Origin: Gemmatimonadales bacterium
GTDB taxonomy: Bacteria; Gemmatimonadota; Gemmatimonadetes; Gemmatimonadales; GWC2-71-9
Reading direction: 5' to 3'
Assembly: GCA_038321865.1 (NCBI GenBank)
Contig: JBBQFH010000009.1
Coordinates: forward strand, 49,711 to 113,710
DNA length: 64,000 nucleotides
In this document: positions 1 through 64,000 of the stretch, one piece after another
How positions within the stretch are numbered: position 1 is the first letter of the stretch
Layout: each line of letters begins with the position of its first letter
The notes under the pieces: generated by a model
Database searches by the model: none
The model's input: only the letters and a program-made list of their open reading frames with translations
Told to the model about the DNA's origin: nothing
Position numbers and translations under genes: made by a program

Positions 1-955
1 CGACGAAGCCGAGCGGATGCTCGCGCGACACCGGATCGAGAAGCTTCCCGTGGTGGATGATCAGGGCGTGCTGAAGGGGCTGATCACCGTCAAGGACATC
101 TTCAAGCGCCGCGAACATCCCAACGCCAACAAGGACCTCCACGGCCGCCTGCGGGTCGCGGCGGCCGTCGGCGGCACGCCGAACGACCGCACGCGTGCGC
201 GCGCGCTGGTGAATGCCGGCGCCGATGTCATCGTCATCGACTCCGCCCACGGGCACAGCGAGGGTGTGCTGGCGACCCTGGACGCGCTCCGCCAAGAGTT
301 TCCGGACGCCCAGATCATCGCGGGAAACATCGCCACCGAGAGTGGCGCGCGCGAGCTGGTCCGGCGAGGCGTCGATGCCGTGAAGGTCGGCATCGGGCCA
401 GGGAGCATCTGCACCACCCGGGTCGTGACCGGGGTCGGGGTTCCCCAGGTCACCGCGATCATGGACGCGGTCAGGGGAGCCGGCGACATTCCGATCATCG
501 CGGACGGCGGCATCAAGTATTCCGGCGACATGGTCAAGGCGCTGGCCTCGGGGGCGTCATCCGCCATGATGGGGTCGATGCTGGCCGGCACCGAGGAGAG
601 CCCCGGCGAGAGCGTGCTGGCCGAGGGGCGGCGCTTCAAGATGATCCGTGGCATGGGCAGCCTGTCCGCGATGCAGGACGGATCGGCCGACCGCTACTTT
701 CAGGAAGGTGAAATGGCGCCGTCCAAGTGGGTGCCCGAGGGCATCGAAGGCCGGGTGCCCTACAAGGGCGCGGTCGCCGACGTGATCTACCAGATGGTCG
801 GCGGGCTCCGCAGCGGCATGGGCTACTGCGGGGTTGCCGACATCGCCGCGCTCCAGCGCGATGTCGAGATGATTCAGGTGACGTCGGCCGGCCTGCGCGA
901 GTCGCATCCCCACGACGTGACCATCACGCGCGAGGCGCCGAATTACAGTGCGTGA
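1..955 (+). CDS. guaB: IMP dehydrogenase (5'-truncated by window edge)
   Basis: End of CBS domain, IDSAHG, catalytic [33 protein letters not shown]. Confidence 0.97.
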
Positions 956-1019
956 CGAGACCGCCGTTTCGTCACTCTGACAGCTGCAGGCTGATCCAAT
1001 TCCCCAACCGAGGCATCTG

Positions 1020-2588
1020 ATGAGCGCACCCCACGTGAAGGGCGGCACACCGCCGCGTCCCCTGACCTCCGGGGGAGGCACGGGCCTGTGGGCCACGAAG
1101 TCGATCACGGCGCTCCGCGCCGAGGCCGAGGCGACCGGCGAGCGATCGCTGAAGCGCACGCTCGGCGCCCTGAACCTGACCATGCTCGGCATCGGTGCGA
1201 TCATCGGGGCGGGCATCTTCGTGCTCACGGGGCTGGCGGCGGCGCTGCACGCCGGGCCTGCGGTGCCGATCTCCTTCGTGCTCGCGGCGGTCGCCTGCGG
1301 CCTGGCCGGCCTTTGCTACGCGGAGATGGCCAGCGCAGTGCCGGTGGCGGGGAGCGCCTACACCTACTCGTACGCGACGATGGGCGAGTTCATTGCGTGG
1401 ATCATCGGCTGGGACCTGGTCCTCGAGTACGCGATGGGAGCGGCCACGGTCGGCGTGGGCTGGTCGGGGTATTTCGTCAGCATGCTCGACTTCTTCGGCG
1501 TGCACCTGCCCGTCGCGCTCACCTCGGCACCGCTCCGGCTCTGCAGCGCCGAGGATGTGACCAAGGCGGTCTCCTTCTGCGCGCACGCCGGATGGAACTC
1601 CACCGGGGCGCTGTTCAACCTGCCCGCCGTCGCCATCGTGCTCATCGCGACCACGATTCTGGTCATCGGCATCGAGGAGTCGGCCAAGGTCAACAACGTC
1701 ATCGTCGTGCTGAAGATCGCCGTGGTGCTGATGTTCATCGCGTTCGGCGCGAAATACGTCAACACCGGCAACTGGCATCCGTTCATCCCGGCCAATACCG
1801 GTGTCTTCGGAGAATTCGGCTGGAGCGGCGTCTTTCGCGGCGCCGGCCTGATCTTCTTCGCCTACATCGGCTTCGACGCCGTCAGCACCGCGGCGCAGGA
1901 GGCGAAGAACCCGCAGAAGGACATGCCGGTCGGCATTCTCGGCTCGCTCGGGATCTGCACGGTCCTCTACATCCTCGTCGCCCTGGTGCTCACGGGACTG
2001 GTCAAGTATGACCAGCTCAACGTCGCGCATCCGGTGGCCTACGCCGTGGAGCAGATCGCCGGACTGAACTGGCTCCGGCCGTTCATCACGATCGGCGCGG
2101 TGCTCGGGCTGGGTTCCGTGGTGCTCGTCATGCTCCTGGGCCAGTCACGGGTGTTCTACTCGATGTCCCGGGACGGCCTGATGGGGCCCTGGGCCGGCAA
2201 GGTGCACCCGCGCTTCCGGACGCCGTACCTGTCCACCATCTACGTGGGCATCATCGTCTCGGTCATCGCCGGCACCTTCCCGATTCAGATCCTTGGTGAG
2301 CTGGTGAACATCGGGACGCTGCTGGCGTTCGTGCTGGTGTGCGCCGGCGTGTGGATTCTCCGGAGCAAGCGGCCCGATCTCGAGCGGCCGTTCCGCACGC
2401 CGCTGGTTCCGCTGGTGCCGATCCTTGGCATCCTCTCCTGCATGGGCCTGATGGCCACCCTGCCCGGAGATACCTGGCTCCGGCTGCTGGTCTGGCTGCT
2501 GATCGGGTTCGTGATCTACTTCGGCTACGGCAGGAAACACAGCCACCTGCAGCAGGAGATCGCGGCGCGCCAGTCCCCCAACCCCTAG
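1020..2588 (+). CDS. APC-family amino acid permease (cationic amino acid transporter-like)
   Basis: LGIGAIIGAGIF, GSAYTY, FFAYIGFDAVST, AQEAKNPQ; many TM helices. Confidence 0.93.
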   Translation: MSAPHVKGGTPPRPLTSGGGTGLWATKSITALRAEAEATGERSLKRTLGALNLTMLGIGAIIGAGIFVLTGLAAALHAGPAVPISFVLAAVACGLAGLCYAEMASAVPVAGSAYTYSYATMGEFIAWIIGWDLVLEYAMGAATVGVGWSGYFVSMLDFFGVHLPVALTSAPLRLCSAEDVTKAVSFCAHAGWNSTGALFNLPAVAIVLIATTILVIGIEESAKVNNVIVVLKIAVVLMFIAFGAKYVNTGNWHPFIPANTGVFGEFGWSGVFRGAGLIFFAYIGFDAVSTAAQEAKNPQKDMPVGILGSLGICTVLYILVALVLTGLVKYDQLNVAHPVAYAVEQIAGLNWLRPFITIGAVLGLGSVVLVMLLGQSRVFYSMSRDGLMGPWAGKVHPRFRTPYLSTIYVGIIVSVIAGTFPIQILGELVNIGTLLAFVLVCAGVWILRSKRPDLERPFRTPLVPLVPILGILSCMGLMATLPGDTWLRLLVWLLIGFVIYFGYGRKHSHLQQEIAARQSPNP

Positions 2589-2611
2589 GCGAACCGCTCG
2601 AGACGCACGAG

Positions 2612-2642
2612 GGAGCGCCGCCGCAAGGCGGCGCTCCTGTTT
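2612..2642 (+). terminator. Rho-independent terminator after first permease
   Basis: GGAGCGCCGCC-GCAA-GGCGGCGCTCC followed by TGTTT. Confidence 0.8.
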
Positions 2643-2673
2643 CATCCCGCACCGTGAGCGCCGGGCGTCGCAA

Positions 2674-2702
2674 TTGACACCCCATGCCGAATCTCCTACC
2701 CT
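2674..2702 (+). promoter_or_regulatory. sigma70-type promoter of second permease
   Basis: TTGACA-17 nt-TACCCT. Confidence 0.6.
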
Positions 2703-2758
2703 GTCCCGCTGTTCCGCTCGATACATTCGCCGGCCTCCATCCAGCGCACGAGGATTGC

Positions 2759-4198
2759 ATGGATCTGTTCCGACGCAAGAGCGTCACCGCGCTCCAGTCC
2801 GAAGCCGAGAGCGACCACAGCCTGAAGCGGTCGCTGGGACCGCTGGCGCTGACGATGCTTGGCATCGGCGCCATCATCGGGACGGGCATCTTCGTGCTCA
2901 CCGGCACCGTCGCCGCGCAGAACGCCGGGCCCGCGGTCGTCCTGTCCTTCGTGCTCGCGGGATTCGCCTCGATCTTCGCGGCGCTCTGCTATTCCGAGTT
3001 CGCGGCGCTGGTGCCGATGGCCGGCAGCGCGTACACCTACGGCTACGCGACACTGGGCGAGTTCGTGGCCTGGATCATCGGCTGGGATCTGGTGCTGGAA
3101 TATGCCCTGAGCGCCACGACCGTGGCCATCGGCTGGTCGGGGTACGTCGTATCGTTTCTCAAGGACATCGGCATCGTCATCCCGGCGCACTTTGCCGCGG
3201 CGCGCGGCACCATGGTGACGCTCGCCGATGGATCACAGACCATGGCGCTGTTCAACGTCCCTGCGGTGCTCATCGTCGCGCTGGTGACCGGGCTGCTCGT
3301 CGTTGGAATCAAGGAGTCGGCCAACGTGAACAGCGTCATCGTGATCATCAAGGTGGCGGTGGTGATCCTGTTCATCGCGCTCGCGGCGCAGGCCATCAAT
3401 CCGGCCAACTGGCACCCGTTCATTCCGCCCAACACCGGTGCTCGCGAGCATTTCGGCTACACCGGCATCGTCGCCGGGGCGGGCGTCGTCTTCTTCGCCT
3501 ACATCGGGTTCGACGCGGTGAGCACCGCCGCGCAGGAGGCCAAGAACCCCCAGCGCGACATGCCGATCGGGATCATCACGTCGCTGGTCGTCTGCACGGT
3601 GCTCTACATCATCGTCGCGGGCATTGCGACGGGCGTCCTGCCGTACGCCCAGCTCGACGTGCCGGATCCGATCGCCAAGGTCGCGGACGCGGCGGGGCTC
3701 AAGTGGATCTCGTCGGTGATCAAGCTCGGCGCCATCGCCGGCCTGTCGTCCGTCATCCTGGTCCAGCTGATGGGCCAGTCCCGGGTGTTCTACAGCATGA
3801 GCAAGGACGGCCTGCTGCCGCCGTTCGTGAACCGGGTGCACCCGCGGTTCCGGACGCCGTACATCACGTCCATCGTGACCGGCATCGCCGTCTCGATTCC
3901 GGCCGGCTTCCTGACCGTCCGCGAGGCCGGCAGCCTGGTCTCCATCGGCACACTGCTCGCGTTCGCCATCGTGTCGATCGGCGTGCTCGTGCTGCGGGTC
4001 CGTGAGCCGGATCTGCACCGTCCCTTCCGCGCACCTGCCATCTGGCTGGTCGCCCCGCTCGGCGCCGGGTCGGCCTTCTACCTGATGTACTATCTCCCGC
4101 TCCGAACCTGGGAGCGGCTCATCATCTGGCTGCTCATCGGCTTCGTCGTCTACTTCGCCTACGGTTACCGGCACTCCCGGCTCAATCGCGCGGCGTAG
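2759..4198 (+). CDS. APC-family amino acid permease (paralog of upstream gene)
   Basis: Same motifs as 1020..2588; start moved to ATG 2759 behind GAGGA. Confidence 0.92.
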   Translation: MDLFRRKSVTALQSEAESDHSLKRSLGPLALTMLGIGAIIGTGIFVLTGTVAAQNAGPAVVLSFVLAGFASIFAALCYSEFAALVPMAGSAYTYGYATLGEFVAWIIGWDLVLEYALSATTVAIGWSGYVVSFLKDIGIVIPAHFAAARGTMVTLADGSQTMALFNVPAVLIVALVTGLLVVGIKESANVNSVIVIIKVAVVILFIALAAQAINPANWHPFIPPNTGAREHFGYTGIVAGAGVVFFAYIGFDAVSTAAQEAKNPQRDMPIGIITSLVVCTVLYIIVAGIATGVLPYAQLDVPDPIAKVADAAGLKWISSVIKLGAIAGLSSVILVQLMGQSRVFYSMSKDGLLPPFVNRVHPRFRTPYITSIVTGIAVSIPAGFLTVREAGSLVSIGTLLAFAIVSIGVLVLRVREPDLHRPFRAPAIWLVAPLGAGSAFYLMYYLPLRTWERLIIWLLIGFVVYFAYGYRHSRLNRAA

Positions 4199-4224
4199 CA
4201 GCGGGGTTCCATTATCTTTCGCGC

Positions 4225-5250
4225 ATGTCACTGGACCTCTCCGCCGCCAAGATCGCCGCAGCCACCTCGCTGGCCGCGATCTTCCAGTCGGGACAGCGGG
4301 TCTGCCTCACGACCCACGTCAACCCCGACGGCGACGGCCTGGGCAGCGAGATCGGCCTGCTCCAGCTGCTGCGCGCCCGCGGGGTGGACGCGGTCATTAC
4401 CAATCCGACCGCGACGCCGAGCCGCTTCGAGTTCCTCTTCGAGGGGATCCCGGGCTGTGACCGCAGCGGGCATGCGATCAAGGAGCTGCGGCGGGCGGAT
4501 GTCATCGTGGTGCTGGACATCTCCGATATCGGCCGGCTCGGCATGCTGAGCGACACCGTCCGCGACACCCGTGTTCCGCTCGCCTGCATCGATCATCACG
4601 TGAGCGACAGCGTGCTTCCGCCCGGCCCCCGCTACATGGACCAGTCGGCTGCCGCCACGGGCGAGCTGGTCTACGAGATCGCCGTGGCGAATGCCTGGCC
4701 GGTCACGCGCGACGTGGCGCAGGCACTGTACGTCGCCGTCCTCACGGATACCGGCGGGTTCCGGTTCAGCAACACCCGCCCCCGCACCCTCCGCGTCGCT
4801 GCCGACCTGCTCGAGACCGGGGTGGATCCCGAGCAGATCTACCTGGACGTCTACGCCCGGGCGCCTGAAGGGCGTCCGCGGCTTTTTGCCGAGGCGCTGC
4901 AGACTCTCGTGGTCGAGCCACAGCATGGGCTGGCGTGGGTCACCGTCCCGCCGGGCGCCATCGAGCGGCTCGGCGTGTCGTCCGATGACCTCGACGGCGT
5001 CGTCGAGTTCCCGCGGTCGATCGAAGGGGTGCGGATGGCGCTGCTGTTTCGCGAGGCATCGCAGGGGCGGATCAAGGTGTCGCTGCGCTCGGTCGGCAAT
5101 GTGGACGTCGCCGGCTTTGCCAAGCGGTTCGGGGGCGGCGGCCACCGGAAGGCGGCGGGCCTGTCGGTGGTGGGCAGCATGGTGGACGTGCAGGGCAGGG
5201 TGCTCGAGGCCGCCCGGGAATACCTGAGCGACACCAACGGGCACCCGTGA
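4225..5250 (+). CDS. nrnA: DHH/DHHA1 bifunctional oligoribonuclease / pAp phosphatase
   Basis: HVNPDGDGLGS, IDHH, TDTGGF, SLRS, GGGGHRKAAG. Confidence 0.9.
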   Translation: MSLDLSAAKIAAATSLAAIFQSGQRVCLTTHVNPDGDGLGSEIGLLQLLRARGVDAVITNPTATPSRFEFLFEGIPGCDRSGHAIKELRRADVIVVLDISDIGRLGMLSDTVRDTRVPLACIDHHVSDSVLPPGPRYMDQSAAATGELVYEIAVANAWPVTRDVAQALYVAVLTDTGGFRFSNTRPRTLRVAADLLETGVDPEQIYLDVYARAPEGRPRLFAEALQTLVVEPQHGLAWVTVPPGAIERLGVSSDDLDGVVEFPRSIEGVRMALLFREASQGRIKVSLRSVGNVDVAGFAKRFGGGGHRKAAGLSVVGSMVDVQGRVLEAAREYLSDTNGHP

Positions 5251-5277
5251 GTGGACTCCCCGCCTTATATTCGCGGC

Positions 5278-5508
5278 ATGGACATCTTCGCACGCATCGA
5301 GCGCTCGCTGGACACCCTTCGTCCGTATATCGCCTCCCACAAGGGACACGTCGAGGTCGTTGACTTCGACGAGAGCGACGGCATGCTGCTGCTTCGCCTC
5401 GGCGGGACCTGCCACGGCTGCGCCGCGTCGACCATCACGCTGAAACAGGGAATCGAGACGCGGCTGCGGGAGATGGTGCCCGAGGTCAAGCACGTCGAGG
5501 CCGTGTGA
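5278..5508 (+). CDS. NifU/NfuA C-terminal-domain Fe-S carrier
   Basis: LRPYIASHKG, LGGTCHGC (CxxC), TLKQGIE; start at ATG 5278. Confidence 0.88.
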   Translation: MDIFARIERSLDTLRPYIASHKGHVEVVDFDESDGMLLLRLGGTCHGCAASTITLKQGIETRLREMVPEVKHVEAV

Positions 5509-6605
5509 TGGCTGAGACCCTCGAAGCCCGCGTCATCAGCGCGCTCGCCGGCATCCGCAATCCCCGGCTGGAAAACGACCTGATCTCATCCGGCATGGTC
5601 CGTGAGCTCGAGGTCCGCCCCGACGGTCGGGTCAGCTTCACCTTCCTGCTCGCCTCCGATGACCCCGCGACGCTGGTTCGCGCCGCCCGGAGCGCCGTCC
5701 GCGCGGTGGACGGCGTCGGCGAGGTGAAGATCAACGTCTCCAATCCCGGCGGCCCCGCGACACCGACGCATGGTCCGCCCACGTCCGAGGGAATGACGCC
5801 CGCGCCCTCGCCGATGGAGCAGCCCCACCTCGGCCGTATTCTGGCCGTGTCATCGGGGAAGGGCGGCGTTGGCAAGTCCACCGTTGCGGCCAATCTGGCG
5901 GTGGCGCTGGCGGAGGCGGGCTATCGGGTCGGCGTGATGGACGCGGATGTCTACGGCCCCAACATGCCGCGCATGTTCGGCATTTTCGAGAAGCCGCCGG
6001 TGGCCGGCGGGAAGATGCAGCCGCTCGAAGCCTTCGGCGTGAAGCTGATGTCCCTCGGCTTCCTCATCGATCGTGACGCGCCTGCCATCTGGCGCGGCCC
6101 GATCATCATGAAGATCATCCAGCAGTTCCTGCGGGACGTGAACTGGGGCGAGCTCGACTACTTCATCGTGGACATGCCCCCCGGCACCGGCGATGCCCAG
6201 CTCTCGCTGGTGCAGTCAGTCCACGTGGCGGCGGCACTCATCGTCACGACGCCGCAGGAAGTGGCGGTGGGTGACGCGCTCCGTGGCGCGCGCATGTTCG
6301 AGCGTGTCGGCGTGCCCGTCATCGGCATTGTCGAGAACATGAGCGGATTCACCGATCCGGAGAGCGGGCGCCACTGGGAGCTCTTCTCGTCCGGTGGCGG
6401 GCTCCGCCTGGCCGAAGAGCTCGGCGTGCCGCTGCTGGGGAAGGTGCCGCTCCAGCCCGGTCTCGCCGAGCTCGCCGACGGTGGAAAGCCCGTCGTGCTG
6501 GGCGCACCGTCGAGCCCGGCGGCCGCGGTGCTGCGCGAGATCGCCGACCGGGTTCGCGAACATATGGGCGGCCGGTCAATCGCCCTGCCGATACTCCGGA
6601 GCTGA
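5505..6605 (+). CDS. mrp: Mrp/ApbC (NBP35 family) P-loop ATPase
   Basis: SGKGGVGKST, DADVYGP, WRGP, DMPPGTGD, TTPQ, VENMS; lacks the usual CxxC. Confidence 0.9.
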   Translation: MMAETLEARVISALAGIRNPRLENDLISSGMVRELEVRPDGRVSFTFLLASDDPATLVRAARSAVRAVDGVGEVKINVSNPGGPATPTHGPPTSEGMTPAPSPMEQPHLGRILAVSSGKGGVGKSTVAANLAVALAEAGYRVGVMDADVYGPNMPRMFGIFEKPPVAGGKMQPLEAFGVKLMSLGFLIDRDAPAIWRGPIIMKIIQQFLRDVNWGELDYFIVDMPPGTGDAQLSLVQSVHVAAALIVTTPQEVAVGDALRGARMFERVGVPVIGIVENMSGFTDPESGRHWELFSSGGGLRLAEELGVPLLGKVPLQPGLAELADGGKPVVLGAPSSPAAAVLREIADRVREHMGGRSIALPILRS

Positions 6606-6630
6606 CCGTCCGCCCGCGCACGGCGCGCTC

Positions 6631-7389
6631 ATGAGCGCGCTGATCACGCTGCTCACCGATTTTTCCAACGCCGATTCCTACGTCGCGGAGATGAAGGGCG
6701 TGCTGCTGAGTGCGCTCCCCGCGGCGACACTGGTGGATGTGACGCATCTGATTCCGCCGGGCGATGTGCGGAGCGCCGCTCACGTACTTGCCCGGGTCTG
6801 GCGCCGTTTCCCGGCGGGCACCGTGCATCTCGCCATCGTGGACCCGGGCGTCGGCACCGCACGGGCGGCGCTGGCGGTGTCCACCCGCGGCCACTACTTC
6901 GTCGGCCCCGACAACGGCGTGCTCACGCCCATCCTAAAGGACGAGGTCGACATCGTGGCGCTGCCGACGCCGGCCGACGCCGCGCCGACGTTCCACGGCC
7001 GGGACCTGTTCGCGCCCGCCGCGGCCGCGATCGCGTCGGGTCGGCCCATGCGCTCGCTGGGTCCCCGCTTCACCGGCTTGCCCGTTCGCCTCACGTACAC
7101 GGAGCCACATTACGAGGGTAAGAGCGTCGTCGGTGAGGTCGTATACGTCGACCGGTTCGGGACGCTGGTGACCAACCTGACGCCGGAGCTGGTGCCGCCG
7201 TATGCGCGGCTCGAGATCGAGGGCGTCGACGCCGGACCGCTCCGCCGCACGTTCGGGGACGTGCCGACGGGCGGCCTGGTGGCCTATCTCGGTTCCAACG
7301 GCGACGTGGAGGTGGCGGTGCGCGACGGCTCCGCGGCGCGGCGGCTGGGAATCGGCGTCGGCGGAAGGGTGCGCGCCCGGCTGGGCTGA
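6631..7389 (+). CDS. DUF62 SAM hydroxide adenosyltransferase / SAM-dependent chlorinase-fluorinase family
   Basis: ITLLTDF, VDPGVGTAR, GPDNG, TFHGRDLFAP, YVDRFG. Confidence 0.88.
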   Translation: MSALITLLTDFSNADSYVAEMKGVLLSALPAATLVDVTHLIPPGDVRSAAHVLARVWRRFPAGTVHLAIVDPGVGTARAALAVSTRGHYFVGPDNGVLTPILKDEVDIVALPTPADAAPTFHGRDLFAPAAAAIASGRPMRSLGPRFTGLPVRLTYTEPHYEGKSVVGEVVYVDRFGTLVTNLTPELVPPYARLEIEGVDAGPLRRTFGDVPTGGLVAYLGSNGDVEVAVRDGSAARRLGIGVGGRVRARLG

Positions 7390-7414
7390 GGGTTCACTCG
7401 ACTCGGAGGCGGCG

Positions 7415-8257
7415 ATGCGTCCCCTGCTCGTGGCGCACCTGGTCGGCGCGGGGTGGGGCAGGCTGGCGCCGCTGGTGCCGACGGACGGCGCGGTCTACGC
7501 GATCCTGTTCATCGCGATCACGCTGCTCTTCCTCAAGCGGTGCGGCGATGTCGGACTGCAGGCGGAGGAGTCCCTCGGTGGGGCGGTCAGCGGCGCAGGC
7601 GGCGCAATCGCCGGCAGCCGGCTGTTCTTCCTGATCACCACCGGCGCGCTGGTCCGCACCTCTCCGGCGCAGTGGGTCAATCTCGGCGGCGGCACGGCGT
7701 CGTGGGGCGCATACCTCGGTGGCATTGCGGGTCTCGCGACGTTCTGCCGGTTCTCGTCGGCGTCGTTCTGGGTCATGGCCGACGTCGGAGCCTCCTGCGC
7801 CGGGCTGAGCGAGGTCATCGGACGCTGGGCATGCCTCCTTGCCGGCGATGATTTCGGCCGGGTCAGCACGCTGCCGTGGGCCATCCACTTCCCGCCCGGC
7901 AGCTTCGCGTACCGCGCGCATGCGGCGCGAGGGCTGCTGGAGGCCGGCGCCACGCAGTCGCTCGCCGTGCATCCGCTGCAGATCTATCTCATGCTGAATG
8001 CCGCCGTCGTGTTCGCGCTGACGACGCTCGCGTGGCGCCGCTGGCGGAACGCACCCGGCCGCACGCTCGCCACCTTTCTGCTGCTGCACGGCGCGACGCG
8101 ATTCTGCTGGGAATTTCTCCGTGATCCTGATGCCGGCGGCGCGCGCGGCCTGCTGTCAGTGTCGCAGTGGACCTGTCTGGGAATGGTGGCGGCGGGAGTC
8201 CTGCTGGCGATACGCCTGCGCGGAATGCGGAGCGAAGTGCCGGCCGCCGCATCGTGA
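7415..8257 (+). CDS. Divergent prolipoprotein diacylglyceryl transferase (Lgt) paralog
   Basis: GGAGG RBS; GSRL, GRWACLLAGDDFG, LPWAIHFP, HPLQIY, RFCWEFLR, SQW; multiple TM segments. Confidence 0.8.
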   Translation: MRPLLVAHLVGAGWGRLAPLVPTDGAVYAILFIAITLLFLKRCGDVGLQAEESLGGAVSGAGGAIAGSRLFFLITTGALVRTSPAQWVNLGGGTASWGAYLGGIAGLATFCRFSSASFWVMADVGASCAGLSEVIGRWACLLAGDDFGRVSTLPWAIHFPPGSFAYRAHAARGLLEAGATQSLAVHPLQIYLMLNAAVVFALTTLAWRRWRNAPGRTLATFLLLHGATRFCWEFLRDPDAGGARGLLSVSQWTCLGMVAAGVLLAIRLRGMRSEVPAAAS

Positions 8258-8267
8258 TGCGGCGGCC
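8242..8267. terminator. GC-rich hairpin between convergent lgt paralog and small ORF (putative bidirectional terminator)
   Basis: GGCCGCCGCATC-GT-GATGCGGCGGCC perfect 12-bp inverted repeat over the lgt stop; no U-tract. Confidence 0.55.
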
Positions 8268-8277
8268 TCCCCGCCAA

Positions 8278-8391
8278 TCAGTTCGGTGCCGAGTACGATT
8301 TGCAGGCGGCGAGGGTCACCAGGCCACTGAAGACCATCAGCACCAGCACCAGCAGGCGCGCGCGCAGGCTCTGCGGAACGAAGGAACGCAT
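8278..8391 (-). CDS. 37-aa small prolipoprotein MRSFVPQSLRARLLVLVLMVFSGLVTLAACKSYSAPN
   Basis: Hand-translated; AGGAGG 5 nt before ATG; basic n-region, hydrophobic h-region, lipobox LAAC (C30). Confidence 0.75.
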   Translation of the reverse strand: MRSFVPQSLRARLLVLVLMVFSGLVTLAACKSYSAPN

Positions 8392-8514
8392 CCTGTCCTC
8401 CTGAGTGAATCGGCGTCGCCCGGTACCGGGATGGCACCGGATCGGCCGGAAAACCTACGGGTGAGACCTGCCGCCAACATGCAGCCCGGCCTGCGGCGGG
8501 GCAAGGCCGCCCGG

Positions 8515-9126
8515 TCAGGGAGGCGCGGCGGCGAAACCGCCGCGGAGCCGCAGCAGCGCTCGGCGGAAGAACCCGAACAGCTTCCAGATGATGAACGTCG
8601 CCAGCACGACCAGCACGATCACGATCGCGCCGGTTAGCACCGGATGCGTCGAAGCCAGCCAGCTCAGGCCGATAACGATCGCATCCTCGCCGAGGCTCAA
8701 CGCCCAGTTGCTGAACGGCTCGGGACTGGTGTTCGCCGCCGCACGCATGGACGCCTTCGCGCCGTGGGACGAGAGTGCCACGCCCCCCGCCAGCAACGCC
8801 GCCGCCAGCTTCCATGTCTCGGGCACCGCACCGAACGCGCTGTAGCCGATGAGTGCGGCCGCGGGCGGCCGGATGAAGGTGTGCACGGCGTCCCAGGCGC
8901 TGTCCACGACCGGAATCTTGTCGGCGACGAATTCAATCACGAACATCACCGCCGCGATGCCGATGATGAGCGGATTGGCCAGAATCTGGAGTGACGCGGG
9001 CAGCTGGACGACCCCGAAGCGCTGGAACAGCCCGGCGGCGGCCACCGTGGCGTAGAGATTCAAACCCGAGGCGAACGACGTACCGAGGGTGAAGCCGAGC
9101 GTCTGGAGCGGGCTCAGTTCACCCAC
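8515..9126 (-). CDS. DUF4126-family membrane protein
   Basis: ASGLNLYA, EFVADKIP, WDAVHTFIRPPAAA, SLGED; GTG start overlapping end of upstream gene. Confidence 0.8.
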   Translation of the reverse strand: MGELSPLQTLGFTLGTSFASGLNLYATVAAAGLFQRFGVVQLPASLQILANPLIIGIAAVMFVIEFVADKIPVVDSAWDAVHTFIRPPAAALIGYSAFGAVPETWKLAAALLAGGVALSSHGAKASMRAAANTSPEPFSNWALSLGEDAIVIGLSWLASTHPVLTGAIVIVLVVLATFIIWKLFGFFRRALLRLRGGFAAAPP

Positions 9127-9950
9127 TCGACGTCGACGCCGCCGAAGGCGGTCGCGAGGGCGAGATCGATGTGACGGGATGCGCGGGCATAACCCGGAGA
9201 AAGATACACCTTCCCCTGCCGTGTCCAGCCTCCGCTGGAAAAACTGGACAGGAATCGGTCTACCGTCAGGCGGACGCCGAGGCCGCGCGGAATACGGAGG
9301 GTGAGCGCGCCGATCGCCAGGTGAACATCCAGCCTCGCGTCTGCCGGCCACGCTCCGGTCAGGTCGAGCAGCGTCGTACCCACGCCGCCGTCGAACCGCA
9401 CCAGCTGACATCGGGCATTGCCGAGCGCGAGCAGCGAAATGTCCGCCGCCCCCGCGCTCAGGTCGGCGCGCTCGCAGCGGGACGAGTTGGGTCGGGAAAA
9501 ACGGACGGTCGTCCGGCTCGCGCCGGTGGAAAGGCGCAGCCGGGTGAGCTGGAGCCCGCCGAGCTCGATATCGCCGTCGCCCGCTCCCAGCTCCAGCGCG
9601 AGGCTGAGCGCCACCCGGGACGAGAGCGCGAGAAATCCGCTCTGCTCGACTCGGCGGCGCGAGGACACGCGGAACCCGGTCCCGACGCTCTCAAGTCCGA
9701 GCCGCGCGACACCTGCCGCGGCGTCGAACGCGCTCACTGGAGCGAAGCGGTCGGAATCGTAGGTCACATGCATCCGATACAGGTCGCCGGCGGCCGACGG
9801 CACGATACGGAGACTGCCCGCCTCGTAGGCCACCCGCGCCTCCAGCCGGCTTTCACCGTGGAGTTGCCGTGACGTGGTAAAGTCCCGTGTCGTCTGCGCC
9901 GCCGCGGTCACCGGCGCGAAAAGCGCGAACGCGAGCGCCAGACGGCTCAC
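9114..9950 (-). CDS. Exported hypothetical protein with repetitive beta-strand (LiaF/DUF2154-like) domain
   Basis: Signal peptide ending AAAQ; repeated L-x-G-A-G-x-x-x-L units; GTGA overlap with upstream stop. Confidence 0.65.
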   Translation of the reverse strand: MSRLALAFALFAPVTAAAQTTRDFTTSRQLHGESRLEARVAYEAGSLRIVPSAAGDLYRMHVTYDSDRFAPVSAFDAAAGVARLGLESVGTGFRVSSRRRVEQSGFLALSSRVALSLALELGAGDGDIELGGLQLTRLRLSTGASRTTVRFSRPNSSRCERADLSAGAADISLLALGNARCQLVRFDGGVGTTLLDLTGAWPADARLDVHLAIGALTLRIPRGLGVRLTVDRFLSSFSSGGWTRQGKVYLSPGYARASRHIDLALATAFGGVDVEWVN

Positions 9951-11230
9951 GGCCCGCCGATCGGGCTGCGGGCCCCGCCCGGGCGTCGCACCGCCGGCAC
10001 ACCGAATTGCGGCGTGGCCCACAGGTATTCGTCGGTGAGGGCCTCCGGCGGGATGATCCGTCCAGCGAAGTTTTCCCGGAGGCCCGCCCGGCTCAGCAGT
10101 GCCGCGCCGAATCCCGCGGTGCCGAGGAGCCAGGTGACGAGGATGGCGGCGCCGCGGATCAGGTCCCCGGCGACGGGCACCCACCCGAACAGCGCCCACG
10201 CCGCCCAGAGCGCGAGCGTGGCGACCAGACCGGTCGTCAGGAAGCGATAGCTGCTGGGCGCGCCCATCGTCACGCCCCGCGCCATGCGACGGCGGACGTA
10301 GGTCTCACCCATCGCGTGCGCCACCGCGAGATAGCCGCCCACGATGGCGATCACGGCAAGCAGGACGTAGGCGACGACGGCAAAAGGCAGCAGCAGAATC
10401 CCCGCCACGCTCAGGACCAGCCCGACCACCACCATGCCGAACGTCGGCAGCAGCAGCACCTGCCCGAGCAGTCCCGTCACGAAGGCGCGCCCGAAGGAGT
10501 GCGAGACCGTGTCCGACACGATCTCGAGATTGTGATGCCCGAACGTCGCGAGCCCCAGCCCGAGGAACGCCAGCGTCATGGCCACGCCGGCGAGACCGGC
10601 CAGCCGCCGAACGGTCAGCGCCAAAGCCGACACCGGCGCGCCGGCCGCTGCCGCGGGCACCGCCGCGCTCAGCGTCCGGATCTCACCGTCCACCACGCCC
10701 CCGTCAACCACCCGGGCGACACCGTGCACGACCAGCACGTCGCCGGCGATGACCGCGCCGGGGTGCACGGTCACATTGCCGTCGAGCGCCACCAGATTGC
10801 CCTGCACGCGCCCGTAGATGTCGGCATCGCCGCGCACCACGAGCAGATGCCCCCGGACCGTCTGGTCGGAGCCCACGCTGTAGTTGCCAAGGCGCGCCTG
10901 TCCGTTGGGGACCGTGACGCGGATCTGGGATTCGGCCAGACGATTCAGCGGGGCGAAACGGGACTCGATCGCGGCGGGCCGGCTGAGATCGCTCAAATCG
11001 ATGGTGAGGTCGGAGGGACCGGCCGGCGGCATCGGCTGTGGATGCGCCGCGGGGGCCTGGCCCGGGCGCGGTCCGTCCTGCGCCTCGTGATCACCTCGCA
11101 GCTGCTGGATGATTCCCCAGATGTCCCGCGCCGCGGTCAGCGCCGCCGTGCCGCGGTCGGCGGCGGCAGCGGGGCGGGAGATCGCGAGCAGCAGCGCGAG
11201 TGTCGCGAACGCCCGGTTACGCGCGCGCAT
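9947..11230 (-). CDS. Membrane protein with N-terminal bactofilin-like beta-solenoid and C-terminal TM bundle
   Basis: Signal peptide; V-x-G-x-V/L repeats (VRGHLLVVRGDADIYGRVQGNLVALDGNV); about 5 C-terminal TM helices. Confidence 0.7.
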   Translation of the reverse strand: MRARNRAFATLALLLAISRPAAAADRGTAALTAARDIWGIIQQLRGDHEAQDGPRPGQAPAAHPQPMPPAGPSDLTIDLSDLSRPAAIESRFAPLNRLAESQIRVTVPNGQARLGNYSVGSDQTVRGHLLVVRGDADIYGRVQGNLVALDGNVTVHPGAVIAGDVLVVHGVARVVDGGVVDGEIRTLSAAVPAAAAGAPVSALALTVRRLAGLAGVAMTLAFLGLGLATFGHHNLEIVSDTVSHSFGRAFVTGLLGQVLLLPTFGMVVVGLVLSVAGILLLPFAVVAYVLLAVIAIVGGYLAVAHAMGETYVRRRMARGVTMGAPSSYRFLTTGLVATLALWAAWALFGWVPVAGDLIRGAAILVTWLLGTAGFGAALLSRAGLRENFAGRIIPPEALTDEYLWATPQFGVPAVRRPGGARSPIGGP

Positions 11231-11825
11231 GGGAGACCGGCCCGCTCGGCACCGCCATCAGCTTCCGCAGGGCGAAGAGCCCGCTCACGTAGGCCAGCGA
11301 CAACAGCGCCGAGATCGCCGCGAGCCGAGCTGGTGAGCCGAGGGCTTCCCGCAGGCCGGCATACCACGGCTGCTGAATGATGCCGGAGACCAGCGCCCGC
11401 ATGCCGCCCCAGGCCCACGCGGCCGCCGTGCCCGAGATCCAGGTCCCGGCGGCCGCGATCGCCTGTGGATGCGACAGGCTCCACCCGACGCTCGCTGCCA
11501 TCGAGCCCAGCACGACCACCGCGATCATGGCGGCGGCGGCGATCGCCTTCCGCGTGCCGAAGAGCCGCCGGCGCGCGCTCTGCATGGACCGGAGGGCGAA
11601 CGGATCCGGGACGGCGACCGACGCCATGACGCGGTCGGCAAATCCGGCGGACGGGCTGAACGCGGTGAGCGCGGCAAGATGGCGGGCGAGGATTCGTTCG
11701 GTCCGGGCGGTATCACGACACTCGTCGCAGGCATCGAGGTGCGCCTGCTCCGATTGGCCGAGGTGTCCGGCCAGCCAGGCATCGAGGTCGTCGAGCGACA
11801 GATGCGCGTCGGGGCGTCGGTTCAT
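11217..11825 (-). CDS. Zinc-binding (ZAS) transmembrane anti-sigma factor
   Basis: HLDACDEC (HxxxCxxC) followed by TM helices; directly downstream of ECF sigma. Confidence 0.82.
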   Translation of the reverse strand: MNRRPDAHLSLDDLDAWLAGHLGQSEQAHLDACDECRDTARTERILARHLAALTAFSPSAGFADRVMASVAVPDPFALRSMQSARRRLFGTRKAIAAAAMIAVVVLGSMAASVGWSLSHPQAIAAAGTWISGTAAAWAWGGMRALVSGIIQQPWYAGLREALGSPARLAAISALLSLAYVSGLFALRKLMAVPSGPVSHARA

Positions 11826-11838
11826 GAGTGAGCCCTCC

Positions 11839-11865
11839 TACGGGGCCGTTCCAGCGAAGGTTTCA
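11839..11865 (-). promoter_or_regulatory. ECF (SigW-like) promoter upstream of anti-sigma gene
   Basis: TGAAAC-N17-CGTA; the TGA is the sigma gene stop codon. Confidence 0.65.
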
Positions 11866-12468
11866 CTGCTTCAGGTGCGCCAGACTGAGTCGCAATTCGT
11901 TCCGTGCGCGGTGGATGTAGGTCTTCACGGTGCCGAGGGGAAGTCCGAGGATCTCGGCGATTTCCTCATACGCCCGGCCTTCGACATGACGCAGGAGAAT
12001 GCAGGACCGGTATTCCGGGCGCAGCCGCGCGATCGCGACCTCGATCTCCCCGCCCAGCTCGCGCGCCTCGACCTCCTCGAGCGCCGTCTCCTGGCGGTCG
12101 CCGATCTGCAGCGCGGTCGCCTCGATCGCTTCGGGAGTCTCGGCGTGAGGGGATCCGTCGAGCGAGAGCGTGTCCAGCTCGCGCCGCCGGAGATGATCGA
12201 TCGCCGCGTTGTTGGCGATCTTGAAGATCCAGGAAGAAAACTTGAACTCGGGGCGGTACGACTCGATCGCGTTGAGCGCCTTGACGAACGTCTCCTGCGC
12301 CAGGTCTTCGGCCAGCTCACGGTCGCGCACCATCCGGTAGACCAGTGAGAAGATCGGACGCTCGTAGCGGCGCACCAGTTCGCGGTAGGCCGTCTCCTGC
12401 CCGTGGCGTGCCAGCGCCACGACCTCCTGGTCGGTGGCGCCCGCCAGATCGACGCGGCCGCTAGGCAT
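11863..12468 (-). CDS. ECF RNA polymerase sigma factor (SigW/RpoE-like)
   Basis: AEDLAQETFVKA, FSSWIFKIANN, YEEIAEILGLPLGTVKTYIHRAR. Confidence 0.95.
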   Translation of the reverse strand: MPSGRVDLAGATDQEVVALARHGQETAYRELVRRYERPIFSLVYRMVRDRELAEDLAQETFVKALNAIESYRPEFKFSSWIFKIANNAAIDHLRRRELDTLSLDGSPHAETPEAIEATALQIGDRQETALEEVEARELGGEIEVAIARLRPEYRSCILLRHVEGRAYEEIAEILGLPLGTVKTYIHRARNELRLSLAHLKQ

Positions 12469-12521
12469 GGGGCCCCGGCACGCTTGCGGGGCCGGTTCGG
12501 GCAGGACTACATTCCGCGCCT

Positions 12522-13250
12522 ATGTTCGCCTCAAATCGTGAGTTACCGGTTTCCGGCGGGCCGGAGAAGCGGGCGTATGTGCGGGGGATGTTTACCGCCA
12601 TCGCTCCGACCTACGACCGCCTGAACCGTATCATGAGCCTGCGCCTCGACCTGCGGTGGCGGCGTGTGGCGGTGGAGCGCCTCGGCTGGGAGCGAGTTCC
12701 CGACGGAACCTTCCTCGATCTCTGCGCCGGGACGCTCGACTTCGCGGCAACGCTGGCGAGCCGGCCGGGCTTTCGCGGGCGCATCGTCGGCGCCGATTTC
12801 GTGCAGCGCATGCTGCAGTTCGGACGGCACAAGTCCACCCGCGTGACGCCGGTGACGGCCGATGCGCTTGACCTGCCGTTTCCGGACGCCACCTTCGATG
12901 GCGTCATGATGGGCTGGGGTGCCCGCAATCTTGCCGACCTCGATGCGGGCCTCTCGGAGGCCGCCCGCGTGCTCGCGCCCGGCGCGCGGCTCGTGATGCT
13001 CGAGATGAGCACCCCGCCGTCGCAGCCGATGCGGGGTCTCTATCTCGCGTACTTCGAGCGCCTGCTTCCACTGGTCGGCCGGATGATCTCGAAACATAGG
13101 AGCGCCTACAACTGGTTGCCAGAGTCGGCACGGGTCTTCCCCGAGCCGGCGGCGCTGGCCGTCCGGCTCGAGCGGGCCGGGTTTCGCGACGTCTCCTTCA
13201 CCAGTTTCATGGGCGGGGTCACCGCCCTGCACGTCGCTACCCGGACCTGA
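12522..13250 (+). CDS. menG: Demethylmenaquinone methyltransferase (UbiE/MenG)
   Basis: MFTAIAPTYDRLN, LDLCAGT, LPFPD, RVLAPGARL, AYNWLPES. Confidence 0.88.
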   Translation: MFASNRELPVSGGPEKRAYVRGMFTAIAPTYDRLNRIMSLRLDLRWRRVAVERLGWERVPDGTFLDLCAGTLDFAATLASRPGFRGRIVGADFVQRMLQFGRHKSTRVTPVTADALDLPFPDATFDGVMMGWGARNLADLDAGLSEAARVLAPGARLVMLEMSTPPSQPMRGLYLAYFERLLPLVGRMISKHRSAYNWLPESARVFPEPAALAVRLERAGFRDVSFTSFMGGVTALHVATRT

Positions 13251-13272
13251 CGCGCCCACCTGAGGAGTCGGC

Positions 13273-14754
13273 ATGGCGATCGACAATCTGCGCGAGTTCA
13301 TCAGGGCCATCGACGGCATCGGGGAGCTCGCGCGCGTCACACACCCGGTGCGCGCGCGGCTCGAGGTCGCCGAGATCGCCGATCGCGCCATGAAGAGCAA
13401 GGCGGGCGGACCTGCGCTGCTGTTCGAGCACGTGCTCCTCGACGACGGCTCGCGGAGCCCGCACCCCGTTGCCATCAACCTCTTCGGCTCGATGCGCCGC
13501 ATGTGCCTGGCGCTCGGCGTCGAGAACCTCGACGAGATCGGCGGCCGCATCTCCGAGCTGCTGGAGATGAAGGTGCCGGAAGGGCTGTTCGGCAAGCTGG
13601 CCATGCTGCCCAGGCTCGCGGAAGTCGCGAAGTTCCCGCCCCGCATCAGGAGCGGGCGGCCACCCTGTCAGGAAGTCGTGCTGCGGGGGACCGAAATCGA
13701 TCTGGGCCGAATTCCGTTTCTGACCACCTGGCCCGGCGATGGCGGCCCCTACATCACACTGCCGATGGTGATCACGACCGATCCCGCGCGCGGCACCCGA
13801 AACGTCGGCATGTATCGCGTCCAGGTGCTCGGCCGCGACACGCTGGCCATGCACTGGCAACGGCACAAGGTCGGCGCAGCCCACTGGCGCGAGATGGCGA
13901 CGCGCGGCGAGCGCATGCCCGTGGTGATCGCCCTCGGAGGCGATCCGGCCAGCGTCTACTCCGGCTCGGCCCCGCTCCCGCCGACCATCGACGAGTTCAT
14001 TTTCGCCGGCTTCATCCGGCGCTCGCCGGTGGACCTGGCACGCGCCGTCACCTGCGACCTCGACGTGCCGGCCGAGTCCGAGATCGTGATCGAAGGATAC
14101 ATCGACCCCGCCGAAGCGCTGGTGCTGGAGGGACCATTTGGTGACCACACGGGGTTCTATTCGCTGGCCGATCTGTATCCCCGCGTCCACGTCACCGCGG
14201 TCACGATGCGGCGCGACCCGGTCTACGCCGCGACTCTCGTGGGCCGGCCGCCGATGGAGGATTACTACCTCGGCCACGCCACCGAACGAATCTTTCTTCC
14301 GCTGCTCCGGCTGACGGTGCCGGAGATCGTAGACTACCACATGCCCGCGCCCGGCATCTTTCACAACCTCGTGTTCGTGGCGATCGACAAACAGTATCCA
14401 GGCCAGGCCTACAAGGTGATGAACGCGATGTGGGGCCAGGGGCTGATGTCGCTCGCCAAGGTGCTGGTGATCGTGGACAAGGATGTAAACGTCCGGGATC
14501 CCGACGAGGCGTGGTGGGCCGCGCTCAACAACATCGATCCGGAGCGCGACGTGCGCTTCTCCATGGGGCCGGTGGACGTGCTCGATCACGCCAGCCGCGC
14601 GTTCACCTACGGGAGCAAGATGGGCATCGACGGCACGCGGAAGTGGAAGGAAGAGGGCTTCGATCGTGAATGGCCCGGCGTGATCGTGATGGACCCCGCC
14701 ACGAAGCAGCGCGTGGACGAGATGTGGCCGAAGCTCGGGATCACGCTCTCGTGA
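13273..14754 (+). CDS. ubiD: UbiD-family decarboxylase (menaquinone pathway, MqnL-like)
   Basis: RNVGMYR, EGPFGDHTGFY, GRPPMED, IDKQYPGQA, KMGIDGT. Confidence 0.93.
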   Translation: MAIDNLREFIRAIDGIGELARVTHPVRARLEVAEIADRAMKSKAGGPALLFEHVLLDDGSRSPHPVAINLFGSMRRMCLALGVENLDEIGGRISELLEMKVPEGLFGKLAMLPRLAEVAKFPPRIRSGRPPCQEVVLRGTEIDLGRIPFLTTWPGDGGPYITLPMVITTDPARGTRNVGMYRVQVLGRDTLAMHWQRHKVGAAHWREMATRGERMPVVIALGGDPASVYSGSAPLPPTIDEFIFAGFIRRSPVDLARAVTCDLDVPAESEIVIEGYIDPAEALVLEGPFGDHTGFYSLADLYPRVHVTAVTMRRDPVYAATLVGRPPMEDYYLGHATERIFLPLLRLTVPEIVDYHMPAPGIFHNLVFVAIDKQYPGQAYKVMNAMWGQGLMSLAKVLVIVDKDVNVRDPDEAWWAALNNIDPERDVRFSMGPVDVLDHASRAFTYGSKMGIDGTRKWKEEGFDREWPGVIVMDPATKQRVDEMWPKLGITLS

Positions 14755-14767
14755 TCGGCCGCAGCGC

Positions 14768-15664
14768 GTGACGGCCCTCCGCGAGGGTCAGACGTTCGCC
14801 GGCGAGTCGCTGCTTGTCCGCTATGTCAATTTCGTCAGGCTGCCGCACACCCTGTTCGCGCTGCCGTTCGCGCTACTCGGCGTCATCGCCGCCTCGCGGC
14901 ATGCTGTGGTCGGCGCTCGCGTCATCGCGCTCGTCGCCGTGGCCTTCTCGGCGGCCCGCTGGGTCGCGATGGGGTTCAACCGCATTGCCGATCGCCGGTT
15001 CGATGCGGAAAATCCGCGGACCCGGGGGCGAGAGTTGCCCCGCGGCGCGCTGACGCTCACGCAGGCCTGGGGCTCGGTCCTCATCGCGGGCGTCATCTTC
15101 GTCCTTGCGGCCGCCCTGCTCAATCCGCTCTGCCTGCTGCTCAGCCCGCTGGCGCTCGTGTGGGTCACGACCTACAGTCTCTCCAAGCGCTTCACCTGGT
15201 GGCCGCACCTGTGGCTGGGCGCCAGTCTCGCCATGGCGCCGGTCGGTGGATACCTCGCGGTGGCGGGACGCTGGAGCGATCCGGCGTGGGTCCTCCTCGC
15301 GGCCGCGCTCGCGGTCGCGACCTGGGTCGCGGGGTTCGACATGTTCTACGCCCTGCCCGACGAGGCGTTCGATCGTGCGCGCGGCCTCCGCAGTGCCGTC
15401 GTCCGGCTCGGCCAGCGCCGGGCCATTCTCGCGGCGAAGCTCCTCCACGGGGTCACCATTCCCGCACTGGCGCTCTTTGGTCATGGCGCGGGCTTCGGCG
15501 GCTGGTACTACGCCGGCCTGCTCGTCGCCGGCGCGATCCTGCTCTACGAGCACCGCCTCGTCCGCCCGGGCGAGCTCTCCCGGCTCGATGCCGCCTTCTT
15601 CACGATGAACGGCGTGATGTCGGTGACGGTCTTCGCGTTCGCGCTCACGGATCGGCTGCTGTGA
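14768..15664 (+). CDS. ubiA: UbiA-family polyprenyltransferase (MqnP-like)
   Basis: HTLFALPFA, NRIADRRFDAENPRT, GFDMFYAL, FFTMNG. Confidence 0.9.
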   Translation: MTALREGQTFAGESLLVRYVNFVRLPHTLFALPFALLGVIAASRHAVVGARVIALVAVAFSAARWVAMGFNRIADRRFDAENPRTRGRELPRGALTLTQAWGSVLIAGVIFVLAAALLNPLCLLLSPLALVWVTTYSLSKRFTWWPHLWLGASLAMAPVGGYLAVAGRWSDPAWVLLAAALAVATWVAGFDMFYALPDEAFDRARGLRSAVVRLGQRRAILAAKLLHGVTIPALALFGHGAGFGGWYYAGLLVAGAILLYEHRLVRPGELSRLDAAFFTMNGVMSVTVFAFALTDRLL

Positions 15665-16245
15665 CTCGCTACCCCATCGTCCTCGCCATCACCGGCGCAT
15701 CCGGCGCGCCCTACGCGGTTCGCCTGCTCGAGGTGCTGAGCCGGGCCGGCACACCCACCTGGCTGATCGTCACGGGACACGGGATGCGCCTGCTGGAGGC
15801 GGAGTGCGGCATTGCGAGCATCGAGGCCCTGCGCGCGGCAACCGGCGGCGACTGGGCTGGGGTGACCCACTTTCCCGACGGCGATCGCGGCGCCCTCCCG
15901 GCGTCGGGCTCCCAGCGCACGCATGCCATGGTGATCTGCCCCTGCTCGATGGGCACCGTCGCCGCCGTGGCCGGCGGGACCAGCCGCTCCCTCGTGGAGC
16001 GCGCCGCCGACGTCACGCTGAAGGAGCGCCGCAAGCTGATTCTCGTGCCCCGGGAGACGCCGCTCTCACTCGTCCATTTGCGGAACCTCGCGGCAGTCAC
16101 CGAGGCGGGCGCGATCGTGATGCCGGCCGCACCCGGCTTCTATCACCGGCCGACCCGCGTCGCCGAGCTGGTCGACTTCATGGTCCAGCGGGTGATCGAT
16201 CACCTCGATCTCGACATCGAGATCGCTCCCCGCTGGGACGGTTGA
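15661..16245 (+). CDS. ubiX: Flavin prenyltransferase
   Basis: AITGASGAPY, ASGS, PCSMGT, RAADVTLKERR, RETPL, PGFY; GTGA overlap. Confidence 0.94.
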   Translation: MTRYPIVLAITGASGAPYAVRLLEVLSRAGTPTWLIVTGHGMRLLEAECGIASIEALRAATGGDWAGVTHFPDGDRGALPASGSQRTHAMVICPCSMGTVAAVAGGTSRSLVERAADVTLKERRKLILVPRETPLSLVHLRNLAAVTEAGAIVMPAAPGFYHRPTRVAELVDFMVQRVIDHLDLDIEIAPRWDG

Positions 16246-16247
16246 GC

Positions 16248-16742
16248 GTGCGGCTCGGCGTCATTTCCGATACCCATGGCCTCCTCAGGCCCGAGGTGTT
16301 CGAGGCCTTCGCGGAGGTGGATCACATCCTTCACGCGGGAGACGTGGGCTCGCCGGCCCTGCTGGCGGAGCTCGAGGCGATCGCCCCGGTCACGGCGGTA
16401 TACGGCAACACCGACGGGTTCGATCTCCGCGCCCAGCTGCCCGCCGTTGCCAGGCTCCGGCTCGACGGCTTCGATATCGTTGTGACGCATGGGGATCAGG
16501 TGGGGTCACCGACGCCCGAGAAGCTCAATGCCGCGTTTCCGGACGCCGAAATCATCATCTACGGCCACACCCACCGCCCCTTGCTGACGACGGTGGATGT
16601 GATCGTGACGGTCATGAATCCGGGAGGTGCGGGCCCCACCCGCTTCAATCTCCCCCCCTCGGTGGGCATCATGGAGCTAGAGGCCGGAATCCCTCCCCGC
16701 GCGCGCCTGGTACCGCTGCTCGATTTCGAGCCCGAGGAGTAG
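16248..16742 (+). CDS. Metallophosphoesterase (YfcE/MJ0936 family)
   Basis: ISDTHG, HAGDV, GNTD, THG, GHTH, NPG. Confidence 0.9.
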   Translation: MRLGVISDTHGLLRPEVFEAFAEVDHILHAGDVGSPALLAELEAIAPVTAVYGNTDGFDLRAQLPAVARLRLDGFDIVVTHGDQVGSPTPEKLNAAFPDAEIIIYGHTHRPLLTTVDVIVTVMNPGGAGPTRFNLPPSVGIMELEAGIPPRARLVPLLDFEPEE

Positions 16743-16747
16743 CGCCG

Positions 16748-17224
16748 TCAGGGTTTCGTCGGCATGGCCGGGACGGCGGCTGTGGCCGAGACCGGCGGAT
16801 CCTCGGGCGGGGTCTGGCTGAGTGGCCCCATTCCCACGCCGATGATCTGTCCCCTGGGGTTCATCACCCACCGAAGCACCAGCGGCTCCGAAAGGTTCTC
16901 GAACTCTCCCTGATGCCAGAACTGCGGATTGCCTCGCCGCCGCGTCATCCGCTCTTCCGTCACCTTCTTCTCGGCACCGGCGCGCGCCGCTACCTGGTCC
17001 CGGGTCTCCAGTATCCCCTCGGCGCCCTTCAGCGCCAACTGCGTTTCCGGCGCCATGTGCGAGAGCAGGCTGTCGGTCTGTCCGGTGAAGAACCACTCCG
17101 TGAAGTGCTTGCCAAGCTTGAGATAGTCGGCGTCGGTGAGGGCGGGCGGTACGGCCTGGGCGCCGGCGGTTCGAGCGAACAACAGCGCGCAGGTGGCGCC
17201 GGAAACGAAGATGGATGGACGCAA
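16748..17224 (-). CDS. Exported hypothetical protein
   Basis: TTG start behind GGAGG; signal peptide ending AGA-Q. Confidence 0.7.
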   Translation of the reverse strand: MRPSIFVSGATCALLFARTAGAQAVPPALTDADYLKLGKHFTEWFFTGQTDSLLSHMAPETQLALKGAEGILETRDQVAARAGAEKKVTEERMTRRRGNPQFWHQGEFENLSEPLVLRWVMNPRGQIIGVGMGPLSQTPPEDPPVSATAAVPAMPTKP

Positions 17225-17253
17225 CAGGACCTCCGGACAGGGTATGGCGGCCG

Positions 17254-17280
17254 TACGGAGAGGTGACTGACTTTGTTTCA
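17254..17280 (-). promoter_or_regulatory. ECF (SigW-like) promoter
   Basis: TGAAAC-N17-CGTA upstream of 17224. Confidence 0.65.
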
Positions 17281-17297
17281 GGACGAAACGAAGGGGC

Positions 17298-17693
17298 CTA
17301 GCGCTCGTAACCGGTCAAGCCGTAGAGGAGCAGGGCCAGGACGATCGCGGTGATGATGACATAGGTGCGATCGCGCTGGCGGGCGAACGCCAGCAGCGAG
17401 AAGGCGACTCGCGCGATCGGGGTGGCGATCAGGGCCAGCAGCCCCAGCTGAATGATTCCGCGGCCATCCCCGGTGCGAGCCGAACCGATCACTCCCCCGA
17501 CACTTTTCAGCTCGGCCGGCTGGCCCCGGAACAGGTGATAATCGGCGTGAGTGCCGCCGTAGCGGGCCAGGTACAGCACGCCGCCGACCAGCGCGATCGC
17601 CGCGGCTGCCAGCACCCCGTAGCGCAGCAAATTGCCGACGAGCATTTCGACGTGTTCGTCGGTCCAGCGGCTCTGCGGGTCCGGTCCGCTCAT
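17298..17693 (-). CDS. DUF1634-family membrane protein
   Basis: LLRYGVL, GLLALIATPIARV; typical partner downstream of TauE/SafE. Confidence 0.82.
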   Translation of the reverse strand: MSGPDPQSRWTDEHVEMLVGNLLRYGVLAAAAIALVGGVLYLARYGGTHADYHLFRGQPAELKSVGGVIGSARTGDGRGIIQLGLLALIATPIARVAFSLLAFARQRDRTYVIITAIVLALLLYGLTGYER

Positions 17694-18526
17694 AGCGACC
17701 CCGTGATTCCCTTGTAGAGCATCTCGATCGCCATGACCACCACCACCACGTTGAAGATCCGGCGGAGCACGCTGGTGTGCGCACCCGCGAGAATCCGGGC
17801 GCCAAGCATCGCGCCCGCCAGCACCCCGAGCATGACCGGCATCGCCAGTCCGGGATCGATGTATCCCCGGCTCAGGTAGATACCCGCGCTGGCGGCCGCG
17901 GTGACGCCGATCATGAAGTTGCTCGTCGTCGTCGAAACCTTGAACGGCAGATGCATCGCCTGGTCCATCGCCAGCACCTTCACGACACCGGAGCCGATGC
18001 CGAGCAGCCCGGACAGGATGCCGGCTACGAACATGAGGCTGAATCCCGTCGGGACGCCCTGGACGGAATAGGCTTGCCGGCCCTCGGGAGTGGGATAGGT
18101 GCCGTTGAGCCGGAGCCGCGCCGCCCAGCGGTCGGGCGGGCCGGTGGTCACATGCTCCACCCGCGGCCGCGTGGAGCGGTAGGCCGAATAGAGCAGGACC
18201 AGGCCGAAGACGATCGCGATGGCACTCGGCGCCACGAGCGCCGCTACGAACGCCCCCACCAGCGCGCCGACGGTGGTCGCGATTTCCAGTACCATTCCGA
18301 TGCGGATGTTGGTGTACCCCTCGCGCACGAATGCCGCCGCCGCGCCGGATGACGTTGCGATCACTGAGACGAGCGAGGCGCCGATGGCGTAGCGAATGTC
18401 CACGCCGAAGACCAGCGTGAGCAGGGGCACGATCACCAGTCCGCCGCCGAGTCCGGTAAGGGCGCCGAGCACGCCGGCGGCAAAGGAGCCGAGCCCGATG
18501 AGCAGCGTAAGGATGAGGACTGACAC
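17690..18526 (-). CDS. TauE/SafE (TSUP) family permease
   Basis: GALTGLGGG, ASLVSVIATS, GLLGIGSG, TTTSNFMIGVT; GTG start at 18526. Confidence 0.88.
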   Translation of the reverse strand: MSVLILTLLIGLGSFAAGVLGALTGLGGGLVIVPLLTLVFGVDIRYAIGASLVSVIATSSGAAAAFVREGYTNIRIGMVLEIATTVGALVGAFVAALVAPSAIAIVFGLVLLYSAYRSTRPRVEHVTTGPPDRWAARLRLNGTYPTPEGRQAYSVQGVPTGFSLMFVAGILSGLLGIGSGVVKVLAMDQAMHLPFKVSTTTSNFMIGVTAAASAGIYLSRGYIDPGLAMPVMLGVLAGAMLGARILAGAHTSVLRRIFNVVVVVMAIEMLYKGITGSL

Positions 18527-18563
18527 GCGCGGAAGGTATTCGCAGCCGGGGAGAGTGTCGAGC

Positions 18564-19673
18564 CTAGTGGATCCAGTGCGCGTACGTGGTTGTGCGGCGG
18601 AACGCATCCGGATGCTGCCGGAACCACGACATCACGAGCAGGATCTCGTCGATCGACTCCAGTGGAAGCGGGCCCGGCGGCGGCAGCGGCAGCGCGGCGA
18701 TGTCGGCTACGACACCCCGGAACGCTTCGTGCTCGATCGGCGTGACGGGGTAGGGATATGAGGCGCGAACGAGTCCCTGCTGGAGGATGTAGGCTCGATC
18801 GTCGCCGAAGTCGCCGGGATCGCGGTAGACGAAGGTCAGCAGATCCACGGCGCTCCGGGCGCGGCTGGTCGCGGCGAGCAGCCATTCGAGCTGCTCGAAT
18901 TTCTCTCGCCAGCGCGCCGCGAGCTCGAACTGCGCGTTTGCCGCGGCGTCGGTCATGGCGCGGACCACGCGGTCGAGCGGCTGGATGGTGCGCCCCTCCA
19001 GGAATGCCATCGCGGTTTCGACCCGCTGCGCGTACTCCCACTCCGCGATGAAGCCGGCACACGGTCCCGAGCAGAATCCGAACTCATGTCGGAGACAGGC
19101 GGCCTGTCGGGGCTGGCCGAAAAGATCTCCCTGCCCCGGAAACACGATCGGCATGGTCGGCGCGCAGTCGCGCAGCCCGAGCAGATCGTTGAGCGTTCGC
19201 ACCGCCTCGAGCGTCCGGCCCAGCGAGGGAAACGGCCCATAGCAGCGGAAGTCCTCCCGTGCCACGGCGCTTCCGGCGGTGACCCGGGAGGCCGGTCCAG
19301 CCGAGACCTTAATCAGCACCGACCGGCGCGTGCGATTGAGCTTGTAGTTGAAGTGCGGGCGGAGCTTGCGGATGTGGCGCAGCTCGCCGAGATAGGCGGC
19401 GAATTCACTCGGCGCATACTCCCAGCGGATATCGTGCGCCGCATGCAGAATGCGGGCGGCCTTGTCTTCGGGGTATTTCGCCCGGAAGTAGCACAGCAGG
19501 CGAGTGCGCAGGCGCTTGGCCTTGCCGACGTAGAGCACCTGGCCGGTATTGTCCACCATCTGATAGACACCCGGGCGGTTCTCGGCCAGCGCGCGGACCC
19601 GGTCGCGCAACTGGACGAGGTCGGCCGCCGGGAGGGGCAGCATCCGCGCGCGCGGCCGTTTCAGCTTTGGCAT
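18564..19673 (-). CDS. UvrC/Cho-like GIY-YIG endonuclease with UVR motif
   Basis: PGVYQM, LYVGKAKRLRTRL, YGPF, Cys cluster, MTDAAANAQFELAARWR; no C-terminal RNaseH/HhH part. Confidence 0.82.
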   Translation of the reverse strand: MPKLKRPRARMLPLPAADLVQLRDRVRALAENRPGVYQMVDNTGQVLYVGKAKRLRTRLLCYFRAKYPEDKAARILHAAHDIRWEYAPSEFAAYLGELRHIRKLRPHFNYKLNRTRRSVLIKVSAGPASRVTAGSAVAREDFRCYGPFPSLGRTLEAVRTLNDLLGLRDCAPTMPIVFPGQGDLFGQPRQAACLRHEFGFCSGPCAGFIAEWEYAQRVETAMAFLEGRTIQPLDRVVRAMTDAAANAQFELAARWREKFEQLEWLLAATSRARSAVDLLTFVYRDPGDFGDDRAYILQQGLVRASYPYPVTPIEHEAFRGVVADIAALPLPPPGPLPLESIDEILLVMSWFRQHPDAFRRTTTYAHWIH

Positions 19674-20485
19674 CGGTGGCAGAACACGGTGATCCGGGCG
19701 TCGATCGTGTGGGTACCGGTGAGGCGGGTGCCGCAGGTGACGCAGGGTTCGCCTTCGCGCCCGTACACCAGCAGCGAAAACTGGAACTCCCCGCGCTCCC
19801 CGGTGCCGGTCCGGTAGTCGCGGACGGTGGTGCCCTTCGATCGTATGGCGGTGTCGAGGATACGGCGTACCTCCCCGTGGAGCCGGTGGTACTCGCCCGG
19901 GCTGACGCTGTCCGCCGACCGCGAGGGGTCGATTCCGGCGGCAAAGAGCGCCTCGTTCGCATAGATGTTGCCCACTCCGACGACATACCGCTGATCCATC
20001 AGTACCTTCTTGATCGCTTGCCGCGACCGGCCCAGCGATGTGGCGAAGGCGTCGGCCGTGAAGCCCGGATCGAGCGGCTCGGGGCCGAGGGCGGTGTCGT
20101 ACGCCCGCCAGGCCTTGTCATCGAGCAGCAGAATCGTGCCGAGCCGGCGAACGTCGCGGTACACCAGCTCGCGTCCGTCGTCGAGCGGCGCCCGGAGCAC
20201 CGCGTACTTCGACTCGCCCGCCGTCAGGGGCCGGTCATGCACGATGAGCGAGCCGGTCATGCCGGGCTGGATCACCAGCCGGCCGGCGCTGGTTTCGATG
20301 ACGGCATGTTTCGCGCGCCGGCTGACGGTGCGGATCGCCGCACCGGTCAGGCGCCGGAGCAGGGTGCGCGCGGTGATACCGCGGAGTACGTCGTCGTGAG
20401 ACAGGGTGGGGCGTCCGATTCGGCGGCCGCTGAGCGCGGGCCGGATGTCGCGGACGATCGTTTCGACTTCGGGCAGCTCGGGCAT
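19661..20485 (-). CDS. mutM: Formamidopyrimidine-DNA glycosylase
   Basis: MPELPEVET, RRAK, GMTG, DVRRLG, LGPEPL, GVGNIYANE, C-terminal Zn finger. Confidence 0.96.
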   Translation of the reverse strand: MPELPEVETIVRDIRPALSGRRIGRPTLSHDDVLRGITARTLLRRLTGAAIRTVSRRAKHAVIETSAGRLVIQPGMTGSLIVHDRPLTAGESKYAVLRAPLDDGRELVYRDVRRLGTILLLDDKAWRAYDTALGPEPLDPGFTADAFATSLGRSRQAIKKVLMDQRYVVGVGNIYANEALFAAGIDPSRSADSVSPGEYHRLHGEVRRILDTAIRSKGTTVRDYRTGTGERGEFQFSLLVYGREGEPCVTCGTRLTGTHTIDARITVFCHRCQS

Positions 20486-20542
20486 GTCGTACCCGAATCC
20501 TAACCGAAAGGGTGGACCGGGTCGATAGGAGCGCGGCTCAGG

Positions 20543-21814
20543 TCATCGGCCGGCTTCGCGCCACCCGATGTCACGCCGGAAGGTTTTCCCGTCGAAACCG
20601 ATCACCTCCGCGGTCGCGGTACTCCGGGCCCGCGCCCCGGCGAAATCCGGCGCCACCGCAGTGACGTTGAGGACCCGGCCGCCGCTCACCCGGAGCGTGC
20701 CGTCGGCATCGAGCGTCGTCCCCGCGTGGAATACCATGACATCCTCGGGCAGCGTCTCGGGCAGCATGATCGCGGCTCCGCGTTCCGGCGCGTCCGGATA
20801 CCCGCGTGCGGCCAGGACCGTCGTGACGGCAAATCGTCCGGCGGGCGCCGTCAGTGGTGACGGGCGCTCACCGTTGGCGACGCGCTCGAGCGCGTCGGTG
20901 AGACCGGCCGACACTAGCGGCAGCACGACCTGTGTCTCGGGATCCCCCAGGCGGCAGTTGAACTCGATCACGCTCAGCTCGCCCGCGGCGTTCACCATCA
21001 GGCCGGCGTACAACACGCCGGTGAACCGGGCGTCGCGCCGGCGCATCTCCTCGAGCGTCGGACCCAGGATCGTCTCTTCTACCCGCTGGAGCAGGGCGGG
21101 AGTCGCCAGCGAGACCGGACCGTACGCGCCCATGCCGCCGGTATTCGGGCCGGTATCCCCTGCGCCGAGCCGCTTGTGATCCTGCGAGGCCGGCAGCAGC
21201 TCGACGTCCTGCCCGTCCGTGATCGCCAGCACCGACAGCTCCTCACCCGGGAGGAAAGCCTCGATCACCACTTCGCTGCCGGCCGTACCGAACTGCCCCT
21301 CCGTCAACATCGCGCGGACGACGCGCGCTGCGTCGCGCCTATTCTCGCAGACGACGGCGCCCTTGCCGGCCGCGAGGCCCGACGCCTTCACGACGAGGGG
21401 CTCATCCTGGCGGTCCACGAAGGCCAGCGCCGCCGCCAGCTCCGTGAACGCGCCGCTCGCCGCCGTCGGTACCCCCGCCGCCCGCATCACATCCTTCGAG
21501 AACGCCTTGGACGATTCGATCCGCGCGGCGGCCGCCGACGGGCCGAACACCGCGCGCCCTTCGGCGCGAAGCCGGTCCGCGAGGCCGAGGGCGAGCGGAA
21601 CTTCGGGGCCGATCACCGTCAGCGAGATGCCCAGCATGTCCGCCACGTCGGCCAGGCGGTCGAGATCGTCGGCGGCAATCGGCAGATTGGTGGCCAGGGC
21701 GGCAGTCCCGGGATTGCCGGGCGCGCAGTAGAGGTCGGCGTCCGGATTGTCGCGGCGGAGGGCCCAGCAGAGCGCATGCTCCCGCCCGCCTCCGCCGACG
21801 ACGAGAATTCTCAC
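20543..21814 (-). CDS. purD: Phosphoribosylamine-glycine ligase
   Basis: GGGGREHAL, APGNPG, GLAAGKG, QDHKR, GPNTGGMGAY, EFNCRLGDPETQ, GGRVL. Confidence 0.97.
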   Translation of the reverse strand: MRILVVGGGGREHALCWALRRDNPDADLYCAPGNPGTAALATNLPIAADDLDRLADVADMLGISLTVIGPEVPLALGLADRLRAEGRAVFGPSAAAARIESSKAFSKDVMRAAGVPTAASGAFTELAAALAFVDRQDEPLVVKASGLAAGKGAVVCENRRDAARVVRAMLTEGQFGTAGSEVVIEAFLPGEELSVLAITDGQDVELLPASQDHKRLGAGDTGPNTGGMGAYGPVSLATPALLQRVEETILGPTLEEMRRRDARFTGVLYAGLMVNAAGELSVIEFNCRLGDPETQVVLPLVSAGLTDALERVANGERPSPLTAPAGRFAVTTVLAARGYPDAPERGAAIMLPETLPEDVMVFHAGTTLDADGTLRVSGGRVLNVTAVAPDFAGARARSTATAEVIGFDGKTFRRDIGWREAGR

Positions 21815-22827
21815 TTCTTCGTGGCGCTCCGGAAGGCGTCGGCCGCGGCGCCGGCGGCACGACGCGCGGCACCCGCCACGTCGCGCGCGAGGTCACGCGC
21901 CTCGTCCTTGTAATACGATCCGGCCGCCGACATATCGTCGCGAAGCGGGCGTGCCCGGGCCTCGTCCCCGCGGCGCGTGTATTCACCGCGCATGATGCGA
22001 TCGTATTCGCCGCTGGTGACCCACCGCTGGAGCTCGGCGGCGCGCACCGTGTGCATCGGGTGGGTCAGCGCCAGCGTGTTGAGAATCTTGTACACGACGT
22101 CCAGGCCCTCCTTGCTCTCGGCGTACTCGTGGGCCTGGGCCATGAAGGCGTCAACGTTCATGCTGCCGTCGAACATGCTGCCGCGCCCGCCGCCCGCCAT
22201 CTTCATGTCGAGCCGCTGCGCCACGACGATGTCCTGATGCCCCAGGAGTCCGGCGCGATCGGACGATAGCTCGCTCTTCCGCGACCACTCGAGAAAGGCC
22301 AGCCGGACCGGCAGGAGCACGATGCCCGCGAGCAGCGGCAGGGCGCCAAGGCTGATGAGCGCCAGCACCGCGGCGATCGTGGTGTAGAGGGAGTGGCCGC
22401 TCATGACGTGGCCCAGCTCGTGGGCCAGCAGCACGCGCAGCTCGTCGTCGTCGAGCAGCTCCAGCGCGGCCGAGTGCAGGACGACGAACGGATCGTCTAC
22501 TCCGTAGGCCCCGGCGTTGAAGATCGGCGTCTGGGTGATGTAGAGCTCGGGGATGCGCTCCCAGTCGAAGGTGGTGCAGACCTCGACGTGCAACGTCCAG
22601 ATCTTGGGAAACTGGGTGGGTCCCACCCGAACGGCGTTGCCCTGAAAGAGCAGGCGGATGCCGCGTTCACCGCCGAGCACCGCGATCACCTTCCGGACGA
22701 CCTCGTCAAATCCCGGCACCGAGCGGAGCGCCTGGAGGGCCGCCCGGTCGGCGGGGTGCTCCCAGCTTACCGCCGCGATATCGGGGAATGTGCGGCGCGG
22801 GCGCGTCGCGGGAATCGAGTTGCTCAT
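21811..22827 (-). CDS. M48-family Zn metalloprotease
   Basis: WEHPADR, NAGAYG, HELGH, ELSSDRAG, THP. Confidence 0.9.
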   Translation of the reverse strand: MSNSIPATRPRRTFPDIAAVSWEHPADRAALQALRSVPGFDEVVRKVIAVLGGERGIRLLFQGNAVRVGPTQFPKIWTLHVEVCTTFDWERIPELYITQTPIFNAGAYGVDDPFVVLHSAALELLDDDELRVLLAHELGHVMSGHSLYTTIAAVLALISLGALPLLAGIVLLPVRLAFLEWSRKSELSSDRAGLLGHQDIVVAQRLDMKMAGGGRGSMFDGSMNVDAFMAQAHEYAESKEGLDVVYKILNTLALTHPMHTVRAAELQRWVTSGEYDRIMRGEYTRRGDEARARPLRDDMSAAGSYYKDEARDLARDVAGAARRAAGAAADAFRSATKK

Positions 22828-22858
22828 GGCGGACTCAGTGGTTGAGGACGGACCACCC

Positions 22859-22884
22859 TACGCGCCGGGCGGACCGATGTTTCA
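22859..22884 (-). promoter_or_regulatory. ECF (SigW-like) promoter upstream of M48 protease
   Basis: TGAAAC-N16-CGTA. Confidence 0.7.
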
Positions 22885-22896
22885 GGATGGCACGAG

Positions 22897-24069
22897 CTAT
22901 CCGGCGGCGTGGAAGGCCTGCTCGAGATCGGCGATCAGGTCGACCGGGTCCTCGATCCCGCAGCTGAGCCGGACGAGACTGTCGGTCAATCCCATCGCCT
23001 GGCGCATGGCCGGCGGAATCGAGGCATGGGTCATGGACGCCGGATGACCGATCAGACTCTCGACGCCGCCGAGCGACTCGGCCAGGGCGAACACCCGGGT
23101 GCCTTCCGCCACCTTCCGGGCCCGTGTCACGTCCCCCAGCTCGATCGAGATCATCCCGCCGAAGCCACGCATCTGCCGGGCGGCGAGTTCGTGTTGCGGG
23201 TGGGACGCCAGGCCCGGGTAATACACCCGCTCGACCACCTTCTGCTCGGTCAGCCACTTGGCGACGAGACGGCCGTTCGCATCGTGCTGCCGCATGCGCA
23301 GCGGCAGGGTCTTGGTTCCGCGGAGGGCCAGCCAGCAGTCCATGGGGCCCGGTACCGCCCCGGCGGCGTTCTGAATGAATCCCAGCCGCTCAGCCAGGTC
23401 GTCGCGGCTGGTCACCAGCATGCCGCCCACCATGTCACTGTGGCCGTTCAGGTACTTCGTGGTCGAATGCAGGACCAGGTCGGCCCCGAACCCGAGCGGC
23501 TGCTGGAAGCACGGTGTCGCGAACGTGTTATCCACCACGTACAGGTAGCCGTGGGCCTGGGTCAGGTCGCCGACCGCCGTCAGGTCCACCAGATTCATCA
23601 TCGGGTTGGTGGGCGTCTCGCAGAAGATCATGCGGGTTGCCGGAGTGATCGCCCGCTCGACGTTCCCCACGTCACGCATGTCCACGAAGCTGAACGTGAC
23701 TCCGTACTGGCTGTAGATCCGCTCCATCAGCCGGTGCGAACCGCCGTAGATGTTCTCGCCCGAAATCACGTGATCGCCGGTGCGCAGCAGCTTGAGCGTG
23801 GCATCCAGGGCGGCAAGTCCCGACCCGAACGCGAAGCCGTACGCCGCGCCCTCCAGGCTTGCCACGTTCCGCTCCAGCGCCTCCCGCGTCGGGTTCTGCG
23901 TCCGGGCGTACTCATATCCCTTGTGCCGCCCCAGCCCTTCCTGCACGTAGGTGGAAGTCTGGTAGATCGGGGTCATGACCGCACCGGATACCGGATCCGG
24001 CCGCTGGCCTGCGTGCACGGCGCGGGTGGCGAATCCGTAGGTGTCGTCGTCCGGGAGAATCTTCGTCAT
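22897..24069 (-). CDS. Cystathionine gamma-lyase/synthase (Cys/Met PLP enzyme)
   Basis: PIYQTST, YARTQNPTR, ETPTNP, VDNTF, HSTTKYLNGHSD, AESLGGVESL. Confidence 0.94.
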   Translation of the reverse strand: MTKILPDDDTYGFATRAVHAGQRPDPVSGAVMTPIYQTSTYVQEGLGRHKGYEYARTQNPTREALERNVASLEGAAYGFAFGSGLAALDATLKLLRTGDHVISGENIYGGSHRLMERIYSQYGVTFSFVDMRDVGNVERAITPATRMIFCETPTNPMMNLVDLTAVGDLTQAHGYLYVVDNTFATPCFQQPLGFGADLVLHSTTKYLNGHSDMVGGMLVTSRDDLAERLGFIQNAAGAVPGPMDCWLALRGTKTLPLRMRQHDANGRLVAKWLTEQKVVERVYYPGLASHPQHELAARQMRGFGGMISIELGDVTRARKVAEGTRVFALAESLGGVESLIGHPASMTHASIPPAMRQAMGLTDSLVRLSCGIEDPVDLIADLEQAFHAAG

Positions 24070-24166
24070 GTGCCCGAGTGGTAAGAGGTTGCAGAAGCGT
24101 AAGGTCGGCCGTGGGCCGCGGCAAGCGGCGGTTGATCATTGTGACCTCGCCGGGTAGCTTCGCAGG

Positions 24167-25216
24167 GTGACTTCTGCAGCTACGCTTCCGGTGGCGACCG
24201 CGCGGTGCCTGGTAGTGGATGACGACTCCAAGGTGCGGTCTGCCCTCGCGCGCGCCATCGAGGTTCACGGCCTGGCCTGCAGCCAGGCGGCCGGGGGGGC
24301 CGAGGCGCTCGAGTTGCTCCGGACCGAAGGCGAGTTTCCGATTTGTATTTCCGACATCCAGATGCCGGGGATGGATGGCGTCGATTTTCTGCGCGAGGCC
24401 GTGGCCCGGTATCCCGACATGGCCGTCATCATGCTCACCGGCGTCGCCGAGGTGACCACCGCCATCGAGTGTCTCCGAATCGGAGCCTTCGATTACATCT
24501 CGAAGCCCGCGCTCATCGGTGAGGTCCACGCACGCATCAGCAAGGCGCTGGAGAAGCGTGACCTGGTGTTGCAGAACCGGCTCTATCAGCAGACACTGGA
24601 AAGCCGGGTGAAGGAGCTCGACCGCCGCAACAAGCAGTCGCTCATCAACGGCGTCGAAATGCTGGTGTTCGCCCTGGAAGCGAAGGACGCATACACCAGC
24701 GGTCACTCGCTCCGGGTCAAGGAGTTCGCGGTACGGACCGCCGTGCAGCTGGGCTACACCGGCGAGCGGCTTGCCCAGATCGACCTCGGCAGCAAGCTGC
24801 ACGATATCGGCAAGATCGGCACCCGCGAGGCGGTTCTCAACAAGCCGGACACGCTCGATCACGACGAGTTCGAGCACATCAAGCTTCACACGGTGCTGGG
24901 TGAGCGGATCCTGCTGCCTTTCCTGAGCGAATCTCCCACCGTCCTCCACATCGTCCGCTCCCACCACGAGCGAATCGATGGAAGCGGCTTTCCCGATGGT
25001 CTGGCGGGTGACGCCATCCCCATGGAGGCGCGGATTGTGGCGGTCGCCGACGCCTACGATGCGATGACGACCAACCGGGCGTACCGCCCGTCGCGCGCCG
25101 CCTCCGCCGCGATGGAAGAGCTCTACGCCTGCGCCGGCACGCACTTCGACGCTGACGTGGTACAGGCGTTCGCGCGTGCCCATGCCGATCACGGCGTCCT
25201 GCCCGTGACCGTCTGA
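24167..25216 (+). CDS. Response regulator with REC and HD-GYP phosphodiesterase domains
   Basis: VVDDD, SDIQMPGMDG, KP; YTSGHS, LHDIGKIG, HHERIDGSGFPDGL, ADAYDAMT. Confidence 0.9.
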   Translation: MTSAATLPVATARCLVVDDDSKVRSALARAIEVHGLACSQAAGGAEALELLRTEGEFPICISDIQMPGMDGVDFLREAVARYPDMAVIMLTGVAEVTTAIECLRIGAFDYISKPALIGEVHARISKALEKRDLVLQNRLYQQTLESRVKELDRRNKQSLINGVEMLVFALEAKDAYTSGHSLRVKEFAVRTAVQLGYTGERLAQIDLGSKLHDIGKIGTREAVLNKPDTLDHDEFEHIKLHTVLGERILLPFLSESPTVLHIVRSHHERIDGSGFPDGLAGDAIPMEARIVAVADAYDAMTTNRAYRPSRAASAAMEELYACAGTHFDADVVQAFARAHADHGVLPVTV

Positions 25217-25241
25217 GCCCTCCTGCCTTCCGACTGGAATC

Positions 25242-26606
25242 ATGTCCGACACGTTGATGATCAGTGTATCCGGGATGCGGGGCCACGTCGGCAGCGACCT
25301 CACTCCCGAACTCGTGGCGCGTCACGCGGCGGCCCTCGGCGCGTGGGCGCGGGCCAACGGGAGGCCTCTGGTCGTGCTTGGCCGTGACGCGCGCACCAGC
25401 GGCCCCATGTTCGCCCACGCCGCCACCGCAGGCTTGATGTCGGTCGGTGCGGACGTGATCGAGCTCGGCGTCGTGCCGACGCCCACCGTGCAGCTGGCCG
25501 TGGAGCATCACCACGCGGGCGCGGGACTCATTCTGACGGCGAGCCACAACCCGATCGAGTGGAATGCGCTGAAATTCGTCGGCCCGGACGGCATCTTTCT
25601 CGATGCTAAGGCGGGCGCGGCGGTCCGCCGAATGGCGGAGGACGGTCCGCCGCGCGCGGGATGGGATGGCATCGGGCAGGTTCGGGAGGATCCGGATGCG
25701 ATCGCGCGTCACCTCGATCTGGTGCTGGCGCTGCCGGTGATCGATGTCGAGGCGATCCGTCGGCGGGCCTTTCATGTCGCGCTCGACTGCGTGCGCGGGG
25801 CCGGCGGTGGTACCATTCCCCAGCTGCTCGAGCGGCTTGGCTGCCGCATGACCGGCATCAATCTGGAAACCGACGGCCGCTTTCCTCGCGCGCCCGAGCC
25901 GATCCCGGAGAATCTCCACGCGCTGGGGCGGCTGGTGCGCGAGTCCGGGGCAGATATCGGACTGGCGGTGGATCCGGACGTGGACCGACTGGCAGTCGTC
26001 GACGAGACGGGTAGGGCAATCGGCGAAGACTACACCCTCGCGTTCGCGGTCCGGGCGGTGTTGGACGGGCGCACCGGGCCGGGCGGCGCACCCGCAGTCG
26101 TGGTGAACCTCTCGACCAGCCTGGTCGTCGAGGACGCGGCGCGGGATGGAGGGGCCCGGTTCATTCGAGCCGCGGTCGGCGAGGCCAACGTGGCCCGCGC
26201 CATACGGGACGAGGGTGCGATCATCGGCGGCGAAGGCAACGGCGGCGTGATGTACCCGGCACTTCACATTGGCCGCGATGCCCCGCTGGGGGTGGCCCTG
26301 ATATTGCACCAGCTCGCGCGTTCGGGCCGGACGGTATCGGAACTTGTGACCGCCGCGCCGCGCTACGTTATCGTCAAGGCGAAGGCGCCCCGCGGTCCGG
26401 CGCTGGATCCGCTGTATGACGGGCTCCGGGCTCGGTTTCCCGAGGCCGCCGCGGACGACCGGGACGGGCTCCGGCTGGCGTGGAACGACCGATGGCTGCA
26501 CGTGCGGCCGTCCGGCACCGAACCGATCGTTCGTTTCATCGCGGAGGCGCCCACGGCGCCGGACGCGGACGCACTGATCCAGGCAGGGCGTGAACTTCTG
26601 AGCTGA
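25242..26606 (+). CDS. glmM: Phosphoglucosamine mutase / phosphohexomutase
   Basis: GRDARTSG, TASHNP, DPDVDRL, GEGNGG, RPSGTEP; directly upstream of glmS. Confidence 0.87.
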   Translation: MSDTLMISVSGMRGHVGSDLTPELVARHAAALGAWARANGRPLVVLGRDARTSGPMFAHAATAGLMSVGADVIELGVVPTPTVQLAVEHHHAGAGLILTASHNPIEWNALKFVGPDGIFLDAKAGAAVRRMAEDGPPRAGWDGIGQVREDPDAIARHLDLVLALPVIDVEAIRRRAFHVALDCVRGAGGGTIPQLLERLGCRMTGINLETDGRFPRAPEPIPENLHALGRLVRESGADIGLAVDPDVDRLAVVDETGRAIGEDYTLAFAVRAVLDGRTGPGGAPAVVVNLSTSLVVEDAARDGGARFIRAAVGEANVARAIRDEGAIIGGEGNGGVMYPALHIGRDAPLGVALILHQLARSGRTVSELVTAAPRYVIVKAKAPRGPALDPLYDGLRARFPEAAADDRDGLRLAWNDRWLHVRPSGTEPIVRFIAEAPTAPDADALIQAGRELLS

Positions 26607-26620
26607 GGGCACCGCGATCG

Positions 26621-28447
26621 ATGTGTGGCATCGTCGGATACATTGGGCCGCGTCAGGCGGCGGGTCTGCTGATCGAGGGGCTTCGACGCCTCGAGTATCG
26701 CGGATACGACTCATCGGGCATCGCGGTAGTGAACGGCAAGGGCCTCAAGATCATGAAGGCGGCCGGCAAGCTCTCGGCCCTGGAGCAGCAGCTCGACGGA
26801 AAGATGCCGTCCGGCACCCTCGGCATCGGCCACACGCGCTGGGCCACGCACGGCGCGCCCACCACGCCCAACGCCCACCCGCACACCGACCAGTCCGGAC
26901 GCATCGCCGTCATCCACAATGGCATCATCGAGAACGCAGGTTCCATCCGGAAGGCGCTGGGGCAGCGCGGGCATACCTTCAAATCCGAAACCGACACCGA
27001 GGTGCTCGCGCACCTGATCGGTGAGCTGTATCAGGGCAACCTCGAGGAGGCGGTCGCGGCCGCCCTCCGGGACGTCGACGGGGCCTACGGACTGGCCATC
27101 ATCTGCCAGGACGAGCCGGGCGTTCTGGTGGCGGCGCGCAAGGGCTCCCCGCTGCTCGTCGGGGTCGGTGAGAACGAGTGGTTCGTGGCGTCTGACGCCT
27201 CGCCGCTGCTGCAGTACACGCGCTCGGTGGTGTATCTGGACGACGGCGAGATGGCCGTGCTTTCGCGCGACGGGTACCGGATCCGCAACCTCGAGACGAA
27301 CCGGATCGACAAGCCGGTCAACCAGATCGAGTGGGATCTGACCACGATCGAGCGCGGCGGATACGCTCACTTCATGCTCAAGGAGATCTGCGAACAGCCC
27401 GAAAGCGTGCGCAATACGCTCCGCGGCCACCTGCTCGAGGAGGAGGGCACGGCGCGTGTCACCGGCCTTAACCTCTCCGATGACGATCTCAAGAAGATCG
27501 AGCGCATCGTCATCACCGCGTGCGGCACGTCGTGGCACTCAGGGCTTATCGGCGAGTACATGCTGGAGGAGATGGCGCGGATTCCGGTCGAGGTCGAGTA
27601 CGCCTCGGAGTTTCGCTATCGCAACCCGGTGATCGATGACCGGACCCTCGTCATCGCCATCTCGCAGTCCGGCGAGACCGCTGACACGCTTGCCGCGATC
27701 CGCGAGGCCAAGCTGCGCGGTGCCCGGACGATCGGCCTGGTGAACGTGGTGGGTTCCACTATCGCGCGCGAGGTGGATGGTGGCATCTACCTGCATGCAG
27801 GTCCCGAGGTCGGCGTGGCCTCGACGAAGGCGTTCACCAGCCAGGTCGCGGCGCTGGCGCTCGTCACCCTCCGCATCGCGCGGCTTCGGAATCTGAGCAT
27901 CCTGCAGGGCCGCCAGTTCATCCAGGCCCTTCAGGCGCTGCCGGAACAGATCCAGAGCATTCTGGATCGTTCCGCAGACATGGAGAAGATCGCCGAACGC
28001 TTCACCGATTCGACGAATGCGCTGTACCTGGGCCGCGGCGTGAACTTCCCCGTGGCGCTCGAAGGTGCGCTCAAGATGAAGGAGATTTCCTACATCCACG
28101 CCGAGGGGTACCCTGCCGCCGAGATGAAACACGGCCCGATCGCCCTCATCGATGAGAACATGCCGGTCGTGTTCATCGCCCCACGCGATGCGGTGCATTC
28201 GAAGATCGTGTCGAACATCGAAGAGGTGAAGGCACGTGGCGGGAAGGTGATCGCGCTGATGACGGAGGGAGACGGCGAAATCGGGCGCCTGGCGGATGCC
28301 AACTTCACGATTCCGCAGACGCTGGACCTGCTCACGCCGATCCTCACCATCATTCCGCTGCAGTTGTTCTCGTACTACGTGGCGGTCCGCCGCGGCTGCA
28401 ACGTCGACCAGCCGCGGAACCTCGCCAAGTCGGTGACCGTCGAGTAG
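26621..28447 (+). CDS. glmS: Glutamine-fructose-6-phosphate transaminase
   Basis: MCGIVG, LEYRGYDS, HTRWATHG, SQSGET, EMKHGP, PRNLAKSVTVE. Confidence 0.98.
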   Translation: MCGIVGYIGPRQAAGLLIEGLRRLEYRGYDSSGIAVVNGKGLKIMKAAGKLSALEQQLDGKMPSGTLGIGHTRWATHGAPTTPNAHPHTDQSGRIAVIHNGIIENAGSIRKALGQRGHTFKSETDTEVLAHLIGELYQGNLEEAVAAALRDVDGAYGLAIICQDEPGVLVAARKGSPLLVGVGENEWFVASDASPLLQYTRSVVYLDDGEMAVLSRDGYRIRNLETNRIDKPVNQIEWDLTTIERGGYAHFMLKEICEQPESVRNTLRGHLLEEEGTARVTGLNLSDDDLKKIERIVITACGTSWHSGLIGEYMLEEMARIPVEVEYASEFRYRNPVIDDRTLVIAISQSGETADTLAAIREAKLRGARTIGLVNVVGSTIAREVDGGIYLHAGPEVGVASTKAFTSQVAALALVTLRIARLRNLSILQGRQFIQALQALPEQIQSILDRSADMEKIAERFTDSTNALYLGRGVNFPVALEGALKMKEISYIHAEGYPAAEMKHGPIALIDENMPVVFIAPRDAVHSKIVSNIEEVKARGGKVIALMTEGDGEIGRLADANFTIPQTLDLLTPILTIIPLQLFSYYVAVRRGCNVDQPRNLAKSVTVE

Positions 28448-28460
28448 TGCGAGTCTTCAG

Positions 28461-29033
28461 GTGACGATTCCGACTCCGCCGCCGCTTCGCGCCGTGACCT
28501 GCGCCTGCCTCACGTCGGCGGGGTGGCTGCGAGGAAGCTTCCATCTGCCGCTGCAGCAGAGCTTCGGCGACTATCTCCAGAACAGCGGCGCCTTTCTGCC
28601 GATGACGGGGGTAATGCTGCCGGGAGAGACGACCGAGCGGCCGTTCTTCGCCGTGCACCGCGATGACATCCGGCTCGCCGCCCCCGATCCCGCCGAGGCG
28701 AACATCGAGACGCTACCGGGCGGTACCTTCACCTCGCCGTGGAGCGTCTCCTGCCTGCTGTCCGAGGGCATGCTCGAGGGCCAGATCGACTTCCTCACCA
28801 ACCAGCGGCTGTCCGACTTCCTGCGCGCCTCGCGCGGCTACATCGTCGTGCGTGAGGCGCGCTGGGAGTCGATCGGCACCGTTGGGGTGGACGCCGGCCT
28901 GCCCGGGGACGGGTGGGCCGTCGTGCTCGTGAGCATTCCGCGGCTCGTCGGCATCGCCGAGGCAACGACCCAGCGCGGCCACGGCCATCCCGGGCGCTAC
29001 AACACCAGGGCCGAGGACTACGAGGTCGGCTAG
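28461..29033 (+). CDS. Hypothetical protein with internal domain duplication
   Basis: Operonic after glmS; two similar halves. Confidence 0.65.
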   Translation: MTIPTPPPLRAVTCACLTSAGWLRGSFHLPLQQSFGDYLQNSGAFLPMTGVMLPGETTERPFFAVHRDDIRLAAPDPAEANIETLPGGTFTSPWSVSCLLSEGMLEGQIDFLTNQRLSDFLRASRGYIVVREARWESIGTVGVDAGLPGDGWAVVLVSIPRLVGIAEATTQRGHGHPGRYNTRAEDYEVG

Positions 29034-29072
29034 ATCACCGCGCGGGGGGCCCGGACGACGGTAGACTGTGCC

Positions 29073-30110
29073 ATGCCCCCGTCCCCAACGTCCAAACGAT
29101 TCTCCGTCCGGCCCCGGCACGCGCTCACCGCAGCCGCCATCTTCGCCGCCGGCGTCGTCACCGGTTTGGTGGTCGGCAGGCACGGCCAGCCGGCGGCAGT
29201 GTCCGCGGTGGACCCTGCACCGCCCGTCGACCGTGTGGGCGACTCCGGCGCTGTGCGGGCCAGCCTCCGCCGCGTGCACTACCGGGTATTTCATGATGTC
29301 GCGCTCGACATCGCCTTTCTGCGCGGCGCGCTGACGCCCACACGGGCGGGGCGCCCGGTGACCTTCGACGACCCCACCTCGTTCAACATCGCCATCGATA
29401 CCGCCCGCATCGCACTCGACACCGCCGACCTCGGCGGGCTGCTGAATCAATTCGTGTTTCGCTACCAGGGCGCGGCGCTGCGCGACCTCCATGCCGAAAC
29501 CGACAGTGGCAGGCTCAGGCTCCACGGCAAGATCCACAAGCTCATCTCCCTCCCGTTCACGATCGTGGCCGCGGTGCGGGTGACGCCAGAGGGCATTATC
29601 CGCCTGCATCCCGAACAGGTGCGGGTGCTGGGCATCGGCGTGAAGGGCTTGCTCGGGGCGCTCGGCGTGGAGCTCGATGACCTGATCCGGAACAATCGGC
29701 TGCACGGAGTCAAGGTGGTGGAGAACGACCTCGAGCTCGATCCGACCGAACTGCTCCCGCCTCCCCGCATCCAGGGACGCCTTCGCGCGCTGTTGGTCGA
29801 GCCGGGCGCGGTGGTGCAGATCTTCGGACGCCGGCCGGGGGGGCCGCCGTTTGCCCCGAGTCCGACGCTGGGTACGGCCGCAATCGCATTCAGGGGCGGC
29901 GAGCTTCGGTTCGGCAAACTGACCATGGCCGATGCCGACATGCGCATCCTCCGGCCCGATTCAGCGGGACAGTTCGACTTCTACCTGGATCGGTATCTGG
30001 CGCAGCTCACGGCGGGCTACCACGTCACCACACCGGCCAACGGCCTCGACGTCGTCATGCCCGACTACGCCGAGGCCGAGAGGGGCGTGAGAGTCCGGGC
30101 CCCGCACTGA
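29073..30110 (+). CDS. Membrane-anchored/exported hypothetical protein
   Basis: N-terminal basic plus hydrophobic anchor; coding-like composition; TAGACT 5 nt before ATG. Confidence 0.7.
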   Translation: MPPSPTSKRFSVRPRHALTAAAIFAAGVVTGLVVGRHGQPAAVSAVDPAPPVDRVGDSGAVRASLRRVHYRVFHDVALDIAFLRGALTPTRAGRPVTFDDPTSFNIAIDTARIALDTADLGGLLNQFVFRYQGAALRDLHAETDSGRLRLHGKIHKLISLPFTIVAAVRVTPEGIIRLHPEQVRVLGIGVKGLLGALGVELDDLIRNNRLHGVKVVENDLELDPTELLPPPRIQGRLRALLVEPGAVVQIFGRRPGGPPFAPSPTLGTAAIAFRGGELRFGKLTMADADMRILRPDSAGQFDFYLDRYLAQLTAGYHVTTPANGLDVVMPDYAEAERGVRVRAPH

Positions 30111-30141
30111 TGGGCGGTGCCTCCGGTCAGTCTGGCCGGCG

Positions 30142-30714
30142 TCAGGCCGCGACCTGCGCCGTGGTATCGATCCAGGTGGCGAACACCTCCATGAACTTGC
30201 GGCAGAATTCGCGCGTGCCCTCGTTGGTCAGCCGGCCGGCCGGATCGAGCAATGCCGCGATGCCGCCGATGTAGGCCTCCGGCTGCTGGAGCGTGGGCAT
30301 GTCCAGAAACACCAGCGACTGACGCAGGTGATGGTTCGCGCCAAAGCCCGACAGTGCGCCGGGTGAGTTGCTGACCACTGCGGCCGCCTTGCCCTGCCAC
30401 ACGCTTTGACCATGGGGACGCGAGCCGACGTCGATCGCGTTCTTCAATACGCCGGGCACCGAGCGGTTGTATTCCGGTGTCACGAAGAGCACCGCATCCA
30501 TCAGGCTCATCGTGTCCCGGAACGTCCGCCAGCTCGCCGGAATACGGTGTTCATCATCGAAGTCCTGATTGTAGTGTTCCAGCGTGCCGATTTCGACGAT
30601 TTGCAGTGCGAGGTGCTCGGGCGCCAGCTCGATCAGCGCATTGGCCAGCTTCCGGCTGTACGACTCCCGCCGGAGACTTCCCACCAGGACGGCGACGTTG
30701 TGCGAATTGCGCAT
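30142..30714 (-). CDS. NAD(P)H-dependent FMN reductase (ChrR/YieF-like)
   Basis: VGSLRRES, TPEYNRSVPGVLKNAID, SPGALSGFGA. Confidence 0.92.
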   Translation of the reverse strand: MRNSHNVAVLVGSLRRESYSRKLANALIELAPEHLALQIVEIGTLEHYNQDFDDEHRIPASWRTFRDTMSLMDAVLFVTPEYNRSVPGVLKNAIDVGSRPHGQSVWQGKAAAVVSNSPGALSGFGANHHLRQSLVFLDMPTLQQPEAYIGGIAALLDPAGRLTNEGTREFCRKFMEVFATWIDTTAQVAA

Positions 30715-30797
30715 GGATCAGATCCTCAGTAATTGAATTCGATGTAGCATCGCGCCGGAACGGGCCGGGCACTGTGATTGGTGACCGGTCCGCGGCG

Positions 30798-31694
30798 TCA
30801 CTCCGGATCCCCGGCGAGGATCCGGAGCTTGGTGCCCCAGGGATCCGTGGCGATCCACCCGTCGCCGGCCTGCTCCGGTTCCCACCCGCCGCTGCGGATG
30901 CTGCCTGCCGCCGCCAGCGCGTCCGCCGCTGACGGAACCTGCATCGTCCACTCCAGCAGGCGCGCGTCGGCAGCTTCTGGCCCGGTCGCCCCAGCTCCCG
31001 CCCAGGTGTTGAGGCCCAGATGGTGGTGATACCCGCCGGCGGCCAGGAAGAGCGCGCCCGGATAGCCGCTCACCATCACATCCAGGCCGAGCGCCCGATG
31101 ATAGAAATCGGCGGCCTGATCCAGCGACCCGACGTGCAGATGGACGTGCCCGATCGTCGTTCCGGTGGGGAGGCCGATCCAGCGCTCACTCCCTGCGGCC
31201 TCGATGAGTCCGGCCGTGTCGAGCGGATCGCTGGCCATCACGAGCTCGCGATTCCGCACGCCCCAGCTTTCGCGCGCGCGGTCGGCGTAGATCTCGATCC
31301 CGAGCCCATCGGGGTCCTCCAGATACAGCGCTTCGCTGACGAGATGATCCGCGGAGCCGGTCCGGACGCCGAGCGCGCGAAGATGCCGCAGCAGCCGGCC
31401 CAGCGCGGCGCGATCCGGCAGCAAGATCGCGAAATGGTACAGCCCCAGCCGGCCCTTGGGCGGCGCTCGGCGAGCGCCGGGCAGTTCACTGAGCTGGAGG
31501 AGAGCAGGACCATCGGCGGCAGCAAGCGTGGCGGTGCCGGCGTGCTCCCGTATCAGCCGGAAGCCGATGATCGTGGTGTAGAACGCCACCGACCGCGCCA
31601 GGTCACCGACCTGGAGCCGAACCAGCCCAAGCCGGGTATCGGCCGGAAGCCGATACCCCGACGGCGCGACGCCGTACTCGTCGAGCGGTCGCAT
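30798..31694 (-). CDS. VOC-family catechol 2,3-dioxygenase (CatE-like)
   Basis: GLYHFAILLP, DHLVSEALYLEDPDG, IGHVHL, GGYHHHLGLNTW, DPWG. Confidence 0.9.
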   Translation of the reverse strand: MRPLDEYGVAPSGYRLPADTRLGLVRLQVGDLARSVAFYTTIIGFRLIREHAGTATLAAADGPALLQLSELPGARRAPPKGRLGLYHFAILLPDRAALGRLLRHLRALGVRTGSADHLVSEALYLEDPDGLGIEIYADRARESWGVRNRELVMASDPLDTAGLIEAAGSERWIGLPTGTTIGHVHLHVGSLDQAADFYHRALGLDVMVSGYPGALFLAAGGYHHHLGLNTWAGAGATGPEAADARLLEWTMQVPSAADALAAAGSIRSGGWEPEQAGDGWIATDPWGTKLRILAGDPE

Positions 31695-31696
31695 CG

Positions 31697-32158
31697 TCAG
31701 CTGGCCCGGCGCGTCGCGTGCCGGGCACCCAGGGCGGCATCCACGCTCGCACCGGTGGCACCGTTGCCTGCGATGAAGGCGAAGATGAGCGCGTAGAGGA
31801 GCGCGAGCTCCCCGCCGTTCTGAATCGGCGCGCCACCCTTGGGCAGGTGCACCATCGCAAACGCGACCAGCATCTCTCCCATCAGGAGAAACGCGACTGG
31901 ACGTGTCAGCAGGCCGATGACGAGGAAAAAGCCGCCCACCAGCTCCAGCACACCCGCGGCGCCGAACTGGGACATCAGCGGCACGGCGGCTCCCGGGGCG
32001 CCCATGCCGCCGAACATGCCGAAGAGCTTCTGCAGGCCATGCTGCATGAAGAGCGCGCCGACGCCGACGCGGAGCAGGACCTGGGCACTGGCGGCCAGCT
32101 GAAGCCGCGTGCGTGCGGCGATCGGCCGGTAGGTGGTGGGTGCGGAAATGGTCGTCAT
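31697..32158 (-). CDS. DoxX-family membrane protein (CatD-like)
   Basis: LLRVGVG, HGLQKLFG, LELVGG, GLLTR, NGGELA. Confidence 0.9.
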   Translation of the reverse strand: MTTISAPTTYRPIAARTRLQLAASAQVLLRVGVGALFMQHGLQKLFGMFGGMGAPGAAVPLMSQFGAAGVLELVGGFFLVIGLLTRPVAFLLMGEMLVAFAMVHLPKGGAPIQNGGELALLYALIFAFIAGNGATGASVDAALGARHATRRAS

Positions 32159-32187
32159 GGTGATCTCGCTTACTCGAAGGGTACTTA

Positions 32188-32220
32188 ACCGTGTTACGAC
32201 ATTATATGTGATGACACTTA
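32188..32220. promoter_or_regulatory. Putative MarR operator(s) upstream of doxX
   Basis: TATATGTGATGACACTTA (32203-32220) plus weaker ACCGTGTTACGACATTAT (32188-32205); resembles the palindrome at 32714. Confidence 0.6.
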
Positions 32221-32238
32221 TTAGGGCTGGACCAACCG

Positions 32239-32703
32239 TCAGCCCGGCGTGCGAACCCGCTCCAGCAGCGCCACGAGCGTCCGAAGATCCGGCTCGCTCA
32301 TGTGGCCCAGCAGGCGCCGGTGCAACTCCGCGACCGGCTCATCCAGTTCGGCCAGGAGCTGGAGCCCGCCCGGCGTGATCCGCGTCGTGACGAATCGCCG
32401 ATCGCTGTCCCCGCGCTCCCGCTCGAGGAGGCCCATCTTCTCCAGCCGATCGAGCAGGCGAGTGGCATCGGGGACCTTCGCCACGAGCCGATCCCGCACC
32501 GCGTTTCGGCAGAGACCGTGGCTGCCGGCGCCCCGGAGGACGCGAAGCACGTTGTACTGGGTGCCGGTGATGCCTCGCGACTTCATGGCCTCGCCGAAGG
32601 CGTGTCCCACTACCGCCGCCGTGCGGATGATGTTCAGATGCGCCTCTTCCTGGACGCTGCCGAACGGCTTGCTCTGCCTGATCTCCTCCTGCAGCGTGGT
32701 CAT
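32239..32703 (-). CDS. MarR-family transcriptional regulator
   Basis: GITGTQYNVLRVL, TRLLDRLEKMGL, DRRFVTTRIT; start at ATG 32703. Confidence 0.92.
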   Translation of the reverse strand: MTTLQEEIRQSKPFGSVQEEAHLNIIRTAAVVGHAFGEAMKSRGITGTQYNVLRVLRGAGSHGLCRNAVRDRLVAKVPDATRLLDRLEKMGLLERERGDSDRRFVTTRITPGGLQLLAELDEPVAELHRRLLGHMSEPDLRTLVALLERVRTPG

Positions 32704-32709
32704 GGCATC

Positions 32710-32738
32710 AATGTAGGTGTTATCACACTTACTGTCAA
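32710..32738 (-). promoter_or_regulatory. Leaderless sigma70 promoter of marR with operator in the spacer
   Basis: TTGACA-17-TACATT-6-ATG; imperfect palindrome TAAGTGTGATAACACCTA. Confidence 0.75.
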
Positions 32739-32750
32739 GGGGCAGAGCTG

Positions 32751-33644
32751 CTAGCCGGGAAAGACCCAGGTCTGGCCGATCTCCCGCACCACCACCCGCC
32801 AGGCCTCGCGGCCGGCCGCGTCGAGGAGGCGGGCGAGAGGCTCTTCGGCGGGCTCGCGGCTGAGCCGGAACGTGGAGTGGTGGATCGGAAGCAGATACGA
32901 CGCACCGAGCGCCTTGAACATGCGCCAGGCCTCTTCCGGTGAGGCGTGGTTGGCGATCCACGGGTCGTAGGCACCGATCGGCAGAATGGCGAGGTCGATC
33001 GCACGCCGCTGGCCGATCGGAGTGAGCAGGTCGGTATAGGCGGTGTCGCCGGCGAAGAGGACCGTCCGGCCGCCGCGCTCGAGGAGATAGCCTCCGTAGC
33101 CGCGATGGGTGTCGGTCAGCACCCGCGCTCCCCAGTGCCGTGCGGGCACCGCCTCCACGCGGACACCGGATACGCTGGCGGCGGCGCCCCAGGCCAGCTC
33201 GGTGACCGGGCGGAACCGTCGGACCAGATCGCGATTGCCCGCCTGGACCACGACGGGCGTATCGCGCGGAAGCGCACCGAGAGTTCCGAGGTCGGTGTGG
33301 TCCATATGGCTGTGCGACAGCACGATCAGGTCCAGTGGCGGCAGCTCACGAGCGGCAAGCGCGGGCTCCACCAGGCGACGCGGACCGAGCTTGGCGCGGC
33401 CGCGGCCGACACCGATGCGTGGCTCGAGGGCGGGATCGGTAATCAGCGCGGCGCCGTGGATATTCAGCAGCACGGTCGCGTGGCCGAGCCACGAGGCGGT
33501 GAGCTCGCCCGGACTCCAGGCGGCGGGATCGGGGCGATGGGGGGCGGGCATCATGGGCGTCGCGCTCTCTCGCCGCCGCTCGGCGATGGCGCCGCGAATG
33601 AAGCGGCGGGCGAAACCGAGATGCTGGTTGAACGGAAGTGGCAT
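32751..33644 (-). CDS. MBL-fold metallohydrolase (NAPE-PLD/RomA-like)
   Basis: WLGHAT, TDP, SHSHMDH, PARHW, FAGDT, LPIGAY, PIHH. Confidence 0.87.
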
Positions 33645-33678
33645 GCGGGAAATCTATCCCGGTGATTACCTTTTTCGG

Positions 33679-34125
33679 ATGCGCATCGTTCTCCAGCGCG
33701 TCTCGCGAGCCTCGGTCACGATCGGAGGGCAGGTCACGGGGCGCATCGAGCGCGGCTTCTGTCTGTTGCTCGGCACCACCCACAGCGATACCGGGGCCGA
33801 AGCGGACTGGCTGGCCGAGAAGGTGGCGGGGCTTCGCCTGTTCAGCGACGCCGAAGGCCGGATGAACCTCGCGTTGTCGGAGGTCGCCGGCGCCGTACTG
33901 GTCATCTCGCAGTTCACGCTGTACGGTGATGCGGCAAAGGGCCGTCGCCCGTCGTTCGCCGCCGCCGCGCGGCCGGAGCAGGCGGCCGCGCGCTACGACG
34001 GTTTCGTCGCCGCGCTGCGTGCGCGCGGTGTCCGGGTGGAGACGGGCGAGTTCGGCGCCGACATGCAGGTGGACATTCAGAACGATGGTCCGGTAACACT
34101 CGTCCTTGACCGCGATGCCCAATGA
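33679..34125 (+). CDS. dtd: D-aminoacyl-tRNA deacylase
   Basis: [26 protein letters not shown]. Confidence 0.96.
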
Positions 34126-34718
34126 CCGAGCCGATCACCCTTGCCTCAGCCTCTCCCCGCCGCCGCCAGCTGCTGGAAATGCTCGGTATTCCGCTGATCG
34201 TGGCACCATCGCACATCCCCGAGGTGCGGCGGGCCGGGGAGGCTCCGGCGGACTACGTCCAGCGACTCGCCCGCCAGAAGGCGCAGAGCGTGACTGGCCG
34301 CTTCGTGCTCGGGGCCGACACCACGGTGGTGCTCAGGGACGAAGTGCTGGAAAAGCCGCTCGATGCGGCAGATGCGCTGCGGATGCTCATGAAGCTCCAG
34401 GGCCGGACGCACCAGGTCATCACGGCAGTGGCCGTGGTGACCGGTGATGTCGTCCGCCAGGCGACCGACATCACGAGCGTGAACTTTCGCGCGGCGGACG
34501 AAGCGATGCTGCGGGCCTACGTCGCGACCGGCGAGCCGATGGACAAGGCCGGTGCGTATGGCATTCAGGGGTATGGCGCGGCTCTGGTGGAACGGATCGA
34601 GGGGGACTTCTTCAGCGTGATGGGCCTTCCGGTGCGTCTGGTGCTCCGGCTGCTGGCCGAGGCGGGGTGGGAATACCGGTTCGACGTGCCGGCGAAGGGC
34701 GCGAAGGCGAAGAAGTAG
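34122..34718 (+). CDS. maf: Maf-family nucleoside triphosphate pyrophosphatase
   Basis: [36 protein letters not shown]. Confidence 0.94.
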
Positions 34719-34721
34719 ACC

Positions 34722-36350
34722 TTACGCCTGCGGCTCGGCCCGCACGCGATAGACCGGCACCGCATGCAGCTTGCCCTTCAGTGCCATCTCCGGCAGCCAT
34801 TCGAACTCACGGGCTTCACTCACCAGGGCCCGGAACGACTCCGTGACCAGGATGTCTCCCGCGTTGGCGCGGGAGCAGAGGCGCGCCGCGATGTTTACCG
34901 AGTCGCCGATCACGGTATACTCGAGCCGCCGGTGACTTCCGATGTTGCCCGCGAACACCTCGCCGTAGTTAATGCCGATACCCACATCGATGGTCGGACG
35001 CCCCTCGGCGGCCCAGCGTTCATTGAGCCGTGCCAGCGCCGCCTGCATGGCGACCGCCGCGCGGAGCGCCCGGTCCGGATCGTCGCCGTGGGCGATCGGC
35101 GCACCCCACAGCGCCATCATCGCGTCGCCGATGAATTTATCGAGCGTGCCGCCGTGCTCGAAGATCACCTCCAACATCTCGGTGAAGTAGTCGCTCAGGA
35201 GGCGGGCGATCTCGTCCGGACTCATGGACTCCGACATGGTCGTGAAGCCGCGGATGTCGCTGAAGAGAATGGTGATCGGCCGCTTCTCCCCTCCCAGCCG
35301 GACGGCCCCCTGCTGGCGGGCGATCTCGAGCGCGACGTTCGGCGCGAAGTACCGCTCGAAATTCGAGCGGACCATGGCCTCCCGCTGGATCTGCTCGGCG
35401 TAGCGGCTGTTCTTGATGCCGAGCGCGGCCAGCCCGCTGAACGCGACCAGAAACTGCAGGTCCTCATCGGTGAACGAGTTCACCGCCGTCAGGTTGTCCA
35501 CGTACAGGATGCCCAGCACCTGGTCGGACGAGGCCATGAGCGGCGAGCACATCGCGCTCCGCACGCTTTGCATCATGATCGAGCGTCCCTGGAAGCGGGC
35601 GTCGGTGGCGGCGTTGTGAGAGAGCACGGCGACGCGCTCGTCCACGACCTTGCGGGCGATCGAGCGCGGCACGCGCTGAAACTCGGCGTCGCCCAGGCGG
35701 CTGCGTGAGATCGTCGGAAGCAGCTCGCCGGTGTCGCTCAGGAGCAGGATCGAGACGCGGTCGACGTTCATCACCTCGAACGTCATATCGGCGACCGTGC
35801 CGAGCAGACGATCCAGGTCGAGCTCGCCGGACAGCTTCTGCGAGATGTCGAGCAGGAGGGACAGCTTCTTGGTGGTGCGCTCCTCCTCGGTGCGAGCGGC
35901 AAGCCGGAGCTGCCCGATCTCCGACATCGGGCCGTCGCCGGTAATGATACCCGGTGGAATACCGCCGCTCACCTGCATCTGGCGGACGATCTTGCCACCC
36001 GGCGCATGGGTCCCCGTCAAGAGCGCCGCGTCCGATGCCGGCGTCGGCGCGGACTGAAGAGGCGGCGTCTCCTCGACGCGAAACTGCACCTTGCCGAAGG
36101 TGACGAATTCGCCCGTCGAAACCGTGCCTTCCTTCACCCGCGCGCCATTGATGCAGGTGCCGTTGGAGCTGCCCAGGTCCCTGAGCTGCACGCCCGCCGG
36201 GCCGGCGGTCAGCTCAGCGTGGCGGCGCGAGATCGTCGGGTCATAGACCGCGATGTCGCTCGTGATGCCGCGACCCACGACGACGCACCGGCCTTCCGGA
36301 AGTTCGAAGACCTGGCTGCCGACGACGCTGACGAGGCGATATGATGGCAT
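34722..36350 (-). CDS. FHA-GAF-class III adenylate cyclase
   Basis: FHA (GR, SRRHA, DLGSSNGT); GAF (SAMCSPL, LYVD); cyclase (FSDIRGFT, DKFIGDA, YTVIGDSVNIAARL). Confidence 0.92.
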   Translation of the reverse strand: MPSYRLVSVVGSQVFELPEGRCVVVGRGITSDIAVYDPTISRRHAELTAGPAGVQLRDLGSSNGTCINGARVKEGTVSTGEFVTFGKVQFRVEETPPLQSAPTPASDAALLTGTHAPGGKIVRQMQVSGGIPPGIITGDGPMSEIGQLRLAARTEEERTTKKLSLLLDISQKLSGELDLDRLLGTVADMTFEVMNVDRVSILLLSDTGELLPTISRSRLGDAEFQRVPRSIARKVVDERVAVLSHNAATDARFQGRSIMMQSVRSAMCSPLMASSDQVLGILYVDNLTAVNSFTDEDLQFLVAFSGLAALGIKNSRYAEQIQREAMVRSNFERYFAPNVALEIARQQGAVRLGGEKRPITILFSDIRGFTTMSESMSPDEIARLLSDYFTEMLEVIFEHGGTLDKFIGDAMMALWGAPIAHGDDPDRALRAAVAMQAALARLNERWAAEGRPTIDVGIGINYGEVFAGNIGSHRRLEYTVIGDSVNIAARLCSRANAGDILVTESFRALVSEAREFEWLPEMALKGKLHAVPVYRVRAEPQA

Positions 36351-36359
36351 GAGCGAAGC

Positions 36360-37841
36360 CTAGCGAGTCCCGGCGGCGCGGGCGAGGGCGGCGAGCACGG
36401 CGCCGGCCTTGGCCTCGGTCTCCATCCATTCGCGATGGGGATCGGAATCGGCCACGATGCCGGCGCCGGCCTGCACCCAGGCGCGGCCGCCGCGCATGAC
36501 GCAGGTGCGGATGGCGATCGCCGTATCCAGCGACGTCGCGCCCCAGCCGATGTAGCCGACCGCCCCGGCGTATGGGCCGCGCCGCGTAGGCTCGAGCGCG
36601 TCGATGATCTGCATGGCGCGCACCTTCGGCGCGCCCGAGACTGTGCCGGCCGGAAAACACGCGGCGAGCGCCGCCAGCGCATCGAACTCCGGCCGGAGCG
36701 TGCCTCGCACCTCGCTCACCAGGTGCATCACGTGCGAATACCGTTCGACCGTCATGTACGCCGTCACCTCGACCGAGCCGTATTCCGCCACCTTGCCGAC
36801 GTCGTTCCGGCCGAGATCCACCAGCATTACGTGTTCGGCCCGCTCCTTGTCATCGGCCAGCAGCTCGTCGGCCAGCGCCGCGTCCTGCTCGGCGGTACGT
36901 CCCCTGGGCCGAGTCCCCGCGATCGGCCGCACCATCACTTCGCGGCCATGCACCCGTACGAGCGCTTCGGGTGAGCTGCCGATGATGTGAAGGTCATCGC
37001 AGTGAAGAAAATAGAGATACGGCGCGGGGTTGAGCGCGCGCAGATGCCGGTAGGTCAGCAGCGGCTCAGGCGCCTCCAAGTCGAGGCGGCGCGAGAGCAC
37101 GGTCTGGAAGGTGTCCCCGGCGACGATATGCTCCTGGATGACCCTCACATCGGCTTCGAACTGCGCATCGGCGTACGGGGAGGTCACCGGCAGCGCGGGG
37201 GCGTCGCCGGCATCGAGCGGGGCCAGCGTTCCCGGTGTCCGGAGCCGATCGAGCCAGTCGGTGATTCGCGCCGCAGCCACGTCGTACCGGGCTCGAAGCT
37301 CACGGTCATCCAGCTCCGCCGTGACCGCGATGCTCGCCACGACGGTGGCGCGGCCGTACACATTGTCGAGGACAACCACCGTATCCGCGATCATGAGCAC
37401 GGCGTCGGGCAGCTCGCGGTCGTCGGGCGGCGCGTCGGGCAGCCGCTCGAGCGTGCGCACGACGTCGTACCCGATGAAGCCGACGGCGCCGCCGGTGAAC
37501 GGCGGCAGACCCTGGACCGGCGCGGCCGGACGACCCCGGAGGATGCCGCCGATGTGTTCCAGCGGCGCCGCGTCGGTCTCCGGTTCCCACCCGCCGGCGC
37601 TGGTCCAGCGGGCACAGCGCCGGCCGAAATAGCGAAACACCTCGGATGGCTCGGTCCCGATGAAACTGTAGCGGGCCCAGCGCTCCCCACCCTGGAGCGA
37701 CTCGAGCAGGAAGCCGTACGGGCCGCGATGCAGCTTGGCGAAGGCGCTCACGGGCGTGTCCCCGTCGAGCACCACTTCACGGGTTACCGGCACCATGCCG
37801 CCGCCGCGCGCGAGCTCGCGGAAGGCGTCGAACGAAGTCAC
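36360..37841 (-). CDS. trpE: Anthranilate synthase component I
   Basis: FLLES, RYSFIG, NPAPY, SSPE, PIAGTRPRG, KERAEHVMLVDLGRND, PAGTVSGAPK, AGAGIVADS; GTG start 37841. Confidence 0.9.
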   Translation of the reverse strand: MTSFDAFRELARGGGMVPVTREVVLDGDTPVSAFAKLHRGPYGFLLESLQGGERWARYSFIGTEPSEVFRYFGRRCARWTSAGGWEPETDAAPLEHIGGILRGRPAAPVQGLPPFTGGAVGFIGYDVVRTLERLPDAPPDDRELPDAVLMIADTVVVLDNVYGRATVVASIAVTAELDDRELRARYDVAAARITDWLDRLRTPGTLAPLDAGDAPALPVTSPYADAQFEADVRVIQEHIVAGDTFQTVLSRRLDLEAPEPLLTYRHLRALNPAPYLYFLHCDDLHIIGSSPEALVRVHGREVMVRPIAGTRPRGRTAEQDAALADELLADDKERAEHVMLVDLGRNDVGKVAEYGSVEVTAYMTVERYSHVMHLVSEVRGTLRPEFDALAALAACFPAGTVSGAPKVRAMQIIDALEPTRRGPYAGAVGYIGWGATSLDTAIAIRTCVMRGGRAWVQAGAGIVADSDPHREWMETEAKAGAVLAALARAAGTR

Positions 37842-38398
37842 CTCGGCGCGGCGACCAGATAGGTGCCGGGCTGAGCCGCCAGTGCCTGGAGATTGTCCGA
37901 CGCCGGGTGGGTGGAAGCCAGGAGCGTGATCTGGCCGTTGGCCGAGGAGCGGCCGATGGCGAGGGCACGCTCGAACAGCAGGTGATTGGCGTACTTGGGC
38001 GCCGCGTCGGCGGGCACGACAAGGTGGACGGCGTACTTGAAGGTGATCTGCCCACCTGCCGCGAACGGCGAATCGGTCTCGATGATCAGGCCGAGCCCGG
38101 CAGGGGCCGGCCGCAGCGTGACGTGCACGGCGGTGCCGGCCGGCGCCTGGAAGGCCCCGGCCCCGAAGTACACGTCTGCCAGGATCATGTTGTCGGGATC
38201 CGGCGTGCGCAGCAGCACGTGGCGCGGGGTGCCGGACACGAGCGCCGCGGCGGTGTCGGCCGGCGGTGGCCCCGACCGGCCCGCGAGGTAGACGTCGGTC
38301 ATCGCCACGGTCCGCTCGGCGGTCGGCTTCGGTGCACTCTCCTGCGCCGGCGTCGTGCCGCGGCCGCATGCGGCCGCGGCTCCGAGCCACAGTGTCAT
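37838..38398 (-). CDS. Putative lipoprotein, hypothetical (start uncertain)
   Basis: AAAC lipobox-like motif; stop overlaps trpE start (GTGA). Confidence 0.6.
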   Translation of the reverse strand: MTLWLGAAAACGRGTTPAQESAPKPTAERTVAMTDVYLAGRSGPPPADTAAALVSGTPRHVLLRTPDPDNMILADVYFGAGAFQAPAGTAVHVTLRPAPAGLGLIIETDSPFAAGGQITFKYAVHLVVPADAAPKYANHLLFERALAIGRSSANGQITLLASTHPASDNLQALAAQPGTYLVAAPR

Positions 38399-38436
38399 GC
38401 TTGCCCGGGCCGTCCGACCCTCGAATATTCCCACGG

Positions 38437-40488
38437 ATGCTCCCTCCCCGACTGTGGCCGCTGGTGTGTACCGCACTCGCTGTCGTCGCGCTTCCGCTTC
38501 GCGCGCAGCAGTGGAATTCGCCCGAGGCGCTCGACCTGGTGCGCCGCGGCACGGGCCGGCGCGCGCTGGCCCAGGCAGACTCGTCCCTCCGAAGCTACCG
38601 GACGCGCGCGCACGGCTTCGTGCTTTTTCTTGCCCAGGTCGGGCAGGAAGGCCTCAATGAGGCGCCGCACCTGGTCAAGGGCGACGAACTCGACGTCGAA
38701 GTGTATTGGAAGGCCCCGAACCGGAGCAAGCAGGTCATCCTCGGCTGGCGGGACGGAAGCTTCCTGCCGAACGAGACGGTCTACCACCGGGACCACCTCG
38801 GCATCGTCACCAACAACTTCGGCGACGTGATCCGGATCGGGGAGGGGGACGAGGTCCGGGACGCGGTGCACCCGCTATCGGCCGCCGGCCTCGGCCTCTA
38901 CGATTTTGCCATCCAGGACTCCCTTAGCATCCAGAGCGGCACCCATCGCGTCACGGTGCGCGCCGTCGCCGTACGGCCCAAGGTATTCAGCCGGCCGCTC
39001 GTCGTCGGCACGCTGTATCTCGATGCGACGACCGCCGAGCTGGTCCGCTTCCGTTTCAGTTTCACCCCGGCGGCCTACATCGATCGCGATCTCGAGGACA
39101 TCAGCATCACGCTGGAGAACGCGCTCTACGATCAGCGCTACTGGCTGCCGTACCGGCAGGAAGTGGAAATTCGCCGCCGGGTGAGCTGGCTCGACTTGCC
39201 GGCGCGCGGCATCATCCGTGGCCGCTGGGAAATCGGCGAGTACGAGCTGAACGCGGACTTTCCCGATTCCGTCCTGGCCGGCCCCCCCATCGCCGGGCTT
39301 CGCCGGGCGAACGATGCGGATTCGACCTGGAAGGGCGCGCTGCTCGATGCGGTGGACTCGGTCGCCGATCCGATCAACCGGCAGGACATGGCCGCTCTCA
39401 GGCTCGAAGTCGAGCGCATCGCCGGCGCCCATCTGCTCAACGGCCTCCCGTCCCGCCGTCTCGCCACCAACTCGCTCAGCGACCTGGTGCACGTGAATCG
39501 GGTGGAGGGGCTCGCGTTCGGCGCAAGCGCGACGCTCGGCATCAGCCGGAGCCGGGTACAGCTGCGCCCCACGCTTGGCATCGCCACCTCGGGCGGGAGA
39601 GTCACCGGCGGATTCGAGATCCGGGTCGGGAGCGGGGCCACGCAGCTCGTCCTGGCCGCCGATCGACGCGTCCGCGACGTGAGCGACCTGAGCGTAGTGT
39701 CGCCGGTGATCAACTCGATCAGCGCCCAGGAATTCGGCAAGGACTACGGTGACTACGTGCTGCTCGATGCCGTCTCGGGCGGCGTCCGGCGCCGGCTGAA
39801 CACGCGGACGGCGCTCAGCGCGAGTGTGGCGTGGGAGCGTCCACGGTCGCTGCCGATCGTCGCCACGCCTGCGACCGGGACCTACCGAGCGAATCCCGCG
39901 TTTGGCGCCGAGCGCTACCGGATCGCGCGGCTGCGGCTCGAGCGTGCCGGCCCCGGACTCGGCGCCCGAACCGGGCTCGGCGGGATGATCTCCGCCGAAG
40001 GGGGCACGGGGCCGACGCGCTATCTGCGGTTCGCCGCCGAGGCGCGGGCCACGGTCGGGCTCGGGCGCAGCCAGCTGGCTGCCCACTTCTACGGGGGCGT
40101 CGGCGGGGATGGAGTTCCGGCCTACCGCAGCTTCGTCCTCGGCGGCCGGGGCACGCTGCTCGGCGAGCCGTACCGCGCCTATGGCGGACGGCGCATGGCG
40201 CTGGCGCAGCTGGAATGGCGGTTCGACGCACCGGCCCCGGCGGTCGCGCTCGGCTCGTACGCATCCACCGGCCATACCATGACGCTCGCGCCGTTCATCG
40301 CGGCCGGCTGGGCCGACCGCACCCCGGCCGGGTTACCCTGGACGGCCACGGGGGGGATCCGGCCGGTCGCCGGGCTCGCGGCCGAACTATTCATGCGGTT
40401 GATCCGGATCGAGGCGGGAGTGGGGCTTCGGAACGGCGATCTGGGGGTGACGGTGGATGTCCACCGGGATTGGTGGGGCATTCTCTGA
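38437..40488 (+). CDS. Exported protein with probable C-terminal outer-membrane beta-barrel
   Basis: Signal peptide ending LRA-Q; amphipathic beta-strands; aromatic C-terminus (WWGIL). Confidence 0.7.
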   Translation: MLPPRLWPLVCTALAVVALPLRAQQWNSPEALDLVRRGTGRRALAQADSSLRSYRTRAHGFVLFLAQVGQEGLNEAPHLVKGDELDVEVYWKAPNRSKQVILGWRDGSFLPNETVYHRDHLGIVTNNFGDVIRIGEGDEVRDAVHPLSAAGLGLYDFAIQDSLSIQSGTHRVTVRAVAVRPKVFSRPLVVGTLYLDATTAELVRFRFSFTPAAYIDRDLEDISITLENALYDQRYWLPYRQEVEIRRRVSWLDLPARGIIRGRWEIGEYELNADFPDSVLAGPPIAGLRRANDADSTWKGALLDAVDSVADPINRQDMAALRLEVERIAGAHLLNGLPSRRLATNSLSDLVHVNRVEGLAFGASATLGISRSRVQLRPTLGIATSGGRVTGGFEIRVGSGATQLVLAADRRVRDVSDLSVVSPVINSISAQEFGKDYGDYVLLDAVSGGVRRRLNTRTALSASVAWERPRSLPIVATPATGTYRANPAFGAERYRIARLRLERAGPGLGARTGLGGMISAEGGTGPTRYLRFAAEARATVGLGRSQLAAHFYGGVGGDGVPAYRSFVLGGRGTLLGEPYRAYGGRRMALAQLEWRFDAPAPAVALGSYASTGHTMTLAPFIAAGWADRTPAGLPWTATGGIRPVAGLAAELFMRLIRIEAGVGLRNGDLGVTVDVHRDWWGIL

Positions 40489-40552
40489 CCGATTATCCTT
40501 AGCGCGACGCATATCCAGCAGCCGCAGCTTTCCCATCATCACGAGTCGCCGC

Positions 40553-42781
40553 ATGCGTTTTACCGACGAGTGGCTGATTCCCACCATCGAGCCGATGCTG
40601 CCACCCGGCACCGTCGCCGCGTTGCAGAAGGACGGCGGCGACAAGCCGGGCTCGGCCTGGGAGGCCCTGGTCGACCGGAAACTGCTGAACGACACCCAGA
40701 TTCTCGAAGCGATCGCGGCGCGCTTTCGCCTGAAAATTGCGACCGACACGGTGCCCGACATCGGCATCCGTGACAACGTGACCGAGCAGGTCGTGCGGCG
40801 GTTCAACGTGCTGCCGCTGCGCATGACCGATTCCTACCTCGAAGTCGCGACCGCCAACCCGTTCGACATCGATGCCGAGAAGGCGCTCGCGTTCGCCACC
40901 GGACGCGAAGTCCGCATGCTGCTGTTGTCGCCCTCCGCCATTCGTGCCGGATTGGAAATGCTCTTCCCCTCCGAGGATGCCGTGAGCAAGCTGCTCGGCG
41001 GGCTCGAGCAGGAGGCGAGCGTTCAGCAGGTGGAGGACGAGGACGAAGCGGCCGCGTCGGCGGAAGAGGCGAGCCACGCGCCCATCATCCGCCTGGTGGA
41101 CATGATGCTCGCCGACGGCATTGCCAGCCGGGCCAGCGACCTCCACATCGAGCCGGTGGAAGGCGGGGTGGTCGTGCGCTACCGGATCGACGGCGTGCTG
41201 CGTCAGGTGATGAAGATTCCGAAGAGCGCGGGCGTGCCGCTGATCTCCCGCATCAAGATCATGTCCGGGCTGGACATCGCGGATCGCCGCCGGCCGCAGG
41301 ACGGCCGGGCGCGTGTGACCGTCAACGGCTCCCCGGTGGACCTTCGGGTCTCGACCCTTCCGGCCTCGGGCGGCGAGAAGGTCGTCATTCGCGTGCTCAA
41401 CGCCAAGGCGACGGTGCTGACGCTCGAGTCGCTCGGCATGTCGCCGGACGAGCGCGAGATGATCCAGTCGCTGCTGAACAACAAGGAGGGGATCATCCTC
41501 GTCACCGGGCCCACCGGCTCCGGGAAGACGACGACGCTGTACTCCGCGCTGCGGATGGTGCAGAACGAGGGCGTCAACATCGTCACGGTCGAGGACCCGG
41601 TCGAGTACCGCCTGGGCGAGAACATCGTGCAGGTGCAGGTGCAGGAGAAGGCCGGTTTGACCTTCGCGGCCGCGCTGCGCTCGATCCTGCGGCAGGACCC
41701 GGATGTGGTGCTGGTCGGTGAGATCCGTGACACGGAGACGGCGCAGATCGCCGTCCAGGCCTCGCTCACCGGCCACCTCGTGCTCTCCACGCTCCACACC
41801 AACGACGCGGCCAACGCGGTGACGCGGCTCGTGGACATGGGGACCGAGGCCTACAAGCTCGCGTCCGCGCTTCGCGGGGTCATTGCGCAGCGGCTGATGC
41901 GCCGCCTGTGCACCAACTGCTCGGAGCCGTCGACCGACGAGCCGACGCGGCGCCTTCGGCGCTTCATCCCGCCGGGCATCCAGCTGCGGCGCGCGGTCGG
42001 ATGCGCGGAATGCGCGATGACCGGCTATCGCGGCCGCTTCAGCATTGTCCAGGTGCTCACGATGAACGCCGAGCTCGAGCGTCAGATCGGCGCCGGCGCC
42101 ACAGCCGACAAGATCGCGGAGGCCGCGAAAGCGAATGGGATGCAGTCGCTGTGGCAGAGTGGGCTTCGCCACGTCCTCGCGGGCGAATCCACGATCGAGG
42201 AGCTGCTGCGCGTCACCGACATGCCGGTGGAGGTTGTGGCCCCGCCACCCGCGTCGGATGCGGCGCCGTCTCCGACGCGCCCGCTCGATCCCCCCTCGCG
42301 CGGCTATGGCCGTCCCAACAGCATCGAGGCGGATCTTGGCATCGGCTTCGAACTGATCGACGAGCCGGGGACGGCGGATGGGGCGCCGGTCGAGCCGAAA
42401 GCCCATGGCGCCAAGGTCCTGCTCGTGGAAGACGAGGATCAGCTGCGCCGCGTGATGCGCGACCTTCTCGAGCGCGAGGGATACGTGGTCTCGGAAGCCC
42501 GCGATGGCATCCAGGCGCTCGACCAGGTGGACCGCCACGCGCCCGACGTCATCATGCTCGACCTCAATCTCCCCGGTCTCGACGGTTACGGTGTCCTGCA
42601 GCAGCTGCGTTCCCGGCCGGCCACGGCACGCATCCCGGTCATCGTGCTGACCGCCAAGGGGGACGAGGACAACGAGGTGCGGGTGTTCGAGCTGGGCGCC
42701 GACGACTTCCTGACCAAACCGTTCCGCGCTCGCGCCCTCTCGGCCAGGCTCCAGGCGGTCCTCACGCGCCGCCGCGGCTGA
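40553..42781 (+). CDS. GspE/PilB-family secretion ATPase fused to C-terminal receiver domain
   Basis: ASDLHIEP, PQDGR, GPTGSGKTTT, EDPVE, LRQDPD, GEIRD, TLHTN, two CxxC; REC LLVED/LDLNLP/KPF. Confidence 0.92.
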   Translation: MRFTDEWLIPTIEPMLPPGTVAALQKDGGDKPGSAWEALVDRKLLNDTQILEAIAARFRLKIATDTVPDIGIRDNVTEQVVRRFNVLPLRMTDSYLEVATANPFDIDAEKALAFATGREVRMLLLSPSAIRAGLEMLFPSEDAVSKLLGGLEQEASVQQVEDEDEAAASAEEASHAPIIRLVDMMLADGIASRASDLHIEPVEGGVVVRYRIDGVLRQVMKIPKSAGVPLISRIKIMSGLDIADRRRPQDGRARVTVNGSPVDLRVSTLPASGGEKVVIRVLNAKATVLTLESLGMSPDEREMIQSLLNNKEGIILVTGPTGSGKTTTLYSALRMVQNEGVNIVTVEDPVEYRLGENIVQVQVQEKAGLTFAAALRSILRQDPDVVLVGEIRDTETAQIAVQASLTGHLVLSTLHTNDAANAVTRLVDMGTEAYKLASALRGVIAQRLMRRLCTNCSEPSTDEPTRRLRRFIPPGIQLRRAVGCAECAMTGYRGRFSIVQVLTMNAELERQIGAGATADKIAEAAKANGMQSLWQSGLRHVLAGESTIEELLRVTDMPVEVVAPPPASDAAPSPTRPLDPPSRGYGRPNSIEADLGIGFELIDEPGTADGAPVEPKAHGAKVLLVEDEDQLRRVMRDLLEREGYVVSEARDGIQALDQVDRHAPDVIMLDLNLPGLDGYGVLQQLRSRPATARIPVIVLTAKGDEDNEVRVFELGADDFLTKPFRARALSARLQAVLTRRRG

Positions 42782-42800
42782 GGCCGGCCGGCCGATCGCC

Positions 42801-43268
42801 ATGACGTCGGTTCGCGTCTCCCTGGTGGACCTCTACGTGCTGCGGGGCAGCGGGCCGGCGCTCGAGTGTCTGGTGCTACGGCGGGCGCCCGGTGGCCGCT
42901 GCCCCGGGTCCTGGGAGGCGGTCCACGGGCACATCGAGGACGGCGAGCGGCCGGACGAGGCCGCCGTCCGTGAAATGCACGAGGAGACCGGGCTCAGGCC
43001 GGACGCGCTGTACAATCTGAGCCGAGTCGAGTCGTTCTATCAGCATCGGCTGGACGAGGTCGCGCTGGTGCCGATCTTCGCGGCGCTGGTCGGGGGCGGC
43101 GCGGCGGTCAGGATCGGACCGGAACACGATGCCTTCGAGTGGCTGCCGATCGCCGCGGCGTGCGGCCGCCTCGCGTGGCCGCGGGAGCGGCGCGCACTCG
43201 ACGATATCGAAGGATTGATCGGCAGCGGCAATGCAGGCCTTCTGGAGGACGTGCTTCGCGTATGCTAG
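42801..43268 (+). CDS. NUDIX hydrolase (NudB-like)
   Basis: Nudix box GHIEDGERPDEAAVREMHEETGL; EHDAFEW. Confidence 0.88.
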   Translation: MTSVRVSLVDLYVLRGSGPALECLVLRRAPGGRCPGSWEAVHGHIEDGERPDEAAVREMHEETGLRPDALYNLSRVESFYQHRLDEVALVPIFAALVGGGAAVRIGPEHDAFEWLPIAAACGRLAWPRERRALDDIEGLIGSGNAGLLEDVLRVC

Positions 43269-43305
43269 ACGGCCGCGGCATCGACTGCCTGAGCGAGATG
43301 CGTTC

Positions 43306-44733
43306 TTGAGGCTCCTTCCGGCGGCCGCGGCTGTCCTGGCGCTGGCTGGTGCAGGTCCCACCGCCCCTCCGTGCATCCATCTCACCCGGGCCGGCCTCCA
43401 GGTGCAGGGCGACGTACGGATCTGTCCCGGGCGCTACTGGCTCACCGATCGGTCCGAACGCGGCGTGATCATCGCGGCCACCTCGAACACCCGCATCGAC
43501 ATGACCGGCGTCGTCCTCCAGAGTGGCGACAGCCTCCCCGCTGCCTTTACGGGCATCGGAATCGCGAGCGACGGGGTGAACGGCGTCACCGTCACGGGCG
43601 GCGTCATCCGCGGCTACCGCTACGGAATCCATCTGCAGGGCGGACGCGGGCACCGGGTGCGGGACGTGGACGTGTCGGGGTCGCGGGCCCAGCGCCTGCT
43701 CTCCACCCCGGAAGCGTACCGCGAGGGTGACTGGCTCGACATCTTCCGGCCGGACACCTTCGAGCAGTACGGCGCGGGCGTCTATCTCAAGAACACCGAG
43801 GACGCGTCCGTCACCGGTGTGACGGCGCGGGGGGCGCAGAACGGCATCGGGCTCTTCGCGGTCCGGCGCGCCTACATCGCCGACAACGACGTGTCAGGCA
43901 ACAGCGGCTGGGGGATCCATCTCTGGCGGTCGGCGCACAACACGATCACCCGCAACAAGGCCGACCACAACGTCCGCTGCGAAGGGACGATCTACCGCCA
44001 TGGCTGTGACTCGGCCGCGCTGCTGCTTCGCCAGGAAAGCGATTCCAACACCATCAGCGAAAACGACCTCTCCCATTCGGGCGACGGCTTCTTTCTCAGC
44101 GGCCACCGGCCGTTGCTGCACCCGTCGGTCGGGAACCTGGTGCTCCGGAACAATGCGACCGGGGCCTACCACAACGCCTTCGAGTCGACGTTCAGCTGGG
44201 GCAACCAGTTCCTCGACAATCAGGCCGACAGCTCAGGGTTCGGCTTCTGGCTTGGTTACTCGAGCGGGAACGTCGTCCGGGGCAATACCATCCTCGGCAC
44301 TCGCTCCGCCGGCATCGCGATCGAACACGGAAGTGACAACACGATCGCCGCCAACGTGATCATCGGCGGAAACACCGGCATCTGGCTCTTCGCGCCTGGG
44401 GACAGCGCCGAGCCGAGCCGCGGCTACCACGTGGACGACAACGTGCTCGCGGCGCTGGAGCGCGGCATCATTCTGGAGCGCACGACGCAGGCGCGGCTCC
44501 GCGGCAATCTGTTCGATGGCGTGGGCGACGGGCTGGTGGTGGACGGAGAAGGGCGGGGGGCGGAAGTGATCGGGAACATCTTCCTGCGCGCTTCCCGGTC
44601 CTTCGTTCAGGCCGCCGACCTGATGGCCGGCGGAAACTACTGGGGCGCGCCCGACATGGAGCGCACGCTGCCCAAGGTGAAGGGCCGGGTCACGATTCTC
44701 CCGTGGTGGCCGGCGAGCGCGGCCGGCTACTGA
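43306..44733 (+). CDS. Exported right-handed parallel beta-helix (NosD/PbH1-repeat) protein; start uncertain (TTG 43306)
   Basis: Signal-like N-terminus; repeated GIxL..S..N.I..N units; GGNYWG. Confidence 0.8.
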   Translation: MRLLPAAAAVLALAGAGPTAPPCIHLTRAGLQVQGDVRICPGRYWLTDRSERGVIIAATSNTRIDMTGVVLQSGDSLPAAFTGIGIASDGVNGVTVTGGVIRGYRYGIHLQGGRGHRVRDVDVSGSRAQRLLSTPEAYREGDWLDIFRPDTFEQYGAGVYLKNTEDASVTGVTARGAQNGIGLFAVRRAYIADNDVSGNSGWGIHLWRSAHNTITRNKADHNVRCEGTIYRHGCDSAALLLRQESDSNTISENDLSHSGDGFFLSGHRPLLHPSVGNLVLRNNATGAYHNAFESTFSWGNQFLDNQADSSGFGFWLGYSSGNVVRGNTILGTRSAGIAIEHGSDNTIAANVIIGGNTGIWLFAPGDSAEPSRGYHVDDNVLAALERGIILERTTQARLRGNLFDGVGDGLVVDGEGRGAEVIGNIFLRASRSFVQAADLMAGGNYWGAPDMERTLPKVKGRVTILPWWPASAAGY

Positions 44734-46801
44734 ACACGTCGTCGGCGACGCCGCGCAGCTCGCGCAGGTTGAACGGCTTGGCGAGGTAGCGCGGGACGCC
44801 GGAATCGGTGCGCCCGCTCCCTCCCGCGATCGCGAGCCGGGTTGCCCAGTCGGGGTGTTCCGCCAGGAGCGCTTCGGCGAACGAGGTGCCGCGTGCCGTT
44901 GCCCGGGCATCGGCGACGATCAGGTCATATTCGCACGTCCGCGCCCGCTCGAGCGCGGCCTCTCCGCTGCGGAGCGCATCCACCACATGGCCGTCCGCGG
45001 CAAACAGCGCGCTCACCACGCGGTGCACCGCAGTGTCGTCGTCCACCACCAGGATGCGGCGCTCGACGGCGGCGGGGCGCGGGTCAGCCGTGGCCGGCAC
45101 CCAGGGTAACGCGATCGTGAACTGCGCGCCGCCGTCGGCCGCGGGTGAGTAGCTCAGCCGCCCACCGTGTGACTCGATCAGGCCGTAACTCAGCGAGAGG
45201 CCCAGGCCGGTGCCGAGTCCGGGTTCCTTGGTGGTGAAGAAGGGCGTGAACAGGTAGGTGACCAGGGTGTCGGGGACGCCGGGTCCGGAGTCGGTGACGC
45301 GCAGAATGGCCTGCTCGCCGGCGCGCGCCGACTCGATCCGGATGCGGCGCGGCTTCGGCTCGGGGAGTTGGGCCACGGCCTGCACTGCGTTGGTGATCAG
45401 GTTGAGGAGCACCTGCTGCAGCTCGTAGCGATCGCCGATCACGGAGAGGGGCTGACGCGACAGCGCCGTCTCCAGCTCGATCCCTCGCAATTTGATCTCG
45501 TAGGCAATGAGCAGCGAGGTGCGGGCGACGACGTCGTTGAGGTCCACGACGGCCTTGTCGGGCGTTCCCTTCCGCGCGAACGTCAGCAGGTTCTGCACGA
45601 TGCGTCCCGCCCGCTCGGCCTGATCGTGTATCACGCGCAGGTGCTCGCGGGGAAAGTCCGGCAGGGGCCCACGCTCCAGCAGCAGCTCGGTCAGGCCGGC
45701 GATCGAGGTGAGCGGGTTGTTCAGCTCGTGCGCCACGCCCGACACCAGCTGGCCGATCGTCGCCATCTTCTCGTTGTGGATCAGCTGGGCCTCCATCGCC
45801 TGCTGCTCGGTGACGTCCTCGACCAGCGCGACGACGGAGCCCCGGCCCGCCAGGTCGCCCAGGGGCGCGGCCGTCAGGCGGAAGGCCCGCTGCAGCGAAT
45901 CCGATCGTGCGACGAGCGGGGCCGGCCGATCGCCCACCCGCGCGGCCTGGATCGCCGCCAGCACCACTTCGGTCGGCTCGAACAGCGTCCGCGCGAAGTG
46001 CCGGCCCACCAGCTCGGACTCGTTCATCCCCGCCATGCGCGCCAGCGACGAATTGGCGCGGAGAATCACGCCCGATGGGCCCACCACGGCGATCCCCTCG
46101 GTGAGCGCGTTGAACGCCGTTTCCCATTCCTCGGTACTGCGCTGCACCATCTCGAACAGGCGGCCGTTGGCGAGGACGACGGACGCGTTGGTGGCAACGG
46201 TGGACAGGAGCCACAGGTCCTCGGTGGTGAACGGCCCCCCCCGGCGCCCGGCGACGGCGAGCGCCCCGATGCGGTCGCCATGCGAACGAAGCGGGGCGAC
46301 GGCTGCCGTCGGAACCATCATGCTTCCGATCAGCCGCGTCGGCGGGGCGTCGAGCTGGGTGACGCGGATGCGCCCATCCTCGATCGCACTCCGCAGCACG
46401 GTGTCCTCGGCGTCATCCTCCTCGACATCCTCCAGCCCGGCCAGACTCTCCAGCGAACCCACCGCGGCCGCGATCCTGAGCGTGCGGCCGCCGTCCTCTG
46501 AGAGGACCACGATGGCGCCATCGGCCTGGAGAAAGCGGGCGGCGAACCTCGCGACCTGCTCGACGATACGCTCCAGCTCCAGCGAGCCGGAAAGGATGTA
46601 CCCCAGCTCCTGGAGGGAAAAAAGCTCGCTGATGCGGCGATCGAGCTGCGAGGCCGCCTCATCGTGCCGGCGCTCGGCGTCCGCGACGCGGCGCCGCCAG
46701 GCGGTCAGGGAGAACCACACCGCAACGCCAAGCAGGCCGACTCCGACCGCCGTCACCCACCAGGGCGCGGCGCCGACTATGGCCGCGGCGAAGAGGAACA
46801 C
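44690..46801 (-). CDS. Hybrid sensor histidine kinase (TM-GAF-PAS-HisKA-HATPase-REC); start may extend to 46870
   Basis: AHELNNPL, QVLLNLITNA, DSGPG, PFFTTK, GTGLGL; C-terminal ILVVDDD...KPF. Confidence 0.92.
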   Translation of the reverse strand: MFLFAAAIVGAAPWWVTAVGVGLLGVAVWFSLTAWRRRVADAERRHDEAASQLDRRISELFSLQELGYILSGSLELERIVEQVARFAARFLQADGAIVVLSEDGGRTLRIAAAVGSLESLAGLEDVEEDDAEDTVLRSAIEDGRIRVTQLDAPPTRLIGSMMVPTAAVAPLRSHGDRIGALAVAGRRGGPFTTEDLWLLSTVATNASVVLANGRLFEMVQRSTEEWETAFNALTEGIAVVGPSGVILRANSSLARMAGMNESELVGRHFARTLFEPTEVVLAAIQAARVGDRPAPLVARSDSLQRAFRLTAAPLGDLAGRGSVVALVEDVTEQQAMEAQLIHNEKMATIGQLVSGVAHELNNPLTSIAGLTELLLERGPLPDFPREHLRVIHDQAERAGRIVQNLLTFARKGTPDKAVVDLNDVVARTSLLIAYEIKLRGIELETALSRQPLSVIGDRYELQQVLLNLITNAVQAVAQLPEPKPRRIRIESARAGEQAILRVTDSGPGVPDTLVTYLFTPFFTTKEPGLGTGLGLSLSYGLIESHGGRLSYSPAADGGAQFTIALPWVPATADPRPAAVERRILVVDDDTAVHRVVSALFAADGHVVDALRSGEAALERARTCEYDLIVADARATARGTSFAEALLAEHPDWATRLAIAGGSGRTDSGVPRYLAKPFNLRELRGVADDVFSSRPRSPATTGES

Positions 46802-46866
46802 CGCCGTGAGGGCGGCGCCGCCGAGCTGCAGCGTGGCGGGCGAGAGCGCCGCCAGGCGGAATGACT

Positions 46867-47724
46867 TCAGCTGCCGGCCCCCTCGTCGCGGGCGTCCCGT
46901 CTGGCGGTGCGCTCGGACACGTAGGCTTCCGGCGGCGCGTTCGGCTTCACCCGGATGGACTTGGCCGGGATGCCGACGTTCACGTGGAAGGGGCGGACGT
47001 CCTTGGTGGCCACGGCACAGGCGCCGACCATGCCGCTCCGACCCACCCGTACGCCCGCAAGCACCGTGGCGTGATAGGTGATGCGGACGTCATCCTCCAG
47101 CACCGTCGACGCATTGGTCACCTCTTTCTGGTCCACGCTGCTGTGCGTGTGGCTGTAGATGTTCGCGTAGTCGGAGATGCTCACCCGGTTGCCCAGCCGG
47201 ATCCCGCCGCGGTCGTCCAGCAGGACGTTCCGGTGCACCACGATGTCGTCACCGACGTCCATGTTGTACCCGAAGGAAAACTCCACGTGCTGGAAGCATT
47301 TAAAGTTCCGGCCGCAGCGCGCGAAGATGTGCGGGGCCAGCAGCCGGCGGAAGCGGACCGCGACGTCGACGTTGGTGCCGCCGAGCGTGCTCCGGTCGAA
47401 GTTGTACCAGAGCCAGAGCAGCGGCTTCACGCGCGCGAATCGCGCCTGGTCCACGTCGCTGTAGTACTCCGGCTCGAGCGTGACGTTTCGGGGGTCGAGC
47501 GCGAGGAGCGCCGCGCGCGCACCGAGCGACAGCGCTGGATCGGCGACACGCTCGTCGAAGTCGGTGACGTCGGGCCGATGAAGCGCGACGAGGACGTCCC
47601 GGGACAGGCGGTACCAGTCGGCATCCGGCTCGGCCAGGCGGCCTTCGATGTCGGCCAGCCAGGAGTCGTAGGTGGTGCGGGCGGCGTCGGGAAGCGCGAC
47701 GCCCCGGAGCGGCAGGTAGGTCAT
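46867..47724 (-). CDS. Hexapeptide-repeat (LbH) acyltransferase
   Basis: IRLGNRVSISDYANIYSHTH, VLAGVRVG, VGACAVATKDV, GIPAK. Confidence 0.87.
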   Translation of the reverse strand: MTYLPLRGVALPDAARTTYDSWLADIEGRLAEPDADWYRLSRDVLVALHRPDVTDFDERVADPALSLGARAALLALDPRNVTLEPEYYSDVDQARFARVKPLLWLWYNFDRSTLGGTNVDVAVRFRRLLAPHIFARCGRNFKCFQHVEFSFGYNMDVGDDIVVHRNVLLDDRGGIRLGNRVSISDYANIYSHTHSSVDQKEVTNASTVLEDDVRITYHATVLAGVRVGRSGMVGACAVATKDVRPFHVNVGIPAKSIRVKPNAPPEAYVSERTARRDARDEGAGS

Positions 47725-47760
47725 GAATCCTCCGGAGGCCCCCTCGCGGGATGGTGAAAG

Positions 47761-48390
47761 TTAGCGGTTGCTGCGCGCGCTGACCCGGGCGCGCTCCCGC
47801 TCGAGGAGTGGCAGCTTGCCCTGCCAGTCGTCGCTGGTGAGCGCGTCGTAATTCAGCGTGAAGGACTCGTCCACCGGAATCTGCTCCTCATACAGGAAAA
47901 TGGCCGTCGCCTGGCCGCGGACCGGCAGCTGCTGCGAGGAGAAGCCGGGGGTGAGCGGCACGACGCCGACCGGCCGGAGGAACCGGCCCCGGCTCACGAC
48001 CGTGAGGATCTGGGGATCGAACCGGGCACCCTCGCGCTGGGACTAGAAGGTGACGAGCGCGAGCCCGGGCTCGCTCAGGCCGTTGATCCGGGCCAGCGAG
48101 TCGATCGAGGTTTGCCGCGCGGCGCGGAGTCCGTGCAGCGACTGATAGGCATCCGGCGCCAGCAGGCGCGCGACCCGCTCGTTGAGCGGCACGAAGCGGA
48201 TCTCGAGCTCGTCGTTGCGGAGCCGGAGCGAGAGATCGCTCTGGCTCAGTGTGCCGAAGCTGCGCGACGAGTCGACTGCCTGGCGCCGGGCCGCGCTGTC
48301 GGCCGGCGGCACGCCGGCAGGTTGCTGGGCCCGGACGTGCGGCGCGCACGCGCCGGTGCAGGCCAGCAGCGCAAACGTCATCCGTCTCAT
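47761..48390 (-). pseudogene. Putative lipoprotein gene interrupted by an in-frame TAG (48043-48045)
   Basis: ORFs 48043..48390 and 47761..47997 are in one frame: ...ALVTF*SQREGARFDPQILT... Confidence 0.7.
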
Positions 48391-49013
48391 GCGGTCTCCC
48401 CGCCGCCTGCGGCGGCCAGAATGCTGTTGCCCAGCTCCACGATGCCGTCTCCGGTCTCGCTGCTCACCGGCTGCGTCTGATCCACTTCAAGCCCCAGGGC
48501 ATCGGCCAGCGCAGCCGAGCGTGTCCGCTGGGCGGCCCGGCCAAGCTTGTCCGCCTTGGTGAAGACGGCCAGGACGGCGCGTCCGCTGTCGATCAGGAGC
48601 TGCTGCATCTCCAGATCCTCGGTCGAAGGCTGGTGCCGGATGTCCAGCAGCCACACGACGCCGGCGAGGGTGGTCCGCGACGAAAGGTATTTCGTCACCA
48701 GCCGCCGGTAGCCGTGGCGTGCGCTCTTGCTCGCCTTCGCGAAACCATAGCCGGGGAGGTCGATCAGGTAGAGGGTCGGGAGGCGGAAGACGTTCACCAG
48801 CGATGTCTTGCCCGGAGTGCTGCTGACCCGGGCCAGGCCCGGCCGACCGACCAGGACGTTGAGCAGGCTCGACTTGCCGACGTTCGAGCGGCCGACGAAC
48901 GCGATTTCGGGCAGGACCGGCTCGAGCTGGACCGCAGGATCCGGATAGCTGCCGACGAACTCGACCGGCAGATCTCGCAGCGGGGAAGGCGGGCCCGCTG
49001 CCCGCCCGCTCAC
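48387..49013 (-). CDS. engB: Ribosome biogenesis GTPase EngB/YihA
   Basis: [25 protein letters not shown]. Confidence 0.95.
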
Positions 49014-50257
49014 GCCTCTCGCTTGGCGCGCGCGCGCTCGGTCACCACGAGCGGCTGCTTCCCTTCGGTGATCGTTTCCTTGGTGATGACCACTTCCCGC
49101 ACATCGTCCCGGCTGGGCAGGTCGAACATGATGTCGGTCATCATGGTCTCGAGGATGGCGCGGAGCCCGCGGGCGCCGGTGCCTCGCTTGAGCGCCTTCT
49201 GCGCCACCGCCCGGAGCGAGTCGGCATCGAAGGTGAGCCCGACATTCTCGAGGTCGAACAGCTTCCGGTACTGCTTGGTGAGCGCGTTCTTCGGCTCGAC
49301 CAGGATCTTCATCAGTGCCTCCTCGTCGAGCGACTCGAGGGACACCACGACCGGCAGCCGGCCCACCAGTTCCGGAATGAGCCCGAAGCGCAGCAGGTCG
49401 TCCGGCTCGACCTCGGCGTAGGGGTGCCGGGCATCGAGGGCCGGCTTGCCGGCGCGCTCGTGATCGTTGAACCCGATCTGCTGCCGGCCGGTGCGGGACT
49501 CGATGATCTTCTCGAGCCCGTCGAACGCGCCGCCGCAGATGAACAGGATGTCCTTGGTGTTGATCTGGATGTATTCCTGCTGCGGATGCTTCCGGCCGCC
49601 CTGCGGCGGGACCGACGCGATGGTGCCCTCGAGGATCTTCAGCAGCGCCTGCTGCACGCCCTCGCCCGACACGTCGCGGGTGATGCTCGGGTTCTCGCTT
49701 TTCCGCGCGATCTTGTCGATCTCATCGATGTACACGATCCCGCGCTCGCACTCGGCGACGTTGAACTCGCCGGCCTGGAGCAGGCGGACCAGGATGTTCT
49801 CCACGTCCTCGCCCACGTAGCCGGCCTCGGTCAGCGTGGTCGCGTCGGCGATGGTGAAGGGGACGTCGAGAATGCGGGCCAGCGTCTGCGCCAGGAGCGT
49901 CTTGCCGACGCCGGTGGGGCCGAGGAGGAGAATGTTGGACTTGTCGAGCTCGACATCGCCCTCGCGGCCGCTGGCGGCGTTGATGCGCTTGTAGTGATTG
50001 TAGACCGCGACGGAGAGCACCCGCTTGGCGCGCTCCTGGCCGATCACGTACTGGTCGAGGATGTCCTTGATTTCCGATGGGGTGGGAACCTGCGTGATGC
50101 TGTCCGCAACCTCCCGCTCCTCGTCCTCGGCCAGGATCTCGTTGCAGAGCGTGATGCACTCGTTGCAGATATAGACCGAGGGCCCGGAAATGAACTTCCG
50201 GACGGAGTCCTTCGATTTGCCGCAGAAGGAGCAGCGGAGATGCTTATCGTTGGACAT
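49010..50257 (-). CDS. clpX: ATP-dependent Clp protease ATP-binding subunit
   Basis: CSFCGK Zn finger, [27 protein letters not shown] loop, GARGLR. Confidence 0.98.
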
Positions 50258-50320
50258 GGTCCGGCCGCCAGAAAGTGAGGGTGGGGATGACTGAAAAGTC
50301 ACCCCCCGGTCCCTGATGCG

Positions 50321-50950
50321 TCAAGTCGTCTTGGTGGGGGTGACGGCCGCGGGGATGACCGTTGCACGCGGGGAGAAGACGCTGTCGATCAGCCCGTACG
50401 CCTTCGCCTCTTCGGCGCTCATGAACCGGTCGCGGTCCATGTCGCGCTCGATGGTCTCGATCTGCTGGCCCGTGTGCTGGGCGTAGAGCGCGTTCATCCG
50501 GGCGCGGAGATACAGGATTTCACGCGCCTGAATCTCGATATCGGACGCGGTACCCTGGGCGCCGCCCGACGGCTGGTGAATCATGATCCGCGACTGGGGC
50601 AGGGCGCTTCGCTTGCCCTTGGTCCCGGCCGCGAGCAGGAAGGAGCCCATCGAGGCCGCCATGCCCATGCAGATCGTGTTCACCGGCGCGCGGAGGTGCT
50701 GCATCGTGTCGTAGATCGCCATGCCGGCGCTGACCACGCCGCCCGGCGAGTTGATGTAGATGTAGATGTCCTTGTCGGGGTTGTCGGCCTCGAGAAAGAG
50801 CAGCTGGGCGATGATGATGTTGGCCACGTCATCGTTGATCGGCGCGCCGAGAAACACGATCCGGTCCATCAGCAGGCGCGAAAAGATGTCGTAGCTCCGC
50901 TCGCCGCGGCTGGAGCGCTCGATGATGTAGGGCGGGTACAAGGTGGCCAT
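50321..50950 (-). CDS. clpP: ATP-dependent Clp protease proteolytic subunit
   Basis: [31 protein letters not shown]. Confidence 0.98.
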
Positions 50951-50952
50951 CG

Positions 50953-52206
50953 TCAGGGTGTCGCCTCGTCTACGGTTGATTGCTTGAGGAGGAAGTCGAA
51001 CACCTTCTCCTCGGTCAGCCCCCGCTCGAGCTCGGGCAGGCGCTTGGCCTTCTCCAGCTGGGCGTAGAGCTGACCGGTGGATACGCCCCGGGCCTCCGCC
51101 ATCTGCGCCACGCGGGCGTCGATCTCCGATTCCGAGGCCCGGAGCCCGTGCCCCTCGACCAGGGCGTCGAGGATCAGGTCCCGCTTCACCTGCTGCTCGG
51201 CCACCGGGTGGAACTGCTGCTCGAACTGGCCGAGCTGTTCCTCCGGGATCTGGTAGGCGTTCGCGTAGCCGTGCATCAGCTTGTGCACCAGCGACTCGGG
51301 GGCGGTGACGCCGTTGGCCTGCGCCACCTGCTGGATCAGCTGGTCCCGCACCCGGGCGTCGGCGTCGCGGACCGCCTCACGCTCCAGATCCTCCTTCACC
51401 GCCGCGCGGAGGGCGTCGACCGTCTCGAAGTCGCCTACCTCGCGGGCCAGGGCGTCGTCCAGCGCGGGCAGTTCCTGCCGCTTGACCTCGTGCAGCGTGA
51501 TCCGGACGTGGCGGCTCTGGCCGCGGCGCGCCTCGTCGGCGTGGTCGTCGGGGAAGCGGACGTCGGTGTCCACCGTCTGTCCCGGCACCAGCTCCATGAT
51601 CCGCTCCTCGAGCTGCGGGAGCGCACGGTTTTCGCCCAGCACCAGATCGTAGGGCTGCGACGTGCCGGCAACATCCCCCTCGAGCGGCGCCACTTCGACC
51701 CGGACCATCTGGCCCGGCGCCGGTCTGGTTCCCTCGATCGGCGTCCAGGTGGCCTTCTGCTCGCGGATCCGCTCGATCTGCTCGGTCACGGCCTCGTCAC
51801 CCACCGGGATCAGCTCCCGCCGGATCGTGAAGCCACCGGTGTGCTCCAGCTTCAGCTCGGGCCGCACCTCGACCAGCAGCTCGAATTCGATGGGGCTGCC
51901 GTCCTCGAACTTGACGTTCCGGATGCTGGGATCGCTGATGGGCTTGAGCGACTCGCTGGTCTTGGCGCTCTCCCAGCTTTCCCGGATGACCTCCTCCAGG
52001 ACCGACTGCCGGATGGCATCGCCAAAGCGTTTGCGGACTACGGCTTCCGGCGCCTTGCCCTGACGGAATCCGGGCAGCCGGGCGCGCTGGGCATAGTACT
52101 TCAGCGCCTTCGACTCCGCCGCACGCACCCGGTCCACCGGCACGGTGACCTTGAGCGATTTTGAGGCGGCGTCGGCGGCGGTCGTTTCGACGGTGATGTC
52201 TGACAT
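50953..52206 (-). CDS. tig: Trigger factor
   Basis: PGFRQGKAP ribosome-binding motif; FKBP-like middle; tig-clpP-clpX order. Confidence 0.95.
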
Positions 52207-52212
52207 GGGAGG

Positions 52213-52242
52213 AATCTAGCCGGGCCCGACAGCCAGGGTCAA
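52213..52242 (-). promoter_or_regulatory. Leaderless sigma70 promoter of tig
   Basis: TTGACC-18-TAGATT-6-ATG. Confidence 0.65.
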
Positions 52243-52255
52243 TTTCGGGAGCCAG

Positions 52256-52337
52256 TGCGAACGGGGGGAGTCGAACCCCCACCCCTTGCGGGACAGGATC
52301 CTAAGTCCTGCGCGTCTGCCAGTTTCGCCACGCTCGC
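52256..52337 (-). tRNA. tRNA-Leu (anticodon TAG), CCA not encoded
   Basis: Acceptor GCGAGCG/CGTTCGC, anticodon arm CAGGA-CTTAGGA-TCCTG, long variable arm, GTTCGAC T-loop. Confidence 0.95.
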
Positions 52338-52355
52338 GCCTGCCGTGTGCTGCCG

Positions 52356-52760
52356 CTACGCCACCGGGTCCGGCAGCGTGTACTCGAATTCGTACGAATG
52401 CTTCCCGCCGGCGGCGATGACGATGTTCATCGTCCCCTCGAGACCCGACAGCTCGCCCGTGCCGGAGGATGGGGCCACCCGGACGCTCAGCTGCTGGCCC
52501 TCCCGCGTCATCGTGCCGGCATGGTGCAGCACGAATGATCCACGGCGGCCGCCCAGCGATCCGTCCACCAGCTCGATCGCCACGTAAACGGCCGAGTCGT
52601 TGTCCGCCGTCCGCGACGCCAGCATCTGGCCCCGGCTGACGGCATCGAGCTCGCCGTGAAACCGCTTGTCGAGCAGCATGCGGCCCACGGCAGGGGCTGC
52701 ATCCTCCGCCGGCTGCGGGATCACCTTTACATCGAATGCGCCGCTCACCCGGGTACTCAT
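52356..52760 (-). CDS. DUF3224-family protein
   Basis: KRFHGEL, YVAIE, GRRGSFVLHHAG, SGTGELSGLEG. Confidence 0.85.
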   Translation of the reverse strand: MSTRVSGAFDVKVIPQPAEDAAPAVGRMLLDKRFHGELDAVSRGQMLASRTADNDSAVYVAIELVDGSLGGRRGSFVLHHAGTMTREGQQLSVRVAPSSGTGELSGLEGTMNIVIAAGGKHSYEFEYTLPDPVA

Positions 52761-52770
52761 CGCCGGCTCC

Positions 52771-53559
52771 TCAAAATCGTCTCGTCTCCCCCGGCCGCAT
52801 GACGACCAGCCGCGGGTCGCCCGCAAAGGCCTGCCGCACCTCGGCTTCGGTCGCCAGGCCGGGGAAGGTGCCGTAGTGCATCGGCACGATGGTGGTCGGC
52901 TTGAAGTAGCGCCGGACCGCCAGCGCCGCCGTCCGGGGGTCCTCGGTGAACGGCCCGCCGCCGACGCCCAGCAGGATGATATCCGGGTGGTAGAGCTCCT
53001 GAATCAGCGCCATGTCACCGAAGATCCAGGTGTCGCCGGTGTGGTACAGCGTCCGCCCGCCGGCGAATTCGAGCACGAATCCGAGCGGCCGGCCCGGCTC
53101 GCTCGAGTGCATCGCGGGCACCAGATGGATGGTGACGTCACCGATCCGGAAGGTGCCGCCGACATTGCCGCCCTTCACCTGGGCTTCGGGCAGGCCGAGC
53201 GAGCCGGCGTATTCGTATGCGCTGATCACCGGCGCGCCACTCGCCTGGGCGATGGCCTTGGCGTCGGCCGAATGATCGGAGTGGGCATGCGTGACCAGGA
53301 TCGCCGCCGGCCGTGCCGCCCCGCCGTAGCGGACCAACGCCTTGAGCGAGTCGGGCGTGGAGGGATTTCCGGTGATGAAGGGATCGATGAGAATCCGCGT
53401 GCCGCCGGGCGAGACGATCTCGAAGGTGGCATGGCCCAGCCAGCGCACCTGCACCTTGGGCGCGGACTGCGCCGCCCCGCTCGGCCCGATGCAGAGCAGG
53501 GCGACCGCGGCCGCGCCGATGGTTCCTCGAACGAGCGCCCAGGGCAGTCGGGTATGCAT
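52771..53559 (-). CDS. UPF0173-like MBL-fold hydrolase with signal peptide
   Basis: WLGHA, IDPFI, THAHSDH, HSS, YHTGDT, PMHYGTFP. Confidence 0.87.
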   Translation of the reverse strand: MHTRLPWALVRGTIGAAAVALLCIGPSGAAQSAPKVQVRWLGHATFEIVSPGGTRILIDPFITGNPSTPDSLKALVRYGGAARPAAILVTHAHSDHSADAKAIAQASGAPVISAYEYAGSLGLPEAQVKGGNVGGTFRIGDVTIHLVPAMHSSEPGRPLGFVLEFAGGRTLYHTGDTWIFGDMALIQELYHPDIILLGVGGGPFTEDPRTAALAVRRYFKPTTIVPMHYGTFPGLATEAEVRQAFAGDPRLVVMRPGETRRF

Positions 53560-53768
53560 GTCGGCACCAGGGGAAAGGGTACGCTGACGGACCGCGGCAA
53601 TATGCCGCCATCACCCCCGGCGGCGCCAGAAATCCGGCAGGCCGGGCGAGCGGTGGCGCCGAGCTCGGCATTCTGCACTGAGCGGCCCGCCCCTGCTGAT
53701 CCTGGCGGGGGCCGGGTATAGTTGTGTGCGAAAATTCCGCTCCATCCGCAGGGCTCGGGAGATCGAGA

Positions 53769-55361
<1,593 letters not shown>

Positions 55362-55362
55362 G

Positions 55363-57627
55363 CTACGGCTGCAGGCGCGCCTGTGACCCCTTGAGATAAC
55401 GCGCCAGGTACTCCGCACTGACCGACTGGATCAGCCGCGAGCTGGCCGCGTTGTACGCCGCCCCGTGGTGGCCCGGCGGATAGATCCGGGTGTCCACGTC
55501 CTTGCCGGCGTTGGTCAGCGCGGTCAGCAGCTGCATCGTGTTCTGCGGGTGCACGTTGTCGTCGAGCATCGAATGGATCAGCAGCAGGTGCCCCTTGAGC
55601 TTCGGCGCGTTGGCGATCGCCGAGCTTTCCTTGTACCCGTCGGCGTTGTCGGGCAGGAGGCCCATGTAGCGCTCGGTGTAGATCGTGTCGTAGAACTCCC
55701 AGTCCGCGACCGCCGAGTTGGCGACGCCGACTGTGAAGATGTCGGGAAACATCTCCATGGTGTACAGCGTGCTGTACCCGCCGTAGCTGGTGCCCATGAT
55801 GCTGATGTGCGAGCCGTCGACGAACGGCCGCTTGGCGAGGTAACGCGCGGTCTCGGCGAAGTCGTTCGCCTCCCACTTGCCGAGATGCTTGTAGACCGTC
55901 TTCATGAACGCGCTGCCGTAGTTGTTCGAGCCGCGGTTGTTCACGCCGATGATGATGTACCCGTCCTGCGCCATCCACTGGGCCCAGCCGCCGGTGCCGA
56001 ACTGGTCGTACACCTGCTGGGAGCCGGGGCCGCCGTAGACCGCGAAGATCACCGGATACTTCTTCGTCGAGTCGAAGCCGATCGGCTTGATCATCGACGC
56101 GTCGATCCGCACGTTGTCGGACGTCGTGAAGCTGAACGGCTCCGCCGGCGAATACTCGTGCGTCGCCAGCCACTGGGTGACGGCGGCGTTGTCTTCCATC
56201 GTCCGCATCTTGCTGCGCGTCGCCGTCGACCAGAGCTCGACCTGCGTCGGTTGGGTCACTGAGGACCAACGGTCGATGAAGTACGCCGCGTTGGGCGACA
56301 TGTCGATCCGGTGATTCCCCGGTGCCGTGGTGATCCGGCGCTGGCCCGAGCCGTCGAACTTCACCTCGTACAGCTGCCGCTGGAGCGGCGACGCCTGGGT
56401 CGACGAGAAGTAGATCATCTGGCGCTTCGAATCGATGCCCTCGACCCGCGTCACGCTCCACTTTCCGCTGGTGACCTGCCTGATCAGCTTCCCGCTGTAG
56501 TCGTAGCGGTAGATGTGCTGCCAGCCGTCGCGGTCCGAGATCCAGAAGAACTCATGCGCCCCCTCCGGGAACGTCATCATGTCCTGGATGCCGGCGTAGA
56601 AGTCGTACACGTCGATCCAGGTGGATGACTTCTCCGACATCACCTGGCGCCTGCCGCCGGTGTTGACGTCGAAGAAGAAGAGCTTCATCTCGTTCTGCGC
56701 CCGGTTGAGCGTGATCACCGCGATCGTGTCCGGCCGGCTCGTCCAGTAGATGCGGGGGATGTAGAACTCGCCCTGCTCACCGGTGTCGAGCCAGGTGTTT
56801 TTCCCGCTCTTCACGTCCACCACACCGACCTTCACCCGGGGATTGGTGTCACCGGGCTGGGGGATCCGGATCTGGTCGTACGCCGCATGATGCCCGGAGA
56901 AGTCGGTAAACTGATTGACCGGCTCCGCCGTCTCATCCACCTGCCAGAAGGCGATGTGCCGGCTGTCGGGTGACCAGTTCCACGCCTGCGCCAGGCCGAA
57001 CTCCTCCTCGTAGACCCAGTCGAAATGTCCGTTGTACACATGCTCGGTGGCGTCGCTGGTCAGGCGCGTCTCCTGGTTGGTCGCGAGGGTGGTGACGTAC
57101 ATGTCGCCCCCGCGCTCGAAGCCGAGCATGTTTCCGTCGGGCGACAGCCCGGCGGTGCGGGCGCCGCGCGTCGCCGCCTTGAGGCTCCGGTCGGCCAGGG
57201 TGTAGATGTAGAAGTCGGAGATGCCGGAGCGGCGGTAGATCGGCTTGAAGTTGCTCTGGAACACGAGCCGCTTCGAGTCACGCGTCCACTGGAACGACTG
57301 GTAGGTGAACGGCTCGCTCCCGCCCGGAAAGGTGAGTCCCTCGGCGGTGAAGAGGAGGGTGTCCCGGCCGGTCACCGGATCGGTGGCTCGGAGGACGGAC
57401 TTGCCGGTCTTCGCGTCGCGGTCGATGTAGGAGAAGCGCGCGCCGCCGTCGATCCAGTTGACGCCACGCGGTCCCGGGCGGCCCGCCATCTGGCCTCCGG
57501 CACGCAGCGCCTCGTCGAGGCTGGCGAACCGCTGTTTCTGCTGCGCCTGGCCGGCGGCCGGCAGGCCGAGGCAGAACAGTGTGGCCAGAATGATTGCAGA
57601 ACGGTGCGCCATTCGTTCACTCCGCAT
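55363..57627 (-). CDS. S9B dipeptidyl-peptidase IV family, exported
   Basis: DWVYEEE, YGGPGSQ, GTSYGG nucleophile, YTERYM, DDNVH, GHH. Confidence 0.93.
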   Translation of the reverse strand: MRSERMAHRSAIILATLFCLGLPAAGQAQQKQRFASLDEALRAGGQMAGRPGPRGVNWIDGGARFSYIDRDAKTGKSVLRATDPVTGRDTLLFTAEGLTFPGGSEPFTYQSFQWTRDSKRLVFQSNFKPIYRRSGISDFYIYTLADRSLKAATRGARTAGLSPDGNMLGFERGGDMYVTTLATNQETRLTSDATEHVYNGHFDWVYEEEFGLAQAWNWSPDSRHIAFWQVDETAEPVNQFTDFSGHHAAYDQIRIPQPGDTNPRVKVGVVDVKSGKNTWLDTGEQGEFYIPRIYWTSRPDTIAVITLNRAQNEMKLFFFDVNTGGRRQVMSEKSSTWIDVYDFYAGIQDMMTFPEGAHEFFWISDRDGWQHIYRYDYSGKLIRQVTSGKWSVTRVEGIDSKRQMIYFSSTQASPLQRQLYEVKFDGSGQRRITTAPGNHRIDMSPNAAYFIDRWSSVTQPTQVELWSTATRSKMRTMEDNAAVTQWLATHEYSPAEPFSFTTSDNVRIDASMIKPIGFDSTKKYPVIFAVYGGPGSQQVYDQFGTGGWAQWMAQDGYIIIGVNNRGSNNYGSAFMKTVYKHLGKWEANDFAETARYLAKRPFVDGSHISIMGTSYGGYSTLYTMEMFPDIFTVGVANSAVADWEFYDTIYTERYMGLLPDNADGYKESSAIANAPKLKGHLLLIHSMLDDNVHPQNTMQLLTALTNAGKDVDTRIYPPGHHGAAYNAASSRLIQSVSAEYLARYLKGSQARLQP

Positions 57628-59320
57628 GAGTTGGTGGTGTGGCGACGGTGTCGGAGAGTCCCAGCACGTCGATGCCCTGTTCGAAGATGATGTCCACCGG
57701 AATACCCGCCGTCTTGAGCCGGCCCAGATCGGTCTGGAGCGTCGGGGCGATCCGGCCCGACTGTTCCATGAACGTCGTCACGCCGGCGTAGTCACCGGTG
57801 CCCTGCAGCCGGAGGATCTTCTCGGCGAGGGCGTTGATGGCGTCGCGCATCTTCGGCTGGTCGACCCGGTAGGTACCCGTCGCGCTGTCGCGGGTGAAGG
57901 CACCGCGCTCGTTCAGGAAGCTGAAGGTCGCCATGTTGGCCCGGCCGTGGGCATCCGACGCGCCGAACCGGACCGACCGGATGATCCCGGCCAGGAAGGT
58001 GACGTAGTTGTCGAGCAGGTTCTCCTTCGCCAGCTCGCCCTGGGCGTTCAGCGCCGCGACCATGTAGAGCCCGAGCACGTCGGCCTTCTCCTCCTCCAGC
58101 CCGCCGGCCCGCTCCTTGAGCGCCGCGCGGACGGTGCTCTTCCCGTCGAGCGTCCGCTTGATGCCGAGCCCGTGCGCCACTTCATGGAACATGGTGTTCT
58201 CGAAGAAGGCGTCGAAGGTGATGCTCGCGCGCTGGTCCGGCGCGATGAAGACGTCGGCGATCGGCTTCAGGATCCGGTCGAACTTGGCGCGCATCGCGTT
58301 CTTGAGCTGAAGTCGCCGGGTGCCCTTCTGGAGCTGGACCGTCTCGTCGTTGGGGAGGTCGATGGCGATCGTCTTGGCGCCCGCGTTGGCCTGGCCGGCG
58401 TAGAAGACGGCGTCGTACGCGTTGAGGTCGGAGTCGGTGCCGGGCTTTTCCCGCTTGAATTCCTCGGGAACGGGGAGCCCGCGCTGCAGCGCCGGCAGCA
58501 TCGCCGCATACCGGGCCAGCCGCTGGCTCCATTCCCGGTCCTTGATTAGCACGTAGGACTCGTGCGCCGTCTTGATGCCGAGGAGCCCGTCCTCGTAGGT
58601 CTCGATCGGTCCGACCACGATATCGAGCGTATTGCGCTTCATGGCGAGCCACGCCAGATCGCTGGCCCGGTAGTCGTCGGTCTCCAGCGCCCTGGCGCGG
58701 AGCTCGAGAAAGCGGCGGAGGCCGGCGTCGTCGGCCAGGGCGGCCGCCGCGCGGAGCTTCGCCACCACCCGGCCCACCGCGTCGGCAAAGGCGACGTGAT
58801 ACGGTATCGCCGAGAGCTTCCCGGCCGAGTCGCGGCGGACCACCGTGTACTCACCCTTGAGCGCCGGGTTCGACACCGCGGCCGCCTGCAGACTTTCCGC
58901 CGTCAGCCCGACCGGATAGAAGCCCGCCCCCGCCGGCTTGGGCCCGACGCCCGCGACGAACGGCGAGTCGTTGGCCAGCCGGTCCCAGGGCCCGTAATTG
59001 ATCTCGGCGTACCGGCGCACCGCTGAGTCCGCGATCGAGGCGAGCAGCGAATCGCGGTTGCCGTACGCCTCCGTCCAGTAGATGCCGTCCATCTCCCGGG
59101 CGGCGTCGATGAGGAGCGGAATCATCTGGCGCTCGTGCGCGCTGAGCCCGCTCAGGTCGGCGGTCAGCCGGACCGGTATGTACTGGCCGATCTTCGCGGC
59201 CATACCGGCTCCGGCCGCGGGCTTCGATGTGTCGGCTGAGGCCGGCGTCCTGTCCGTCGCCGCCGGCTGGCAGGCGATCAGTACGAGCAGCGCGGCAGGC
59301 CAGCAGCGCGCGGTGGTCAC
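57617..59320 (-). CDS. M49 dipeptidyl-peptidase III-like Zn hydrolase, lipoprotein
   Basis: LIAC lipobox, NYGPWDRL, GPIETYED, LPND, HEVAH, EEEKAD; GTG start 59320. Confidence 0.87.
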   Translation of the reverse strand: MTTARCWPAALLVLIACQPAATDRTPASADTSKPAAGAGMAAKIGQYIPVRLTADLSGLSAHERQMIPLLIDAAREMDGIYWTEAYGNRDSLLASIADSAVRRYAEINYGPWDRLANDSPFVAGVGPKPAGAGFYPVGLTAESLQAAAVSNPALKGEYTVVRRDSAGKLSAIPYHVAFADAVGRVVAKLRAAAALADDAGLRRFLELRARALETDDYRASDLAWLAMKRNTLDIVVGPIETYEDGLLGIKTAHESYVLIKDREWSQRLARYAAMLPALQRGLPVPEEFKREKPGTDSDLNAYDAVFYAGQANAGAKTIAIDLPNDETVQLQKGTRRLQLKNAMRAKFDRILKPIADVFIAPDQRASITFDAFFENTMFHEVAHGLGIKRTLDGKSTVRAALKERAGGLEEEKADVLGLYMVAALNAQGELAKENLLDNYVTFLAGIIRSVRFGASDAHGRANMATFSFLNERGAFTRDSATGTYRVDQPKMRDAINALAEKILRLQGTGDYAGVTTFMEQSGRIAPTLQTDLGRLKTAGIPVDIIFEQGIDVLGLSDTVATPPTHAE

Positions 59321-59586
59321 CGTCCCTCCACGACGCGCTCGCCCGGCGTATGCCGCTCCGCGCGTCCCGCGCCCGGGTGGGCCTTCGCCTCCTGAAACCG
59401 CTCGCCCTTGAGCCGCACGTAGGTCACGAACGTCTCGTACTCCTCCTCGGTCAGCGCGTCCGCGATGCCGGGGACCAGCCCCTTCACCAGGGTGATGCGC
59501 TCCAGCACGCTCAGTGACTTCGCCTCGTCCACGAGGCGCCGGAGCACGGGATGGTTCATCCAATCGGTTTCCTGGCTGGTGGTCAT
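59317..59586 (-). CDS. Small hypothetical protein (89 aa)
   Basis: GGAG RBS; stop overlaps the next start; 12 nt after upstream stop. Confidence 0.72.
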   Translation of the reverse strand: MTTSQETDWMNHPVLRRLVDEAKSLSVLERITLVKGLVPGIADALTEEEYETFVTYVRLKGERFQEAKAHPGAGRAERHTPGERVVEGR

Positions 59587-59598
59587 GCGGAGCTCCCT

Positions 59599-60783
59599 TC
59601 AGGTTTGCTGCAGCAGGCGCTCGATGTAGGGCCGCTGCTCGGCGTTGCCGTTCACCCGCATCCATTCCTCGAACAGAGCGCGGCTCTCGGCCGCCAGTAT
59701 TCCGCCGATGATGCGCGGCATGCCGCTGTCGGGTCCCTCGGGCGGCGTGACCCGCCCGGTTCCGCTGTCGGCTGGGGCACGGAGGCCGTAGACCACGGTA
59801 TCGACCGCCGTCTCCATCGCCGCGCCGGTGCACATGACGCAGGGTTCCAGCGTCGAGACCAGGAGGATGTCGCGCGCGTCGGCCGGGATCGCGCCCGCCG
59901 CCTGCTGAAAGGCCGCGATTTCGGCGTGGGCCGTCCGCACCCCGGTGCCGGCCATCGTGTTGTACGCCCGCGCCACGACGGTGCCGTCGCCCCGCGCGAT
60001 CACACAGCCGATCGGCGCCTCGCCCGCGGCCAGCCCGTCCCGCGCCGCCTCCAGCGCCGCGCGCATGAGCCGCTCCAGCAGCGCCGAGTCGAGGTGCGAG
60101 GCGCCTGGCGAGGCGAGTGCCAGCACCGCGTCGAGATGGGCCAGCAGGTCGGCGGTGTCGCGCCAGACCCCGCGGGCCCCGGCCCGGAGGAGCGACGCCG
60201 CGTCGTTCCCACCCGACCGGACGCCGAGGCAGACGACGCCGGCGAAGCGGCAGGCCTGGGCATCGTAGACCGTGTCGCCCACCATCGCGCACTGTGCCGG
60301 TGAGAGCCCGAGCTTCTTCACCGCCGCCTGGACGATATCGGGCGAGGGCTTGCTCGCCTCGGCGTCGTCGGCGCCGACCGTCTCGTCCACCAGCTCGCGC
60401 AGATCGATGCCGGCGCTGGCGAACAGCCCGTCGAGGTGCTCCTCGCCGCTCGACGTGGCGAGGGCGGTGCGGATCCCGCGCCGCCGGAGCTCCGCCAGCA
60501 GCTCGCGTGCACCCGGGAAGAGGGCCAGTCGGGTCTTCCGCGCGATGGCGAGAAACGCCTCCTTCTGCGCCTCGCGGAGCCGGTCGCCGTACTTCCGGTC
60601 GGCCGCCTCTCCCAGCACGCTGGGCACCAGCTTGTCGCCGCCCTTCCCGATCTCGACGGCGACGCGATCCGCCGCTATCCGGTAGCCGCACCGGTCGAAC
60701 GCGCGCACCCAGGCCTCGGTGTGGGCCGGGTTGCTGTCGATCAGGGTACCGTCGATATCGAACAGCATCGCGTCGAGCGCCAT
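59599..60783 (-). CDS. HAD-family phosphatase fused to TadA/CDA-type Zn deaminase
   Basis: DIDGT, TSS, KPSPD, GDTVYD; then PIGCVI, TAHAE, TLEPCVMCTGA; start at ATG 60783. Confidence 0.88.
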   Translation of the reverse strand: MALDAMLFDIDGTLIDSNPAHTEAWVRAFDRCGYRIAADRVAVEIGKGGDKLVPSVLGEAADRKYGDRLREAQKEAFLAIARKTRLALFPGARELLAELRRRGIRTALATSSGEEHLDGLFASAGIDLRELVDETVGADDAEASKPSPDIVQAAVKKLGLSPAQCAMVGDTVYDAQACRFAGVVCLGVRSGGNDAASLLRAGARGVWRDTADLLAHLDAVLALASPGASHLDSALLERLMRAALEAARDGLAAGEAPIGCVIARGDGTVVARAYNTMAGTGVRTAHAEIAAFQQAAGAIPADARDILLVSTLEPCVMCTGAAMETAVDTVVYGLRAPADSGTGRVTPPEGPDSGMPRIIGGILAAESRALFEEWMRVNGNAEQRPYIERLLQQT

Positions 60784-60823
60784 CGACGGAACATAGAGCC
60801 GCACTCCCCGGCTGTCACGGCGT

Positions 60824-60854
60824 AAAAAAAGACGCCCGCCGGGAGGCGGGCGTC
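60824..60854 (-). terminator. Rho-independent terminator after degP
   Basis: GACGCCCGCC-TCCC-GGCGGGCGTC followed by T7 on the minus strand. Confidence 0.9.
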
Positions 60855-60876
60855 CGTCCTGCCGCGACGATACGGC

Positions 60877-62472
60877 TCAGGGGGTGCCCAGCCGCACGCG
60901 CTCGATGAAGTGATCCGGCTTCTGGCCCTGCCCGAACACCCGCTGGATGCCCAGCGTCACGACGGTCCCGCTGCCGGCCGCCTTGAGGGCGGCGCGCAGC
61001 TCGGCTTCGGTGCGGACCGGCTTCCCCTCGACCGTTTCGATCACGTCAGCCGCACCGCGCCCCGCCGACGGAGTCGTGAGGCTCAGGTCATAGGCCGGGC
61101 CGCCCGGGGCGATGTCGGTGATCAGCAGTCCCCGTGACGTGCGGGCCAGCCCGAGCTCACCCGCGAGCGAGGGCGTCAGCGCCTGGACGGTCACGCCGAG
61201 CAGGTCCATGGACGAGCCGGCGGTGTTGCTGGCACTGTCGTCCGATGACGAGTCGCCGCCCCGGGCCGAATCGGCGCTGGCGGAGGCATCCGGCAGCGCC
61301 TCGAGCCGCACGTTGTACGTCTTCCGGACACCACCCTTCCGGGCGATCTCGACCCGGACCATGTCGCCCGGCTTCCGGAACCCGACTTCCTGCTGCAGCT
61401 GGCCCACCCGGTTCACCGGCTTGCCGTCTAGCGAGATGATGACATCGCCCGGCTCGATGCCGGCCTTGGCGGCCGGGGAGTCACCGTCGCCGGTGATCTG
61501 GGAGACCAGCACGCCGCGGATCTCGGTCATCCCGACGTACGCCGCATCGTCACGCGAGGCGTCCTTGATGCCGATGCCCAGCGCCGCGCGATGCACCACG
61601 CCCGTCGTGATCAGCTGGTTCATCACGTTCTTGACCAGGTTGATCGGGATGGCGAAGCCGTAGCCCGAGTAGAACCCGGTCTCGCTGGCGATCGCGGAGT
61701 TGATCCCGATGACCTCGCCCTTCACGTTCACCAGCGGCCCGCCCGAGTTGCCCGGGTTGATCGCCGCGTCGGTCTGGATGAAGTCGCTGATGCCGGTCCC
61801 CTGCGGGAGCAGGGTGCCGAGCGAGCGGCCCTTGGCGCTGATGATGCCGGAGGTGACGGTGAAGGTCAGCCCCTCACCCAGCGGGTTCCCGATGGCGAGG
61901 ACCCATTCGCCGATCCGCTCGTCGTCACTGTTGCCCAGCGCCACCGGCTTGAGGGCGGTGGCGTCGATCTTGAGCACGGCGACGTCGGTGTTCGGGTCGG
62001 TGCCGACCAGCCGCGCGGTAAACTCCCGATTGTCGCGCAGCCGGACCGTGATCCGGTCGGACTTCTCAATGACGTGATTGTTGGTGAGGATGAAGCCGTC
62101 GGCCGAAATGATGAATCCCGACCCGCTGCCGCGCTCGATCTGGGGCTGGCGGCGCTGCGGCCGGCCGAAGAACTGCTCCATGCCCGGCGGGAGGCTCCGG
62201 TTGGCGGCCGTCCGGTCGGTGCGCTGGGACTGGATATAGACCACGCTCGGCGTGACGGCATCCGCCACGGCGGCGAAGGCGTTGCTCAGCTGCTCGAGCG
62301 GCTTGGCTTCGGGAATCGAGGGCGCCTGGACGGTGGCGATGGACTGCCGGCCGGGTTCCTGCGCCGATGAGGCGTGGGGCAGATTGAGCAGCCCGGCAAA
62401 CAGGAGGCCGAGGGCGAAGGCGAGGGCCACGAGCCCTCCGAACTTCAACCAGTTGAGCGAGCGTGCGGACAT
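60877..62472 (-). CDS. degP: HtrA/DegP serine protease with two PDZ domains
   Basis: GSGFII, TNNHV, TDVAVLK, QTDAAINPGNSGGPL. Confidence 0.93.
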   Translation of the reverse strand: MSARSLNWLKFGGLVALAFALGLLFAGLLNLPHASSAQEPGRQSIATVQAPSIPEAKPLEQLSNAFAAVADAVTPSVVYIQSQRTDRTAANRSLPPGMEQFFGRPQRRQPQIERGSGSGFIISADGFILTNNHVIEKSDRITVRLRDNREFTARLVGTDPNTDVAVLKIDATALKPVALGNSDDERIGEWVLAIGNPLGEGLTFTVTSGIISAKGRSLGTLLPQGTGISDFIQTDAAINPGNSGGPLVNVKGEVIGINSAIASETGFYSGYGFAIPINLVKNVMNQLITTGVVHRAALGIGIKDASRDDAAYVGMTEIRGVLVSQITGDGDSPAAKAGIEPGDVIISLDGKPVNRVGQLQQEVGFRKPGDMVRVEIARKGGVRKTYNVRLEALPDASASADSARGGDSSSDDSASNTAGSSMDLLGVTVQALTPSLAGELGLARTSRGLLITDIAPGGPAYDLSLTTPSAGRGAADVIETVEGKPVRTEAELRAALKAAGSGTVVTLGIQRVFGQGQKPDHFIERVRLGTP

Positions 62473-62549
62473 GGATCGTCCTTCGTCTTTCTTCCCGTTT
62501 GGGCTGGAGGAGGCCGGCGCGGACGCGCCGGCACCCGATGTTCTAATCT

Positions 62550-62576
62550 AACGCAGATGCCCGGGCCGCGGTTTCG
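62550..62576 (-). promoter_or_regulatory. ECF-type promoter upstream of degP
   Basis: CGAAAC-N17-CGTT. Confidence 0.55.
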
Positions 62577-62627
62577 GTCGCGGCCGGGCATCTTTCAACA
62601 TACGCGCGAGTGCCGCGTGATGATGCG

Positions 62628-64000
62628 CTACTTCTTGTCGTCCACGATCTCGTAATCGGCCTCGACCACGTCCTCGGCACCCGGCGCACCCGCTCCGGCA
62701 CCCGCTTCCGCGCCCGGCTGACTCCCCTCCGGGCTCCCTTCCGACGTGCCGGCCTGGCTCTGGTACAGCGCGGCCCCCGCCGCCGAATACGCGGCGTTGA
62801 GCTCGTCCAGCGCCTTCCGGATGCCGTCGGCTTCGCCGGTCCGGAGCGCCTGCTTGCCGCTCTCGACCGCGGTATCGAGCCGGGTCTTGGCCTCGGCCGG
62901 CAGCTTGTCCACCCACTCCTTGCTGTCCTTTTCCACCTTGTAGACCAGGCCGTCGAGCTGGTTCCGGGCCTCGATCTGGTCCCGGCGCGCCTTGTCTTCC
63001 GACGCGTGGGCCTCGGCCGCCTTCACCATCTTGTCGATATCGGTGTCGGACAGGCCGCTGGACGCCTCGATCCGGATCTTCTGCTCCTTGCCGGTCGCCT
63101 TGTCGCGGGCCGACACGTGCAGGATGCCGTTGGCGTCGATGTCGAAGGTCACCTCGACCTGCGGCATCCCGCGCGGCGCGGGTGGAATGCCGGTCAGCTG
63201 GAACTTGCCGATGGTCCGGTTGTCCACCGCCAGCTGGCGCTCGCCCTGGAGGACGTGGATTTCGACGGTCGTCTGGTTGTCCTCCGCGGTCGAGAACGTC
63301 TCCGACTTCTTGGTCGGAATCGTGGTGTTCCGCGGGATCAGGACGGTGGTCACGCCGCCCAGCGTCTCGATGCCCAGGGAGAGGGGGATGACGTCGAGGA
63401 GCAGCACGTCCTTGACCTCGCCCGCGAGCACGCCGCCCTGGATCGCGGCGCCGATGGCGACGACCTCGTCCGGGTTGACCGAGCGGTTCGGCTCCTTGCC
63501 GAAGAACTCCTTCACGAGCTCCTGGATCTTCGGGATACGGGTCGAGCCGCCGACCAGGATCACCTCGTCGATCTGTTTCGGGTCGAGCCCGGCATCCTTG
63601 AGCGCCTGCTTCATCGGCGGAATCGTACGCTGAATAAGATCGTCCACGAGCTGCTCGAACTTGGCCCGCGTGAGCGACATGTTCAGGTGCTTCGGCCCGC
63701 TCTGGTCGGCCGTGATGAACGGCAGGTTGATGTCGGTCTGCTGGGTGCTCGACAGCTCCATCTTGGCCTTCTCGCCGGCTTCCTTGAGGCGCTGGAGCGC
63801 CATCGGATCCTTGGAGAGGTCGATCCCCTGGTCCTTCTTGAACTCGGTGACGAGCCAGTCGATGAGCCGCTGGTCGAAGTCGTCGCCGCCGAGGTGGGTG
63901 TCGCCATTGGTGCTCTTCACCTCGAAGACGCCTTCGGCGAGCTCCAGTACGGAAATGTCGTAGGTGCCGCCGCCCAGGTCGAACACCGCGATCTTCTCTT
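62628..64000 (-). CDS. dnaK: Chaperone DnaK (5'-truncated by window edge)
   Basis: [36 protein letters not shown]. Confidence 0.98.

Follow-up and report, generated by a model that had tools for sequence, protein, structure and literature searches.

A spare Lgt-family gene and a 37-residue prolipoprotein-type reading frame in Gemmatimonadales: a two-gene cassette that may make a very small lipopeptide

Does a second member of the Lgt family, lying tail to tail with an open reading frame (ORF) of 37 codons, form an enzyme–substrate pair that makes a ribosomal lipopeptide, or is the small ORF an accident of its position? The question is raised by a locus within a 64,000-nt stretch of a Gemmatimonadales genome (the window, in its entirety), where an initial annotation had proposed that a dedicated Lgt paralog may lipidate, in RiPP-like fashion, a product too short to fold. 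The features on which the argument turns are these, in window coordinates.

7390..8514, no strand: two-gene cassette, 1.1 kb, between a SAM-hydrolase-family gene and a DUF4126 gene; absent at this site in the relatives G002 and G003
7415..8257, plus strand: Lgt paralog, 280 aa (PF01790), with TASWGAY where E. coli has MSFHGG, and a GGAGG ribosome-binding site (RBS) upstream
8278..8391, minus strand: 37-aa prolipoprotein-type precursor, with a basic n-region, 17 uncharged residues, LAA-C30 and the mature part CKSYSAPN
8397..8402, minus strand: AGGAGG ribosome-binding site, 5 nt before the ATG of the 37-aa ORF; kept in G005
8242..8267, no strand: GC-rich palindrome with an 11-bp stem and a 4-nt loop, over the lgt stop; weak and not conserved
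6631..7389, plus strand: flanking gene of the SAM hydroxide adenosyltransferase family (PF01887/PF20257), outside the cassette
8515..9120, minus strand: flanking DUF4126 gene (PF13548), outside the cassette

The 37-aa ORF, which the initial annotation had picked out by its RBS and its lipobox, bears the marks of a genuine gene. Its sequence reads as first quoted, AGGAGG occupies 8402..8397, and L-A-A-C30 does leave 8 mature residues, with no Cys beyond that of the lipobox. As judged from its sequence, the precursor has the anatomy of a lipoprotein signal as set out in PMC8048626, its basic n-region being provided by R2, R10 and R12, and the LAAC box fits the consensus [LVI][ASTVI][GAS]C (PMC4728403). 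A scan of the 3.4-Mb genome, in which lipoboxes were called by our own regular-expression filter, returned 23 ORFs with a lipobox and a mature part of at most 30 aa; five have any RBS-like word and the 37-aa ORF is the sole one with a full AGGAGG, which makes it unlikely that chance placed it beside a spare lgt. Its GC content at the three codon positions (0.61/0.47/0.84) is of the coding type. A counterpart in the same genus (G005) keeps the frame, the RBS and the lipobox, and over codons 1–30 the two genes have 12 identical, 4 synonymous and 14 non-synonymous codons, leaving 16 of 30 residues identical, 4 of them through synonymous changes. The mature parts of these two peptides barely align; the Y-S-A-P of the mature part is common to the peptide of G171. 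The 37-aa peptide matched no family in Pfam or NCBIfam and gave no usable match in the ESM Atlas. That the ORF is a truncated or frameshifted longer gene was considered and rejected, because the frame past its stop enters lgt in antisense and the G005 counterpart is short as well.

Its neighbor is a convergent Lgt-family gene, as first described (PF01790, 120.4 bits against a cut-off of 24.9), and is intact; the two stops lie 20 nt apart. The protein scores 74.4 bits with the housekeeping equivalog model TIGR00544, under the 118.9 cut-off. Its predicted structure (pLDDT 94.7) has a single match in the PDB at E ≤ 0.001, namely E. coli Lgt (5azb; TM 0.68, E 1e-8). Residues essential in E. coli (PMC4728403, PMC8689077) have equivalents in the paralog, with E. 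coli numbering in brackets: Y28 (Y26; assigned by position, as it lies outside the printed pairwise alignment), R137 (R143), G148 (G154) and R229 (R239). The equivalents of E243 and R246 are kept too, and those of R143, G154, R239, E243 and R246 are near-invariant across the paralog clade. The paralog differs from the E. coli enzyme at H103 (W97), N146 (C140) and Y235 (H225). The first change is found in 165 of 173 clade rows and the second in all 173, and His at the third position, where Tyr is essential in E. coli, in 11 of 173 including this copy. The canonical Lgt of the same genome has Y, C and A at these positions and is thus also unlike E. coli. Natural variation of H103 to Y, W or F and of N146 to C is described for other Lgts in PMC13251419, which also ties H103 and arm-2 to substrate specificity. 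A dead enzyme on account of H103→W was considered and rejected, since Tyr occupies this position in the canonical copy and the paralog retains the arginines.

A FastTree tree was built from 195 rows (every locus row, and database rows thinned to boundary scores plus four). In it the paralogs form a clade with a support of 99, far from the canonical Lgts of the lineage, and those relatives that bear organism names are Gemmatimonadales. Their occurrence is patchy: 20 of 401 genomes of the family, 12 of 401 across the phylum and 4 of 145 in another order. A scan of genome contigs with the paralog protein as the single query yielded 19 distant Lgt loci, all outside this clade, which were reused as controls, and 25 pattern matches on viral contigs gave no confirmed case. 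Separately, the paralog is frameshifted in three genomes, G361, G315 and G244 (loci L149, L150 and L151); sequencing error is likely, since L149 and L150 have split neighboring genes as well.

Is the paralog simply the housekeeping enzyme of its genome? The initial annotation had named this as one of the cases that would undo its reading, and it does not apply here: there are two PF01790 genes in the genome, and the other, of housekeeping type, lies directly after tsaD (PF01790, 181 bits; TIGR00544, 117.3 bits against 118.9). Lgt acts first in the pathway and LspA follows. The genome has one LspA gene, and no Lnt was found in this 89.85%-complete assembly; among five relatives, Lnt exceeds the cut-off in one (G022; not in G005, G003, G023 or G120). 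The genome holds more than 100 lipobox ORFs despite having no Lnt match, and these lineages may N-acylate their lipoproteins by another route or not at all. As an observation in its own right, the record P0142 is a PF01790 Lgt that continues at its C-terminus into an Rce1/CPBP intramembrane protease. In NCBIfam the protease scores best with myxosortase models, in every case under the cut-off (Mrt_core, 97.7 against 100), and the fusion is a candidate enzyme for attaching lipid to C-terminal sorting signals that contain Cys.

The pair had been placed between two unrelated operons, and the families of the flanking genes bear this out. Comparison of this site among relatives is informative. Two genomes of the same genus lack the cassette here: in G003 a gap of 6 nt separates the SAM-hydrolase-family gene from the DUF4126 gene, and in G002 the same two genes are adjacent. 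In G004 a different gene occupies the site; none of these three genomes (completeness 66–87%) has the paralog or a significant match to the peptide profile. In G005 both cassette genes are present at the site, their ORFs overlapping by 31 nt. G001 has the paralog there on a contig that ends at residue 99, and the counts do not include it. The two genes of the cassette are thus gained or lost together. A functional link to the flanking genes was rejected, because neighbors differ by lineage and the site is empty in relatives.

The perfect 12-bp hairpin that had been described between the genes stands in part: there are 12-nt arms at 8242–8253 and 8256–8267, with a 2-nt spacer, and they overlap the last lgt codons and the stop. 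Folding yields 11 bp and a 4-nt loop at a z-score of about −2, 7 of 200 shuffles fold as well, and there is no U-tract. The hairpin is not kept in G005 and was rejected as a conserved element; it is possibly a terminator or a pause site. The two cassette genes begin alike (GGAGG-N5-ATGCGT; 74% over 19 nt, 7405–7423 against 8383–8401), a likeness that is probably just that of an RBS plus Met-Arg. Elsewhere in the window there are two tandem amino-acid permease paralogs (PF13520; 1020–2588 and 2684–4198) and an adjacent pair of UbiD-family and UbiA-family genes (13273–15664), presumably for quinone synthesis.

If the two genes belong together, short lipobox ORFs should also be met beside other members of the clade, and the flanks of homologous paralogs do hold them, beside or fused to some. 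A strict scan (RBS and lipobox, mature part of at most 60 aa, within 1.7 kb) found such an ORF at 9 of 22 paralog loci in genomes and at 1 of 57 in metagenomes, the metagenome loci being drawn from the best 80 of 155 confirmed matches, 31 of the 57 having 400 nt on both sides. The controls gave 1 of 72, made up of one doubtful case among 30 canonical lgt loci and none among 42 other Lgt loci; one of the canonical loci (L023), and one tree row too, come from an unpublished genome (G019). Looser searches add G171, with a QAC box, and the loci L105 and L065, and three further paralog loci from another order have no short partner in them, so that the totals with a short partner are 10 of 25 genome loci and 3 of the 57 metagenome loci from those best 80 of 155. 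The paralog does not always have such a neighbor: of the 22 genome loci, 12 lack a short partner, and no partner was seen in these scans at four g18 loci or in G348, G372, G244 and G106. Most short partners come from one genus (g19), and the counts are therefore not independent; Fisher and Mann–Whitney p-values overstate the case, as kin are not independent. The peptide-profile search was largely circular, in that 9 of its top 10 matches were seeds and the sole new one was G361.

The arrangements vary: convergent (this genome, G005 and G197), divergent (G023 twice, G212, G120 and G315), tandem (G171 and L105) and one gene away (G361, L065 and L079). In P0035, known from three slightly different full-length records (NCBI, ENA and Logan), the Lgt, the signal, the lipobox and a 29-residue peptide are fused in frame, and an internal Met might allow separate translation of the peptide. 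Ser, Asp and Gly abound in the mature parts of the partners, which are 8–29 aa long (58 in G197), and several from g19 carry a C-x-x-G-[YFQ]...C pair. The signal is better kept than the mature part, and the residues before the Cys vary widely across partners. Going by these sequences, the substrate beside the paralog often looks like a mini-peptide in this family.

What, then, might such an enzyme read in its substrate? The uncharged stretch before the Cys is 16–20 residues long in the short partners (median 18.5, n = 12); in the longer lipobox ORFs of this genome it spans 10–18 residues (median 13, n = 116). A permissive scan within 400 nt, designed post hoc after the neighbors of the paralogs had been seen and with about 4% per locus expected from this genome, matched 11 of 22 genome and 10 of 57 metagenome paralog loci (these again from the best 80 of 155), and none of 72 controls. 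The extra partners are proteins of 124–716 aa, several with Ig-like domains, and the boxes of the large partners include SWNC, SWSC, GGIC, GFIC, GVNC, VSPC and C-x-C. The stretches of ten large partners are also long (median 17.5 against 15, n = 83, under the same filter), and for this reason the clade looks like an accessory Lgt set beside long-signal or atypical-box substrates. Small size itself may favor long signals, however, since orphan short ORFs have stretches of 14–18 residues. Stretches of 16–18 residues are seen in such ORFs of G064, G194 and G230, genomes in which a canonical lgt was the only PF01790 match (completeness 81–93%); these three ORFs were chosen with a profile biased to long signals. 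The orphan of G230, CKNDSNAPN..., resembles the mature CKSYSAPN, and two other short candidates in this genome have stretches of 16 and 14.

Two further observations belong with these neighbors. In G020 (L157:4209–7052), three tandem proteins with C27 and S-C-[GE]-C-D-D boxes lie 2.6–4.6 kb from the paralog, the two that were scanned having Ig-like domains. Short lipobox ORFs that are orphans and whose mature part has a second Cys pair were found at L185:1504–1659 (with a repeated NWQGSGT), L190:1501–1629, L194:658–816 and G000:C13:1284–1427, and are possibly unrecognized lipopeptide or RiPP precursors.

We put at about an even chance the reading in which the locus is a mobile two-gene cassette of an accessory Lgt and its cognate mini-prolipoprotein, with the following route to the mature peptide. 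The precursor would insert N-in into the inner membrane through its hydrophobic stretch of transmembrane length; the paralog, its substrate-side motif altered by H103→W and perhaps tuned to substrates with long signals or atypical lipoboxes, would transfer diacylglyceryl from phosphatidylglycerol to Cys30; and the LspA of the genome would cut off the signal to give S-diacylglyceryl-CKSYSAPN. As Lnt was not found, this product would probably stay diacylated or be N-acylated by another enzyme. It would most likely act as a small membrane-resident lipopeptide and not as a folded protein, with the anchor and a short head, polar or disulfide-looped, carrying most of its function; conservation of the anchor together with variation of the head favors such a lipopeptide over a sequence-specific signal. 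Of the steps in this mechanism, function is the weakest. The original notion of a dedicated Lgt making a ribosomal lipopeptide survives in reduced form: recurrent pairing, the fusion and joint gain and loss speak for it, while many partners are large or absent, a RiPP tailoring enzyme is lacking, and short lipobox ORFs where only a canonical lgt was found weaken it further. A bolder version, which we entertain tentatively and think doubtful, would make this a separate class of ribosomal lipopeptides whose sole tailoring enzyme is a dedicated Lgt clade reading a signal of transmembrane length, to which the housekeeping Lgt is poorly suited, and yielding diacylglyceryl-Cys peptides of down to 8 residues with signaling or membrane activity of their own; the clade would in addition embody an overlooked second sorting code (long h-region; N, S, P, I or L at −1; C-x-C) for large surface proteins.

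How else might the locus be explained? The paralog could be a general accessory Lgt for long-signal or atypical lipoproteins genome-wide, the mini-ORF being just one of its clients, linked to it and open to processing by the housekeeping Lgt too, since its LAAC box is canonical. In g18 and in some genomes of g19 the paralog does occur with no peptide beside it, its partners elsewhere include large Ig-like and BNR proteins, orphan mini-lipoproteins exist, and two lgt copies are present in ~1,300 of 13,512 genomes (PMC13251419). Yet exactly these two genes are gained and lost jointly, and their linkage is repeated in four layouts and in the P0035 fusion; we judge this explanation unlikely, if worth keeping in view. 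It is decidedly improbable that the precursor is lipidated at Cys30 and left uncleaved, to remain in the membrane as a single-pass micropeptide that might, for instance, regulate the paralog or form a subunit of it. The transmembrane length of the uncharged stretch, the better conservation of the signal and the placement of a helix at the enzyme C-terminus in P0035 are what such a micropeptide would have, but all 11 aligned precursors have at −1 the Ala or Ser that LspA needs, and the Cys pair in several mature parts suggests a selected head group.

The possibility that the 37-aa ORF is a functionless stump of a once larger surface-lipoprotein gene draws on the large lipoproteins that often adjoin the clade and on the G000 (this genome) and G005 mature parts, so hard to align. 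It sits poorly with an RBS, an ATG, a frame and a lipobox preserved in two genomes although their paralogs share only 61% identity, with the fusion and the 13 or more separate short ORFs, and with the Y-S-A-P common to G171, and we regard it as very improbable. Enterococcal pheromones are cut from lipoprotein signals, and a signal that is the best-kept part of a precursor with a minimal mature part recalls them; since the cassette includes no receptor or peptide-processing gene and the pre-Cys residues vary widely among partners, a released signal peptide as the active product seems barely credible.

Measured against known systems, the two-gene cassette is real and is a variant of known chemistry. 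The likeness to E. coli Lgt (PDB 5AZB/5AZC; PF01790) lies in the fold and in the kept equivalents of Y26, R143, G154, R239, E243 and R246; the paralog differs in being accessory, patchy and below the TIGR00544 cut-off, in adjoining its presumed substrates, and in having W, C and H at H103, N146 and Y235. With the DAG-RiPPs (DybA/DybH and NedA/NedBC) it shares a short ribosomal lipobox precursor that becomes, here by prediction, a diacylglyceryl-Cys lipopeptide; that class is defined by an MNIO tailoring enzyme and uses the endogenous lipoprotein pathway, according to PMC13056109. The cassette, by contrast, brings its own Lgt and consists of two genes only, with no MNIO or other tailoring enzyme, and is therefore not a DAG-RiPP member; its 37-aa precursor also falls below the 50–160 aa mining window given there. 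Second lgt copies are described in Streptomyces coelicolor, in Mycobacterium smegmatis (MSMEG_5408) and on a plasmid beside conjugation lipoproteins, and resemble the present case in lying near lipoprotein genes and in carrying N146C; the accessible portions of that source (PMC13251419) describe no pairing with mature peptides of 8–29 residues and no preference for long signals. In the literature covered, the pairing was not found described; Table S2 and Fig. S8 of PMC13251419 may include the clade. Entericidins are small bacterial lipoproteins with short lipobox precursors, from which the 37-aa ORF differs in having no Pfam match, an 8-residue mature part and a linked private Lgt.

How Lgt selects its substrates, and why about one in ten genomes carries a second lgt, are posed as open questions in PMC13251419. 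The cassette offers a minimal natural enzyme–substrate pair (280 aa and 37 aa, and even a natural fusion) and with it a testable rule, namely that signal length and lipobox type would decide the substrate. It would extend DAG-RiPP-like chemistry to peptides under the usual mining cut-offs, it suggests that substrates with atypical boxes are missed by lipoprotein predictors, and, as far as sequence can tell, it points to a dedicated route by which these bacteria may make very small membrane lipopeptides.
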